This document shows positions 1-64,000 of a DNA stretch of 64,000 nucleotides, piece by piece (the first letter of the stretch is position 1; every line of letters starts with the position of its first letter). The notes under the pieces are model-generated. The model was not told the DNA's origin. It was given only the letters and a program-made list of their open reading frames with translations, and made no database searches. This DNA comes from Lytechinus pictus. Taxonomy: Eukaryota. Location: assembly GCF_037042905.1 (NCBI RefSeq), contig NC_087245.1:15998001-16062000 (forward strand), in the 5' to 3' direction. Both the position numbers and the translations under genes were made by a program.

Positions 1-3000
1 CTTGAAGTCAAGAAGAGCTTATAGGATCAGCGACTAACGCGACAAATAACCTATTGAAGGACCGGACAATGGGCATAATGACTGAATACATCAGGCCAAT
101 TGGAGAACCCCCTTTGCATACCCCTAATCAGAAAGCGAAGGCAACCACTGCTGGAAGGTATGACCCCTCTCTGGAAGCCATCCTTAAGAGGTTTGACAAT
201 AACCTGAGGAGAAGAAAGTGATCTGATCTCTCGCCTACCAATTATCACCTGTTTGATTATAGAGGTGGTGAACCCCTTGTCTCGACGCCAAAGCTTATCG
301 CTGGCCACCCACTACCACTTCACCTCTCAAAACAGTGGGTACCATTCAATGGAGAGGCGCCACCCGGTAGTCATCCACTACTACTATCCATGAGCTAAAC
401 GGTAGGGGGGTTATATGTGGTAAGAAGATTCGGGGATATATCTCTTGATATACCATGTCCTAGAATAGCAACCCATGTTTTGTTTTGGAAATAGTTCAAA
501 ATAATTACGTAGCTTTGCACCAGGGGGGTAATTTACACACGACATGTCATGTTTTCGGGATTTTCTGCTTTTCGTTGCACACTATGGACAGCAGGTTGCC
601 CTGGTACATTTTTTTTTCGAGTTACAGAACTAGTTTGAAAGGAATCGTAAACAAATTTGACAGATGAAATACAAACATACCATGGAATTTGGCAATTCAA
701 TATATACTGTTTCAGATATCCATTTCTAAACTACAATGATTCGAGGACGGAAACCAATCATATTTATAACATAACCTATGACAAATTATCAAAACTATTC
801 ACGGCATAGAATCTGAATTTTATTGTTGCTGTTTATTCTATTTGAAGAACCATGTATGGACATTTTACACGTTCCTCATCTAGAATATGTTGTCCAATAC
901 ATTCAAATATTTTTGATCGACCTTTACCGATTTTATTTATCCACGTTACACAATCGACAAAAATGAATTTGAATTATCAAACATGAAGTGTCTGGATGTG
1001 GTTGCAAAACGTATGATGCTACTTTACCCCCAGACTAATAAAAAAAACATAAAACAGATTAAAAAAAAAAAAGTTTTAAACTTTATGAAATTCGTTGAAT
1101 TTTCATCACATTCTGCATTGATGTGAACTACCTAAAATGGCCAGAAAAAAGACAATCTGTGGATACTGTTTGGACATGATGGCTTCATCAATACTAAGAT
1201 AAGGACCGGATGCGATGATTTTCAAGCTCTCGGCCACTACCCTGTAACGGCTTTATATGCGAGTAAACGTTTTCATTTAGTCAATACGATTCCAAATTCA
1301 GTCCTTCGGGACGCACCAAGTACGTCAATATACATTCATGAAGATTTGTCTTCCCCAACGAGTGCCTAGCCAAGCACTTCAGCCACCATGCTTTTTACGA
1401 TAGGGGTTGCATGGAAGGGCATTCGGTTGGACAGGGTCAAAAGCCCATTATATGCCAGTAGACTACAGAATCACAAAGTAATGTTTGGGGAGACATCATG
1501 CATTTACATTTTCGACGAAAAGGTGTCCTCTTAAAGTGTGATCGAAATACCATGTTCCTAAATGGTGAAGGTCATTGTAAGGACGGTTCATCAGGGTCGA
1601 CGTCCGATGCACAAGATTCGAGGAGCTGTTGAAGACTTCGAAAAATAGTATGTCAACATGTCTCCCCCCCCCCCCCCCCCGCAAGACAAGGTGTCTGTGT
1701 AACGTAAATGGAGATAAATGAAGAATCATATAATGTTGGATATTGTTCAATACCGCATTGTATTTTGCTCTTAAAATGGCTTAACACAAGAAAGAACACA
1801 CGTCAGCTCCAAAGTTAAAGAGCGTACTTAATTTATCAATATGAGGAGAATTCGTTAGAGTTTATGAACATCGTTTAAACTGTCCCACAAAGTTTGACTT
1901 TTTTTCAATTTTATGCAATCAATGATAACATAGTGTCAACCCGACATCGATTTGACTTGAATGGAAGATTTGTATTGTATTACATATTCGTCTCTTCATT
2001 CTCACAAAATATGTTTTGATAATCAGTTCCTTCAAGTAAAAAAGGTGTATCGCTAAAAACTTTGTTAAAGTAAATTTAATGATGAGGATATTTGAAGTTG
2101 AGTTTTCAAAAACTAACTACTCAGTCAACATCTTCAGTAGATAGCATGTAAGCTGCATGCGTACTACGCCCGAATCCTTGAGTGTGTAACCAATTTCAAA
2201 TCAAACCAAAAGTCATCTTTGAACTTGCAAAGTCATTAGCGGGATTGGCAGGCAGACGACATAACAGGATTAAAACAGCATCACGCATGTGCATGAATTG
2301 TGTACACATCGTTTGGCGCCCATTCCGGAGTACGTTGAAACTTTCAAGCGTTCCCTGCCTACTTCTCCCAAAGACGCATAAACACACTTTACCACGAGCA
2401 CAAGGCTCGATTCTGCATACGATAAAAGGCGGGAGAGTAGAAAAGTGAACCTTACTTATGCTGAGAGTAAAAAAGGACTTCCTCCAGATCACTCACTACC
2501 CACTAAAACTTGCAGACGGTTAAACAACGTGCTACCATCTTGAATATTATGTGCATCTTCCCGTTGTGCACGACCTCACCTCTGTAACCCCGTCAAAGCG
2601 CGGTGGCTATTCCGTGTCGTCGCTGAAGGGTAGTTCTACAGACTCAAGTTGCAATTAGTTATGCGTTTGCCAGCTGCATTCTTTGAGAGCGTGCGGCACA
2701 GAAAACGATGGAAAAGGACTGAAATAAACGCAGCAGTTCGCGAAGTATATGGTGTCCTTGGGATATCCAAATCGAAGGGCATGACTGTCGGTTCTTTATA
2801 TTCGGACGCTGTGTTTGGAAATAGGCCAATGCCTATAGTTACCCCGGTAGTTACCTGATATCAAATGATATATTTTAGGTATCACAACCATTCGGTTTAT
2901 AATTATCTAAAGAGGTTGCAATGTAATCACGATTTGATTTCTTTATCACGAAGTCATACATTGCAACCCCTCTCATGTCACCCTTTGTCCCTCAGTTACA

Positions 3001-3701
3001 ATTGAATTATCTGAGATTGCCATGTTTACATTGATTTCCATTATTAAGAAATTTGTACAACCACAGGTGACAGATATAAGAAATGTAAACAAACGTATAA
3101 GTATAAAGATTTTTTTTGAAAACATGGAGCCGAACTGTAAGGAGGAAATTGTTATTTACCAGCAGAAGTCATTAATTAAGCTTTCCCGTTAGAAGAGTCA
3201 ACACAGAAACATCACCATGGTGAAGATAATATATGAACAACAACGTACCATTACACGGATTGAAGTAAGAGGAGGAAGATAGGTCAAAGAAGGGATAGTT
3301 TTGTTATGGAAACAAAATATAGGGAGGGAAATGGGTAAAGAGAGACCAAAGTACATGCACTTCTAAGTTCTTATCTGCGTTCATGTTCAATTACCGCCGC
3401 CGATCTGTCTCTAACCACCGAACCTGTTCTTCCCAGTCTGCGGCCTGCACCATTCGGCACAAGGGTGCAGCCAAGATCAACCCGATCGCGTTACTTGCGC
3501 ATTATTTTCTGGAATGCATCTATCAGCAAATCGCGTGGTAATACCATGGATCGCTTGACCCTCCCATATTAAAGGGTTCTTTCCTGTCAAAGAGAGCATC
3601 ATACCAAATATTTTAGAATGAAAAACAAAAGCAAGGGAAAACATTTTGAATACAATATATATTTTTGTCTCTGCTATTGACACGGACGCCATATATTGTC
3701 A

Positions 3702-3797
3702 ATGATGGCAATGTTGTCTACTCCAACTACGTACACAGTCGACCCCATATATAGGGTCGAGTGTGTACGTAGTTGGAGTAGACAACATTTCCAACAT
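3702..3797. repeat. Near-perfect ~96-bp palindrome (hairpin; possible micro-MITE)
   Basis: Arm aatgttgtctactccaactacgtacacagtcgaccc (3710-3745) is the reverse complement of 3754-3789 with one mismatch. The loop is catatata. Pairing extends to 3702/3797 with two further mismatches. Confidence 0.9.
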
Positions 3798-5921
3798 ACA
3801 TGAACGGGTTTCAAGTGAACTTTCGTTGCGTCAACATGGCGCATGAACTAAGTCTTTAGACTAAATAATATATGCACAGATCTTTTAAAGCGCAAGTATC
3901 ACGCAACCACAATTGCGTCTAATGTAAAAAGGGTGTAAAACACATTAGCACCTTCATCATCGGAATCCAAAATACCAATTTGCACAATGCATAAATATTA
4001 TCAATATCATGATGACTAAAACGCTAATAAAATCTCTTTTGAAGATATTTATAAAGCTATTTTGGACACCGACTACGTAAAGCATTTTTGTTCGTTTTCA
4101 GGCTAATACTTGAAAGTCAGAAAGCAAATGAAAGAGAAAACCGTTTGATTTCCTGCGTCAACGTCGCAATCTCGATTACGGTCAATCGGAATGACTTGTT
4201 AGACTTGTCACAAACGGTTACTCTCTTCTTCCTTCAATAAAAGAACAAACTATTTGGGGTAACGGCTGGGCAGGAGGATGGGAACTGACGGCTCCAATTG
4301 GTGTAACGGGCTAAGGTCAAGCCTGGCGAGGAGAAACGGGAGAGCTGAGTTTATTGTCTTTATTCTAGACGTTCTTCATGATTTAACTGGTTATTTCTCA
4401 AGAGACTGTGATAAGAAACGGGTGAGATGTACTCTAGTCATTAAGTATCCAGTATTAGCAGCAACGAATGGCTCGTTAATCAAATACTAACTATGGCAAA
4501 TTGATTCAGATTAGTCTTATATGATGTAAGGGTAATGATGTGGGGGAATTCATAGATTATTGAGTGGGAGGAGATAGGTAATAAAGAGGGTATTGGAAGT
4601 GAAGGGAACAGTCATTACCTGAAGGAAAGAGAGTCCACCAAAGAAATCCAGGGGGTAAGAAGATGTCGCTGTAATGAAAAGGAGGGGTACTCATCACTGG
4701 TCATTATGGGTACAAACAACATTCGAGAGAAAATTGAAAGGAAAGGCATGGAGTACAACCGATGCAAAACCTAAGGTAAAAACGAATGAGGACGAGAGCT
4801 GAGAGAAATGATAAAGACCTCTCTTAGCAAGCCATTGCCAGAGGTATTTTGCACAGTAAACGATCGCCAATAACAAGGCTATTCTCCAAGTATATTCTCC
4901 AAACCGATCAATTTTCAGAAAGGCAATATCAAGCCCTGCCATTAAAGACGAAATATTCGACTACTAATGAATAACTAGGCCCATCCCCCGGTTACTCACT
5001 TTCCACATACCCATACTGGTCGAAGGTATATGGCTTTGGTTCTAGAAATATTAATGCCTCCAACAATTATTGGAGGACACAGGATTGGTCATCCGATAGT
5101 TTTAACAGGAAATGACAGCATCTCATTTCGACCAAGAGTGGAGACTTAAACCATTATGAGATAGCTTGATTTCAGTGTTTTAATTATTTCACTACAGTTG
5201 TGCTGGTGGGCGATGAATGTTTTTAGAGACAGATGAAAGGAAAATATGACAGTACATCTCTGGTACTCATTGACTTTTAGTTAAAAGAACTTGCTTCACA
5301 ATCATTCAAATGAAAATGTGACTCATGCCCCATAGTGATGCTTTTTCGGGGGGGGGGGGCGGGGAATGTATTTTTTATTATTATTGTACAAATAAATGCT
5401 TCCTAAATCTTTTAAACAATATATACAAGTTCATGAACCTTCCTGAAATCTGCAAATTTTCTCAAATCAACATAAACATCAATAAAACTTAGGTAAATAG
5501 TCAATTGCATGTTAGGAAAATTAACTGATTGCAACGGCTTTATCCCATATGTTGATAGATTACTCATCAACTTTTGAGATTAATGTCTAATCGACGAAAT
5601 AAGATTGAGATATAATTATGTGCATAATCAACACCAGATATTTGCACTACAACTATAAATAAAAACCTATATTCGTAATTATAACGAGCAATCGTGTGGT
5701 AGTGTGATGTGGTCTCTTATTTCAAAAGACCAGCGCAAGAGAGTGTCAATGTCACTAATCATAAAATCATTTGCTGGTTTTCTTGATTGATGAGTGGGTT
5801 GAATTTATGGACCGCGTAATAAAATCAATCATATATTTTTTACAGGAATCAAAGTGTGATATGACAACTTTAGCGTATATTAACCGCATTCAAAGCTTCA
5901 CACATACGTTCATGTAAATGT

Positions 5922-5956
5922 ATACTATCATGGAGGTTCTACCTCCATGATAGTAT
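5922..5956. mobile_element. Tiny CATGG...CCATG palindrome with 7-bp flanking duplication (putative P/Galileo-type footprint)
   Basis: atactat|catggaggt-tct-acctccatg|atagtat; the flanks match 6/7. Confidence 0.5.
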
Positions 5957-6039
5957 ATACAGTACCATTATTTTATGCGATATAGAGCAGTCGAGAAACA
6001 TATGAGAAATTGTCCCTTTTCACAAAGCATACATTATAT

Positions 6040-6300
6040 ATTCATTTATTTATTTATTCATTCATTTAATCATTTATTTATTTGTTTATTTATTTAGTTA
6101 TGTATTCATTCATTCATTTATCTATCTATTCATTCATTCTTTCGTTCGTTCATTCATTCGTTCATTCGTTCATTCATTCATTCATTAATTTGTTCGTTCG
6201 TTCATTCATACATTCATTCATTCATTTATTTCATTCATTTCATTCATTCATTCATTTATTTCATTCATTTCATTCATTCATTCATTCATTCATTTATTTT
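6040..6300. repeat. (ATTC)n/(ATTT)n microsatellite
   Basis: Degenerate tetranucleotide run cattcattcatt..., directly visible. Confidence 0.95.
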
Positions 6301-7814
6301 CTCATTTGTTTTTCAGTTATTAAAAATAAACTCTTTAACAGAAAGAAAGGGAAAGGTGTCGAATATAGGCAGAGAGGATTCGCTGAAAACAAGAAGATGT
6401 ATGTGAGAGAGGGAAGTGTTCATTGGGAAGGGGGCTGGAAGCTGGATATGGGGTAGGATGGGAAAAGGGCAGAATGGGGCGGCTAAAATTTTCCTTTGCC
6501 GTGTAGGTCATGACCATCGAAAACGTGAGCCTGCTTGATATTCTCAACTTCATATCATGGGAGAGAGAAAGAAAAAAAAGTTACCTAAGTAAACGTTTTG
6601 CTACCACAACAAGAGGGTAAATTAAACTGCCTTTTTTTAGTCAGGGAGGAAAAAATCGTGGTAGGGCGGTGAACAACAGGGAATAAAACTTTGAAGGCCG
6701 GATCTGGGTTTGACCCCTTTTCAAATCAGTAAATGACTCCAAAATGCCCCAGGAGAAATGGAACAAAAGCTATGCTGTACTTTCAACTGGGAACCATTTT
6801 CCTCCACTTTTTAAGAAGAATTTTGTGCATTATAGGGTAACTTTTAGTATATCTCCCTTGTGTGCAGCGACCTCAATAATAACCTCAATATCAACTTTAT
6901 TTAAACGCATGCATAATAAAATCGTTTAATTGTCACATCACCCCATTTGCCCTACTATGTTTCCACCATACCATATATATTCCATATTCCTTTTCCTTAT
7001 ATGAGGTTCTATCAATCTTAGTACATATATTACTTGTATGATTAAGAAAGATATTAATTGAAACTATAAGGAAATATTCCTTTTTTCATTAAAATTTTCA
7101 TATATTTCACGTTTTTTTATTGTCTCTTTTTGTTTTATGAATTCGTGTATCAGATCATGGACCTACAAAAAAGACCCTGCATGTTATTCAAATGTTTGTA
7201 TTGGTATTATGTAAACTGATCAATCGACTAATAAATGGCTGAACTATTTCAAAGTGAGATATTTCTAATTAATTGCACGGAAAATAATAAAATATCGAAA
7301 CGAAACCATCAATTCAATACAGAATAAGCCTATTACAATTTTCGTTCGACAGTATGAAATAAAATTTGAAGATATATTAACTTTGCCTCCTTTCAAGATC
7401 ACAAATTTCCAACGTCTTGAGTAAGGGCTATATCTTGTGAAGTCCATGGGTATTGATCATGTAATGGAAGCTGTATAGTCGAGAGGTGACTAACCCGGGA
7501 GTCTGCCTATTTATTCATGCAAAAAGACATGATGCGTCAAGCGCATAGGGAAATGGTGACCAATTACTCACTGTCGCTTAATTTCATGTATAGGCCTACG
7601 TGCCCAGCAATCTACATGTAGGGTACATGGTCATCATTATTGATGCAAGTCGTAATAATGATATGCTGCAACCGGGATGCCTTGCGCTAGGACGGGACTA
7701 CGGGAGACAGCTAATCGAAGTTTTAACCCTCTTTTATCGTTCGACGTTGCTACTGTCCAAATTGCCAAATGATAAAAATCCATTATGAGGATGTAATAGT
7801 AGGAATATACTAAT

Positions 7815-8172
7815 AATGATGATGGTGATTATGATGATGATGATGAGGAGGAGGAGGAGGAGGATGGTGGTGATAATAATGATGATGAAGATGATGATGA
7901 GGAGGAGGATGACGATGATAATGATGATGAGGAGGAGGAGGAGGATGGTGGTGATAATGATCATAATGATGATGAAGATGATGATGAGGAGGAGGATGAC
8001 GATGATAATGATGATGAGGAGGAGGAGGAGGAGGATGATGGTGGTGATAATGATCATAATGATGATGAAGATGATGATGAGGAGGAGGATGACGATGATA
8101 ATGATGATGAGGAGGAGGATCATCAGGAGGATGATGATGGTGATAATGAAAATGGTGGATGTGGTGGTGGTG
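7815..8172. repeat. Compound (GAT/GAG/GGT) trinucleotide repeat with ~90-bp higher-order units
   Basis: The block gatgatgaagatgatgatgaggaggaggatgacgatgataatgatgatgagg recurs three times. It explains the low-complexity 164-aa ORFs on both strands. Confidence 0.9.
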
Positions 8173-10427
8173 TTCGTTGTTTTCTTAATCACTGTGGATA
8201 TTTTGCTATTACAGTTATGCGTCTCCATACTATCTAAGACGGATATTAAGATCTACATCCCATCGCTTCTTTTCAAATACAATCAAGTAATAGATAGGCT
8301 ACATACCTAAAATACTTCGCGATCACTATATTTGAAGTCCTATGTAAAGCTTAGTTTGGTTATTTGGGAACTATTTTATTCATATTGCCCTATTGCCGGA
8401 AGTCAGGATTATATGCATGCATTTGTAGTGGGGAAAATGAATACTTAAACAGCCACTTTATTTTGCCACCTTTCTATAAATCGATACCTGAAGAAAGATG
8501 GGAATAGAAATTAGGTGTATACTCGAAATTAATCGAGATGATAAAAGCTAAGAAAACCAATTCTATCGGAGGTAAACAAACGAAGGGATCTAGAGAGAAA
8601 GGAACCCCACAAATATATATATTGCGGTTGCGGTAAACATAGCGCCGCGGGTATAGGGCAATTACCGATGCTGAGAAGGCAATAGTCAATTTCTCAGGGT
8701 TCTTGTGAAAAAATTAACTGACGTTGATATCATTTTTATAAGGTCCCAATGTCTTTACTCTCATAGAGTTTGATTGGGGGGGGGGCAAAATTGGGAAGGG
8801 GCGAACTGATGAAGAGAAGGAGGGGGAAGAAAGGGAAGAAAGGGTAGTAGAGGGATTGGGAAATTAGTAAAAGAGGGTATTGGGGGATAGGTATGAAAGA
8901 CGAAAAGGAATTTTTCAAAAGAGCTTAGTTTATCATGAGTAGCATGAGAGGGGAGGAGTTAGTACAGGACCGAAAAATAAAATGCTAGTGAAGGGGGGGG
9001 GGGGGGTGTAAATTCATATTGAATTGGAAAGAGAAGACAGATATTACGAAAAACATAAAATGCCATTCAATGAGCAAATAACAGAAATGCTGAATAATGT
9101 TTAAACAATGATTACAATAAGACGTACATGGAAAAATAAACTAATAAATTCTACAGGACAACATATTATTTAAAAATAGTTCAACGTCATTTATTATTTT
9201 GTTTTCCCAGAGTAACAGAGGAAAGTGTTTTATTAACGCTTGTTCTTGGGTCAAAATCCGGCCTAGACAGCCCCAGATGGCTGCTGGCTACTATTCACAT
9301 AGTCTGATTGTGGCTAATTATTAGAAAATTTTGGGCAATTAGAAACGGAAGTATCAGTTGTTTTTAGAAGGCAATATTTCCCAGGGCTATATTACGGAAA
9401 ATGAATTGGTTATTTTCCCATCATAACTTTATATTCACATGATTACAAAAGGAGGCTCATTTGCTTTGTTGAATATGGGGTAAGCTTGGGGGAGGGGGCG
9501 CAACAAAAAACTGTACTTTACACAGTATGAGATTATTTCCTATAATATTGAATCGTCTCTTTTTGAAGATCACATTCGATTTTGTTGAATAAGGTTTCAT
9601 TGGATTAAGTATTCAACTGAATTCGTGATTTATTGAATCATTCGTCAAATATTGAATTGAATACTTAATGCAACTCCCTGCAATGAATTGACCTTTTCTG
9701 GCTATATATAAATTACTAATTCTTTCTTTCAAATAACGAATTCATGATTGAAATGGCAATATAGACTGAATGTTCAAGAAGATCAATGTTAATCACATTT
9801 AAGCTGACAACTTTTCTCTTTTTTTCTGACTAATATATGACAATATTGCAAAGCACATCTCACTTATTGGTGGAGAAATTCGACCGGAAAATTAATTTTC
9901 ACATAGCCTTTATGATGAGGTACCAAGTGTGCGTTGCTTACATAGACTCATCGATCAATGAGAGTTTATTAAAATGTAACTTCTCATAATAAGACATTGG
10001 CGTCTCATGCGAATTAAGTGACATAGGAATAAATGTTCATTTGTTTTCACGGGTGTCGCGCGACTCGCAATAATCCATCTTCTCTAACTCTGTCGAGTAT
10101 TGAGCATGTTGAGTAGAAGTTTATTAGTGAACAGAGTGAAATGTGGTGGGAAAATCGATTATCATCAAGAAAGACCAATATTCATCATGATTTTAAGATC
10201 TCAGTTTGAAATAAAATCAGTAATTTGGAAGAAGTCTGAACTTATTTCAAAAGATGCCAGCTATCAACATTTCTAACAGAGAAAACCATCGGCACAGTAT
10301 TCCGCAGCATAAAATAACAATGAAAATATATAAAAAGAAAATAAACCATATCCATAACCCCTAAATCGTAAAAAAAAAACTTCAAGAAACTATATGAATT
10401 TACAACATTCGTTAAAAAAGAACTTTA

Positions 10428-10682
10428 CACTGTAAAAAAATGTTGGGAAATTTTTATACCACAACAAGGGTAATTATGTGTCCAACCAATTAATTTCGGG
10501 CAGTATTTTACCCAATGCGGGAAGCATATTATCTAGTAAGGTTTAAAAAAAGTAGCAATTACTTTAGAATGGGCAAAGTTTTCATCACACTGGATAAATA
10601 AAAATGCCCAAATGAAATGCCCAATGTTGATTTGACACATAATTACCCTCATGGAGCATTTTTGCCCAATATTTTTAGAGTG
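10428..10682. mobile_element. EnSpm/CACTA-like MITE
   Basis: TA|CACTGTAAAAAA ... TTTTTAGAGTG|TA termini with TA on both sides; internal inverted pair gggtaattatgtgtc / gacacataattaccc. Confidence 0.7.
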
Positions 10683-11959
10683 TACGGGCTACCCCGTTTG
10701 TTTAATCCTAATCTATATCGATTTATGTATCGTTATATCCTAATCAGAAATGGATGTGGTTTTGTCAAGTTCCCAGTTCTTATGTAGTCATTCAATCATT
10801 GTATGATTTGTTTTCTGAGGGAAAGCAACCTAACTGAAAATCACAGAAATGTTTGAGATGCATCTTCCATGTGTGATGCAGCTCTATGCTCACTCAAACG
10901 GGTGAACCATAGGTTCAGGTATCAGCGCATTAGATTGGAATACCCCTTGGAATTTCATTCAAGAAAAATGGTTATCCCAAGAGAGGGGCTTCTTAAAACA
11001 ATGTCTGGAGCTGTTCGCATTGCAGGTGAGAAACTGAGCCCCCGGTGACCTCAAAAGAGGTATCGGTGTTCCCCCTCCAATAACAAAGAGATTCCTAAAC
11101 ACCAAGTGCGTTCGTTATAGCTATATGGCTAATTCATCTTCAGTATAAATGGCTCTCCTGCCCTCGCGTAATATCATTAATGTACATGTAGGCATACAGA
11201 GGTTTTATTTTCCCGTGTATGGAGGAGTAGGCCCCAAGTTTCTGTGTATTTTGCCTGTAAAATGAGAAATAAAGTCTCGGATGTATGAATGTATCTATAA
11301 CTTCATCGTGTTATGTTGTTGCAAAGAGCAATTCGAACGGGTTCAACTATAGGCCATATACAGGCCTATAAACTCGTTCCAGGTTCAGTTCGTATAACAA
11401 CTTGCGCAGTTAGTAGCTAGCTGCAAACTATTGTACATTGAAAACACTGGATAGGTAATCAGTTTTATTATTGTTGCAATCAGATTGACTAATTTTTGTT
11501 GATTTTAAGAGATACAAGTGAAAAATTATTGGCAAGCTTCATTAGTCTGGGCTTCATACTCGCACTTATGGTGTGAGGAATCATGTTCAAGGGATCAATC
11601 CGTATGATATTATAGGTCTAGAATTCATAGGCATATATATTAACCCAATGTGCGTCAATCTGAAGCTGGCGAACGGGTTTCTGTATACACGCCAGTCCTG
11701 TGTTGATTTAGAACACGGGAGAAGGCCGTTGCGTGTTATCAGAACAAATATCCAAACGTATCGTTACACTATCAGGCTATGAAAGAGAAGACGTTTTCTT
11801 CATAAATAAAAAACAAAGACGGAATAGAAAACTGATTGTTTAGGAGGAGGTCTGCGTGAGTACAGTGCCTCCAGACTGAACTTTCTCGTGTGATTTTAGC
11901 ACGATGTAACCAATTTTGGAATTAGATCCGAAACGGAAAAAGGTATCCACGAAGATCCA

Positions 11960-11962
<3 letters not shown>

Positions 11963-12003
<41 letters not shown>
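11963..12003. repeat. (CT)n microsatellite
   Basis: Pure CT dinucleotide run. Confidence 0.95.
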
Positions 12004-12006
<3 letters not shown>

Positions 12007-14266
12007 ATTCTACCAAATTCCACCATTATTCTTGGGGCAACATGCCCCCGCCTCAAGACATACGGTGGTGTAGGTTTTATGTTTTTCTGACTTCTGAAAC
12101 GTCAACACTCCTTGACATTTTCATTCAAATAGTTGTAAGGATCCCCTATATTTTTTCAAAAGGTGAATACTTTTCAGTGTCGGAACGCTATTTTCTTCAA
12201 GTGAGTTATATTCCGTGAATGCAAAAAAAAAAAAATACGAGGGTTAAGTTATTTCTCATTTCATTGTGTATCACCAAGCAAATTATTTCAACTAATTCAA
12301 AATCATGATGCTAATCAACTTTCATTATTATTGAGATATCGATTTGGGTAAGCTTAATACGCACACTTTCCTGTAAAATTAGCAATCTATGGTTTATCAT
12401 GCAGAGGTTTACATACAGAGCAATGGTATCTTGGAAATACAAATCTGAAAGGATTTGAAGGAATTTTAAATCCCTATCATTACACTGTAATCACTTAATC
12501 TAGCAAAATGGATTAATTGGAGCAGGAGATAACTGTTATCTTATTCCTATTTGAGAAAAAAAAAACATATTGAGATAATACTCATTTTTACATGCAGTAA
12601 CAAGTGTTTATGACTATATGACTACTGTGATACTTAAATATTCATGGCCTTTCGAGTCAAGGGTAAATCGGAACTGGCGTATTTTAACGTCTGCAACTAC
12701 TGTTACCATGGTTTTCCAATTTCAAGAGGATTCCCCGGATTATGTTGAGGAAATTCTTGAGCGCATAAGAAAGCATTTTAAAAATCTAAGTTCTTTCGTT
12801 TTATCGTATTCTAATGTATTCATGATGAAGGTGAACATGTGGATTTACAAAATGTCATCGGAATTCAAGTCAATGATAAAACATAAAAAATATCAGAATC
12901 TTATCTCAGATACGAATTATGCTAATGGGAAGATCTCGTCTTCATATTTCATCCAACTGCATCATGAACTGGTTAACTTAATGTACAATTGCATGAATCA
13001 AATGCGACCATGTTTATACATTTACATAATTTAAACAGTTTTATGCTGATCTTTTGTACCTGAATAAATATGTTCTAATAAATTAATAAATAAATGATTA
13101 TGCAGTGGTAGGCCCTATTAGAAAAGGTCACATTGGAAATAAGAAAACACGATGTCGCCCATGAAATATGTCATATTTAATCCATTTTCCATGTTATTCA
13201 AACTCTTTGCCTTGTAATAGCCGTTAGCACAAAGGGGAATAAAGAAAATGGCGCCTACTTCTAGTTGTACAACTGGGTTCAGCCACACGACTGTGCGAAG
13301 AAAATGGATGACCAAATGTTAATATTCTACACCCTCCGTCCCATACGCGCCAGCTAGCCACGTTCAAATGGGAATAATAATTAACTGGCTGTCATTGTGA
13401 ATTGCATATCAAACACTAAACTATTCTCGTTCATGAACGTCCATTATAAATCAAGCCAAGTAGTACTCCATGTCATCTGGCATGTCACGATGGAGCAAGA
13501 TTCATTTTTGTCCTTTCATGAAACTGTTTTTCAACCCTTGGGACGAGAATTTATTTCATTAATAACGAATGCCTTTTATTGTCCTATTCAATTTGAGCGA
13601 AAAATTAATTTCGTCTTGAAAGTGATATCAATTTGAGATTGGCACGTGAGTAAAGAGCTTCACAAAAATCAGAAAAGCTATAAAAATTCTGATCTTATAT
13701 TTACCCGACTTTCTCTACCACCCCCAGAAAAAAAAGGTTATTCATCATAATGCTTGAAAACTCCTTCAAGTATGCTCTTGGTATATCATTCATATTTAAA
13801 TTGTACTCTAAATTTCACCTCAGTAATTGAATTGCCTTTCATTGTAGAGGCTTTTCTTTTATCAAATATCATACATTTTGACATGTATCTTAATCAACTG
13901 ACTATTTGATTTTTAATAAATTGCGAAAAGTTCAAATACCCGCATAAACATGATAATGTAATCACAATTCTCTTTAAATTCAACTCCTTTTTTTCTAATT
14001 TGATAAATCTATTAATAACTGCTTTGATTCAATTTGCATTCTGTTTTGGTTGTGTGTATTATCATACTCATGTTTTTATTTGTTTTCAAGTTTTATTATA
14101 ATTACACGTTTATATATGTCTATTTACTTCATACTACGCAGGCACCAGCCAATGTGGAGAACCTCTCGACAGAATTTTCAATTCTTTTAGGTGATCCCAA
14201 GGCATTGGCTGGTGTTAAATTTAATTCTATTCCTGTAACATTTCTCTTGTATAACTCATGCTTATT

Positions 14267-14425
14267 AATAAATAAATGAATAAATAAATAAATACATTCA
14301 TTCATACATATATAAATAAATATATATATATAAATAAACAGATAAATAAAGAAATACATGAATAAATATATAAATAAATAAATCAATAAATAAATAAATG
14401 AATGAATTAATAAATTGATTAATTA
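14267..14425. repeat. (ATAA)n/(AT)n low-complexity repeat
   Basis: Runs of taaataaataaa and tatata. Confidence 0.9.
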
Positions 14426-15861
14426 AAGATATGTTATCTTTTTACTTTTATCCCACATTTTTCGAAGAATTTTGATCAGTGATTCAAACTTGGACGTCCT
14501 ATCTGGTGACAAAATTAACTCTCTGCATCGTTTTCGTTTGCTTCTATTGTTGTTAATTATCCCGAGTGCAGCTTTCAAAATTGCAATAATTTTTCAGTGG
14601 CAAATTAATTTCAGCTGGCAAGTAATTTCACTCGGGAATAAGCAAGATAAAAGATGGTAGCTGACAAAGCAAATACGTACAGTTCCACAAAAGATCGGAA
14701 ATGCAATATTTTTGAGACCTTGAAATTTATGAATACTGTAACTTCTGTTCGTGTCTCAATTGGAAAACGCCCTATTCAGTTTTCATGCATTCTCATATGT
14801 TTGTTTATTTTATTTCCCTTGCGATTGAAATACGTATCGTGCTCAAACTTGAGTGAAAATGGTAATGAACGACGTTTCTTTAAGCAAAGAGTCGTACATT
14901 ACTCGCTATCAATACTATCATCATGACTATTAATATGCGCCAGAAATTAACAAAGATAATAATAATTTCCGTTCCCGTTGACTTTCACTAGTTTGCAGAG
15001 GTTTCGTATAAAACAATGGAGAATGTAATATCATAGGTTTATTAACACGTAATTGAAACGAATTCCTTATTAATGTCTTTTAAGGAGCGTTTCATATGCT
15101 GTTCTAGCCGTTTACGACATAAAATGTTATATCGCTGTTGTAATGATTCCCTTACCGATGGGACAATCTACCAGGGATGTATTTCATTATGGGTAAATTA
15201 TAACACTCCTGCTGACGATTTAAAGGAAAAGTGGAATCTCAGATCAAGGAGCTTTTGTGATAAATTGATATATGAATCTCCATTTAAAAAAAAAGACGGA
15301 ATAACGAACTACCGAATAACATCTCAAACGACGAGTACTTCCTCCAAATGTGAAATGTGTAGTCCCACATACATGACATACATGTAATATAGCAATTTGT
15401 CTACCCAGTGCTGCTAGTGAGGTGGTGTTTAAGTATATTAGTATATCAACAAGCGATATGAATTATATACTTGACTGCAAAAATATATATTCACCATCAG
15501 GTAGTAGTGATTTTTTAATGCCATTGACCATTCTGTTATTTTTTAAATTAGATAATGCGAAGTATAGAAATAAAAACAGGTGGAAAATATCATCTATGCA
15601 ACGTTTTATTACGACCCATGGAATGTTGTGTGAATGCCCTGGCAACGCATCGTTGTATGAACTGATGAATGCTATAGGATGGTGCAATATTGAGGGGACT
15701 CTTATCAATAAATCAATGCGACTCTTGGTCGGGAAATGGCTCCAATATGGTGGTGATGATAGAGCATTTTGGAAAGACGCCGACGACGCTCATGACATCG
15801 ACGATTGTATTTTGATTTGAACAGTCGTCAGCCCACAAATAAGGGTGCCCAAGGTATTAGG

Positions 15862-15865
<4 letters not shown>

Positions 15866-15912
<47 letters not shown>

Positions 15913-15927
15913 TACATATATATATAC
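15866..15927. repeat. (AT)n microsatellite
   Basis: Long AT dinucleotide run. Confidence 0.95.
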
Positions 15928-18900
15928 ATTAAAAGGAGGTAGGAAAGAAATGAATGCATGGAATACGGATCCCTGTGTCAAGAGTGACGAGTGGGTAATG
16001 TTATTAGGTAATACACATAATCCGATTAATTGATTAATCAATCTATTTGTGACAAATAAAATATGAATAGATACATAACCAAGTATGATTGAATATACAA
16101 ACGAAAAGTAATGACTCAAAGAAATAATAAATTTCAGAGACAAAATAAATGATATAGGAATGAACAGTTCTGAACAAAATATAGCTATCTAGTCACATTC
16201 TCTCTCCTTTCTACCCCCCCCCCTCTCCCACTCTCTCTCTCCAACTTTTCCCCTCTCTTTCTCTCTCTTTTTCTCTTTCTCTCACCCCTATCTTCCCATC
16301 AATGTCAGCTAGGTCAGGTTTAATTTCTCCCCTTGCCCACTCACATAAGACAGTCATGTGTCCTTAACCTTGAGATATGCCTGGAGGTGACGTTTGCGGT
16401 AAGTCGCTTCTCACTCCAAAACACTTGGAAATAGAAGACCCAATAGAACCAGTCTGTTGTTTTAAATGCATGTCCACTCGTTAGTGTCTACTTGCTCATC
16501 TGCGTCTGCTTCTATCAAGCAAATAAATAGGGAGCGAGCTAACGTGACATCGCTCTTCTAAACACGAGTTTGGTACTTTTTGGGCTACAATTCCAAATTT
16601 ATTATGAAAAAAAGAAGAGAGAGCTCCACCAGAGGTAATTAATATTATTATTTGATATACACGTAAAAGCAACGAATGAAGCAGACAAATGTCTCAATTT
16701 GAAATATCATAACACAGAAGAGAACGCATTATAAAATTGCAGAAATCAATATTACATTCACTTTTGCCAACCAGGTTGCCTAAAAATTCATGGGCTACGG
16801 ATAAATAGTTATCTTATTTGTAGGGGTGCTGAGCTTTGAAAATGACAAAGACTCATCTATTTGTTTTTAAATTCTCTTCCCTTCTTTATGCTGATCCTAA
16901 GACAGGATGATATTTGGCAAGCAGGCATTTTGGAATGATAACTCGACAAGGTGACAACCAAGAGGGGCATGAGATATCTGATTATCGAAATCTTACTCGA
17001 GATAAATGTGAAATGATATTGGCGTATATAATGGTCGCCATGGTCACTGAGATTCATTATATCATCATGATATGCGATTCTTCGTATGGGAGCAACATAA
17101 CAAATGGCATTATGACTCTAGGCTTTTCCTGCTCATAACGCTACGTCATCTTCACAGTGATACCTTAGGTGCCCTAACACATTTAGTGTCAAAACATGAT
17201 GCATGTTTCATCGTTGAGGTGATATACGAACCGTCACCATTATTCAGAAAAATGACACAAGTGTGTGTTGGTATATGTACATCTTGTGGATAATAAATTA
17301 GCTATTCCAGTCATATTTTAATAATTTCTTTACTTTTTTCTCTCCCTCTCTTTCTTTATTTATATCCCTTCCTCCCCTTCTCTATCTCTCTTTATCTCTC
17401 ACTCTTTCTTTCTTCTTCTCTATGTATTCCTATTTCGTCCCTTCATTTGGTATTTTGTTATTTGCTCTATTATCCCGTATTTTCATATTTTCTTTCTGTC
17501 TACTTTTTCTAGAGTATCTTCTCAAATCTAACCTTTCCTTTTCACCGCAAGAGGGCAGAAAATAATGCGTCATCAATATTTCCTGTTTTTACCCGCTGTC
17601 TGCATGCATTTCAATCTTGCGTGCTGAGTGATGTTGTCCTTTAATTTAACTTGCATCTTTTCGTCGCTGCAGTTTTATCCCATATTCATCGAAACTTATT
17701 CCACCCTCGCCTACTCATTTAATAGTCTTCAGATTGTTTCTCCGCCATTGGAATGCCAATTTTATCAGATTTAAATCGTCATTGGAAATTGTGTTTAGAT
17801 TCATATGTACATTGATACCCCCCCCCCCCCTTTCTTTTAATCTGTATTGTAAAGTATAGGCCTACCTTTGCATACCTGCACTGACTATGTATAAGCACAC
17901 CTGCCGTTGCCCATCTTAATCCCTGTAAGTGCCCCCTCCCCATCACCTTTATACACGATCACTCTCAACACTTTCTTCCTTCCTTTCTCTCTTTCTTTGA
18001 CTGTATGTCTGACCTTGAGGTATGTTACACCTGGTCACCTTGCCCAAATGTCAGCATGAGACTCCGTATGAAGTTGAAAGACATTTCGTCAACCTTGGGG
18101 CTGCTGTTAAAGGTTTCCTAAGCCCGACCCGTGTCGCCTCGCGGAGAAGCACATAATGAATCCCGTGAATGCATAATGCAATGTCGAATGGATTCAAATT
18201 GCACCATCACATCAGATATCCACGGTCTAATTTATGCATTCATGCAGGTACGTACAGCGAAAACACTGGAATGATTTCCTTTCACGTTAACATGATGACA
18301 GTAATAAACTATTTCTATCATTACTAGTAACTTATTCGTCATTGTTTTATTTTGACGAAAATTCCTCCTCGCATAGGCCTCTAATATATTCCCTAGTCAT
18401 TCCCTTTTTAATGGAAAGTGTAGTTTTGGTAAATTAGGGTGGGTTTAAAGACTAGCACACTTTCTGTGAGACCATTTCCACAATATTGCAAAGCAAATTC
18501 AGCACTTTATGTACTAATTCTAAATTCAAAGTTTTGTTGCATAATGGTGGGGGGATTAAATGTTGCCCGACTTTGGTTAAAACAGGGACGGTCTCCCTCT
18601 CACGTCCCTGGTTAAAATGAAAGAATTTTCACGATGTACAGAATTAAATAACTGTCTAATAGTGTGCATACTTTTCCTTATTTTTTTCTTTTTGCTTTCA
18701 AAGTTTAAGTAAATCAGCTCTTGGCATAGCCATAGGTGATTATTATGTAATTCCCCTAATGGTAATTAGATATCCACGACTTTATATGGATCATGTACAG
18801 CATCAAGTTGATCATAACATCGATGTTTTGATAGCTGAACAAAGTGCAAAATATAACGCAAGAGTCGTTTGACATTGGCTCAAAAGGTTCACTATATTCA

Positions 18901-21138
18901 TTAACCCCCTTTCTCTAGCTGCCTCACCTGTTGGCCTGAGTTCGATGTACCTTTAAACAACGCTAGACTGGCGGAAGTCGTCATCCTCAACAACCCCTAT
19001 GTTACATCTGGACTTCGTTAGTGATTATTTGTTAGAGTTGATATTTTTGAGCAGTTCTGACACAAAAGTAAAGAAAAACATAGTCTGCTCGAGATTTCAG
19101 GCTAGTCCAGCAATCCACCTGGGCTTTCATAGGGGTTAGAACTACCCAGATATGTGTATCAGATAATAGTTCAACTGATATGATGATAAGGGAGTAAAAG
19201 ACCAAACAGATAGAAATTGAATAAATGGTAATATAGGTAAATTAACTATTATATTTAGAATAAAGCAACATTATAAAATATGAAAAAGATGAAGTAAGAT
19301 CATACGTAAAGTCCAATTATAAGAGAATAAGGAACTGATAAGTGATTAACAAACATATACACACATATGAGACAATAAATCAATCAATTAGTTTTTGAGA
19401 AAACTAAGAAATTAATGAATTGTGCCTGCATCTTAATATTTAGTAGAAGAAGCAGTCAGATTTGATTCATAATTGCATTTTACTACCACCCCCTACTAAT
19501 GATTTTGAAATCCTTTCTTTCTGTCTTTGAAACTTATTGGCGGCCTACTTTTAAGCAAATTTGCCAAATTTATATCTAAGCAGTTTTCTTTATGTTCATG
19601 TTATTAACTTAAGCATGCATGCCGATTGTTTACATTCCGTATACCAGTCAAAATGATTATAATTATTTCGTTTGTTTTTAGTACCTCGAAATTATCTACC
19701 AACATCCGCATAGTTTCATTTCAGATTTAAACACCCGACCTATTACAAGGTAGAAACTGGAACAAAACAAATTTTGTTGCTGTTGAAGCAGACCGAACAG
19801 TTAATTGACTTTTAATGCACCATCTGCCATCGGTGCATGAAAGCTCGAAAGAGACAAGAGAAATAAAATTGTCAATTATGGTTGTTCAAATGGAAAATGA
19901 TGATATCTGTCACATTTCTTATGAATTATGATTATGACAATGCCATGCCTCAAAAATTTACACTGTCAATGGCATGTATGGTGTCAATCACGCTGAATGA
20001 CATGTTATTTTCCTTCTGATGAAGTTAATTGTTTGATGTTATTTATTGTATTGGCGAAAAATGCAAATAAAACAACTTTTCAGTAGATACAAAATAAATC
20101 CATTACCACAGATGAAAAATTATTAATTTTGAATTTAATTTGATACGATAGAACGATAAAAACTATTGAAATTTCATTCAAAGTTCATCGATAACAGGAA
20201 CATAGGACTACAGTATAAAGAGATACATTTACATTTTTAAGATAAAAAACATTAATAAATGAATTGAATAACATTTATACAATCTTAATTCATATCTTGC
20301 ATTATGGGGACACCGTATTAACGACATCAGTGCGTTTTGGGGCGACTACTTGTCATACCAAAAAATGTATTCTTTTCATCTTTTTTTCTCGTTGTATCAT
20401 TTGGGAATTGACTTACTCCTGTTTTTCTGCTTCCGAGAAACAAGTCCATAAATGTCGTCCTGCTACAGTGCAGACGTAAAAAAAATCTTAAGAAGATTAA
20501 AAAGAAAGTAAATCTCGTCTCAAGAGAGATGAAGAATGAATGCTTTTAGACCATGTAGACACTCACCGATGTTTACTGTGGTAGCAATGTTTAGTGTTCT
20601 TATCTATTTTTTAGAGGATTTGAAGATGTCCAACGCGTGTTATTAAGACGTTTATATCTAAGCAATTTAAGTGCGAAATATGGCATATTTATAACTCTCA
20701 GTTTCATCCATGCTGTATACAATTGTTAATTTGTTTAGAATAACATTGCTTATCGTGTTGTCATTCAAGGTTTCTATCATGAAATAAAAAGTTTTAATGT
20801 CACTTGGATCAGAATGCATCATCGTCGCGCGAAGGATATTTCCCAGGCAGATGAAGATGGTGGAGAAATGTATCAAGATAATCCCGTGGTTTCTCCACTT
20901 CTATAGTATTTATAGACAAATCAACGATCAAATTATGAAACAATGTTATTATTTACAGCATTAAAAAATCAATTTTGTATGCGTTTATCGCCATACCTTT
21001 TAGGAACATTCGACATTATGACGATATTCTAGACTAGAAAGTAGAAATCAACGAAGAGGCTACAATATCGTAAATATCATATTCAATTTTATATTGGTTT
21101 CATTATTGACTAACATTCATGCGTTGCATACTCTAAAC

Positions 21139-21164
21139 CATGGACCTACTACAACAGGTCCATG
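21139..21164. mobile_element. Tiny CATGGACCT...AGGTCCATG palindrome (same family as the 57182 copy; no visible flanking duplication)
   Basis: catggacct-actacaac-aggtccatg; the flanks tctaaac/atttacg do not match. Confidence 0.4.
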
Positions 21165-23905
21165 ATTTACGCTAGCGGGGAACTGTAATTCGATTTCGCT
21201 AATTACAGGGAAACGCTGTGAATACCGTTCCACTAAGTTGATGGAGGGAATTATATTTCAATTAAAAGACACAGTACGTGTAATATGATGAATCCACTCG
21301 CTTCATGACTTTCAAGTCATCAACATGGACAGAGTCTTTCACAGACCTATAAAGAGATCGACTCCGTACTTATAGATACTCGACTTATTCAGGATAATGG
21401 TTTTACACTCTGGAAAACACAGAATGGACAGAAAAACCAACAGAAGCTACTGGTTTTGTTTGCTGACATTCCTGGGATTTACTACATGGTTGGGGACAAT
21501 GGGATCCAATTCAAAGTAAATAGATTCTCCTCGAAATATTATTAGTAAATATTTATATTCTGCCATTTGTTCCCTATTCCTGCCATCCACCCCCCCCCTT
21601 CACTCTCTCGCTCTCTCTCTCCCTTATTTTTTCTCTTTCCTTGCTTTCATCATGTTCATCGAATTATTATCATACAGATGACACTTCGATGTAAATGAGG
21701 AAGGGGTTAAGTTTAAGTCCTGACAAATCATGGCTTAATGCCATCATTTCAGGAAGTGGTTTACATTGAATTATGTACATGACTTATCATGTTAGCTAAA
21801 AAATATTGACTAAGGAAGATTAATCTGCTACAAGTTTTCTCGCGTGACAACGGTACATAACAAATTTAAAATATGAGTAGGTATGATAGTATATAAAGTC
21901 TAGGCCCAGTCTTGCAAAGAGTTGTGATACACAGATTCAAATCATTCTCAAATCGAGATTGATCTTAAATTCATATCTCTGAACGACACAAATTTAAGAC
22001 AATCACAACTATTAATTGAGATCGAATGAAGGACATCGTAACACATTGTAAGATGAGCCAACATACAGGCATGCTTGATGGTGGTGATATATATTTTTTT
22101 ACCTGATTGCCAAGAAAGCATGAATCCTTATAATCAAGCAACCAGAGGACAGACGGCTTAAGGTCCTCTCCGAGATTGTTTAACAATCTCTTATGATTAA
22201 AAGTGAACATTTTGAAGCTCATCGTCTCCTCCTGTTTACTTATCATCTCTTTCTTCATCATCTTCTTTCGAAGTCTTCTTTCCCTCTCCTCCTCCTCCTC
22301 GTCTACCTCGTCCTCCCATCGTTCATTGAACTACATGTATCATTATGATCGTGACCATGCATTAACTCGAAGTTCAAAGTGATGTTAATATGCCAAGGAA
22401 ATAAAAGCCGTTATCTGAAAACTTAAGGTTACTTATAAAACATTGACTCCTTTGACTCTCCACTTAACATGTTAAAGGAGACTTAATGTCGCCATATTAG
22501 CTAACTTCCCCAGCCTGAAGTGTATGTATTCTGATAAGAAACCATTATACCAACACTAATAATTTAGTTACGGAAACTATTAAGCATCCCGTCCGTCTGC
22601 CGACCATGTTATCGATCACTTATTATCAATTTATTATGATCTTGGTTAAAGCGATAATGTTATCCCTCGCCTGAAGTAAATATCGTGATTCGACATCACG
22701 TTCGAGTATTGCCTACTGTCTGAAAAGCTGTGATTTTAAATGGTTGAAAACGGAATGTCAAATAATGCTAATCATCGCTTTATTTGTGAGTGTTTGCAAA
22801 ACAAAGATCTTCTTAGAGAAATAAACATTAAAGAGTAACGTTTCATGTTCGCTTTCCAAATTCAAATATTTAATCAACCTTAAGGTATTAGGTCGGCCCT
22901 ATTGAAAATTGGGTAAAAATCTGTGCCAGCTTCAACTAATGGTTTGCGGTTAAACTAAATAAAGTCTTTACTGTTGAGGAGTCTATTGAATTCCCTTTCA
23001 ACGGTTTTGGAGGGGTATTTTCCGGTTTGCGTTACGAATTATTTCCCCAACTGACCGTATTCATATCAAGTATAAACAAATGGGTTTTTATAATGACTTC
23101 ATTAGGGCTATTACAAATGAACCCCTACTGTTATCAAACTAAACATTTACATTTTAGCGGTCGACGAAACGGTAGTTGTGTGTGTGCATGGTGTGTATCT
23201 TGTAATCAAGAGTACGGGTGTGCAAGCCGTGCAAAAATGCGTCTCGATGATGTAAAAAAAAAATATGGAGTGGCGTGAAAAATACGTATCCCGTGCAACA
23301 AGTCGAACGCATTCCTCGGCGAGTTGCCGTACAAACTGCCAAGCCCGATTATTAATAGTGCTGAAATTATACTGATATGACGGTAATTGTGGCTGAATTG
23401 AGAGAGATTTAAGTGAGAATTAATTCAGCTCGCACAGCCAAGGCAATAAGTCGTCGAGTCAGGCCCTCCGTCGCACAACCCTTGCATTTTCTTCACCTTG
23501 TTCGACATGCGCTGTAGGAAAGTTATAATACCCTTTACACGATAAATGCATTTTATACCATAAAATACACTGACATGTCTATGCGTGTTGTTGTTTATAT
23601 TATATGCACATACGTATTAACATACTGACGCTAATACTAGCAAGCAACTGACTAACCACCTATTTTTAATTCAGGGTCAGGCGGCAGATAAATATTAGCA
23701 AGTAAATAATTTTTACGATGATCGCCAGATAATGACCATAAAATTGTTGAAACAAGATCGCGTCACATGGCGTGGACTTTCACACTATTTACCATGTAGA
23801 CCACAATATTGACAACTGCAACGCCCTGGGAAATTCAGATATATGATGTCATAAAATTCTGAAACAATACACATGTATCAAAGAGGATATAGTATGAAAA
23901 CTTAC

Positions 23906-24170
23906 CGATTAGCTGTCCCGATGCTTGGCGAAAAAGAACACACTGAAGTAGAAATGAAATAAATATAAACTGTACAAAAGTTGATGTCCACGATGACAGT
24001 CTCAATGCCGACGTCGCCGACCCTGGTGACGAACGCGACGATGATAGTGTTGCTATTGGCAATAATAATGGATGCCTTTTCAATCTTCGCCGATAACGGA
24101 AATTGGCATTTCTAGATTTATGTACCGTATTTTGAACGTTAGTCACATCGGACGATAGGTGTCTGTGCAT
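23906..24170 (-). CDS. Probable first coding exon (long signal peptide) of a secreted or membrane protein; remainder of the gene not identified
   Basis: ATG in aagATG context (alternative in-frame ATG at 24224). The peptide has a basic n-region (RYRRRLKRH), a hydrophobic h-region (FVQFIFISFLLQCVLF) and an A-S-G|Q cleavage-like site. It is followed directly by a consensus donor ATCG|GTAAGT in phase 1 (265 nt = 88 codons + 1). Confidence 0.65.
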
Positions 24171-25269
24171 CTTCGTGTCTCTTACGCCTCCCTGCGACAA
24201 ATCGAATGTTTTCACCTCGTGCATTATAATACGCTATCCTTGATAGCAAAGATATGGTTCATGTTGCCCTGGCACTTTCTCCGCGTTTTTATTTTCTTCC
24301 TCAGAAGGTTCACATTTCTTCTAATCCCTTCGTGTCACGGGGATAATCTCATATTGAATGCAATAACTTCGATAATCTGCCTAAGATATTTTCATTCAAC
24401 CCGGATCCGATTGATGAGAAGGGAATTACTAATTCAATAGACCGCCCAGATTTGTTTTCTAGCGTACACAGCCTCTTTCTGCCCGCTCCTCTTTCAAAAC
24501 CCTCAAGTCAAACGGAATATGTTGACGATCAATTGGTTTCTTTCTTTCTTCTCCTCTATTATCCAACACCGAATTCCTAATATTCACAATCAACAACGTA
24601 AATATAAAGATTTAGACTTTCCTCGCCTCAAATGTCAGCCGGTTTGGGCAATTTAGAATGACGCATCAGACGGCGGATGCTCTCCAAAATTCGAGGTATT
24701 GTCGGGTTTTAACCACCAACCTTTTATGTTTCTTTTTCTTTATTTTGAGCAAGTATCCTCGCCAAAATCTGCAAAAAACGGCTAAAATTCAGACAATGAG
24801 TAGGCAAAAAGTTGAACCTGTGTGTAGCATGTCCTTGTATTGGAAAACTTCAGAGGATGGATTCGAGAATTAAAGCGGGAACGGGTATTCTAAAAAGAAT
24901 AAAATTGAATCTCCCCCTCTTCTTTTCAGAATTTACGGCTAAAATGTCTTGAAGTAAGCGCTCATTAAAACTCTTTCGGGCCAAACAATACCATTTGAGA
25001 TAGGACGTCTGAGGTCTGGGAAGACGAAAACACCCAAAATAAAATGATATGATCGAAGACTGATATTTGTTTTCAAAATTCAGTTTTACTCTTCCGGAAA
25101 GGATGAATTCTTGACGAATAGAATATATTCCCCTCAAAAAGAGTTCGATGTTTGGTAGATGTTCTGCTTGACTGAGGGTGATCCAACTACATAGCAAGGT
25201 AATATATCCAGGTGATGAGGTAAAGGTAGATATAAAGTATTTTCTTTTTTTGATTTGCGTAAGATGCTC

Positions 25270-26090
25270 TCAGGATCAGAGCTCCGCGCGTGTCGGCGGT
25301 CCTGTACTGTTTTCAACGGCGACGGTATTCCCTGCTCTCCTGGCGGACAGGTTGCTGCATCTCATGAATAAATGATGAGGCAAGGCCGCAAGGTGTTCCA
25401 CGTGCGTTCTCTTTGCTCCCTCTTCTCTCGTATGCTACCGTACCTTCCACCCTTGAGGGTTCCAGTGCTACGGCATTTCGCTCCGGTCGGCTTGAATCGT
25501 GCGTCAACCCACCCTGACCGAGCCAACCTCGACTTCAGAAGGCTTAAAGATCCAATGCGTACGATGTGAAGGATTTCGACTGCAGTTTCTAATCCGGACG
25601 TACGCGGATTCTTGCGAAAGTATTGCTGCAATACTTCTCGTGTACACCCACAAAACGGAATTACACGCGAGAAAGAAGATTCAGAAAGTAGGGTTATCTT
25701 CAGATGAAAGTAAAACGTTGCGGCCAGAAAGAAATGGGTTACCCGTTCTCTCCTCTCACTCCACCGCCGCACACCCCGGGGGTGAAGAAGGGCTTGCGTT
25801 AGGGCGATCTTCTCCTTATTCGCACGTCTCTCCTCAAATAATCCGTATAGATTTTCACTTCAAGTGGGTGTATCGTTCCTTCGTCTTGGGTTAGATTCTT
25901 AGTTTGTCCTTATATAAAAAAGAGTGGATGTTCTTTTTCCTCGTATCGCTCGCTCTCAAACAGTACACCCCGCTGTATCTCGGAGCGCCAACCTGATCCG
26001 ACCCCTACCCGCTGGGTCCCGCAGACTGATATGATGATCTAAACCCAACAGATAGTTGAATGGGTGCATGCAAGCGAACCGCACGGCTCT
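25270..26090 (-). promoter_or_regulatory. CpG/GC-rich promoter and 5' leader region of the minus-strand gene
   Basis: Visibly GC/CpG-rich against the AT-rich background. Inr-like TCAGTC on the minus strand at 26029-26024, TATA-like TATATAA at 25916-25910, and GA/CT-rich tracts upstream. Confidence 0.45.
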
Positions 26091-27560
26091 CTTTATTTTC
26101 TCTCTTTCTCTTTCTTTCTATCTTTCTCTCATGCACACTCCCTTTCTCTCTTGGTTTGTGTACATGTATGCTCAAGTGCGCAATAACAGAAGGATCGGGA
26201 AAGATGATGAGCTTTGTGTAATGATCTACCCCCCTTCCCCCATGCTATAATTACACACGACAAGGAAAACCAGCATTCCATTATCTTTTCATTATACAGA
26301 AAATACTCCCTTGCAACAATTAATATAAAGCTGTAAATTAAAATATTTTTCGGGATAAGATTTACGAAAATGAAACGATTCATTGCTAATACGAAGATAT
26401 AATACCAATTTTCCTGGCAAATTTAAAGAGTGTCGTCACACCTTGGTAAGAGGATAGATAATACTCTGGCTAATGTCACAGAAATAAAAGGAAGTATGTT
26501 AAGGGATAGGGTATCGGCTAAATACCTAACGGGAAGCAAAAAAAAACCAAAAACAAACAACAAAACAATGAGATGATTATTTATTTATGCTGTTTGCCAT
26601 GTTAACCAAAAGTAGGATATAAGTCGATGAAATTATACATAGAAAAAAAACCTCTGTATGTGATCTTTTCTTTTGATATTTTGTTTTCGGATGTTCCAGT
26701 GCAAGGGTGGAGGATTTTGACCTTTCACTTCGTTATGCACAAGATGGGCGGTGTGAAAACCATCGAGTCAATGACGTCACAACTTACCTTTGTGCTTAAC
26801 ACTTACCGCTATTCCGTGAAATATTACATTTGTAAAATAAATATGCGTTTGTGATTTTTTTTCATCCACCGCGAGAAATTAAAACGATGGTTAAGATAGT
26901 TTGGGGCAACACCAAAACATCAACAACGAAGTTTTTTTTCTTCATATTTTGAAATTCAATATAATATAGTGTATACATTACAGTCATTACCCTACTTTTG
27001 TCTGAACCACTCTAACCAATGTGAACCTCCGGTCTGTTTATGTTTATTTTGTCTTTGTTCAATGAAGATGAATGCACATGTACATATATCTGTGACGACT
27101 CGCTCCATACCTACACACGCTTTTGGTTTTACTTCCCTGCTATATTCTTCGACAAAAAAGGACCAACAAAGGTTCATAACCACAAAAAATGGGTTAAATG
27201 AACAATAGGACAAAATGATTGCCAAGACCTTTGTCCTAAAGATCAAACATTCATTGTAAAGCATGGCCGAACCCCACCCTCTAGAAAAGCATGTGGATGC
27301 TTGCATTTCTATATCTTTCCAGGGGCATGTTGCAGAGAGCGTTGTAATTGATCGCAACTCGACGAATCGAATATAACTTGATTTTCAACGAATCAAAACA
27401 GCACATTAGGACTTGCGTTTGAATTTTCCGTATCGTTTTAAGTGCATTTCTTTTCTGCAAATCACCTTCACCCCTGATTAAGGAAGAATCTCAATATCCA
27501 TGTCGACGCCACGAATAATGTGTGAAACTGTTTTATTTGCGTATTGTGTATTATATGATT

Positions 27561-27596
<36 letters not shown>

Positions 27597-30500
27597 TTCG
27601 TTATAAGGAGATACATATATTTAAAGATACTTGGCATTGATAATCATCATCATTAACGAAACGTTCAGCTGTTGCATGCTTTATGATAAAAATGATGACG
27701 ATGATGATGATCCAAAACATTCGCAGCGCGCAATATTTCTGTTTAAAAAAACTTTCATAGTCGCAAATAAATCAAATAGTTGCCTTCCCTAGCATCTTCT
27801 TATTTGACCAAATTATGTATGTAAAGACTTCTTATGCTAATTAGAATCCACTGTGATAATGATAAGCCATTTATGTTAATTGGAAATGAATGTTTTATTC
27901 TGATTGAAATGTTATATAATCATATTTCTTTTTTATGCTTTTTATGCCTATATGTCATCATGGACATGCTAATAAACGTGAACGGGAGGAAAATCTGCTC
28001 CTTGTCATTTTATGTTATGAAAAACAATAAACTTTTTTTTTTCAATTCAATTTTATTCATACTCCATTTCATTCCATCTGGAAATATACTTTCCCTTGTA
28101 TTTATTTGCGTTCATAAACAACATTATTCATGGAGGAAATGCAAGAATTAACTTGTCGACAATGTTTTTTTTTACAAACGTCTATAACTTTTATCATGAA
28201 GATACACCAATGATTGACACTCGCCATGAAAAAAGTAAGAATCTCCAGAGGTAAAAAAATAATAACTAACGTCACAATAATAGTAATTCTTGTTATATTG
28301 TTGAGACGTATATCGATCATAATAACTTATCTAGTGCATCTCGCAAAATACAGGGTATTTACCAACGTCCCAGTACATGTAGTAGTTATTAGTGCTACAT
28401 TGCTTAACCTTGCCCTCAAGATCGAAACGGGAGCAAGGAGGGCCAACAGCTTACTAACCCCAATCGACCTCCAAATCCCCCAACATCCACCCCTACTTCA
28501 ACTTGGCCCCTATTCAGACCTCCAAATCAGACGATTGTTTTCTTCGTTTGTCAACGATCATGACAAACATTTACCCGGCGAGTTTAAACAAAACCACCTC
28601 TCTCATCACCCTAATCGTGAGGGATTTGCTTCCTGAGGTCATCGGCGATCGATGGGGATTTTTTTTTTCAACTTTCAATAACTGTTCTTTTTCTCGTTTT
28701 TTAAGGAGAGGGGGGAAGGCAGACCGGAAAATATGCAAAATAGGAGACGGAAAAATTGAGATATACATCAGCCCACATATCTTCAAAATATCACAATGGC
28801 TCATCTACTTGATGATTGTTGATGACACAGTGCAGGGTCTGTTCATTGACCTCTACCGAGAGGAGAGAGAGAGAAGAAGGGGGGAAAGAAAAGAAAAGAG
28901 AGAAGGGACAAAACAGATCGAAAGATCGAAAATAGAAGGTAATGAATGACGGGAAGAAAGAAAGAAAAGGAAAAGGCGACAGAAAGACAATATATTTTTA
29001 AAGAATAGAGGACATGAAAGAGGAAAAGACTGAAGACTTATGTAGAGACGGAAATAGAGGGGATAGAGGGGGTTGTCAGACTTTGACAAACTTTGATATA
29101 ACTTCTAATTTACAACTTATCTTGTAGTTCAATCTATATTAACAACGATTACATAATGTTCTCATTCATACCAACAACCATGACAACAACATAAATATGT
29201 ATTCCCGAGTCGAATTCTCTTAATATCAACATTATTGAAAAGAAATAAAAACGAATAGTGTGCCATTTTCCTTACAGAAAGGGATCACATTGCATTTCAT
29301 ACCAAGACGGGATATCATTTTCTCTGTCCCTAATCTCAAACTTATTCGAAATTAACATTGAGTGAAGGTTATGAGATAGCGGCCCTTTTAACAAAGTATA
29401 ATTACGAATCTTTAAAATCCGTCAACATGAAGAAAACATTGCACACTACAAATTATTTTCCGTTTAACAACTTTCCATGCATTTCGACAGTGTCATTTAC
29501 CACCATAGGTCCCATATTTTGACCCACAGCGGGTCGATCCAAGGCCTCACCTATTCCCAAATGGGCACTTCATAATCAGACCCAAAGTGATCAATTTGTT
29601 CTTGAACCCTTAACATCGTGGTAATGCCGAATACGTGATTTCATGTGACTATGATTTTGAAAACTTTTTAACGACATCGGCTTGTAATTGGACACTGATC
29701 ACGATGATGATGTTCTTGATTGATGTTGCTGAATGCAAGATTCGTATGCATTTTCTTCTAGAAAGGTCTAAAGCGGTTACCTGATTCGATATCCATGGAC
29801 GTACGCTGGAAGGTTTTTTTTTTTCATAGGGGCTGACAATATGATTTTTGGAAGAATATGCGTAAGCGAGGGAACGAAACGATCGGCCCGATCACAATAG
29901 CATTCGACATGTTTAAATTGAAATTGACATCGAAAGACCTCATCAACGCTGTATGAATAAGGTAAAGTGGTTACTCTGTCATGTTTGCTGTACCTCACCC
30001 AACAGTAACACCCACTGAATCCTTGATGTTGATAGGCTGTTGAATTTTGTCACCGTGGTGGTTATAAATACATGGCAAGTTATCATAATTCATAACTACA
30101 ACATAATTTGTATTTCATACAACATGGTCCTGTGATTGGGGTCGGGTTTTGTCATGTTTGTGTAAATTTGCATTTAAAGAGGAACATGTAGGTTTGAAAA
30201 CTTCGAGGAGGGGCAACTGTCCCCTCTGTCCCCTGTCCCATATATGAACAGGTGCAAAAAAACCTCTTATGTTTGCTGGGGTAGCAGATACAGGTGCGCA
30301 CACACTCAAAGAAATCTAACCATGAGGTAAGAAGGTTCAAAGGCATCGACTTTCTACACGTCCCTTTCTTTGCTGGATATACCTATATATCATGTAAATT
30401 ATATCTTATGACACATTATGGCATCGAAGGAAATGGATAAATGGGGCTTCGTATTTCAGGGATTAACAGCTTTGCCTTGCGCTAAATATCATTCATGAAG

Positions 30501-32925
30501 AAGTCACCCGTCTTTTATTATAACCCCAAGAAACGTCCCTCAAATAGATTCTGTCTACTCAACAGAAGCCCAACAAGTGGTCAAAGAAGATTCCTGGCTA
30601 TCGTGTCTTTTCATTCTTCCGAACTTTCTCCCTCCAGTATTCATCCTTTTTACGACTGTCTGCTTATCCTAATATATCGATTGGTTTTTACTTTGATACG
30701 GTACATAGAGGTCAGTACGGGTTAGAAGCCTCCTGAAAACACGCCAAGTCGATGGACTTCTTATACATTGGTGAAATCCTTAAGTCTTTTATCCTCCTAA
30801 CTTTCTTTTGTTGCGGTATTGGAGAGCCCGGTAGTGTGAGTAAATAATTCTCTTTAGCAAAGCGAGAGGGGAGCTATTACCCCGGCTATTCATACCCTAT
30901 TCAGGAAAGTTTAAGAAGACTTAATTCTCCTTAGACTGTATTACGAAGTCAACTCTGGTGAGAGCTACACAATCAAACAAAGAAAGAGGAATTTAAGGTT
31001 GGAAGACTTTCAATTGGCTGTTAAACCCGGTACAATAAGGCGTATTGATTTGGCAGTGATCATGGCGGTAATGATTTCGCTGATCCTGCCTGTTGCCTCC
31101 ATCACGTATGTGATTGTGTCGTCGTTAATTACAGGTTTTCTTCAGATGCGATGGTCATTTTGGTATACGAAAAATACTGAACGAAACAGAGGGCAATAAT
31201 ATATGCACTCAAATGCATGATGTACATTACATCTTATATCCCTGTGATTAATCCATAACATATATAAGTTTTGAATTCATGATTTGGACCAAAACGGATT
31301 CCTTTTATTAGAAAGTCGTATTTTTTAAACTATTAATGGTCTGATAATCACTGTCCCCTTCAGTTTGATCCACCTTTCATGATTTATCTTTCAAAATTTG
31401 GAGGATGAAGACACACTGAATTTCATTTTATTTAAATGAATGTTTAGTTAATAAAGAATGTGATAATCGCACGCAGATGATATTCAAGATGCATATTTCA
31501 AGGAATGTGTTAACATAGGTCAAAGACAGACATATCAGTTTCGCCCAGATTCCCATATACATTTAGAAATGCCAAACTTTATATAAAGTGTATGAAATGA
31601 TACAAAATGTATATCTTAAGGGGACGTGACATTGAGACATGTCGTGCATTGTAAGGGAGGAATAGTCCTTACCCTAAATTAAATTGACATCACCTTTGCG
31701 GTCAATATGAACCCATAGGTCGGTGATTTTGAACAACCATTTCATTACAGGTCGGTTTTTATTTAATTTTTATATTCCCCCTTTACCTTTAAAGCACACT
31801 TCCATTCGGGCCGTAGTCCCTTTGAAAGGGGTTATCAACAATAACACTACCAAAGAAAGGCAAAATCGAAAATCATTGGCATCATTCCATGTTAGGGGTC
31901 AATTATTCATGGGTAAATGCTTTTCTTGGTAACTTAACCATGGTTACAAATTAGTTGGTTCTTTGAAAAGGAGTTGGCATCTTTTTGGCAGTTTCTACCG
32001 TTGGTTATTCCTACAGCCATTTATGGTTTAACAAAAGTTATCATTCTGTTTCAGATACATGTCATGTTCAGTCCCAAAGGCATATCAGACGTAAGTTAGT
32101 TTTCTGTTGAGTCCCAAGCATATATGACAGTGATGTGGCGCCTTCCATTTTCTGCCCACGACGTCAATAGGCCTTCCCATGTTCTTTGTTGGGATAATCT
32201 TTTCCTGTACCTTTCACCAACAAAGAGTGAAAAGCCAAGTACACGTTCAAAGACAGCTGCAGATAATGGTCACTGTTAGTATCACCTTTTTGTAATTGAA
32301 TGATTGTTCTCCCTGATTTATAAAGGAACTTTGTTCAAACTGAAACCTGCGTCGTCAACACAGCCGGATTGTAAGAGAACAATTAGCGAGTTACAGAATA
32401 GGCTTGATACTAAATTCAAAGGTGCATGAAAGGTTTTATTAATAAGGGATTAGCTGGAGTGTTGATAGTTAACACCTATGTCTCCAGTAAATAAAGGGTA
32501 TCTAGTGCCTCGGTGGACGTTAATTAGGTGATCGGAACATCGATCGTTGTGATAAGTCCTGTGAGCGCATTGTCAAAGGAAACCATAGACTACAGATTCG
32601 GCCTTATCCCATGGTCATCTGCTAGGATTAAAGTAGAAACCAGTTGAATTTCAAATCTGTTAAGTATATCCTGGAACGAATTAGAGTAAGATATTGCCAA
32701 GCTATCGTGGTATGGATGATTTGAAAAAAAAAGTATTTTAGTGAACATAATAGATTCTGATCGGGCACCATGCGAACAAAAAAAATAGGTACATTCCAAA
32801 GTGCAAAAAATAAATCAAGTGTTCTTGATTTTGTTTGATTTTATGAGGCTTTCATGATATTGATTCTATTATCATTGAAATAATTTTCACCTAACAGTAT
32901 GAGCGTAAAAAATAGATATCCTTAA

Positions 32926-33509
32926 AGGAGAATGAAACCCTTGAAACCAGCTAAATCCATATCAAAGAGAAAAATCAAAGAAACATATTGTTGAAAGTTT
33001 GAGGAAGATTGAATGAATAATAAGAAAGTTATGAGCATTTGAATATTGAGATCACTAATGCCATGTAGATCCTCCCATTGGCAATGCGACCAAGATCTGT
33101 GATGTCACACACGTACAACTCCCTCATTACTTTAGTACTTATTTCACTTATATTCTCACTTTTTTAGAGTCTATCACAAGGTGATGTGTTCTCTTTATGA
33201 GAGGACAAGTACAGAGGTTTCACAACATTATATCATTGATGAATCGTTTGTCATATGATTAGAATGAGCAAAAAGAGATGTTTTGGGGTATATTTTCAGC
33301 GTCCAAAAGGGGAGAGTTGTTCATCTGTGACATCATAGATCTTGGTCGCATTGCCAATGGGAGGATCTCCATAGCATTAGTGATCTCGACATTCAAATGC
33401 ACATAACTCTTCTATTGCTAGTCCTATTTTACTCAAACTTTTGTTGATCTTATTCTTTGATTTTTCTGCTTTCACAAAAGCTAACTTGCTCCAAGAGTTT
33501 CATTCTCCT
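32926..33509. mobile_element. Kolobok-like MITE (TTAA target, AGG ends, long imperfect TIRs)
   Basis: TTAA|AGGAGAATGAAAC ... GTTTCATTCTCCT|TTAA. Internal arms gagatcactaatgc...gatgtcaca (~33048-33108) and tgtgacatc...gcattagtgatctc (~33327-33388) are reverse complements. Confidence 0.85.
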
Positions 33510-36313
33510 TTAAACAGAAGTAAACAGTGAGCTTTATTGCCAGAGCTTGGATAGTAAATAGCGCCATCATTGTTCATCTCTTACATGCTTAATCTCATTC
33601 TCCAGAATCTACTTCATACTCTTCCATTCCTTTAGATTTTTTTAATTTCTGTCTTTTTTCCTTGCTTGCTTCCTTTCTTTCCCTCTTAATTCTTTCTTTC
33701 TACCTTTCTTTCTTCTTTCGTATTTCTTTCTTTCTTTCTTTCGTTTTTACTTTCATTATTTCTTTATTTCTTTCCTTTTTCCTGTTTTTCTTACCTCTTT
33801 TTTTCCCTACTTTTTTTTCTTCTTAATTTCCGTCTTAATTTCTTGTTTTTATTTTTATTTTTTATCTTTCTGGGTTTTTTTTCTTCATTTTATCCCACGG
33901 TGAAGTAAGAACTTAAAAACGAATGATGTTTATATTCATTGAACCTCAATACAAGCTTCAATTCACCTGCAATAAAGGGACTCCTCACTCCCTCCCCTGA
34001 CCCTACCCGAATAATTCATCAAGGTATACATAGATCAGAAGATACCGATTCTCGGTTAGGATGACACTCAATATCATCTTCTGTGTCATCACGGATTAGA
34101 ACTTGTTTGTCACATCACCTGCCGGGCTTACTAATCCCTGGTCCGGGTCAAGACCTGTAAGATAGCCCTTCCAGACTTTTCTTTGGTCCCAGCTCATGGG
34201 AGGGGAAGAAGGAGGGGGGGGGGGGGGCATGTTCTTCCTGAAGGGTAATGATTTTGTATAAAAATTGCAATAATGATTAACGTGGTGGTGATCATCATTT
34301 TAATGTCGGATAATCATGGTGATGGTTTTAGGTCAAGACATGTCCTACTATGATTCGAGATGGCAAAAGGATTGAGTGAGGGATTCTTCATGAAAGATAT
34401 AATAAAACTACCTAAATTAAACAGGAATGACGGTTACTGAGGGAATATGGTATTGACTGTAATGGCCTTTTGTCTACCCCCCCCCCCAGCATGTCATTTA
34501 TTCAAAAGAAATACAAGATTCATTTATGGTATGGCAAAATACATAATACATCTGGAAAAAGTGTACATTCTATGAAAATATTTATTACGCCACAGAACAC
34601 ATTTTTCAAAATCATGAATAGGGTCTTTTTTCTTACAATGAAGTAAACGCACTCTTGGTGTAAAAAAATAAAAAAAAAGTATAAGATTTCACTTCCCTGA
34701 TTTAATATTTACCTTAATTAAAATTATGACGATTGCCACATTGGTCTAACAGGCATGCAGACTGATCTCAAATTCCCACATTTTTAGCGATTTATGTTTA
34801 TTTCATTGCATTTAAAGATATTCCATAACCATAAAATACACAGGATTCTCAAGCACTTCTGTAGATGTAGTTACTGTCTAAGCCTCACTTTAGAAGCTAA
34901 CCTTTGTCACTTTTTAAAAAAATTCGAAGGGGAATGCAAGAAAAAAAGCCAGAGCATGTATGGGGTCAATGATAATTTTGCACCAAAGTGTTCCCCTGCC
35001 ATTCAATCGGTGTGTCAAGGATAGTCACACTGGGGTTCAACTATTAAGGGATCAACTTGGATCTTCATTAAGTTTGGTCTACAATTTAAAGAGAGGGGTT
35101 CTTGAATGCCCCCTTTCGGTGATCACATTAAGATAACTGAATGGTAGTTTTGTATAGTGGCGTAATATTTGAGGGGCACAACATGGCGCCTGTGTAAAAA
35201 AAATATATAGGTCTCTTTGGATCTAAAGTCTAGTTTTGAGTTATATATTTCATATTATATTATAATTATGTCATATTTTACATCCTTTCCTTTACTATTC
35301 TTTCGTTTCCTCTTTCCTCTTGATTGATAGGCTCACCTATGCCCCGCCCCCAATAAACACACACACACATTCAATTGAGATGTTTTGGGGCGTTTAGCAC
35401 TAATCATTGTTTAATGATGAGCTAAATACACTTACACACAAAGTACATTTGCAAGGAATACATGTACATTCATTATTATTATCGAAATCCTTTCCATTTT
35501 GTACTTTTAGGCTTATCGGGGTTCGATTAGATAAGATGTCTATCCTTATCTGAGCAATAAAAGAAACGTGCAGTTTCTTATGAAAAATCACACCTCTTAT
35601 CAAACTGATCTGTCCCTTTAGGAAGGGGCCTGTTTTTAATAAAATATAGGCATACCAAAATAGATCTGCATGTATTGACTAAAACGTCTTCTTTAATCAA
35701 TTGTATTTTCGATAAGAAACAGAGAGTAATAAAAATGAAGAAAGTATTGCATCAAGCCTCCAGTCTGGTAAGAAATCCATACTGGTGGTCCACCAAGGCT
35801 GTCCTCATTATAACGTCACTCGATGCTCGTTATCGGATTAGCTGATGGTAAGTCAAATGAAACAAATTTCAAATCTCTCCCTTTTTCATGTTTTTGGACG
35901 TGGGGGTAATGGTTTCTTTATGCCCCTCCTCAATCCAGGCCCATTATAGGTCATTACATGCCACTTATTTCGGGAGAGTGCGATGTTTATCTCGCTCGTT
36001 ACCGTATTAGTGGCGAAGTGGGGGTTCTTTGCAAGTTCAGAAAGAATAGCCCCCCTTGCGGATGGTGAGAGAAAATAAATTGTTGTTACACCTTGCTTTT
36101 GATAAAGTGTCGGGAACCCTTACTCATTCGCATCTCTTTACAATGTCATTTTGGAAATAGCTTTGGGTCCGGGAGCCAGTTTATTCTATCGTTGGATTGA
36201 ACGGCTTTTCGTTTTTTTGTTGCTGTTGGGGGGGGGGGGTGAGTGGACTGGGGTAATTTTCATGCCAAGTGGCTCTTGTGCAAATAATTTTCATGAAATT
36301 ACAAGCATCGCGT

Positions 36314-36619
36314 GGAGCGTTGTGGCCCAGTGGATTAGTCTTCTGACTTTGAAACAGAGGGTAGTGGGTTCGAATCCCAGCCATGGCGTAATTTCCTTCA
36401 GCAAGAAGCAAGAAATTCATCCACATTGTGCTGCACTCAACCCAGGTGAGGTGAATGGGTACCTGGAAGGAATTTATTCCTTGAAATGCCACCGCGCTGT
36501 AAAAGGCTGCGGGGCTAAAGCCAGGGTAATAATATCCAAGTCCTTTGGAAGCGCATATAGGGACGTTATGACATAATGTGATATGCGCTATACAAGAACT
36601 GCGTTATTATTATTATTAT
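36314..36619 (+). mobile_element. tRNA-derived SINE with conserved central core and L2-like (TTA)n tail
   Basis: A box tggcccagtgg and B box ggttcgaatccc; core tgtgctgcactcaacccaggtgaggtgaatgggtacc; ends gcgctatacaagaactgcg(tta)n. Confidence 0.85.
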
Positions 36620-36823
36620 CGCAGCCTCTAACATTATTATGGTTGATATTCTTTAGTAATGCTAATGCGTAGTCCAATGCTGGGGCTTCTCCGGGATGTT
36701 CTGATAGGGGGGGGGGCGGTGTGCCAATTCGACTTCAACCCCCTCCCCTTCAAAAAAATGATAGAATAATGAATAGGCAAGTATATAAAGATGAATAGTA
36801 AACATACAAGTTCAATGGGTCAC

Positions 36824-37072
36824 GGGTCGTGTGGTCCAATGGTTAGAGCATTGGACTCATAATCGCAAGGTTGTGAGTTCGAATCCCCACTTTGATAAAA
36901 AAAGACCCAAGAGTAATGACTGTCGTCTGTAACGTCAGCCACTATGACTGATTAACCTGGACGTAAATTATTTTTGTTCCTATAGGTAATTGGTTATATA
37001 TACCAGCTTGGCGGTTTACCAGCAAAAGTTGTCCTATAGTTCCTATACGGGAGTTACCAGAAACAGAAACAG
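36824..37072 (+). mobile_element. SINE with tRNA-Met-like head
   Basis: tggtccaatggttagagc (A box), anticodon-like loop ctcataa, gagttcgaatcc (B box). The acceptor stem is not completed; the head is followed by ~180 bp of body and an agaaac repeat tail. Confidence 0.65.
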
Positions 37073-39045
37073 ATTGATAACACTGTCTTATACAGATAGT
37101 AATAAATGACTGGGTTTATTTTTTCCTTTATACTTGAACTAAAATGAGTGAAGTTGGCATGCTAAGTTTACTTCACGATATTACACTCTGAGATGAACGT
37201 TAAGTAAAGCAGCGTCAATTATCGTATATATTGATATTAAAAGTCACGACTGAAGTTTGCCAATCAAAGATGTAAATACGAGGTATATAGGGGTTATTCA
37301 AAACAGGAGCACAAAGCAACCGCCGGTAACATCGAGAAATCTAACGATCCCATTACAAGGTTTAAACACCCTCGTTTTATAAAATGTAGGTATTACAATA
37401 ACGAGCCCATTGAAAATGTAATTACGTTTGACTAATATCTCATAACGGATTAGTGTGGAGTGCAATAGACATCTTCCGACAGTATCAACATTTGAGGGTA
37501 TTTTGCAATTCGCTTGAGATTTGAATGGTATGTAGGCTATTTAAACAAGCTGAGAAGATATACATCTTGATTGTAAACGATACTTGAACATTTCTCAAGA
37601 GGCCGTAGTAGAAATGCATACTGGGAAATGGAATGGTCTATGGGGATTGAGAGTGTAGGGAGCATTGAAGGGCAATGTTTTGAAGATGAAAAGGAGTGAC
37701 TTGTACAATGGAAATGTGATTTGATATTTTAGCGGAAATGAAAAGGAGGTGAAAGATATGTTTTTCTTATTTAAAAAAAACTATGGAGATAACTCAGGGT
37801 CGTTTATTAATATTATTATTATTATTATTTTTTTTTTTTTTTGGGGGGGGGGGGCTTTTTCTGCGGGGGTGGGGGCATAATGAAAGACGTTAGCGTGAGG
37901 ATGATCGAGTGAAGTATTGATGATGGATGAAACTAAAATAGGATAGCGTGATTTTAGTCGGATTAGAAGGGAAGAAAACAAAGAAAACAATTAAACTTAA
38001 AAAGGTTGAAGAAGAGAGAAGAAGGGGAGAAAGATTTATGTCAGAACGAACAGAGGAATAAACATGAAAAAGTGAAACAAAAAAAAAGAAAAGAAAAGGA
38101 AGAAAATTGTCAAGAACTTCCATAAAAATTGAGTTTCCTGTAAATTTCCTGAATGAATTCAAATTTAAACAAACCTCCATCGGTTAAAATTTATTAATAG
38201 CTCTACATTTTAGCGTCCTTGCATAACCTGACAATATCAAGAAGAGTTATCTTCTAAAAGGACAACAAACATTGCTTTGAAACTATTAAATACATAACTA
38301 AGTTATCGAGACGAATTTCCTGAATTGTAGGATTGGTATTAATCAAATCGGGCTCCGAATATTTTCCCGTCCTTAAGCAAGTTTAAGGCGGGGTAACGGA
38401 AATGCCAATGATGAATGTTTATTAATCCAATACCAAACTGTACGTAAATAAAGTAAGTAACGATGCGAAAATAAGCATTACGCCTTTTACGACTTTTCAT
38501 AAATATCATTCCACTATTTTGATCTGAAGGGGAAGCATAACAAATATTGCTTTTTATCTTTATTTTCCCATAGAATGGATGAGAGCATTGAACTTTTAGA
38601 TAGATGAGTCATCAAAATATAAACTTTCTGCCGTGTAGGGATAGCTGTTATGTGATAACGAAGACGATTTCACCCAAATTTCCATTTCATTAAGACAATG
38701 TCTTAAACTTTACAAAGTTTATGCACAGAATATTACGATTTCGAAAGAGTGCAATACACTTCACAATTTTATTAAGTTCCAAGTAATATTGATATTTCGC
38801 ATCCAAGATGTTTAAACGTGTATCAAATGTTGTTATCCATTTCAGCTCACTTTATGCCCCATTTGTTATATTCAGTTGTTTAACGTCTTCGAAAATAATA
38901 TTTGTCCAAATTAAATTCAATTGTGTACATCTTGATTTTGTTGCTGTTTTAAGTATTCTCAAGCAAAATTACCTTTTGAAAATGTAATCTTTAATTTCAT
39001 TTACATAAAAGCCTAAATCCGTACGGGCAAGGCAATATTGATCAC

Positions 39046-39297
39046 CACTGGCGTACAAATGGGGGGGGGGGGATTAGGACGCTTGCCCCCTTAACTTTTC
39101 ATGACCAAGAAAAAAAAGAAAAGGAAATACAGAAGGGGGGAAATGATATCATTTTCTGAATATTATGTCAAAATCTATCACAAAATTGGATTTTTATTAT
39201 AAAAAAATGTCGAAAATTTGCTCGCTCGCTTCACTTGCAACTTTTTTTTTTACCCGATATCTGGTCAACTAAAATTTTGGGGCTCATTATGCCACTG
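39046..39297. mobile_element. hAT-like MITE (CAGTGGCGTA-type ends)
   Basis: ttgatcac|cactggcgta ... tatgccactg|ctgttcac; the 8-bp flanks match 6/8. A related fragment lies at ~43860-44030. Confidence 0.6.
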
Positions 39298-39674
39298 CTG
39301 TTCACAAATGAAAGATCTCGAGGATCTTCAACTGTAAGCATTTTTTTTTACTTTTCACTAGTCATTTGAAACATTGATTTTTCATCTGCATTTGATATTG
39401 AATTGAAAGACCTCGTATGAGGAATTAAAAATTCATTGTTGTCGGAGTTGACTGTAATAAATATCATTTGAAGTTGAAAGAACACCGAACAAGTTTTCAC
39501 GGAAAGAAGCTAAACTCCAGCTGGCGCTATTGTCGGCTGTCTTCTGTGACATTGTTAAGCATTCCTAAAACAAATTAATGATATAAAGCCATGAATTTTT
39601 CACAATGGGATAACATTCTTTAGTAAAAAAAATTGTAAAAATAAAAACTGTCCATGACCTGATAAATAACAACC

Positions 39675-40225
39675 ATAATAATAATAAAAATAGTAATGTT
39701 AGATTTAATAAGCGCACAATAATCAATACTTAATTCTCTACGCGCTTTACAATAAAATATAGTAAACTTAACCTATACCATCTATAGGAGCTACAACAAT
39801 AACTAAAGAGTCTAAATGACAAAATAGCATATATATAATATTATGAATTTGGAAAGGTGGGCCTTTAAAGTGCTCTTAAACTGACAAAAGGGAAGTTATA
39901 CTTCTTATTGCTAAGGGCAGAGAATTCCAAAGTGCTGGTGCTGAAGATACAAATGTTTGATTACCATAGGTGGGTAAAGTAAGTGGATGTACTGTAAGGA
40001 GATGTTGTGAAGAGGATCGAAGTGTACGTACTGGATTGTGCCTATGAATCAAGTTTGAGATGTAGAATGGAGCAAGATCATAGAATTTTAAATTCAACAC
40101 GTGTAACAACAGGAAGCCAGTGAAGTTTCTACAGGATAGGACGGTGTGATCGGATCTCTTGATCGAGCACCAACTATCAACCTCGCAGCCGTATTCTGAA
40201 TTCTCTGTACCCTAAGCAATTCCTT
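39675..40225 (-). mobile_element. L2-type LINE, degraded 3' fragment
   Basis: Translations RVQRIQNTAARLI and RTLRSS...YGNQTFVSSAPALWNSLP are typical of the L2/CR1 ORF2 C-terminus; a (TTA)-type tail lies near 39675. Confidence 0.85.
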
Positions 40226-40440
40226 TTTTTTAAAGGCCATGCTGCATCCTGTCACGCGCAAGTATTTCATTTATGTCTATTAAAACATCACAAGTTCTGG
40301 TTTATAAGGTTATCACTTTCGGATACATAATTTTTTTTTTATTATCAATTTGGGGGATAACAAAATGGCATGTCCCTTGGTAAACGTAGAGGACGCCATT
40401 GTGTTTTAAACACACTGGCATGTCAGGAATTACAGTTTCA

Positions 40441-41184
40441 TATGACAGGCCGGTCATGCCATAAGCCGTCATTCATTCACTCACTCGAGCATGCCGAGTG
40501 AGTGATTGATTTGTGCATATCTTCCCATCACTCACTTGGGAGAGTGAGTGAGTGAACAGTTATATCCAATTAGAGAGCTAAAATCGTTATCGAGACCGCC
40601 TCACTGAAATGGTTGTACATCCAATCGAATGGATGTACAACCACTCGAGTGAACGTACAACCACTCGAGTGAACGTACAACCACTCGAGTGAATGTACAA
40701 CCACTCGAGTGAACGTACAACCACTCGAGTGAACGTACAACCACTCGAGTGAACGTACAACCACTCGAGTGAACGTACAACCACTCGAGTGAATGTACAA
40801 CCACTCGAATGGATGTACAACCACTCGAATGGATGTACAACCACTCGAGTGAACGTACAACCACTCGAGTGAACGTACAACCACTCGAGTGAACGTACAA
40901 CCACTCGAGTGAACGTACAACCACTCGAGTGAATGTACAACCACTCGAATGGATGTACAACCACTCGAGTGAACGTACAACCACTCGAGTGAACGTACAA
41001 CCACTCGAGTGAATGTACAACCACTTCAGTGACGGGGGTCTCGATAACGATTCTAGCTCTCTGATTTGATAAAACTGTTCACTCACTCATTCTCCCGAGT
41101 GAGTGGTGGTAAAATACGTACAAATCATTCACTCACTCGAGTGAGTGAATGAATGACGGCTTATGGCATGAACGGCCCGTCATA
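40441..41184. mobile_element. TIR element (~175-bp TIRs) containing a 20-bp tandem array
   Basis: gtttca|tatgac...gtcata|gtttca (6-bp duplication). The arms 40441-40620 and ~41015-41184 are imperfect reverse complements. Confidence 0.85.
40621..41020. repeat. Minisatellite: 20 copies of a 20-bp unit (ccactcgagtgaacgtacaa)
   Basis: Head-to-tail units with three recurring variants and no spacers; each unit has a palindromic core cactcgagtg. Confidence 0.97.
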
Positions 41185-41753
41185 GTTTCACCGGTACAGG
41201 TAGTCTGCAGGCACAGACCCTGATTGAAACTTTTATCAGCAAGTGTGTCTCCACGCAAAGACTATAGCACATACAAAACTTGCTGTTTCAATTCGAGGGC
41301 CTTCAGTACACAAGGCATGAGTAGGCTGTATATTCAGACCCTTAACTCGAGTGAAGGGTTTGCACAACAGACTAGGGTACAGGCGTCTTCGACCGTTTTA
41401 TTTTAAAGTGATACTATATCCCATCAATTTTATTTCAAATAAATGAGTGCCATTTTATTCATTTTTTATTATTTCCCTTCTTAAACAATCATTTTTTTGT
41501 ATGAGTTGCTCACGAATACTTTTTTTTAATCTGCAAAGTCCAAAAGCACATCATAGTAAGCAATTTGAACCTAAAAATTTATCATTTATTTCGAAGATGT
41601 CTTTTGGTAATTGTAAATGTATAATAGTGCAACGAACACGTGCGCTGTAAGTTGAATACTTTTTTTTTCTTATCAAACAATAATAATTCTCAGGTATATA
41701 TTGAGGTATTGGAGCTTCCAAAAGGACCATGGTACATTTAAAAAAATGATCAT

Positions 41754-42188
41754 AGGTCAAGTTCGCCCTAACGAAAAGTTTGTGGTAAAATATCAGAAAA
41801 AAAAAATCTAAATGATATTGGTTATGGTTTGAGAAAATCAGAGATAAAACAAATTATTACAACTTAATTTATTTTATTTGCAACGTCATAAACCGCAGCT
41901 GCCTCATATGGTATGCAATATGAAATGCATGAATTTCATTTTTTAATGGTTCGTGATGGTAATTCTTTTTTTCTGTTAAGATACTGAAGGGACAGTATTT
42001 TATTTATTATTATTTTTTTTAAGGAAATGACATTGGTACATAGAAAGGTTTTGCACATGACGTCACAAAAAATACACTTCTCATAACTTTTTGATATTTG
42101 AAAGATTTCCCTCAAACCTTTGACAATATTTATCATTATTATTTCTGCTACTTTTGCAATAAACTCTTTGTCAGGGTGAACTTGCCCT
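41754..42188. mobile_element. Degenerate Kolobok-like MITE
   Basis: Ends aggtcaagttcgccct / agggtgaacttgccct are imperfect inverted repeats; same architecture as 32926-33509, with TTAA sites eroded. Confidence 0.55.
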
Positions 42189-43706
42189 TACAAAGATTCA
42201 AGCGTGGTCACGCAATTCATTTTTGCTACATTTATTTAGATGCATATGACAAATCTCTGATATTTTCATCAAAAGCGTTTTTGTAATTCCGATTGCAAAA
42301 TGATCCACCAAAGAGGGCGACTGTCATGATTCTTTCATTTTCTTACATGTATTTTACCATTTTGTGAGGAATTAAATCTACAATCAATATTGCTTACAAA
42401 AAAAAGAGTATAAGTATAACTGAACAGCCGAGAATTGCAAATTTTACTGTCAACTCATCACCACACGGTATAGATCTTAGAGCGAGACATGGCAAGCAAC
42501 TCCTGGATGAGGAATGATAAATCATAACAGAACTGATTGATCACCAACAGATGAGGTACTGTTACCATATTTCCTTTGTTTTTTTATTTTGTTATTATTT
42601 TTGATAAAAATTGACAGCTGGGAAAGATGAATATTTTGAAAGATGCAAGAAATACTTTAAAATTGATCGTGGTATTACAAGAGATTGATTGGGGTAAAGT
42701 CATAACACACCTTGACTAAATCATCGATGGACAGTGATGAATAGAAACAAGATTTCATAGTAACTACATGGTACTTATGCTTTGTTTTTAGGGAAACAAA
42801 AATGAGCTAGATTTAAGATTATATTATATTTGTTTTAGAAATGCAAGTTGCTGTGAATCTTTTTTTTTCTAGAGTTAGTAATGATCTGTTTGAAGATCAG
42901 TTTTGTCATTGTGGGGGAAAATGCTCTATGGAATACATGCAAGGGGGTTATATTAAGTTGGTTGGGGAAAAAGTTAATTCTTCATATATTGCTGTTTAAA
43001 TTGTAGTTGAAATGATATTGTTGAATATTTCATTATGCTGTTCTTCTTCGTTGGTTTCTAAACTACGAAGGAAGATCGAGTTGATAGGATATCAAAACTT
43101 CTGAAAGAACAAAACTACCCCTCTTTCATGATTACTTGGTAGTGACAATACTTAAAAGCAAATTTTTTAAACGGAATGTTATAAGAGAAAGAATGTATTT
43201 CAACGAATTAGTAAAGACAGACAAGAGTGCAGGTATAATATATTGTAATTTTCAGAATGGTTACCCTGATTTTATTACGTAACTGAATAATTACTTCATT
43301 TTGTAAAAGGGCTTCTTTTCTGACCCACGGTATGATCAGGGATTGGAAACTTCCAACCCAATTCAGAATACGTCAGGGGCAGTGTTTTATTTTAAGCATG
43401 TTAGGTTAGTTTATTTCTGGGGACAACATTCTTTCACAACATATCTGGGGCTTTGGCATTCCTACAGTGATGTTATTGCATGGTGAATAATAAAAGAACT
43501 GGCATGTCTTCGGAATGAATGAGGACAAAAAATCATTAAGATAAGAAAAGGAATATCTTTGTCAAATACTTTTGAAGTAGACGCTGGAATGACAAAATAA
43601 AAACTACCTTCCGAAAAAACACAAAAGATTTGCGAGTTTTGGTTGACAAGTTGTGTTAAGTAAATCATGTTGCCTCGTTTGGAATTGTTCTTGATTTTCA
43701 TAAAAC

Positions 43707-44116
43707 CAGTGCTTCCACTTTTCAAAATGGAACTTTTTTGGAATTTACTCTGAAAGTTCCAGGAATTTTACAGAATATCCTGGAATTTTCCGAATTTTCT
43801 CCAGTCTTTCATAAGTTATAATTTTCTACTTTACACACAAAAAATGAAAAATAGGGCCCAGTGTCGTAATTTAGACAAAATTTTGAGGGGCGAAACATGA
43901 CATAACGGGCAAAGTTTATAAAGAGTTGCGAGCGAGCGAAGCTCGCGAGTAAAAATTTTGACATTTTAATAAAAAAGATCAAATTTTGTGATAGATTTTA
44001 ACATACTATTCAGAACATAATATCATTCCCGAAAATGATAACTTCCTGGAAAACTTCTTGGAATTAAGTTCTTACTTCTTGGAATTTCCTGGATTCCAGG
44101 AAAAATGGAAGCACTG
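43707..44116. mobile_element. hAT-type MITE with perfect 8-bp TSD
   Basis: cataaaac|CAGTGCTTCCA ... TGGAAGCACTG|cataaaac, with subterminal ggaa/ttcc motifs. It contains a fragment of another MITE family at ~43860-44030. Confidence 0.9.
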
Positions 44117-44220
44117 CATAAAACGGAAGTGAGGTATTTAGTTATTTAAAAATAGGAGAAGGAAACAAAGTCGAATTCGTAAAATGTAGAACCCTGGTTT
44201 AGGCGAGGTAATGTGCTATA

Positions 44221-46386
44221 CAGTGCGTATCAATAAAAACGGGACAGTTTTGAAAAGTCTATCAAAATTTTGTTTCAAATTATGATGTCTATATTTTGAT
44301 GTTAGTAGATGCTTTGATGTCTTATCTTTCAAGTGCCATCTTAAAAGATGAATTTTTTTCATGCTTGAGCGAACACGAAACGTTTTTGTGAGGGGTTAAA
44401 AAAAGTTGCGCCAAATGGCATAAACTATTGATCATCAGACTTCTTGCGAATTGCTGATTCTTTATGTTCTGTTGGAAAAAAATCTGAATCTAATCAGCAA
44501 ACTTTCACATATTTTTTTCATTATATTTGTCATAATTTTCGAATTATGCTCTAAAAATCCATTTACAAATGCATTCATTTACTTGATTTGTTCTGGTTTT
44601 TTTAAATATGGTATCTTTTAGCAGTGAATGTTTTTTTTTTCATTAGTAAAATGTAAAAAATTGTCAACCCAAGTAAGGGGATTCGCATTATAAATAGGAG
44701 GGATTGTTACTTAATAAAATCTTTTTATTATGTGCTGCAAAGGCTATGATGCCTTTGAAAGACATTCTGTTGGAATTAACATTGTCCTGTCAAGCACACA
44801 ATTTAACATGCTCTAGGAATCAATGTCCCCTTGACCATGTTGACAATTTGATTCATATCTTTCAAAGGCACCATAAACTTTGTTGCACATAATAAAAGGA
44901 TATGACTAAATTACAAGCTTTCCCATTAATAACAGAAATCTCCTTGCTTAGGTTGACAAAAAGTTCTTTTTTCTTACTTATCAAAGAATATTCAATCCTA
45001 ATAGATGACATATTTAAATGAAACAAGGTGGTTTGCGAACCATGAGTCTCGACTGATTTCGCGATGATTAAAATAGGCAATATAATCTTTTGACTCCGAG
45101 ATGACCTTTGACCCCAACATCCTCATGGATACACATAGTATTACCCAAGTGTCATATGTGCCAAATATGAAAATAATTGATGCAGAAATAAAGAAACGAG
45201 AGCAAGTTTAACAAAAACTTCAAAAAAGGATGGAAATGACCACATATCATTTGGTCTTTTGACCCTTCGATCTCATCATTCTCATGAACACATGATATTA
45301 CCCAAGGATCATATTTACCAAGTATGAACATAATTGATGCAGAAATAAAGAAATGAGAGCAAGTTGAAAAACAAGTGGAATGCCTCTGGCCGTCTCACCT
45401 GCATCACGCGATTCAATATAGCAGCAGTGCTGATTTTGAAAACTACTATAACTCGCACAAGATGTTCAGTGATACTTGGTTACTCTTATTTCCACGTTTT
45501 ATGAACTAGACCAATACACTTATAGAGATATGATGGCAATTCAACAAATACCCCCAACGTGGCCAAAGTTCTTTGACCTTACATGACCTTTGACCTTGAT
45601 CATGTGACCTGAAACTCGCACAGGATGTTCAGTGATACTTGATTACTCTTATGTTAAAGTTTTATGAACTAGACCAACACACTTTCAAATTTATGGCTGT
45701 AATTCAACAAATACCCCAATTTGGCCAAAGTTCATTGACCCTAAATGACCTTTGACCTTGATCATGTGACCTGAAACTTGCACAGAATGTTCAGTAATAC
45801 TTGATTACTATTATGTCCACGTTTCATGAATCAGATCCATAAACTTTCAAAGTTATGATGGTAATTCAACAGATACCCCCAATTCGGCCAAAGTTCATTG
45901 ACCCTAAATGACCTTTGACCTTGGTCATGTGACATGAAACTCAGGCAGGATGTTCAGTAATACTTGATTAACCTTATGGCCAAGTTTCATGAACTAGGTC
46001 CATATACTTTCTAAGTTATGCTGTCATTTCAAAAACTTAACCTCAGGTTAAGATTTGGTGTTGACGCCACCGCCGCCGCCGCCGTCGCCGCCGCCGTCGG
46101 AAAAGCGGCGCCTATAGTCTCACTCTGCTATGCAGGTGAGACAAAAACTAGCAAGAAGTCTAATGATCAATATTTTTTAATTTTATGCCATTTGGCGCAA
46201 GCCTTTTTTTAACCCCTGACAAAAACGTTTCGTGTTCACTAAAGCATGAACAAAACTAATTTTTTAGAAATGGTATTTGAAAGATAAGACTTCAGAGCAT
46301 GTGTTAACTTCAAAATATAGACATCATAATTTGAAACAAAATTTTGATAGACTTTTTAAAACTGTCCAGTCTTTTTATATGCACTG
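44221..46386. mobile_element. Tc1/mariner-type non-autonomous element with ~230-bp TIRs, interrupted by nested insertions
   Basis: TA|CAGTGC ... GCACTG|TT. 44221-44450 and ~46148-46386 are reverse complements (e.g. aaaagtctatcaaaattttgtttcaaattatgatgtctatattttg). Confidence 0.85.
45368..46147 (-). mobile_element. Helentron-associated (DINE-1/HINE-like) element with ~3.5 copies of a ~163-bp internal repeat
   Basis: 13-bp subterminal IR gtctcacctgcat (45392-45404 / 46130-46142), partial IR gtctcactctgc, (GCC)n microsatellite at 46065-46098, tandem units starting at 45451, 45614, 45776 and 45939, and A/T-run insertion ends. Confidence 0.8.
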
Positions 46387-46680
46387 TTGTATAGCTATGA
46401 CGTGACTGTTTTCATCAACTTTGATCGGTCCGCGGAGGTTGGTGGCGAGAGTTCAAGTTTTTTATTATGATTTATTTATTTATTTTAATTGACCTCATCT
46501 CTGGGTTCTCGGGACAATCGGAGCAGACTTGGCGTGGTTTACAGTGGTCAACTGAATGATTTGGATAATATACCCGTAATTATTTCATTATTTATGATAT
46601 CATCAATGACGCGCGTACGTCTTCTCGGCTCTGATTAGCCCGGGAAAGCAGGAATACGAGAGTATATCGTTTGAGACCTA

Positions 46681-47131
46681 TACCGTGTTTACACTTGATC
46701 GGCTTTTGGTTCAGAACCAAAAGCTGATGCAGGATCGGCTTTTGGTTTGCGTTTACACGTTGTTGCAGCTCGCGGTTCAGAACCGCGAGCCGATGCAAAA
46801 ACCTGAAATGATACGCACACCAACAATATACGTCATAATAAAGACAACGCTGGATCAGTGCGCTTACAATTACGTCACAATGGTAAAGTAAATGAAATGC
46901 GCACAAATTGCCGGTGCAGAATCGGCTTTCTGTTTACACGTAGTAAAAAAGCCGATTCTGCATCGGCTCGCGGTTCTGAACCTACTACTTTGGTGGTGCA
47001 AATTGCCGGTTCTGAACCGCGAGCCGCTGCAAGTTACTCGCGTTTACACGCTATGAAAAAGCCAATGCTGCATCGGCTCGCGGTTCAGAACCGCGAGCCG
47101 ATTCAAAAGCCGATTAAGTGTGAACACGGTA
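46681..47131. mobile_element. PIF/Harbinger-like palindromic MITE
   Basis: cta|TACCGTGTTTACACTT ... AAGTGTGAACACGGTA|cta (3-bp duplication); internal repeated palindromes gctcgcggttcagaaccgcgagc. Confidence 0.8.
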
Positions 47132-47689
47132 CTAGTCACTAGCTTCTTGCGGTCAGAGGATGTACATGGCTGGTCAACTTGGGGTGGATGAATGGTCAGA
47201 CGGCTCGGGAACGAGCTGTACTTTTTAAACAGGGCTCGTCACTAGCTGGTCTTAAGTTATTTTTATGAGCATTAAGAGGTTTCCAGCAGACAGAAATTAC
47301 ATGTAAATCTTGTAACTGATGTTTTTCCACTCTTTTCGCATCAATGGGGAATAAGGAAATTGACTTCTTCTTAAATTGATAGTAAAGTATGTTGAATAGT
47401 TAGATTGCATACAAAATTTTGAGACTTAAAGAATGATATGGAGAGGAAGAAAGCCACAATTATAAAGATTTTTGTGCTTGATTTTACAAATTATGGAAAA
47501 TGGCCATGGAATATTAAAAAAAAATTGTGCTCTCTGTCCTATTGAATGCGAAATTTTTAGAGGGCTGGCATATTTATCAAATAAATGTTAACGCCAATTG
47601 TTAGGATATAAAAAGGAAAATAGCTAGTTATTCAAATAGAAGAAGTAAATCAGTTTTGTCGAACACGCAAAAATATACATAGAGAGAGA

Positions 47690-47875
47690 CTTATTGGTGG
47701 GTTTTCTAGATGTAATTAATGTGTGGCAAAAGCGGCATCCTTTACAAAAAAAGAATTTACTTAAAAAAAAAAATAATCCCTTTGTTCAGAGCAGATTAGA
47801 TTATATTTTTATCTCAAAATTAGAAAAGTACGTGAAAAGTTCAGACCTTTTACCCTCTATCACTCCTGACCTAGC
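47690..47875 (+). mobile_element. L1/Tx1-type LINE endonuclease (APE) remnant
   Basis: Translation INVWQKRHP...QSRLDYIFIS...SITPD resembles the DxWR..HP...SRLDYIF...SDH motifs of L1/Tx1 endonucleases; degraded. Confidence 0.65.
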
Positions 47876-48119
47876 CTTTAAACAAGGCCCTGTATCTGTA
47901 ATGATATTTATATCACATACCTACCGACTGGGAAAACAAATATTCGCAAAAACCGAGTGGGTGCCACTGATATGATTTCGAGCTCAATTTGCTTTGGATT
48001 TCTTATTTTAACCACTGTTTCCGAATCGGAATCGCTACCTGAGAGGTAGTGGCCAACCAGCGAGCAGCCACAGAAGCGAACAAACCCAGTCCCATGACGT
48101 CATAGACACCGTCGCGACG

Positions 48120-50121
48120 CACAGTGGGCCAGGAGAGAGCAAAAGTGCGCCAAAACTGGTTTTTGGTCATGAAACAAATTTTGTTTTTTTCATGTTCTAA
48201 GCAAAGATAAGAACCTGTAGAATGCCTCCGTACAATATTTCTCCATTAAATTGAATATTAGTTGCCCATTTTTATTCAATGTTACCGGAAAATGACTCTT
48301 TACGGCTACCGCATGTGTAAATGACACGTTTTAGATATTTCACTGTTTTAACAAAACGGATTGCTTAATTTATTTCTAATTCACGGTGCTCTTTGATGAA
48401 TAATTGTTTGAAGTGATCAAAGATTTTAAAGATAAAATGATAATCCCTTCAGAGGCAATTTTGGACGAAACCATTTGACAATGGGGGTGTTTTAGCATTT
48501 TTTTTTTTCATGAGCATTTCTTTTACAAATTGCTGCCGATTGCTGCGCTGTAGATACCATGGCGGTCTTTGTTATAGTTCATGCTTTACACTGATACCAA
48601 ATTTAGCTGCATATACGTGCATTTTCTGGAGATATAACAAATTTTCCAACCACATGTTCGCCGTATTTATCACAAAAATCGGTCCAAGTTACTGTCCCAT
48701 TATGCGCGTGCATGCCGAACGTTGCGGGTGACATTAAACATCAAACTCCCCGTCGCGTTCTGGGAGAGAGAGAGAGAGAGAGGGGGGGGGGGGGTGTCTG
48801 GCTCAAGTGTGTGGCTCTTGTGACTGGTGTCTGCCTTTAAAATATTTTCGTTAAACATATGTAAAGGCAAGCTTTCATTTCCAATTCCACTAACTATATA
48901 ATAATACATGTAACGCAACTTCATTTTGATGCCAAACTGTTCCATCCCGTGTTCCATATCTGAAATGCTGTCACACTGAGAAGATTAATTCTTAAGGTAA
49001 GGTTCCCGGGTAAGATTATATATTTGGTTTGTTGTTCATAAAACCAAGTAGAGGCTACTGTATATCGCTATAACACACATGACTAGGGATGTGATAGGTC
49101 TCTCGCAGTTTTCTGACAAAATATGAAAATGTGTATAGGACACAGATGGGATATACGTGGGCTATATTACATGTATAAATTGCGTTATCATTATTAGTAT
49201 TTATCCCACAAAAGGGTTTGTAACTTCACATACACGTATGAATTCGTTTATCTCTTGGCTCATTCTAAATTTGCCATAATTGTTGGTATCGATCAAGAAG
49301 GAAGTGTATATTATCATTTCAATGATTGTTTGGTTTATGATTCTCATTGACTTTATATGTATTCCACAGGCTAATGGTAACAGGTGACATTGTGATTAGT
49401 AGCAAGTTTTTAAGAGTACAACAATCACAGTCTCTTCCCCCTGATGTTCAAAGTATGCTAAAAAGATCCTCTCACCAAAGACATAATAGTTGTTGAGATA
49501 GTAGAGAGAGACTCTGATTCGGAATAACTTTGTATACGCCGTTCTTGGTAGGCCTTGTAGGGCCTTGTACTGATTAACCTGCATAGGACCCGGCCTCTAT
49601 TCACTGGAATCATTATTTTAAAGATTTCACTGTCCACTTCTGGTATCAATCCATTTTAATTTGTGTAGGTGTGGTTAATCATTGTACACAGGGAATAAAA
49701 AACTCCTTTTCATTTTTTTTTACAATTTCACTTTGAATTTTACAATTCCGGATTCATGGTAGGACGCCCTCTTTAAGCGATACTCAAGTCACCAATTGAA
49801 TTATTTGTACCCCGAGCCCAGACTTTTCTGGTTTGGTTGCCTGTTTGTGTGTTTGCTGTTTGCTGATATGCTTAATTATTGCTGAAATTTATCTAAAACT
49901 AGTTTCTGAAAATTTGAAACTTATTGTAGAATTAGAAACATGTAATTTCTGCTCAAATGTTAACAGCCAATCAGAAAGCAGTGTTTTACCGACGTCATCA
50001 ATATTTGAAAATACTTTTATTGAATTCTACGGGTGAAATTACCCCTATCTACCAAATTTAATCATACAAATGTGTGAAAAATGGGTTTTGGCGCACTTTG
50101 GGTTCATTCTGGCCCACTGTG
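48120..50121. mobile_element. Non-autonomous Transib/RAG-like DNA transposon with RSS-like ends
   Basis: cgacg|CACAGTGGGCCAG...AAAGTGCGCCAAAAC at the left end and GTTTTGGCGCACTTTG...CTGGCCCACTGTG|cgacg at the right end; perfect 5-bp TSD CGACG; no intact transposase ORF inside. Confidence 0.9.
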
Positions 50122-52329
50122 CGACGGTGAGAGTTGGCGCATCGGCCTCATCTGCATGCTCATTAATAATTCATATTTACGTCTTAAGTTTGCGAAACCT
50201 TTGTATTTAGCTATACCCTGTTTATGTTTTTTTACGTGATATGGAAAGTATTAATGCTTGTTGTCGTGTGGAATTTGTTTTGACAGAAATATTGCACTTC
50301 TGGGAAAAATATAAACCCATCTGAAACCGTATGGCTTAATTAAATCTGTGTTCGGTCCATGGTTTAAATTAAAAGTTCCCCTTATAAAACGCTTTATTTG
50401 ATTTAGACGCGAGGCAAAAGAAAGGGTAAACAGGTAAATGTAATTATCTAATAATTCTTCCGACGAAATTCAATATATCATAAAATAAAAGTTGCTTTAT
50501 TTTATTTCCATCGTTAAAAACTACCCTCTGCCCCCCCCCCCCCCCATAGAAATGCATGCGCAGTTACTGGTCTTTCTTTATGGGAACCCTGAGTAAGCAC
50601 GGAAGGAAGAGGGAAAATTGGGAAATGCAGAAGAGAAATGAGGAAAAAGGGTGAAGGGAAGGGAGAGAAAGAACTGGGAGTTATGGTACAGAGGGTGAGG
50701 GAGCGAGGGGCCAAGGAGAAATAGTGATAGGAGGCAGGATAGATAAGAGAGAGAGGGTGGAAGGTTACGGTTATAGTTGAAGAACAGGGAGTGCCGGAAG
50801 GAGAGAGGGGGTTAGACAGAGTTGAGGGGGGTCAGTGAGGTAGAGGATGAGTGTGGGGGAAGAAATGGAGACATACAGGGGAAATAGAGTGATAGAGGGG
50901 AAAATAAAGGGAATGGTGAGACAGACATGACAGAGAGAGAGGTATAAAGAAAGCAGGGGCTTACAGATTGGGTGTGGGGCTTGGGGGTCTCCCCCCCCCC
51001 CAGGAAAGAAATACATTTGCAGGGCTACCGCGCGATCTATGTGTAGCCTATTGACGAAACTCGTAAGAACTTATATGCCTACGATATATCACATGATATA
51101 TGAGTAAAGGCAAATGGGACCATGGCACATGCAATGAAACAGTAAAGTGAACAGCTTATTACAGTACACCATACACTTTCATACGAATTTTCAGTAGATC
51201 TGTTTTGGGGCTATTATCAACCTTTATATTATGTCATACATGCCGCCGTACTTTCTGAATTTTATGCACAATGTGTAGGAATCCATTCTTGCACGTACGA
51301 ACAATCAACAATAATGGGATTTTTTTTCATTTCTATATTAATGAGGTAAAACTAAGCAAAATAAAAATAATCAAAAGAAAAGCGTAACAATTTCTCTCTC
51401 TCTTTTGTGTGTGTGTGTGTGGGGGGGGGGGGGTGTATATTGCCATAAAACGAACCTAACTTTCAAAAATAACGTTGTAGATAATCATTATATAGATTCC
51501 TAGAGTAAATTTCTCCTTGCCAATTTTGCTGTATCTTTAGCATCATCAGAGGTTAAAAGCTTTATAAAGGACTGTTTGCTGAGTCGAAAGAACGTGTTCT
51601 CCCTGTTATATTCAAACACGTGCATTATCATACAAACAATTTGCCTTTAATCATCGTTGTTTATATCATACGTGTTGTTTTCAGCTTCTCGGCTGTTGTA
51701 ATTAAACATGCCCCATATCTGACCATGCGAGAGTCTAATATTTAAACGCTAACCATTTTACTTTAAACTTTATTCCCACATAGGCGATACGTGCCCAGAA
51801 ATTGCCCCCATTCCGTTCCTTAACAAGGGAAGAAGTGAAAAATGCTCAGTTATTTTGTTAAGACAGAAATTCAATAAAATAAGTTATTAAATAATATCTC
51901 ACCTAAAATTTGGTCGATGCACTTACCATGTTGACGAAAAATGGTATATTGTAATTCAATTTTACAGTAGGTTTTAATGGAATGGCAAGCAGAGATACGA
52001 TGGTTATAAACTGGAACATTTTTAGACATACCCCTTTCTCTATTCGAGAGCTGGAGTGATTTAAAACACATATACGGGCTGTCTATATACAATACCCGTA
52101 TCAGTGTTTAATTGTTCGTAACGGCGTCATCTCACGAGGAAATTATCTTTATTATTAATCACGTGGAGCCTTCTCTGTATGCTGGTTTAGTCAGTAATGT
52201 ACGCAATTCATCCTTATGGTGGTAAGCTTATTTTACTCTTTGTAATTCAAACAATGTGACCTTATCGTTTATTGTCTGTAAGCTTAAGTCCATGCGTCTT
52301 CCGCTCTTTTTCATCCTACTTCTGCTCCT

Positions 52330-52420
52330 ACTCTTCTTCTTCTTCTTCTTCTTTTTCTTCTTCGTCGTCGTCTTCTTCTGCTTCTTCTTCTTCGTCTCCT
52401 CCTCCTTCTTCTTCTTCTTC
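52330..52420. repeat. (TCT)n microsatellite
   Basis: tcttcttct run with tcg/cct variants; explains the poly-Ser ORF. Confidence 0.95.
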
Positions 52421-53645
52421 TGGAAATAAGTTTGAACGGCATCTTTTAGGAATTACTATTTCTGTCTTTCATTATTTTATGAAATATTTATTTTCACTTT
52501 TAGTCATTTTTCTTTGCTCGTTCATGGTCTATTCCCTCATCTTTCAAATTGCCAGTTTTTCTTTTTGGTCTCTAATTTCCAAAACATTAAGTGAAATTTA
52601 TAACATTAAAGAACTCCAAATCCAATCGATGTCAGGTTATTTTGAATTTGATCGCTCTTGCAGTCGGTTGCGATGGTGTGACTGCCAGAAAATTACACTA
52701 ATTCATTTCAGATCATTTCAATGTCGTTCATGCATTATTCCTCAGTTGATGTGCAATTCATCGCAGGGTTATAGTTGTTAAAAAGTAATAGATTCAGCAT
52801 ATCTACCTCACAATTTGTTTTTTTTTAACTGATCTCGGATAACCTGTTCCGGGCCTCGTTAGTAATGATTTTTGTATGTTCACGCGATATTGGTAATTCA
52901 ATAATTAGATTTATAGCTAAATTGACGTTAGCTGGGTGTTAGGTCTTCCAGGAGGCATTTCGTTGAAGGGAGGGGCAGATGACAACACCGTGTCAAAAAT
53001 TGTGCAATGTTCTTCAGTTTCTTGGACGTGCCTGTGCCATCCGGAGTACTCATGATTTGACACTCAGATATAAGGAAGTGGTTATTGCATTTTTCCTTAT
53101 TTTAGGAACAACACGTTTTTCTCTCTCATAAATTCTTAATTGTTTGTTCGACTTTCCGTGTACCCTATTTGTTGAAATCCGCCAACCGCCTCGCTCCAAA
53201 TTGGTATTTGAGGTGATATGATACCTGCATCATCACCAATGTTCTCTAGTCAAGTATAATGTTGTTATTATTCATGATTTTCACACGATACCCAGTTCTT
53301 TACCACTATCGATGTGAAGTGATCACATCGGAAGGAGAGGAAATAAAAACAATACAACATAATTATAATGATTATGTTTATGCTTGTTCTTTCAGATCTC
53401 ATAGTTGCTGTGCATAAAAGCATTGCAGTTTCTCTCCTGATCAGGAATTTAGAGATTAACAACTTCAGACTTTATATCATTTGAAACTTAAAGAAATATT
53501 CTGTTAGCATGGAGAGAATGAACTTTGTTTAGCAGTAACAAAATATGACTGCTGGATTACTACACGTAAATGATATATTTCTCGCATTAATCTCAAAAGG
53601 ATAAGGATACATTCATCAACAAATATCTGTGTGAAACTACACAAA

Positions 53646-54719
53646 ATGGATGTCACTTCGACCATGACAATGATACACTTGAGCACCATCGTGGATTGGA
53701 ACCAAACAGCTATCGTTAGAATTGAATGGTCATGGAAGCAGATCAACTGGTCCTATTCTGAAATACTTCACCTATGCTCTGCTGTCCTTGGGATAGTTGG
53801 TAACCTGATGGTTATACTGGCACTCCGCGAGCGGCGCGCGGCTGGACGTTCGACAGATACCTTGATGAGCGCTCTAGCCTTTGCGGACTTCATGACGTCC
53901 CTTTTCACCATCCCTGTGCCATCCGCGTCAACAGTTCCGGACTCTCCTCTGGGGCAGTTGTACTGCAAGATGACCCTACCCGGGTTCTTTCTCTTCGTCG
54001 CTGCAACAGCATCAAGCTACATCCTCATGGCGATATCTGTAGAAAGGTTCCTTGCTGTTGTGTACCCTCTGCAGTTCAACCAACTCATGGCCCGGAAGCA
54101 GATGCTTGCCATCGTGATATCAGCCATCTGGATCATTTCGTTTCTGGTCTACGGCATCTTCATCGCTACTGCGGTGATCGCCAACCCCATGACACACACC
54201 TGCACCTTGTACTTCCCTACTGTTGCTGCTAAGGTGACGTTCGGATACTTCATGTTCATCTACCGCTTCGTCCTACCTGTCCTGGTGATGTTAGTTACGC
54301 AGGTGTTCATTGCCTACAAGCTCCATCGCCACTCCGTTCAGTTCCGAGGACAAGAAGCTGTGTCCTTCCACATCAAGGCCAGAAATCGCGTCCTGAAGCT
54401 TATGTCAATCGTTATCATTGTTTTCGTCATTACTTGGGGTCCGGGACAGGTCAGTTTCTTTCTCTTCACCATCGGCATACTGCCACCATCTTATATCGGT
54501 GGTCCTTTGCACAAGTTCATCATCGTTTTCACCACTTACAATTCGTGCATGAATCCAGTCATTTACATAGTGTGGTTCCCGGAATTTCGACTAGCCCTGA
54601 GAAAGATGTTCACGTGCCAGCCTTCGACAGACGGCCAATCCGAGGAAGCAAAAATAGAAACCAAAACTGATTCTGTGGATGTCTCCAGGCGTGCCTCAAA
54701 CATATCAAATAATATTTAG
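53646..54719 (+). CDS. Class A (rhodopsin-family) GPCR, intronless, peptide-receptor-like orphan (357 aa)
   Basis: Seven hydrophobic segments with GN (TM1), LAFAD (TM2), C at the top of TM3, ERF, W (TM4), ECL2 Cys, WGP (TM6), NSCMNPVIY (TM7) and FR helix 8. First ATG is in aaaATGg context; the ORF track starts earlier at a GTG. Confidence 0.95.
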   Translation: MDVTSTMTMIHLSTIVDWNQTAIVRIEWSWKQINWSYSEILHLCSAVLGIVGNLMVILALRERRAAGRSTDTLMSALAFADFMTSLFTIPVPSASTVPDSPLGQLYCKMTLPGFFLFVAATASSYILMAISVERFLAVVYPLQFNQLMARKQMLAIVISAIWIISFLVYGIFIATAVIANPMTHTCTLYFPTVAAKVTFGYFMFIYRFVLPVLVMLVTQVFIAYKLHRHSVQFRGQEAVSFHIKARNRVLKLMSIVIIVFVITWGPGQVSFFLFTIGILPPSYIGGPLHKFIIVFTTYNSCMNPVIYIVWFPEFRLALRKMFTCQPSTDGQSEEAKIETKTDSVDVSRRASNISNNI

Positions 54720-55109
54720 ATTAATCTTTGCGATAGTCATAATAGTGGGAAAAGTGGCACTTCGGCTAGATCATCGAGAATGAAAATGATTACATGAAAT
54801 AATATTAAATCGGAAATTACAAACGCTGGAAATATTGTTTTAACAAAATTGACTCACTGTCAAAAACTGTTTTTGATAATTTAAAGAGTTTCATAATTAT
54901 TCATTTTTCATTTCGAATATGAAAGACAGAATTACAATACGTGTCGAGTTGTAACGATTCTCCTCCATATTCAGCACTTAATCTCTTTATTTCTATGCAT
55001 TCATTTTCTCAAAAAGGTTCCATTGTAAATTGTTTTAAATTGTTGCAACATATATATTAACGATTTTGTTGAACTTTGGTTCATAACACAAAAAACAGAA
55101 AATAACGAA

Positions 55110-55164
55110 GAGTTACCTCGAAATTTTCGGCTGCTAACTGCAACCTTCGTCAGCGATGTGACCC
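55110..55164 (-). ncRNA. Minimal type I hammerhead ribozyme motif (3' pseudo-LTR, sense to the element)
   Basis: Minus strand reads gggtcacatcg-CTGACGA-a-ggttgc(agtta)gcagcc-GAAA-att-t-cgaggtaactc: core boxes, a 6-bp stem II and stem I pairing. Confidence 0.8.
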
Positions 55165-55173
55165 GATTTGACC

Positions 55174-56650
55174 TTAGTGACGTAATGGTCGATGATCGGG
55201 TCGTAGACATTCGGAAGCTAGTATCGCCCCCCCCCCGTCTCTGTTGAGAGAAGGTCTGAACGCCCGGATGTAGATGGCCTCTTTCACACCTCTCGAGAAG
55301 TACCGCGGCTCCCTGTCCGGCACTTGTACCTTGTTGATGTCAACACGATGACCAGGGGATTCGATGTGGATGTGCTGAGATACCTCGGAGGAAGTGGAGC
55401 TAGGGCGTCGATGTTCAAGGAATCTTGTCCTAAGGGAACGTTCTGTTTCTCCTATATAAGATTCCTGACATAAACCCTTAGTCGTCTGTCCTTGACAAGG
55501 AATCAAATAAATAGGACCGGTGATATCCTTCTTCTCTGTCTTATCTTTCGGCGCAACCAAGTACTGTCTAAGAGTCCTTGTTGGTTTGTAGCACACCCTA
55601 ATGCCAAATTGACTGAAATTCCTACGAAGGGCTTCCGATAATCCTTTAACGTACGGAAGTACAATCTGTCCTTTGGGTGGCTTGGGGTTGTCCTTTCTAG
55701 GCGGAGACTTTCCTTTAGCTGAGTTATCGATCTTGTTGAAGACCCAACTAGGATAACCGCACTTGGAGAGAGCCCGTTTAACGTGCGCTTTTTCCTTAGA
55801 AACGGTGACTGGATCTGTGATAACCGCTTCCGCTCGATGGAAAAGAGTCTTGATCACACCAAGCTTATGTTCAAGTGGGTGATTAGAGGAAAAGTTCAGG
55901 TATTGGTCGGTGTGCGTAGGTTTACGGTAAACTTTGATATCCAAGTTGCCGTCTGGTTGAATAACCGTCAAAGTGTCAAGAAATGCCAGCGACCGTCCTT
56001 CCTCACCTTCAGTGGTGAATTGCATGTCCGGATCAATCAAGTTCAGATGATCAGTAAATTCCTGTGAGAATTCTTTCTTGAGTTTAGTGTGTGTATCATC
56101 AACATATCGAAACCACCATATTGGAGGATGAGGTGCTGACTCAAGAGCTAATTGTTCAAAATGTTCCATGTACAGATTACAAACAATGGGGGAAATTGGC
56201 GATCCCATCGCTGCTCCATGGATCTGCTGATAATATATGCCATTGTGAACAAAATAAGTACATCGCAGGCAAACCTCCAACAGTTTACAATGTGGTCCAC
56301 TGATAAGCGAGTCCTATCTTTCCAAGTGTTCACGCTCTGAAGTTTGGATTGGATAATCTTCAGGGCCTTGTCAATAGGAACTGAAGTGAAAGGAGCTGTC
56401 ACGTCATATGATCTCAGTTCCTCGTCTTCCTCAACACGCGCATTCTTAATACATTCAGCAAAAGATTGAGAATCAGTTACATGGTGACAAGTTTGACCAA
56501 CTAAAGGTGACAGAATGTAGGCAAGATGCTTGGCACAGATATATGTAATTGATCCAATACTACTTACAATCGGTCGAAGTGGAATGTTCGGTTTATGGAT
56601 TTTAGGGAGACCATAAAACTAAGGAGGGGTATCTGTAGTTGGGTATAACC
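55174..56650 (-). pseudogene. Penelope RT/GIY-YIG endonuclease ORF, disrupted
   Basis: Motifs FYGLPKIHK..PLRPIVS, SYDVT, GAAMGSPISP, RYVDD, FLD, VYRKPTHT and IYLIPC...YIGET.RSLRTRF.EH. In-frame stop near 56620, frameshift near 56285, and a probable frameshift in the C-run near 55230. Confidence 0.92.
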
Positions 56651-56741
56651 TGCTCTCAACAGAGACGGGGGGGGGGGGGCGATACAAGCTTCCGAATGTC
56701 TACGACCCGATCATCGACCATTACGTCACTAAGGTTAAATC

Positions 56742-56796
56742 GGGTCACATCGCTGACGAAGGTTGCAGTTAGCAGCCGAAAATTTCGAGGTAACTC
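56742..56796 (+). ncRNA. Minimal type I hammerhead ribozyme motif (inverted pseudo-LTR copy)
   Basis: CTGACGA at 56753-56759, stem II ggttgc/gcagcc, GAAA at 56778-56781, palindromic AATT in place of stem III; same sequence as the 55110-55164 copy. Confidence 0.8.
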
Positions 56797-56899
56797 TTCG
56801 TTATTTTCTGTTTTTTGTGTTGTGAACCAAAGTTCAACAAAATCGTTATCTTTTACCAACACAGATGAACTTTCATGATCGTAACATATATATTAGTTT

Positions 56900-56929
56900 A
56901 TTACATCATGGTAGGGTCCATGATTACAT
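56900..56929. mobile_element. Tiny CATGG...CCATG insert with perfect 7-bp duplication (putative P/Galileo-type footprint)
   Basis: attacat|catggtagggtccatg|attacat. Confidence 0.6.
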
Positions 56930-57174
56930 ACACACGTTATTGCATGGTGGAATGGGACACTGCATAGATATACAACATGATGCACAAATATTTTGTTAGT
57001 TAAAAGTAAGAAAGAAGGCTAGAAAATATATCACTCAATTTCAGAACACTGTGATTTGAAAGTTCATTGAATACTAACATGGACGGAGACGTTAATTAGT
57101 GTATAGTGAATGAGAGGTAAGAGAGTAAAATCGTGAAAAGAGGAATATCAAAGAGAGAGGGGCGCAGCTCCTTG

Positions 57175-57216
57175 GTACTAACATGGACCAACTAGTATAT
57201 AGGTCCATGGTACTTA
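57175..57216. mobile_element. Tiny CATGGACC...GGTCCATG palindrome with 7-bp duplication (putative P/Galileo-type footprint)
   Basis: gtactaa|catggaccaactagtatataggtccatg|gtactta; the flanks match 6/7. Confidence 0.6.
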
Positions 57217-57821
57217 CATGACTAATGAGCTGTGTTTCACATGGTTTCACAAGTCTGATCGTCACTTATTCAGATTTTTTAAATGTAATGATAATATAAA
57301 CATGATTCGTAACTGACATCAAGAATGTTTACTTAGAAAAATACAAACAATAAGAAATATTAAAAGGGTGGAAAAGGAAGGAGAATGGGTCTGGGTCATC
57401 ATGGGCATATGGGGATTACTTTGAATTGCCTTTGTGCGTGGTTTTTATTCTAGCAAGCATATCCAAATATTGGAATACCGTTGAATCGTAAATCTCAGAC
57501 TGAATGTCGATTTTACACCTTCACTCCTTAAGAACATTTGAAGCAGAAGAGAGAGAGGTTCTTAAAGCATTAACATTACTTCACGTTACTGGTTACACCA
57601 CTTGTCGTTACCCTAAGGTGAAGCTTTCGGTAGCCTTTCCAATTCTCCCGTCAGACTGTTATAATGATAATACTGTATTCCTTGATCCCTCGTACATTCT
57701 AAAATAGGTGGTTGGGCAATAAGCAAAACAAATTAAGCAAGCTAAGTGCCAAGAAGTGGTAGCTATAGAATATGGGATTTAAATGTTGATCACTTTGTAT
57801 TAAAATGAACTTTGATAGTGC

Positions 57822-58002
57822 GGGGTCGTTTCTTAAGGATGCTGGTTAAGTTAAGAGTAACTTTAAGAACAACTGGTGATTTTCTTATGGTAAATTATAT
57901 TCACCATTAAGTGTTCATTGATGATTATTTTGCGCGAAAGAAAAGCGCACCAGTCGTTCTTAAAAGTCGCTCTTAACTTACGAACAGATTTATGAAACAA
58001 CC
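57822..58002. mobile_element. Degenerate palindromic MITE
   Basis: taagttaagagtaactttaagaacaactggtg is inverted at caccagtcgttcttaaaagtcgctcttaactta; outer ends gtcgtttc / gaaacaac. Confidence 0.65.
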
Positions 58003-59231
58003 GCCAGGCGACCCGAAACATTCAAGTGAAGTAATACACGTACGAATTGCTTGAATAGTATGTTGCATGTGAGTGCGAGCGGAGGGAGGGGGGGGGGGTG
58101 TTGAGACATTGCATTATCGGCTCTAAAAACTGAAAAGGTAAACCAGCAATTGATAGGTTTGAGAAGTGACAACCTTTTCTAAATGTTGCATTTACCACTT
58201 TAAATGGTTCGACCCATCATTTAAATTGTTTGATTCAGAATTCCATGCTATGACTATAAACAAAATGACAGATATCGGGACTAGACTTTGAACTGGACCT
58301 ACTATATCACTGCTCGTCAGTCACTCGAAAGCAACTAAGCACTTTGACAAGTGCCTCAACCGAGGAACTCGAACGTCGACATAAGTATCTTGCACGGGAT
58401 CTTGCACTTCGATTGATTGATAGTTTTCTTTTCATTAAAAAGCTCACTAGACAGCTAGAAAGATGGCAGAACTAGACGAAACTACAGACTAAGGTAATAA
58501 CAAATGTTATTTTCGACGATGACAAAAATGAACATCGAAAAACAATCACAAATAGTAACTTGAAATTAAAAAAAAAAAATTAACGTTGCATTAGTTAATA
58601 GAAAATAAAAAGGTCCCTGTCTTATAGGTAAAACTATTGTGGTAATATAAGTACATTAAAATGAATGAGCCACTTAGTCATTACCATCAATATTTCCGTA
58701 AAAGTCTGTGATTCACATTACTTGAGCCTGTCATAGTTTTACGGTCAAAGATTTATAATGTGAATCAATACGAAAACACTTTAGAATGACATGTTGACAT
58801 CTTTGTCTCCATATTTTGCTAACTTTCAAACTTTAACTGAGGGTAAGGAGGTAATTCACCCCCAACGACCACCCTGTAATGAACCTTACGTAATATTTTC
58901 AAACAAAAGAAAATATATTTTTTTTATCAGGGAAGAAAGTAATGACACCCATTTGTTTATTTCTTTTTAGCTGGTATATCAGATATCGACGAAAGTAAAT
59001 TATCACGATTGAAGTTCAATTTCGGCTAGCATAGGGCTTCTTATCGACTTTTGCGCATATTGAAGAGTTCATGATGACACCTGTGTAAGATACTCATTTG
59101 TAGGTTAATAGGATGATATACATGATTGAAAAGAAATACAAAGAAGTTGGATCCTTTCTTCACTACTTTTGAAAAGGCGAAGGGAATATTACGTATAACG
59201 TTCCATTAAAAGAAATAAATCCAATAGACAA

Positions 59232-59261
59232 TATATATATATATATATAATAACAAAAGGC

Positions 59262-59338
<77 letters not shown>
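59232..59338. repeat. (TA)n microsatellites
   Basis: Two adjacent TA runs. Confidence 0.95.
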
Positions 59339-60102
59339 CATTCCTTGAATAAAATAAAACTTCCTCCTCTGCTTTACCTATATAGGTTCGAAAGTATAGC
59401 TGATTTATCCCGCCCCCGCAAAGTCAAAGTGTAGATACATCGATGAATTGAAGTATGAATACAAGACCGAATACCCGATCTTTCCAGATAAGTCATTCTC
59501 TATTCATTGAGCACGTCCATCTTATATGATCAGCATCAACTTCGTTTTCAGTTTCGTAATTGAATATGAGATAACGTTATCAATAAGACATCTAACTATA
59601 CTCTTCGGATTAATAGAACGTATGCCACTTTCCAGAAGTGTATTAATGATCTGACTCTTCGTATAGTCATGATTACCGGAGGAACTGGATGACAATAATT
59701 ATCTGGGTCTCGTAATTACCATGATTGCTCAAGGATGTGCCTCAAAACGCAAACTGATGAGCCGCTATAGTTTCTAACATGAAACGATGATGTTCTTCAA
59801 GATGGTTGATAATTCGTTCAAACCCAGAAGAAGCAGTTGATCACGCTGATTTATTTTAGCATTCTCTACCGACAATAAAGACCCATGAGTAAAGGACAAC
59901 ATTTATAATTATTACACATGTTATTGTTATTAGAACTCTGAAGCTGTCTAAAAAGACAAGACATATTTTGATTTTCTTTAGTGTCTTAAATTTTCAAAGG
60001 TTATTTGACAGTTTTATAATCATCAGGCATTTCTATGATTGAATCGGGTCGGAAGATAAACGAAATTTGCTAAGAACCAGACCGGGGGTGATTTTCAGTT
60101 CA

Positions 60103-60400
60103 TAATAATAATATTATTATAATAACGTCATATTTTACCCAGGGTAGCCCCTTCAGTTCTGAAAACTGTTCTCCCAGCAGGCTCTTCTTACCATAATAGT
60201 GTTATCATTACCCCGGCTTTAGCACTGCTACCTTGATCGGGCGCTCGAGCATTCAAGGAATCTCTTTCTACCGGGTACCCATTCACCTCACCTGGGTCGA
60301 GTGCAGCACAATGTGAGTAAATTTCTTGCTGAAGGAAAACACGCCATGGCCTGGATTTGAACCCACGAAAGACGAGAGTCGTAATCACTTGACCACCATT
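60103..60400 (-). mobile_element. tRNA-derived SINE with the same head/core as 36314-36619 but a different 3' tail
   Basis: The reverse complement contains gggttcaaatccaggccatggcgtgttttccttcagcaagaaatt...tgtgctgcactcgacccaggtgaggtgaatgggtacc...gctaaagccggggtaat, then an unrelated tail and (TTA)n. Confidence 0.85.
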
Positions 60401-60779
60401 GGACGTCTTCATTCCTAGGCTGTGCGATCAATGGGTGTAATTATGTTTCATTGTTCTAAATTTTCATAATCATTATCTGATTTTCAATATAACATTGGCG
60501 GTTGAAAGTGAACTAAAACTTCACCAAGTGTGCGATTGCTATCAAAGTTATATAGAAACTTTTTCTAAAGAATTAACAAAGCTCAGCGATTTCTCTCTTA
60601 ACACATTACTGGACAAATGACTTCACACCACCTCTACGGAGCAGTTGTTAGTTCCACAAGTATATCAAGGAGTTACTCCTTGAGTATATAAAGTACGCGT
60701 CAGTGAAAATATATCAGAATAAAATATATTATTTGGTGTGTTGTACCTGAGAATTGCCTCTAATTCCTAAGTTGACATC

Positions 60780-61817
60780 ATGGCTGAACGTGACACGATG
60801 CCTGATCCGACTTCTACACCCGTTGTTGAATGGACATGGCGTTCGTTTTCCTGGTCTTACTTTGAGGTCCTTCATCTTGTTTCTGCTGTTGTAGGTATCA
60901 TCGGAAACTTCTTGGTGATCCAGGTCCTCAATCGTCGACGAGCAGCTGAGAGCCGTTCGACGGATACCCTGATAGGTGCCCTTGCAGTTGCCGACTTCTT
61001 GACGTCTATTTTTATCATCCCTTTACCCTCAGCAGCAATAGTCCCAACAACACACCTTGGAAAGCTCTACTGCAAGATGACACTTCCAGGGTTCTTTCTC
61101 TTCGTATCCTTTACGTCGTCCATCTACATCCTGACCACAATATCAGTAGAACGGTTCCTGGCCATCGCCTACCCCCTGCGCTTCAATCAGCTTATGGCTC
61201 GGAAACGCATCCTTGGTATCGTCATCTCTATGATCTGGATCACCTCGATTGTTGTCTATGTCATCTTTATTGCTACAACGGTCAGTGTCGATCCTGTCAA
61301 ACACACATGCATCTTGAGTTTCTCGTCACCCGCCTGGAAAGCCGTGTATGGCTACTTCATGTTCAGTTTCCGCCTCTTGTTCCCCTGCATTATTATGCTG
61401 GTCACCCAAGTGGCCATTGTCCGAGCTTTGCAACGTAGTTCTGTACGCTTTAAAGGTCAGATGGCAGTGTCATTCCACGTCAAAGCCCGCAATCGCGTCC
61501 TCAAGCTCATGCTCGTCGTCATCATCATCTACGTTCTCACCTGGGGACCCGGTCAGGTGAGTTTCTTTCTCTTTACCATTGGTGTCTTGCCACCATCTTA
61601 CATCGGGAGTACACTCCACACGTCCATCATTCTCCTGACGACGTTGAACTCGTGCATGAATCCTGTGATCTACATCGCCTGGTTCAGAGAGTTCCGCGTT
61701 GCCTTGAAGCAGATGTTCTCCTGCCAAAAGCGCGGAGATTCATCTCCAGTCTTTGATAATGTTCCCGAATCAACCACAGCCACATCAACCACGCAAAGAT
61801 CTGACAGTAATATTTAA
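60780..61817 (+). CDS. Class A (rhodopsin-family) GPCR, intronless, paralogue of 53646-54719 (345 aa)
   Basis: Motifs GN, LAVAD, YCK, ERF, HTC, TWGP, NSCMNPVIY and FR; collinear with the upstream GPCR. Confidence 0.95.
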   Translation: MAERDTMPDPTSTPVVEWTWRSFSWSYFEVLHLVSAVVGIIGNFLVIQVLNRRRAAESRSTDTLIGALAVADFLTSIFIIPLPSAAIVPTTHLGKLYCKMTLPGFFLFVSFTSSIYILTTISVERFLAIAYPLRFNQLMARKRILGIVISMIWITSIVVYVIFIATTVSVDPVKHTCILSFSSPAWKAVYGYFMFSFRLLFPCIIMLVTQVAIVRALQRSSVRFKGQMAVSFHVKARNRVLKLMLVVIIIYVLTWGPGQVSFFLFTIGVLPPSYIGSTLHTSIILLTTLNSCMNPVIYIAWFREFRVALKQMFSCQKRGDSSPVFDNVPESTTATSTTQRSDSNI

Positions 61818-62085
61818 ATGGTATTTATTGCATATGTAATGGAAACTAAATAACGACAGCACTACAGGGTGTTGCTCGTCATAGATATCTTATCTTCAAT
61901 TTGCTACAAAATATTTGTTTTATAATGACATTACTTTTTACTGTTGGTCCCCTTAAACACCTGTTCAAGCTTTAGAAAAAAAAAATCAGCTTTATTAGCT
62001 GCATCAAACAAACATCAATACTCTCCGAACTAATGCGAGTTTTTAATATATTTTTACATGAGCGTGTAGGTAATTTTATAAGCTA

Positions 62086-64000
62086 CACTCTGAGTAAATG
62101 TTATGGACATATTTTACGTCATGCTTCAGTGAGCACCGTCAGAAGGCAAAAATGTCACTTTTCAAAAGTCACAAGCCAAATATCATGACTTTGATTCCAT
62201 TTTATTGGAACCAATTCCACATTCTCATCATGAAAAATAGTCAGAAGGCTTGTAAAAGGTACTTTCTAAAAGACGATACAACTTTTTTGGCTAAATTTCA
62301 CGGTTGAATAAACACAAGTCCAAATTTGTTATAATTGGATTTTTTACACATTTCTATCAATTAAGATGATCGAATATGATGACAGTTATTTTTGGGAAGA
62401 GTATCTTCAACAATATTCATCGTTTCACGGTTCAATGAACATTTATTGAAAACAAAAAATACGATTTACAAATATCATAGGCAAGTATTGTTTCATTTTG
62501 GTAACTGAAAATGATCTTTTCTCAACTTTTTCGTTCATGACCAATTAACATGTTTCAATGATTCAAAGGCGTTTAATTAAACATTCATGCTTGAATGATT
62601 ATGTGGAATGTGATTAGCTCTTTATTACGTTATTGGAAAAAATGCAATTTGTAACTATGGATATCTGCCACAAACCTCCTTGCATAGTTCATTTGATTTG
62701 ATTTTTTATGAAAATTCCGATGTTTCATGCGTCGGTGAGCACACAATATTCGAAAATTATGCAAATGAGAAGAAAGTTCAAGGCCTTGGCCCCACTCTGT
62801 GCCGTATCGAATTGTTATTTTGGTGTGCGCGCCTATTGGATAGTGTTACTCTGAAGCCATGTGCGAAGTTTCATGAAATAACTGTTGGCAGAAGTAACAA
62901 AAACCGTCCATGAAACAAACCCTCATTTCACATTTGTTATAATTTTGACTTCCTCTCTCATAGACAATGTGTACATTATGGGTGCATTTGTTTAAGAAAA
63001 GGTAACCCCTTGTTCAATATGGTGGAACTTTTTTTCAAGGCTGTCTTTAGCAATGTCATTTGGCAGTAATGTTTATCAACCTATGGGCAGAATTCTGTGC
63101 AAAAATTAAATCGATTTGTTTATTTATGGATGAGTGAGCATGCATCAAAGTGGGAAAAGGGGTATTTTCAATGCCGCAGACTCACTTTAAAGGGTAATAA
63201 AGTGAATATTGGGGGCAAATTCGGTTTCAATGTGACTTTAATTGCAGTTGTTTTTTATCATCCATCATTTCTATCACCACACACTTTCCGAACTTTTAAA
63301 ATTTTCATGGTTGAGCGAGCACATTCAAAAACTTGGGGAATGAATACTCTTTATACTGCATAAATGTATTCTTTTCATAACAATTTTTCAGGATCAGTTT
63401 AATTTATGGTCAAATCAGTGGTGGATCCAGAATTTTGAAATGGGAGAGGGGCCTATAATCGGGGGAGCCATCAACATTTTCAAATTTTAACATGATCTAA
63501 CAAGTTGTATATGATACTACCATAAACCCTTATGATGATACGTCACAATGCAGGGGCCGCAGAACGGTTTTCAAAGTGGGGGTGCTGAGCCAAAAGTAGG
63601 GGGGCCGACCATGCAAAAAATCACAATCGTATGGTCATTTTTACATTTTGTACATGCTTTTGGAGAAAGTGAAGGGGGGCTTCAGCCGCCCCCCGCTTCC
63701 GCGGCCCCTGCAATACATTGTGCTCACTCAACCATAAACATACGATATCAAACTTGTGGAGTGGCTAAGTGATGGATATTGAAACGGCATTAACACCATA
63801 AAATTCACCTAAAAACAACTTTTGCCCAACTCTGTATTCATGTCCAGGTATTTGCACAATCTGAAAAACGACTCTTGTGACTTTAAAAATGGTCATTTTT
63901 AATTCAATCTTTAATTACTCATGCATGACTCAACCGATCAATTTCATTTTTCCCCAGAAGTTGCTTAATAAGTGTAAAAAACCACCTACGAAATATCATA
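62086..64000. mobile_element. Probable non-autonomous DNA transposon sequence running off the window end
   Basis: Begins ta|CACTCTGAG after the GPCR 3' region and has TE-like internal motifs. The partner terminus is not in the window, so this is weakly supported. Confidence 0.3.
63551..63710. mobile_element. Short MITE with CAGGGGCCGC/GCGGCCCCTG TIRs (hAT-like ends)
   Basis: Perfect 10-bp terminal inverted repeat plus G/C-rich subterminal runs; no clear TSD. Confidence 0.7.

Follow-up and report, generated by a model that had tools for sequence, protein, structure and literature searches.

The definition of a Transib end given in PMC1131882 comprises about 38 bp, with CAC at positions 1-3 in a heptamer of the CACAATG/CACAGTG type and, after a spacer of 22-23 bp, A at the positions equivalent to bases 5 and 6 of the RSS nonamer. 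Ends resembling RSS12 and RSS23 were described in 2005 for Transib5, Transib2_AG and TransibN1-3_AG (PMC1131882, Fig. 4C; PMC8355894). From the purple sea urchin, PMC1131882 reports the autonomous element Transib1_SP, which is 4132 bp long and encodes a transposase of 676 aa, as well as the element TransibN1_SP (Fig. S4g), to which we return below. The target duplications of Hztransib from Helicoverpa zea are 5 bp long and were characterized as 'slightly enriched for GC' (Carmona et al. 2016, PMC4840297). According to the account of Martin et al. (2023), Transibs with intact TIRs are present in many echinoderms.

The element considered here lies in a stretch of 64,000 nucleotides of Lytechinus pictus (assembly GCF_037042905.1, contig NC_087245.1, positions 15,998,001 to 16,062,000), which is called the window in the following and to which all coordinates refer. 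It carries CACAGTG on both tips, has TIRs of about 45 bp and is flanked by a perfect duplication of CGACG. We call the element and its relatives in this genome famA, and its features are as follows.

47880-48114, no strand: left part of an older interspersed host repeat, whose right part, beyond the element, occupies 50127 to about 50200
48115-48119, no strand: left copy of the target site duplication (TSD), CGACG; paralogous empty sites have one pentamer here
48120-50121, plus strand: famA element, 2002 bp, very probably non-autonomous and of Transib type, as judged from its ends, TIRs and genome copies
48120-48164, plus strand: left TIR, with the heptamer CACAGTG at 48120-48126 and a variable stretch of 9 bp, GAGAGAGCA, at 48133-48141
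48142-48155, plus strand: invariant subterminal block AAAGTGCGCCAAAA, end positions 23-36, with both A-runs inside
48764-48795, no strand: simple repeat within the element, made up of a (GA)n run and then a G-run
50077-50121, minus strand: right TIR, with the heptamer at 50115-50121 and the variable 9 bp AATGAACCC in inward reading
50086-50099, minus strand: invariant block AAAGTGCGCCAAAA of the right end, in equal register from the tip
50122-50126, no strand: right copy of the TSD, CGACG

On the left end, where CACAGTG starts at 48120, GCAAAAGTG is located 12 bp farther in and CCAAAACTG at 23 bp. On the right end, where CACTGTG finishes at 50121, inward reading gives CCCAAAGTG at 12 bp and CCAAAACCC at 23 bp, and CCAAAACCC agrees with ACAAAAACC at 7/9 positions. 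An earlier, sequence-only reading of this DNA had pointed out the CACAGTG ends, the CGACG duplication, the motifs at 12- and 23-bp spacing and the 7/9 match, and all of them are present where it had placed them. In an inverted-repeat search, the 50-nt arms (TSD counted in) were 80% complementary. The mismatches fall on 6/9 of positions 14-22 and on positions 38-40, and the remainder is identical through position 45, with AAAA at positions 33-36 of the left end and the right end alike. The layout of the family's ends can be written as CACAGTGGGCC...AAAGTGCGCCAAAA. Since the window contains the 13-mer CACAGTGGGCCAG two times as compared to an expectation of 0.01, and since the common end type is found 894 times in the genome as compared to 0 for the reversed control, the end pattern is not a product of chance. 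Inside the element (48120-50121), no ORF of more than 95 aa was found, a Pfam search with 9 translated internal ORFs returned no match below E 0.05, and an Rfam search of the element returned no match.

Searching the genome with 34-mers and allowing up to 2 mismatches recovered 133 left and 127 right famA ends, with 0 hits for the controls. The left 101 bp as a query yielded 146 candidates, 40 of which were scored, and 26 of those were 100% identical. Among 15 full copies, pairwise identity ranges from 93.0% to 99.7% with a median of 96.7%, figures that are biased upward, because the first-fetched copies were chosen by 100% identity over their first 101 bp. Furthermore, 91/100 left ends among the first 100 matches listed are exact 34-mers, and with this proportion and the median identity, famA is a fairly young family.

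The sequence-only reading had expected 5-bp duplications in other copies as well, and this proved correct. We examined 25 famA copies and found both ends in 23; the duplication is perfect in 21 of these, and 19 of the 21 perfect ones conform to CGNCG, while the remaining two both-ended copies have the imperfect pairs TACGG/CGGCG and CAGTG/CAGCG. A genome search with the host repeat of the window locus gave 48 matches, which are about 70-95% identical to it, and five of its paralogues span the insertion point uninterrupted with a single pentamer (ACAC-CGACG/CGATG/TGACG-GTG). A joint of 48108 to 50134, the only one that bypasses the element and with 13 other letters in between, was rejected as an empty allele of the locus, as it agrees with paralogues of the host repeat, and so do loose ends of RNA at 48067 and 48111. 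In sequencing runs, contigs with the element were found under three organism labels at 90-99% identity, none of them spanning the locus, and none of the runs holding the element, among those listed, is recorded as RNA. In a second family, famB (about 1.2 kb), a right end with a matching pentamer was found in 3/8 loci, though the search required the same pentamer, such that these duplications match by construction and provide no independent count.

How does famA compare to the described systems? TransibN1_SP shares its CACAGTGGGCCAG-N9-AAAGTGCGCCAAAA ends with famA (PMC1131882, Fig. S4g), and the two agree throughout positions 1-13 and 23-36, with 31/36 positions matching at each end in total; this comparison applies to the ends only, the published print of TransibN1_SP lacking internal sequence. 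Both have 5-bp CGNCG duplications and no transposase gene. However, the TransibN1_SP copies in the figure measure about 560-910 bp, whereas famA is 2.0 kb long, and the TransibN1_SP consensus has the 9-mer GGAGGAACC on both ends, whereas famA has a different 9-mer on each (PMC1131882). The novelty that the sequence-only reading had seen in this element is essentially lost, since its ends are of an end type already described. In the literature on Transib in sea urchins and Lytechinus, we found no paper describing the 2-kb famA family. As to Transib1_SP, the published description indicates that it shares the host group and the kind of duplication (CGGCG) with famA, but that it encodes a transposase, which the famA element does not (PMC1131882), and we infer that it is likely the kind of autonomous partner for famA.

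Transib5, Transib2_AG and TransibN1-3_AG, as depicted in the cited figure and text, resemble famA in their CAC heptamer, an A-rich nonamer-like box and a 5-bp duplication, but their spacers are of unequal length, whereas the spacing in famA is the same on either end. Hztransib likewise shows GC-enriched duplications of 5 bp and a heptamer-like tip, but its ends are described as having little or no likeness to the nonamer (PMC4840297), whereas agreement of the famA ends with the RSS nonamer reaches 7/9 positions. The sequence-only reading had ascribed a CGNCG preference to Hztransib; the published description cited above goes no further than a slight GC enrichment, and duplications of CGNCG form are printed for TransibN1_SP (PMC1131882, Fig. 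S4g). In sum of its traits, famA fits the Transib definition (5-bp TSD, CAC heptamer, A at nonamer bases 5-6, GC-rich targets), and it is without the traits of RAGL elements, having no TR2 directly after the heptamer and no RAG1L or RAG2L genes inside. famA is very probably a non-coding, non-autonomous family of DNA transposons within the Transib superfamily, represented in this genome by about 130 copies, and the earlier classification as a non-autonomous Transib/RAG-like element with 5-bp GC-rich duplications is supported. The element is real yet ordinary: V(D)J-signal-like Transib ends, CG-rich 5-bp duplications and this very sea urchin end sequence have been in print since 2005.

With respect to its mobilization, we infer that a Transib transposase is probably the enzyme that moves famA. 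Such a DDE transposase, supplied in trans, would bind the two TIRs of about 45 bp and recognize the CACAGTG tip together with the subterminal block AAAGTGCGCCAAAA. It would then nick between the flank and CAC and free the element via hairpins on the flanking DNA, a chemistry that is extrapolated from published work on Hztransib, and insertion would use a 5-bp stagger at CG-rich sites of the form CGNCG, the target at the window locus being CGACG within the older repeat.

A gene for this enzyme was not found in the genome, though the protein queries were biased towards RAG1, which makes the blank weak evidence. The Pfam profile RAG1 (PF12940) gave 17 genome matches at E ≤0.001 and 22 at E ≤10, and those that were inspected as Transib transposase candidates turned out to be RAG1-like genes, pseudogenes or fragments. 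A fragment of 130 aa on contig 2 was rejected, as it is 55% identical to a RAG1-like gene, as was a tandem array of 4.09 kb on contig 9, which consists of degenerate RAG1-like C-terminal pieces and has no TIRs. HMMER with a 612-aa RAG1-like core produced 486 matches, 150 of which were listed; two low-identity matches among these 150, when compared to the PDB, had amphioxus RAGL as the best hit and gave no Hztransib chain.

The sequence-only reading had also proposed to look for longer copies with Transib or RAG1/RAG2-like ORFs, but the seven longer famA copies that we opened contain nested inserts that are unrelated, and lack any RAG1- or Transib-like frame (L021, 9.3 kb; L023, 3.2 kb; L045, 4.2 kb; L053, 8.5 kb; L054 and L055, 6.2 kb each; and L024, which was examined by BLAST only). 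The insert in L045 is a reverse-transcriptase/GIY-YIG element. A further candidate, L052, was dropped because its only content is a nested LINE-like insert and it lacks a right end within 5.4 kb. It bears a related, low-copy third end type, of which there are three occurrences on one contig.

Could famA instead have been moved by a RAG1-like/RAG2-like (RAGL, 'TransibSU') transposase rather than by a canonical single-gene Transib enzyme? RAG1-like frames that are open across the whole catalytic core exist in this genome (612 and 624 aa, with Pfam RAG1 E-values of 8e-75 and 8e-68), RAGL transposons, as described, also start with a CAC heptamer and leave GC-rich target duplications of 5 bp, and the above-mentioned blank for a canonical Transib transposase, obtained with RAG1-biased queries, is in keeping with this idea. 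However, RAGL ends are described as carrying an A-rich TR2 right after the heptamer, whereas positions 8-17 of famA read GGCCAGGAGA and GGCCAGAATG, and the famA ends are of the type assigned to Transib by Kapitonov and Jurka (PMC1131882). Furthermore, the 1.5-kb flanks of ten RAG1-like loci contained a famA-type end in 0/10 cases, and in the cited accounts, echinoid RAGL genes are without flanking TIRs and echinoderms have no known RAGL element capable of transposition (Martin et al. 2023). We therefore consider a RAGL transposase an unlikely agent, and favor the Transib transposase.

The sequence-only reading had furthermore taken the nonamer-like motifs in 12-bp and 23-bp register to be an evolutionary intermediate toward 12/23 asymmetry. 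A-runs are indeed present at both spacings on each end, and among the five end types compared, ACAAAAACC is matched at 5-7/9 positions at a spacing of 22-23 in 5/5 and at 5-6/9 positions at a spacing of 10-13 in 4/5. The 14-bp block AAAGTGCGCCAAAA is found at positions 23-36 of both famA ends and in all five end types, in which the CACAGTG heptamer is also invariant. Yet it is this very layout that speaks against the intermediate: with the block at the same positions on either end, the spacers are without the ~11-bp difference of 12/23 pairs, and the length asymmetry that defines 12/23 is absent. Both 'nonamers' belong to a single contiguous, invariant block and form its opposite ends, the '12-spaced' and '23-spaced' motifs being the two A-runs of AAAGTGCGCCAAAA, and the '12-spaced nonamer' opens with three bases that are free to vary (GCA, CCC, TTG, ACA, ACT). 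In addition, the published TransibN1_SP is symmetric, with block and 9-mer the same on both ends (PMC1131882, Fig. S4g).

What does differ between the ends is the stretch at positions 14-22, where both families have a G-rich 9-mer on one end and an AATGA 9-mer on the other. This pairing gives the ends a consistent left/right identity and speaks for an asymmetry, but the same 9-bp stretch also varies between families, and the ends are unlike in sequence and alike in spacing. Conservation within the family is uninformative for the 12/23 question, because famA copies are only about 3% diverged. The two ends are thus an ordinary left and an ordinary right one and no 12/23 pair, and that they represent an intermediate toward 12/23 asymmetry is a reading to which we give practically no credence.

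It is likewise very improbable that the approximately 900 ends with a perfect consensus RSS heptamer are natural substrates, in cleavage or in Transib silencing, of domesticated RAG1-like/RAG2-like proteins of the urchin, or that the G-rich/AATGA pairing represents a real requirement for unlike ends. If true, the substrate reading would be akin to the 'guardian of the genome' hypothesis in the literature. Irrespective of this, the abundance of famA provides many natural end variants with which end recognition by Transib or by urchin RAG-like proteins can be tested, and its insertions mark CGNCG hot spots in the genome. On the ends themselves, the A-runs in 12-bp and 23-bp register lie one helical turn apart.

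The element lies between two perfect copies of a pentamer, which the sequence-only reading had described together with its CACAGTG tips and which are indeed seen at the following positions:

48115-48119: target site duplication, left copy, CGACG
50122-50126: target site duplication, right copy, CGACG

The 2002 bp between the two copies begin with CACAGTG and end with CACTGTG, and a repeat search returned terminal arms of 50 nt (including the duplication) that are 80% complementary. Read inward, the left end is CACAGTGGGCCAG GAGAGAGCA AAAGTGCGCCAAAAC TGG TTTTT and the right end CACAGTGGGCCAG AATGAACCC AAAGTGCGCCAAAAC CCA TTTTT; the window contains the 13-mer tip two times, where 0.01 occurrences would be expected. 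All motifs and spacings proposed from the sequence are present, including the 7/9 match of the right end to ACAAAAACC at spacing 23. Apart from a (GA)n/G-run, the interior has few features worth mention: within the element we found no open frame of more than 95 aa, no Pfam family below E 0.05 in nine translated frames and no Rfam match.

Kapitonov and Jurka 2005 (PMC1131882, Fig. S4g) show, for TransibN1_SP from the purple sea urchin, CACAGTGGGCCAGGGAGGAACCAAAGTGCGCCAAAA as the sequence of either terminus, next to duplications such as CGGCG and CGACG; these termini are of the same end type as those of the window element. Positions 1-13 and 23-36, counted inward from the tip, are identical, and 31 of 36 positions agree at each end, whereas the 9-mer that is the same on both ends of TransibN1_SP is represented by two different 9-mers in the window element. 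In PMC1131882, a Transib end is defined as a CAC heptamer followed by about 23 bp of spacer and by a nonamer-like box rich in A, Transibs are given 5-bp duplications in GC-rich targets, and an autonomous 4132-bp element, Transib1_SP, is listed with a CGGCG duplication. Martin et al. 2023 further state that many echinoderms have Transibs with intact TIRs. The window element belongs to an ordinary, moderately young, non-autonomous Transib family with the published sea-urchin end type. Its classification as a non-autonomous Transib-type element was right, while its novelty, which the sequence-only reading had itself tied to the family being undescribed, is lost, since the ends are of the TransibN1_SP type.

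In the assembly (811.7 Mb, 368 contigs), the left 101 bp of the element gave 146 candidates, and the 40 that were scored all had 99-100% identity (26 of them 100%). A 34-mer from the left end was found at 133 places and one from the right end at 127 (up to two mismatches; reversed controls, 0), and thus this family, famA, has about 130 copies; exact 34-mers made up 91 of the first 100 left-end places in the list and 97 of the first 100 right-end ones. Fifteen full-length copies, including that of the window, measure 1969-2067 bp and are pairwise 93.0-99.7% identical (median 96.7%), the window copy having a median identity of 97.3% to the others, though these figures lean high because the copies were chosen from 100%-identical matches to the left 101 bp. 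Two pairs of loci with common flanks, L004/L005 and L015/L016, are probably segmental duplicates. Contigs under three coded organism labels align on the window element at 90-99% identity, so that famA relatives exist beyond the L. pictus assembly.

The absence of 5-bp duplications from other copies had been set beforehand as an argument against the classification. We surveyed 25 famA copies (20 loci, six of them re-fetched longer, the window and four further loci), of which two, L024 and L025, have no recognisable right tip. The duplication is perfect in 21 of the 23 copies with both ends and imperfect at L010 (TACGG/CGGCG) and L023 (CAGTG/CAGCG); when probable duplicate pairs are counted once, it is perfect at 19 of 21 independent loci. 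The perfect duplications follow CGNCG in 19 of 21 cases, the remaining two being TGACG and CGCTG.

The sequence to the left of the window element belongs to an older interspersed repeat with 48 genome matches. Five paralogues of this host repeat cross the insertion point uninterrupted (...ATAGACAC-CGACG/CGATG/TGACG-GTG/ATG/TTG...), with one pentamer as opposed to the two that flank the element in the window. Such empty sites are the classical evidence for a duplication made by the insertion itself. No sequencing-run record spans the window locus, and the joints in such records near the element fit host-repeat paralogues.

The host repeat, at 47880-48119 and 50127-50200 of the window, is found at at least 48 genome places with about 70-95% identity, and RNA reads of a coded run match its paralogous copies. 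Where the five paralogues have ACAC-CGACG-GTG, the window has ACAC-CGTCG-CGACG-[element]-CGACG-GTG (48105-48119 and 50122-50129). The extra pentamer CGTCG to the left of the duplication is the reverse complement of CGACG, creating the palindrome CGTCGCGACG. It could have been left behind as a footprint when a previous insertion at this hot spot was excised and a hairpin end was filled in palindromically; a simple indel in a diverged copy of the repeat is an equally good explanation.

The end type is shared more widely. The pattern CACAGTGGGCCAG-N9-AAAGTGCGCCAA occurs at 894 genome places (446 forward, 448 reverse; up to two mismatches; control, 0), most of which belong to a second non-autonomous family, famB, of about 1.2 kb (for instance at loci L041 and L042). 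This family is more abundant than famA, and its interior shows no relation to the interior of the window element. The famB ends read CACAGTGGGCCAG AATGAGTTG AAAGTGCGCCAAAA... and CACAGTGGGCCGG GGCGAAACA AAAGTGCGCCAAAA..., and a third, low-copy end type exists. A comparison of five end types shows no variation at positions 1-11, 13 and 23-36, in contrast to the variable stretch 14-22. On contig 2, at 29474423-29474498, a famA right end and a famB left end stand tip to tip with 8 bp between them, which suggests two insertions at adjacent CG-rich pentamers.

A 12/23 asymmetry consists of ends that differ in spacer length. The ends had been proposed as an intermediate toward such an asymmetry, but spacer length is equal at both of them: the two "nonamer-like" motifs are A-runs (positions 23-25 and 33-36) within a single unbroken and invariant block of 14 bp, whose register is equal on both window ends and in every end type compared. 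What differs between the window ends is the sequence of positions 14-22; no other stretch of the ends is variable from family to family as well. In famA and famB alike, a G-rich 9-mer at one end is paired with an AATGA... 9-mer at the opposite end, and the similarity between the famA and famB G-rich ends extends past the TIR (71% over 124 nt). This is most simply read as a left/right identity inherited from an autonomous ancestor common to both families, a feature of many transposons. Conservation of the ends within famA carries no weight here, because its copies are only about 3% diverged. Transib families with one RSS12-like and one RSS23-like end had already been noted in PMC1131882.

That famA was instead mobilised by a RAG1-like/RAG2-like (RAGL) transposase is very improbable. 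The window ends have no A-rich TR2 adjoining the heptamer, and the literature, in the sections available, finds no TIR-bearing RAGL in echinoids; the accessible text of Martin et al. 2023 knows of no transposition-capable RAGL element in echinoderms. No transposase for famA emerged from the following searches. With E values up to 10, the Pfam RAG1 model hit 22 genome places. RAG1-like core frames of two kinds, open over 612 and 624 aa (E 8e-75 and 8e-68), lie on contigs 182 and 233 (L027, L028) and contig 4 (L029); the copies on contigs 182 and 233 agree in scores and open frames and thus look like a single locus present as two haplotypes. Those of the other places that were inspected hold fragments of pseudogenes; among them is a 4.09-kb tandem array:

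Contig 9, about 18143000-18177300 (locus L056 is 18157000-18165200): tandem array, unit 4092 bp, neighbouring units 98.3% identical

Every unit holds a degenerate RAG1-like C-terminal fragment with stop codons. Transib-type ends were found neither in this array nor in the 1.5-kb flanks of ten RAG1-like loci. The seven longer famA copies that were opened all contain nested inserts of unrelated origin, and none has a reading frame resembling RAG1 or Transib; L052, a locus of the third end type, has a nested insert only. A HMMER search from the RAG1-like core gave no Transib transposase among the 150 matches listed, and two low-identity matches tested against PDB had amphioxus RAGL as their best hit. 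This blank is weak evidence, because the queries were biased toward RAG1, while canonical Transib transposases are, in the literature as far as available, only distantly similar to RAG1 and as a rule limited to one or a few copies.

The DNA around the window element is repeat-rich and holds the following features:

53574-54719, + strand: single-exon rhodopsin-type GPCR frame of 381 aa (7tm_1 E 1.9e-42), 3.4 kb downstream of the element
55174-56618, - strand: frame that weakly matches reverse transcriptase (RVT_1 E 3.5e-4, short of the Pfam cut-off), adjoining the GPCR frame
40570-41086, - strand: long open frames with a tandem peptide-like repeat, ...SLEWLYVHSSGCTFTRVVV...

The transposon shows no link to the GPCR. 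The frame at 55174-56618 probably derives from a retroelement, and the repeat at 40570-41086 points to a minisatellite of about 57 bp.
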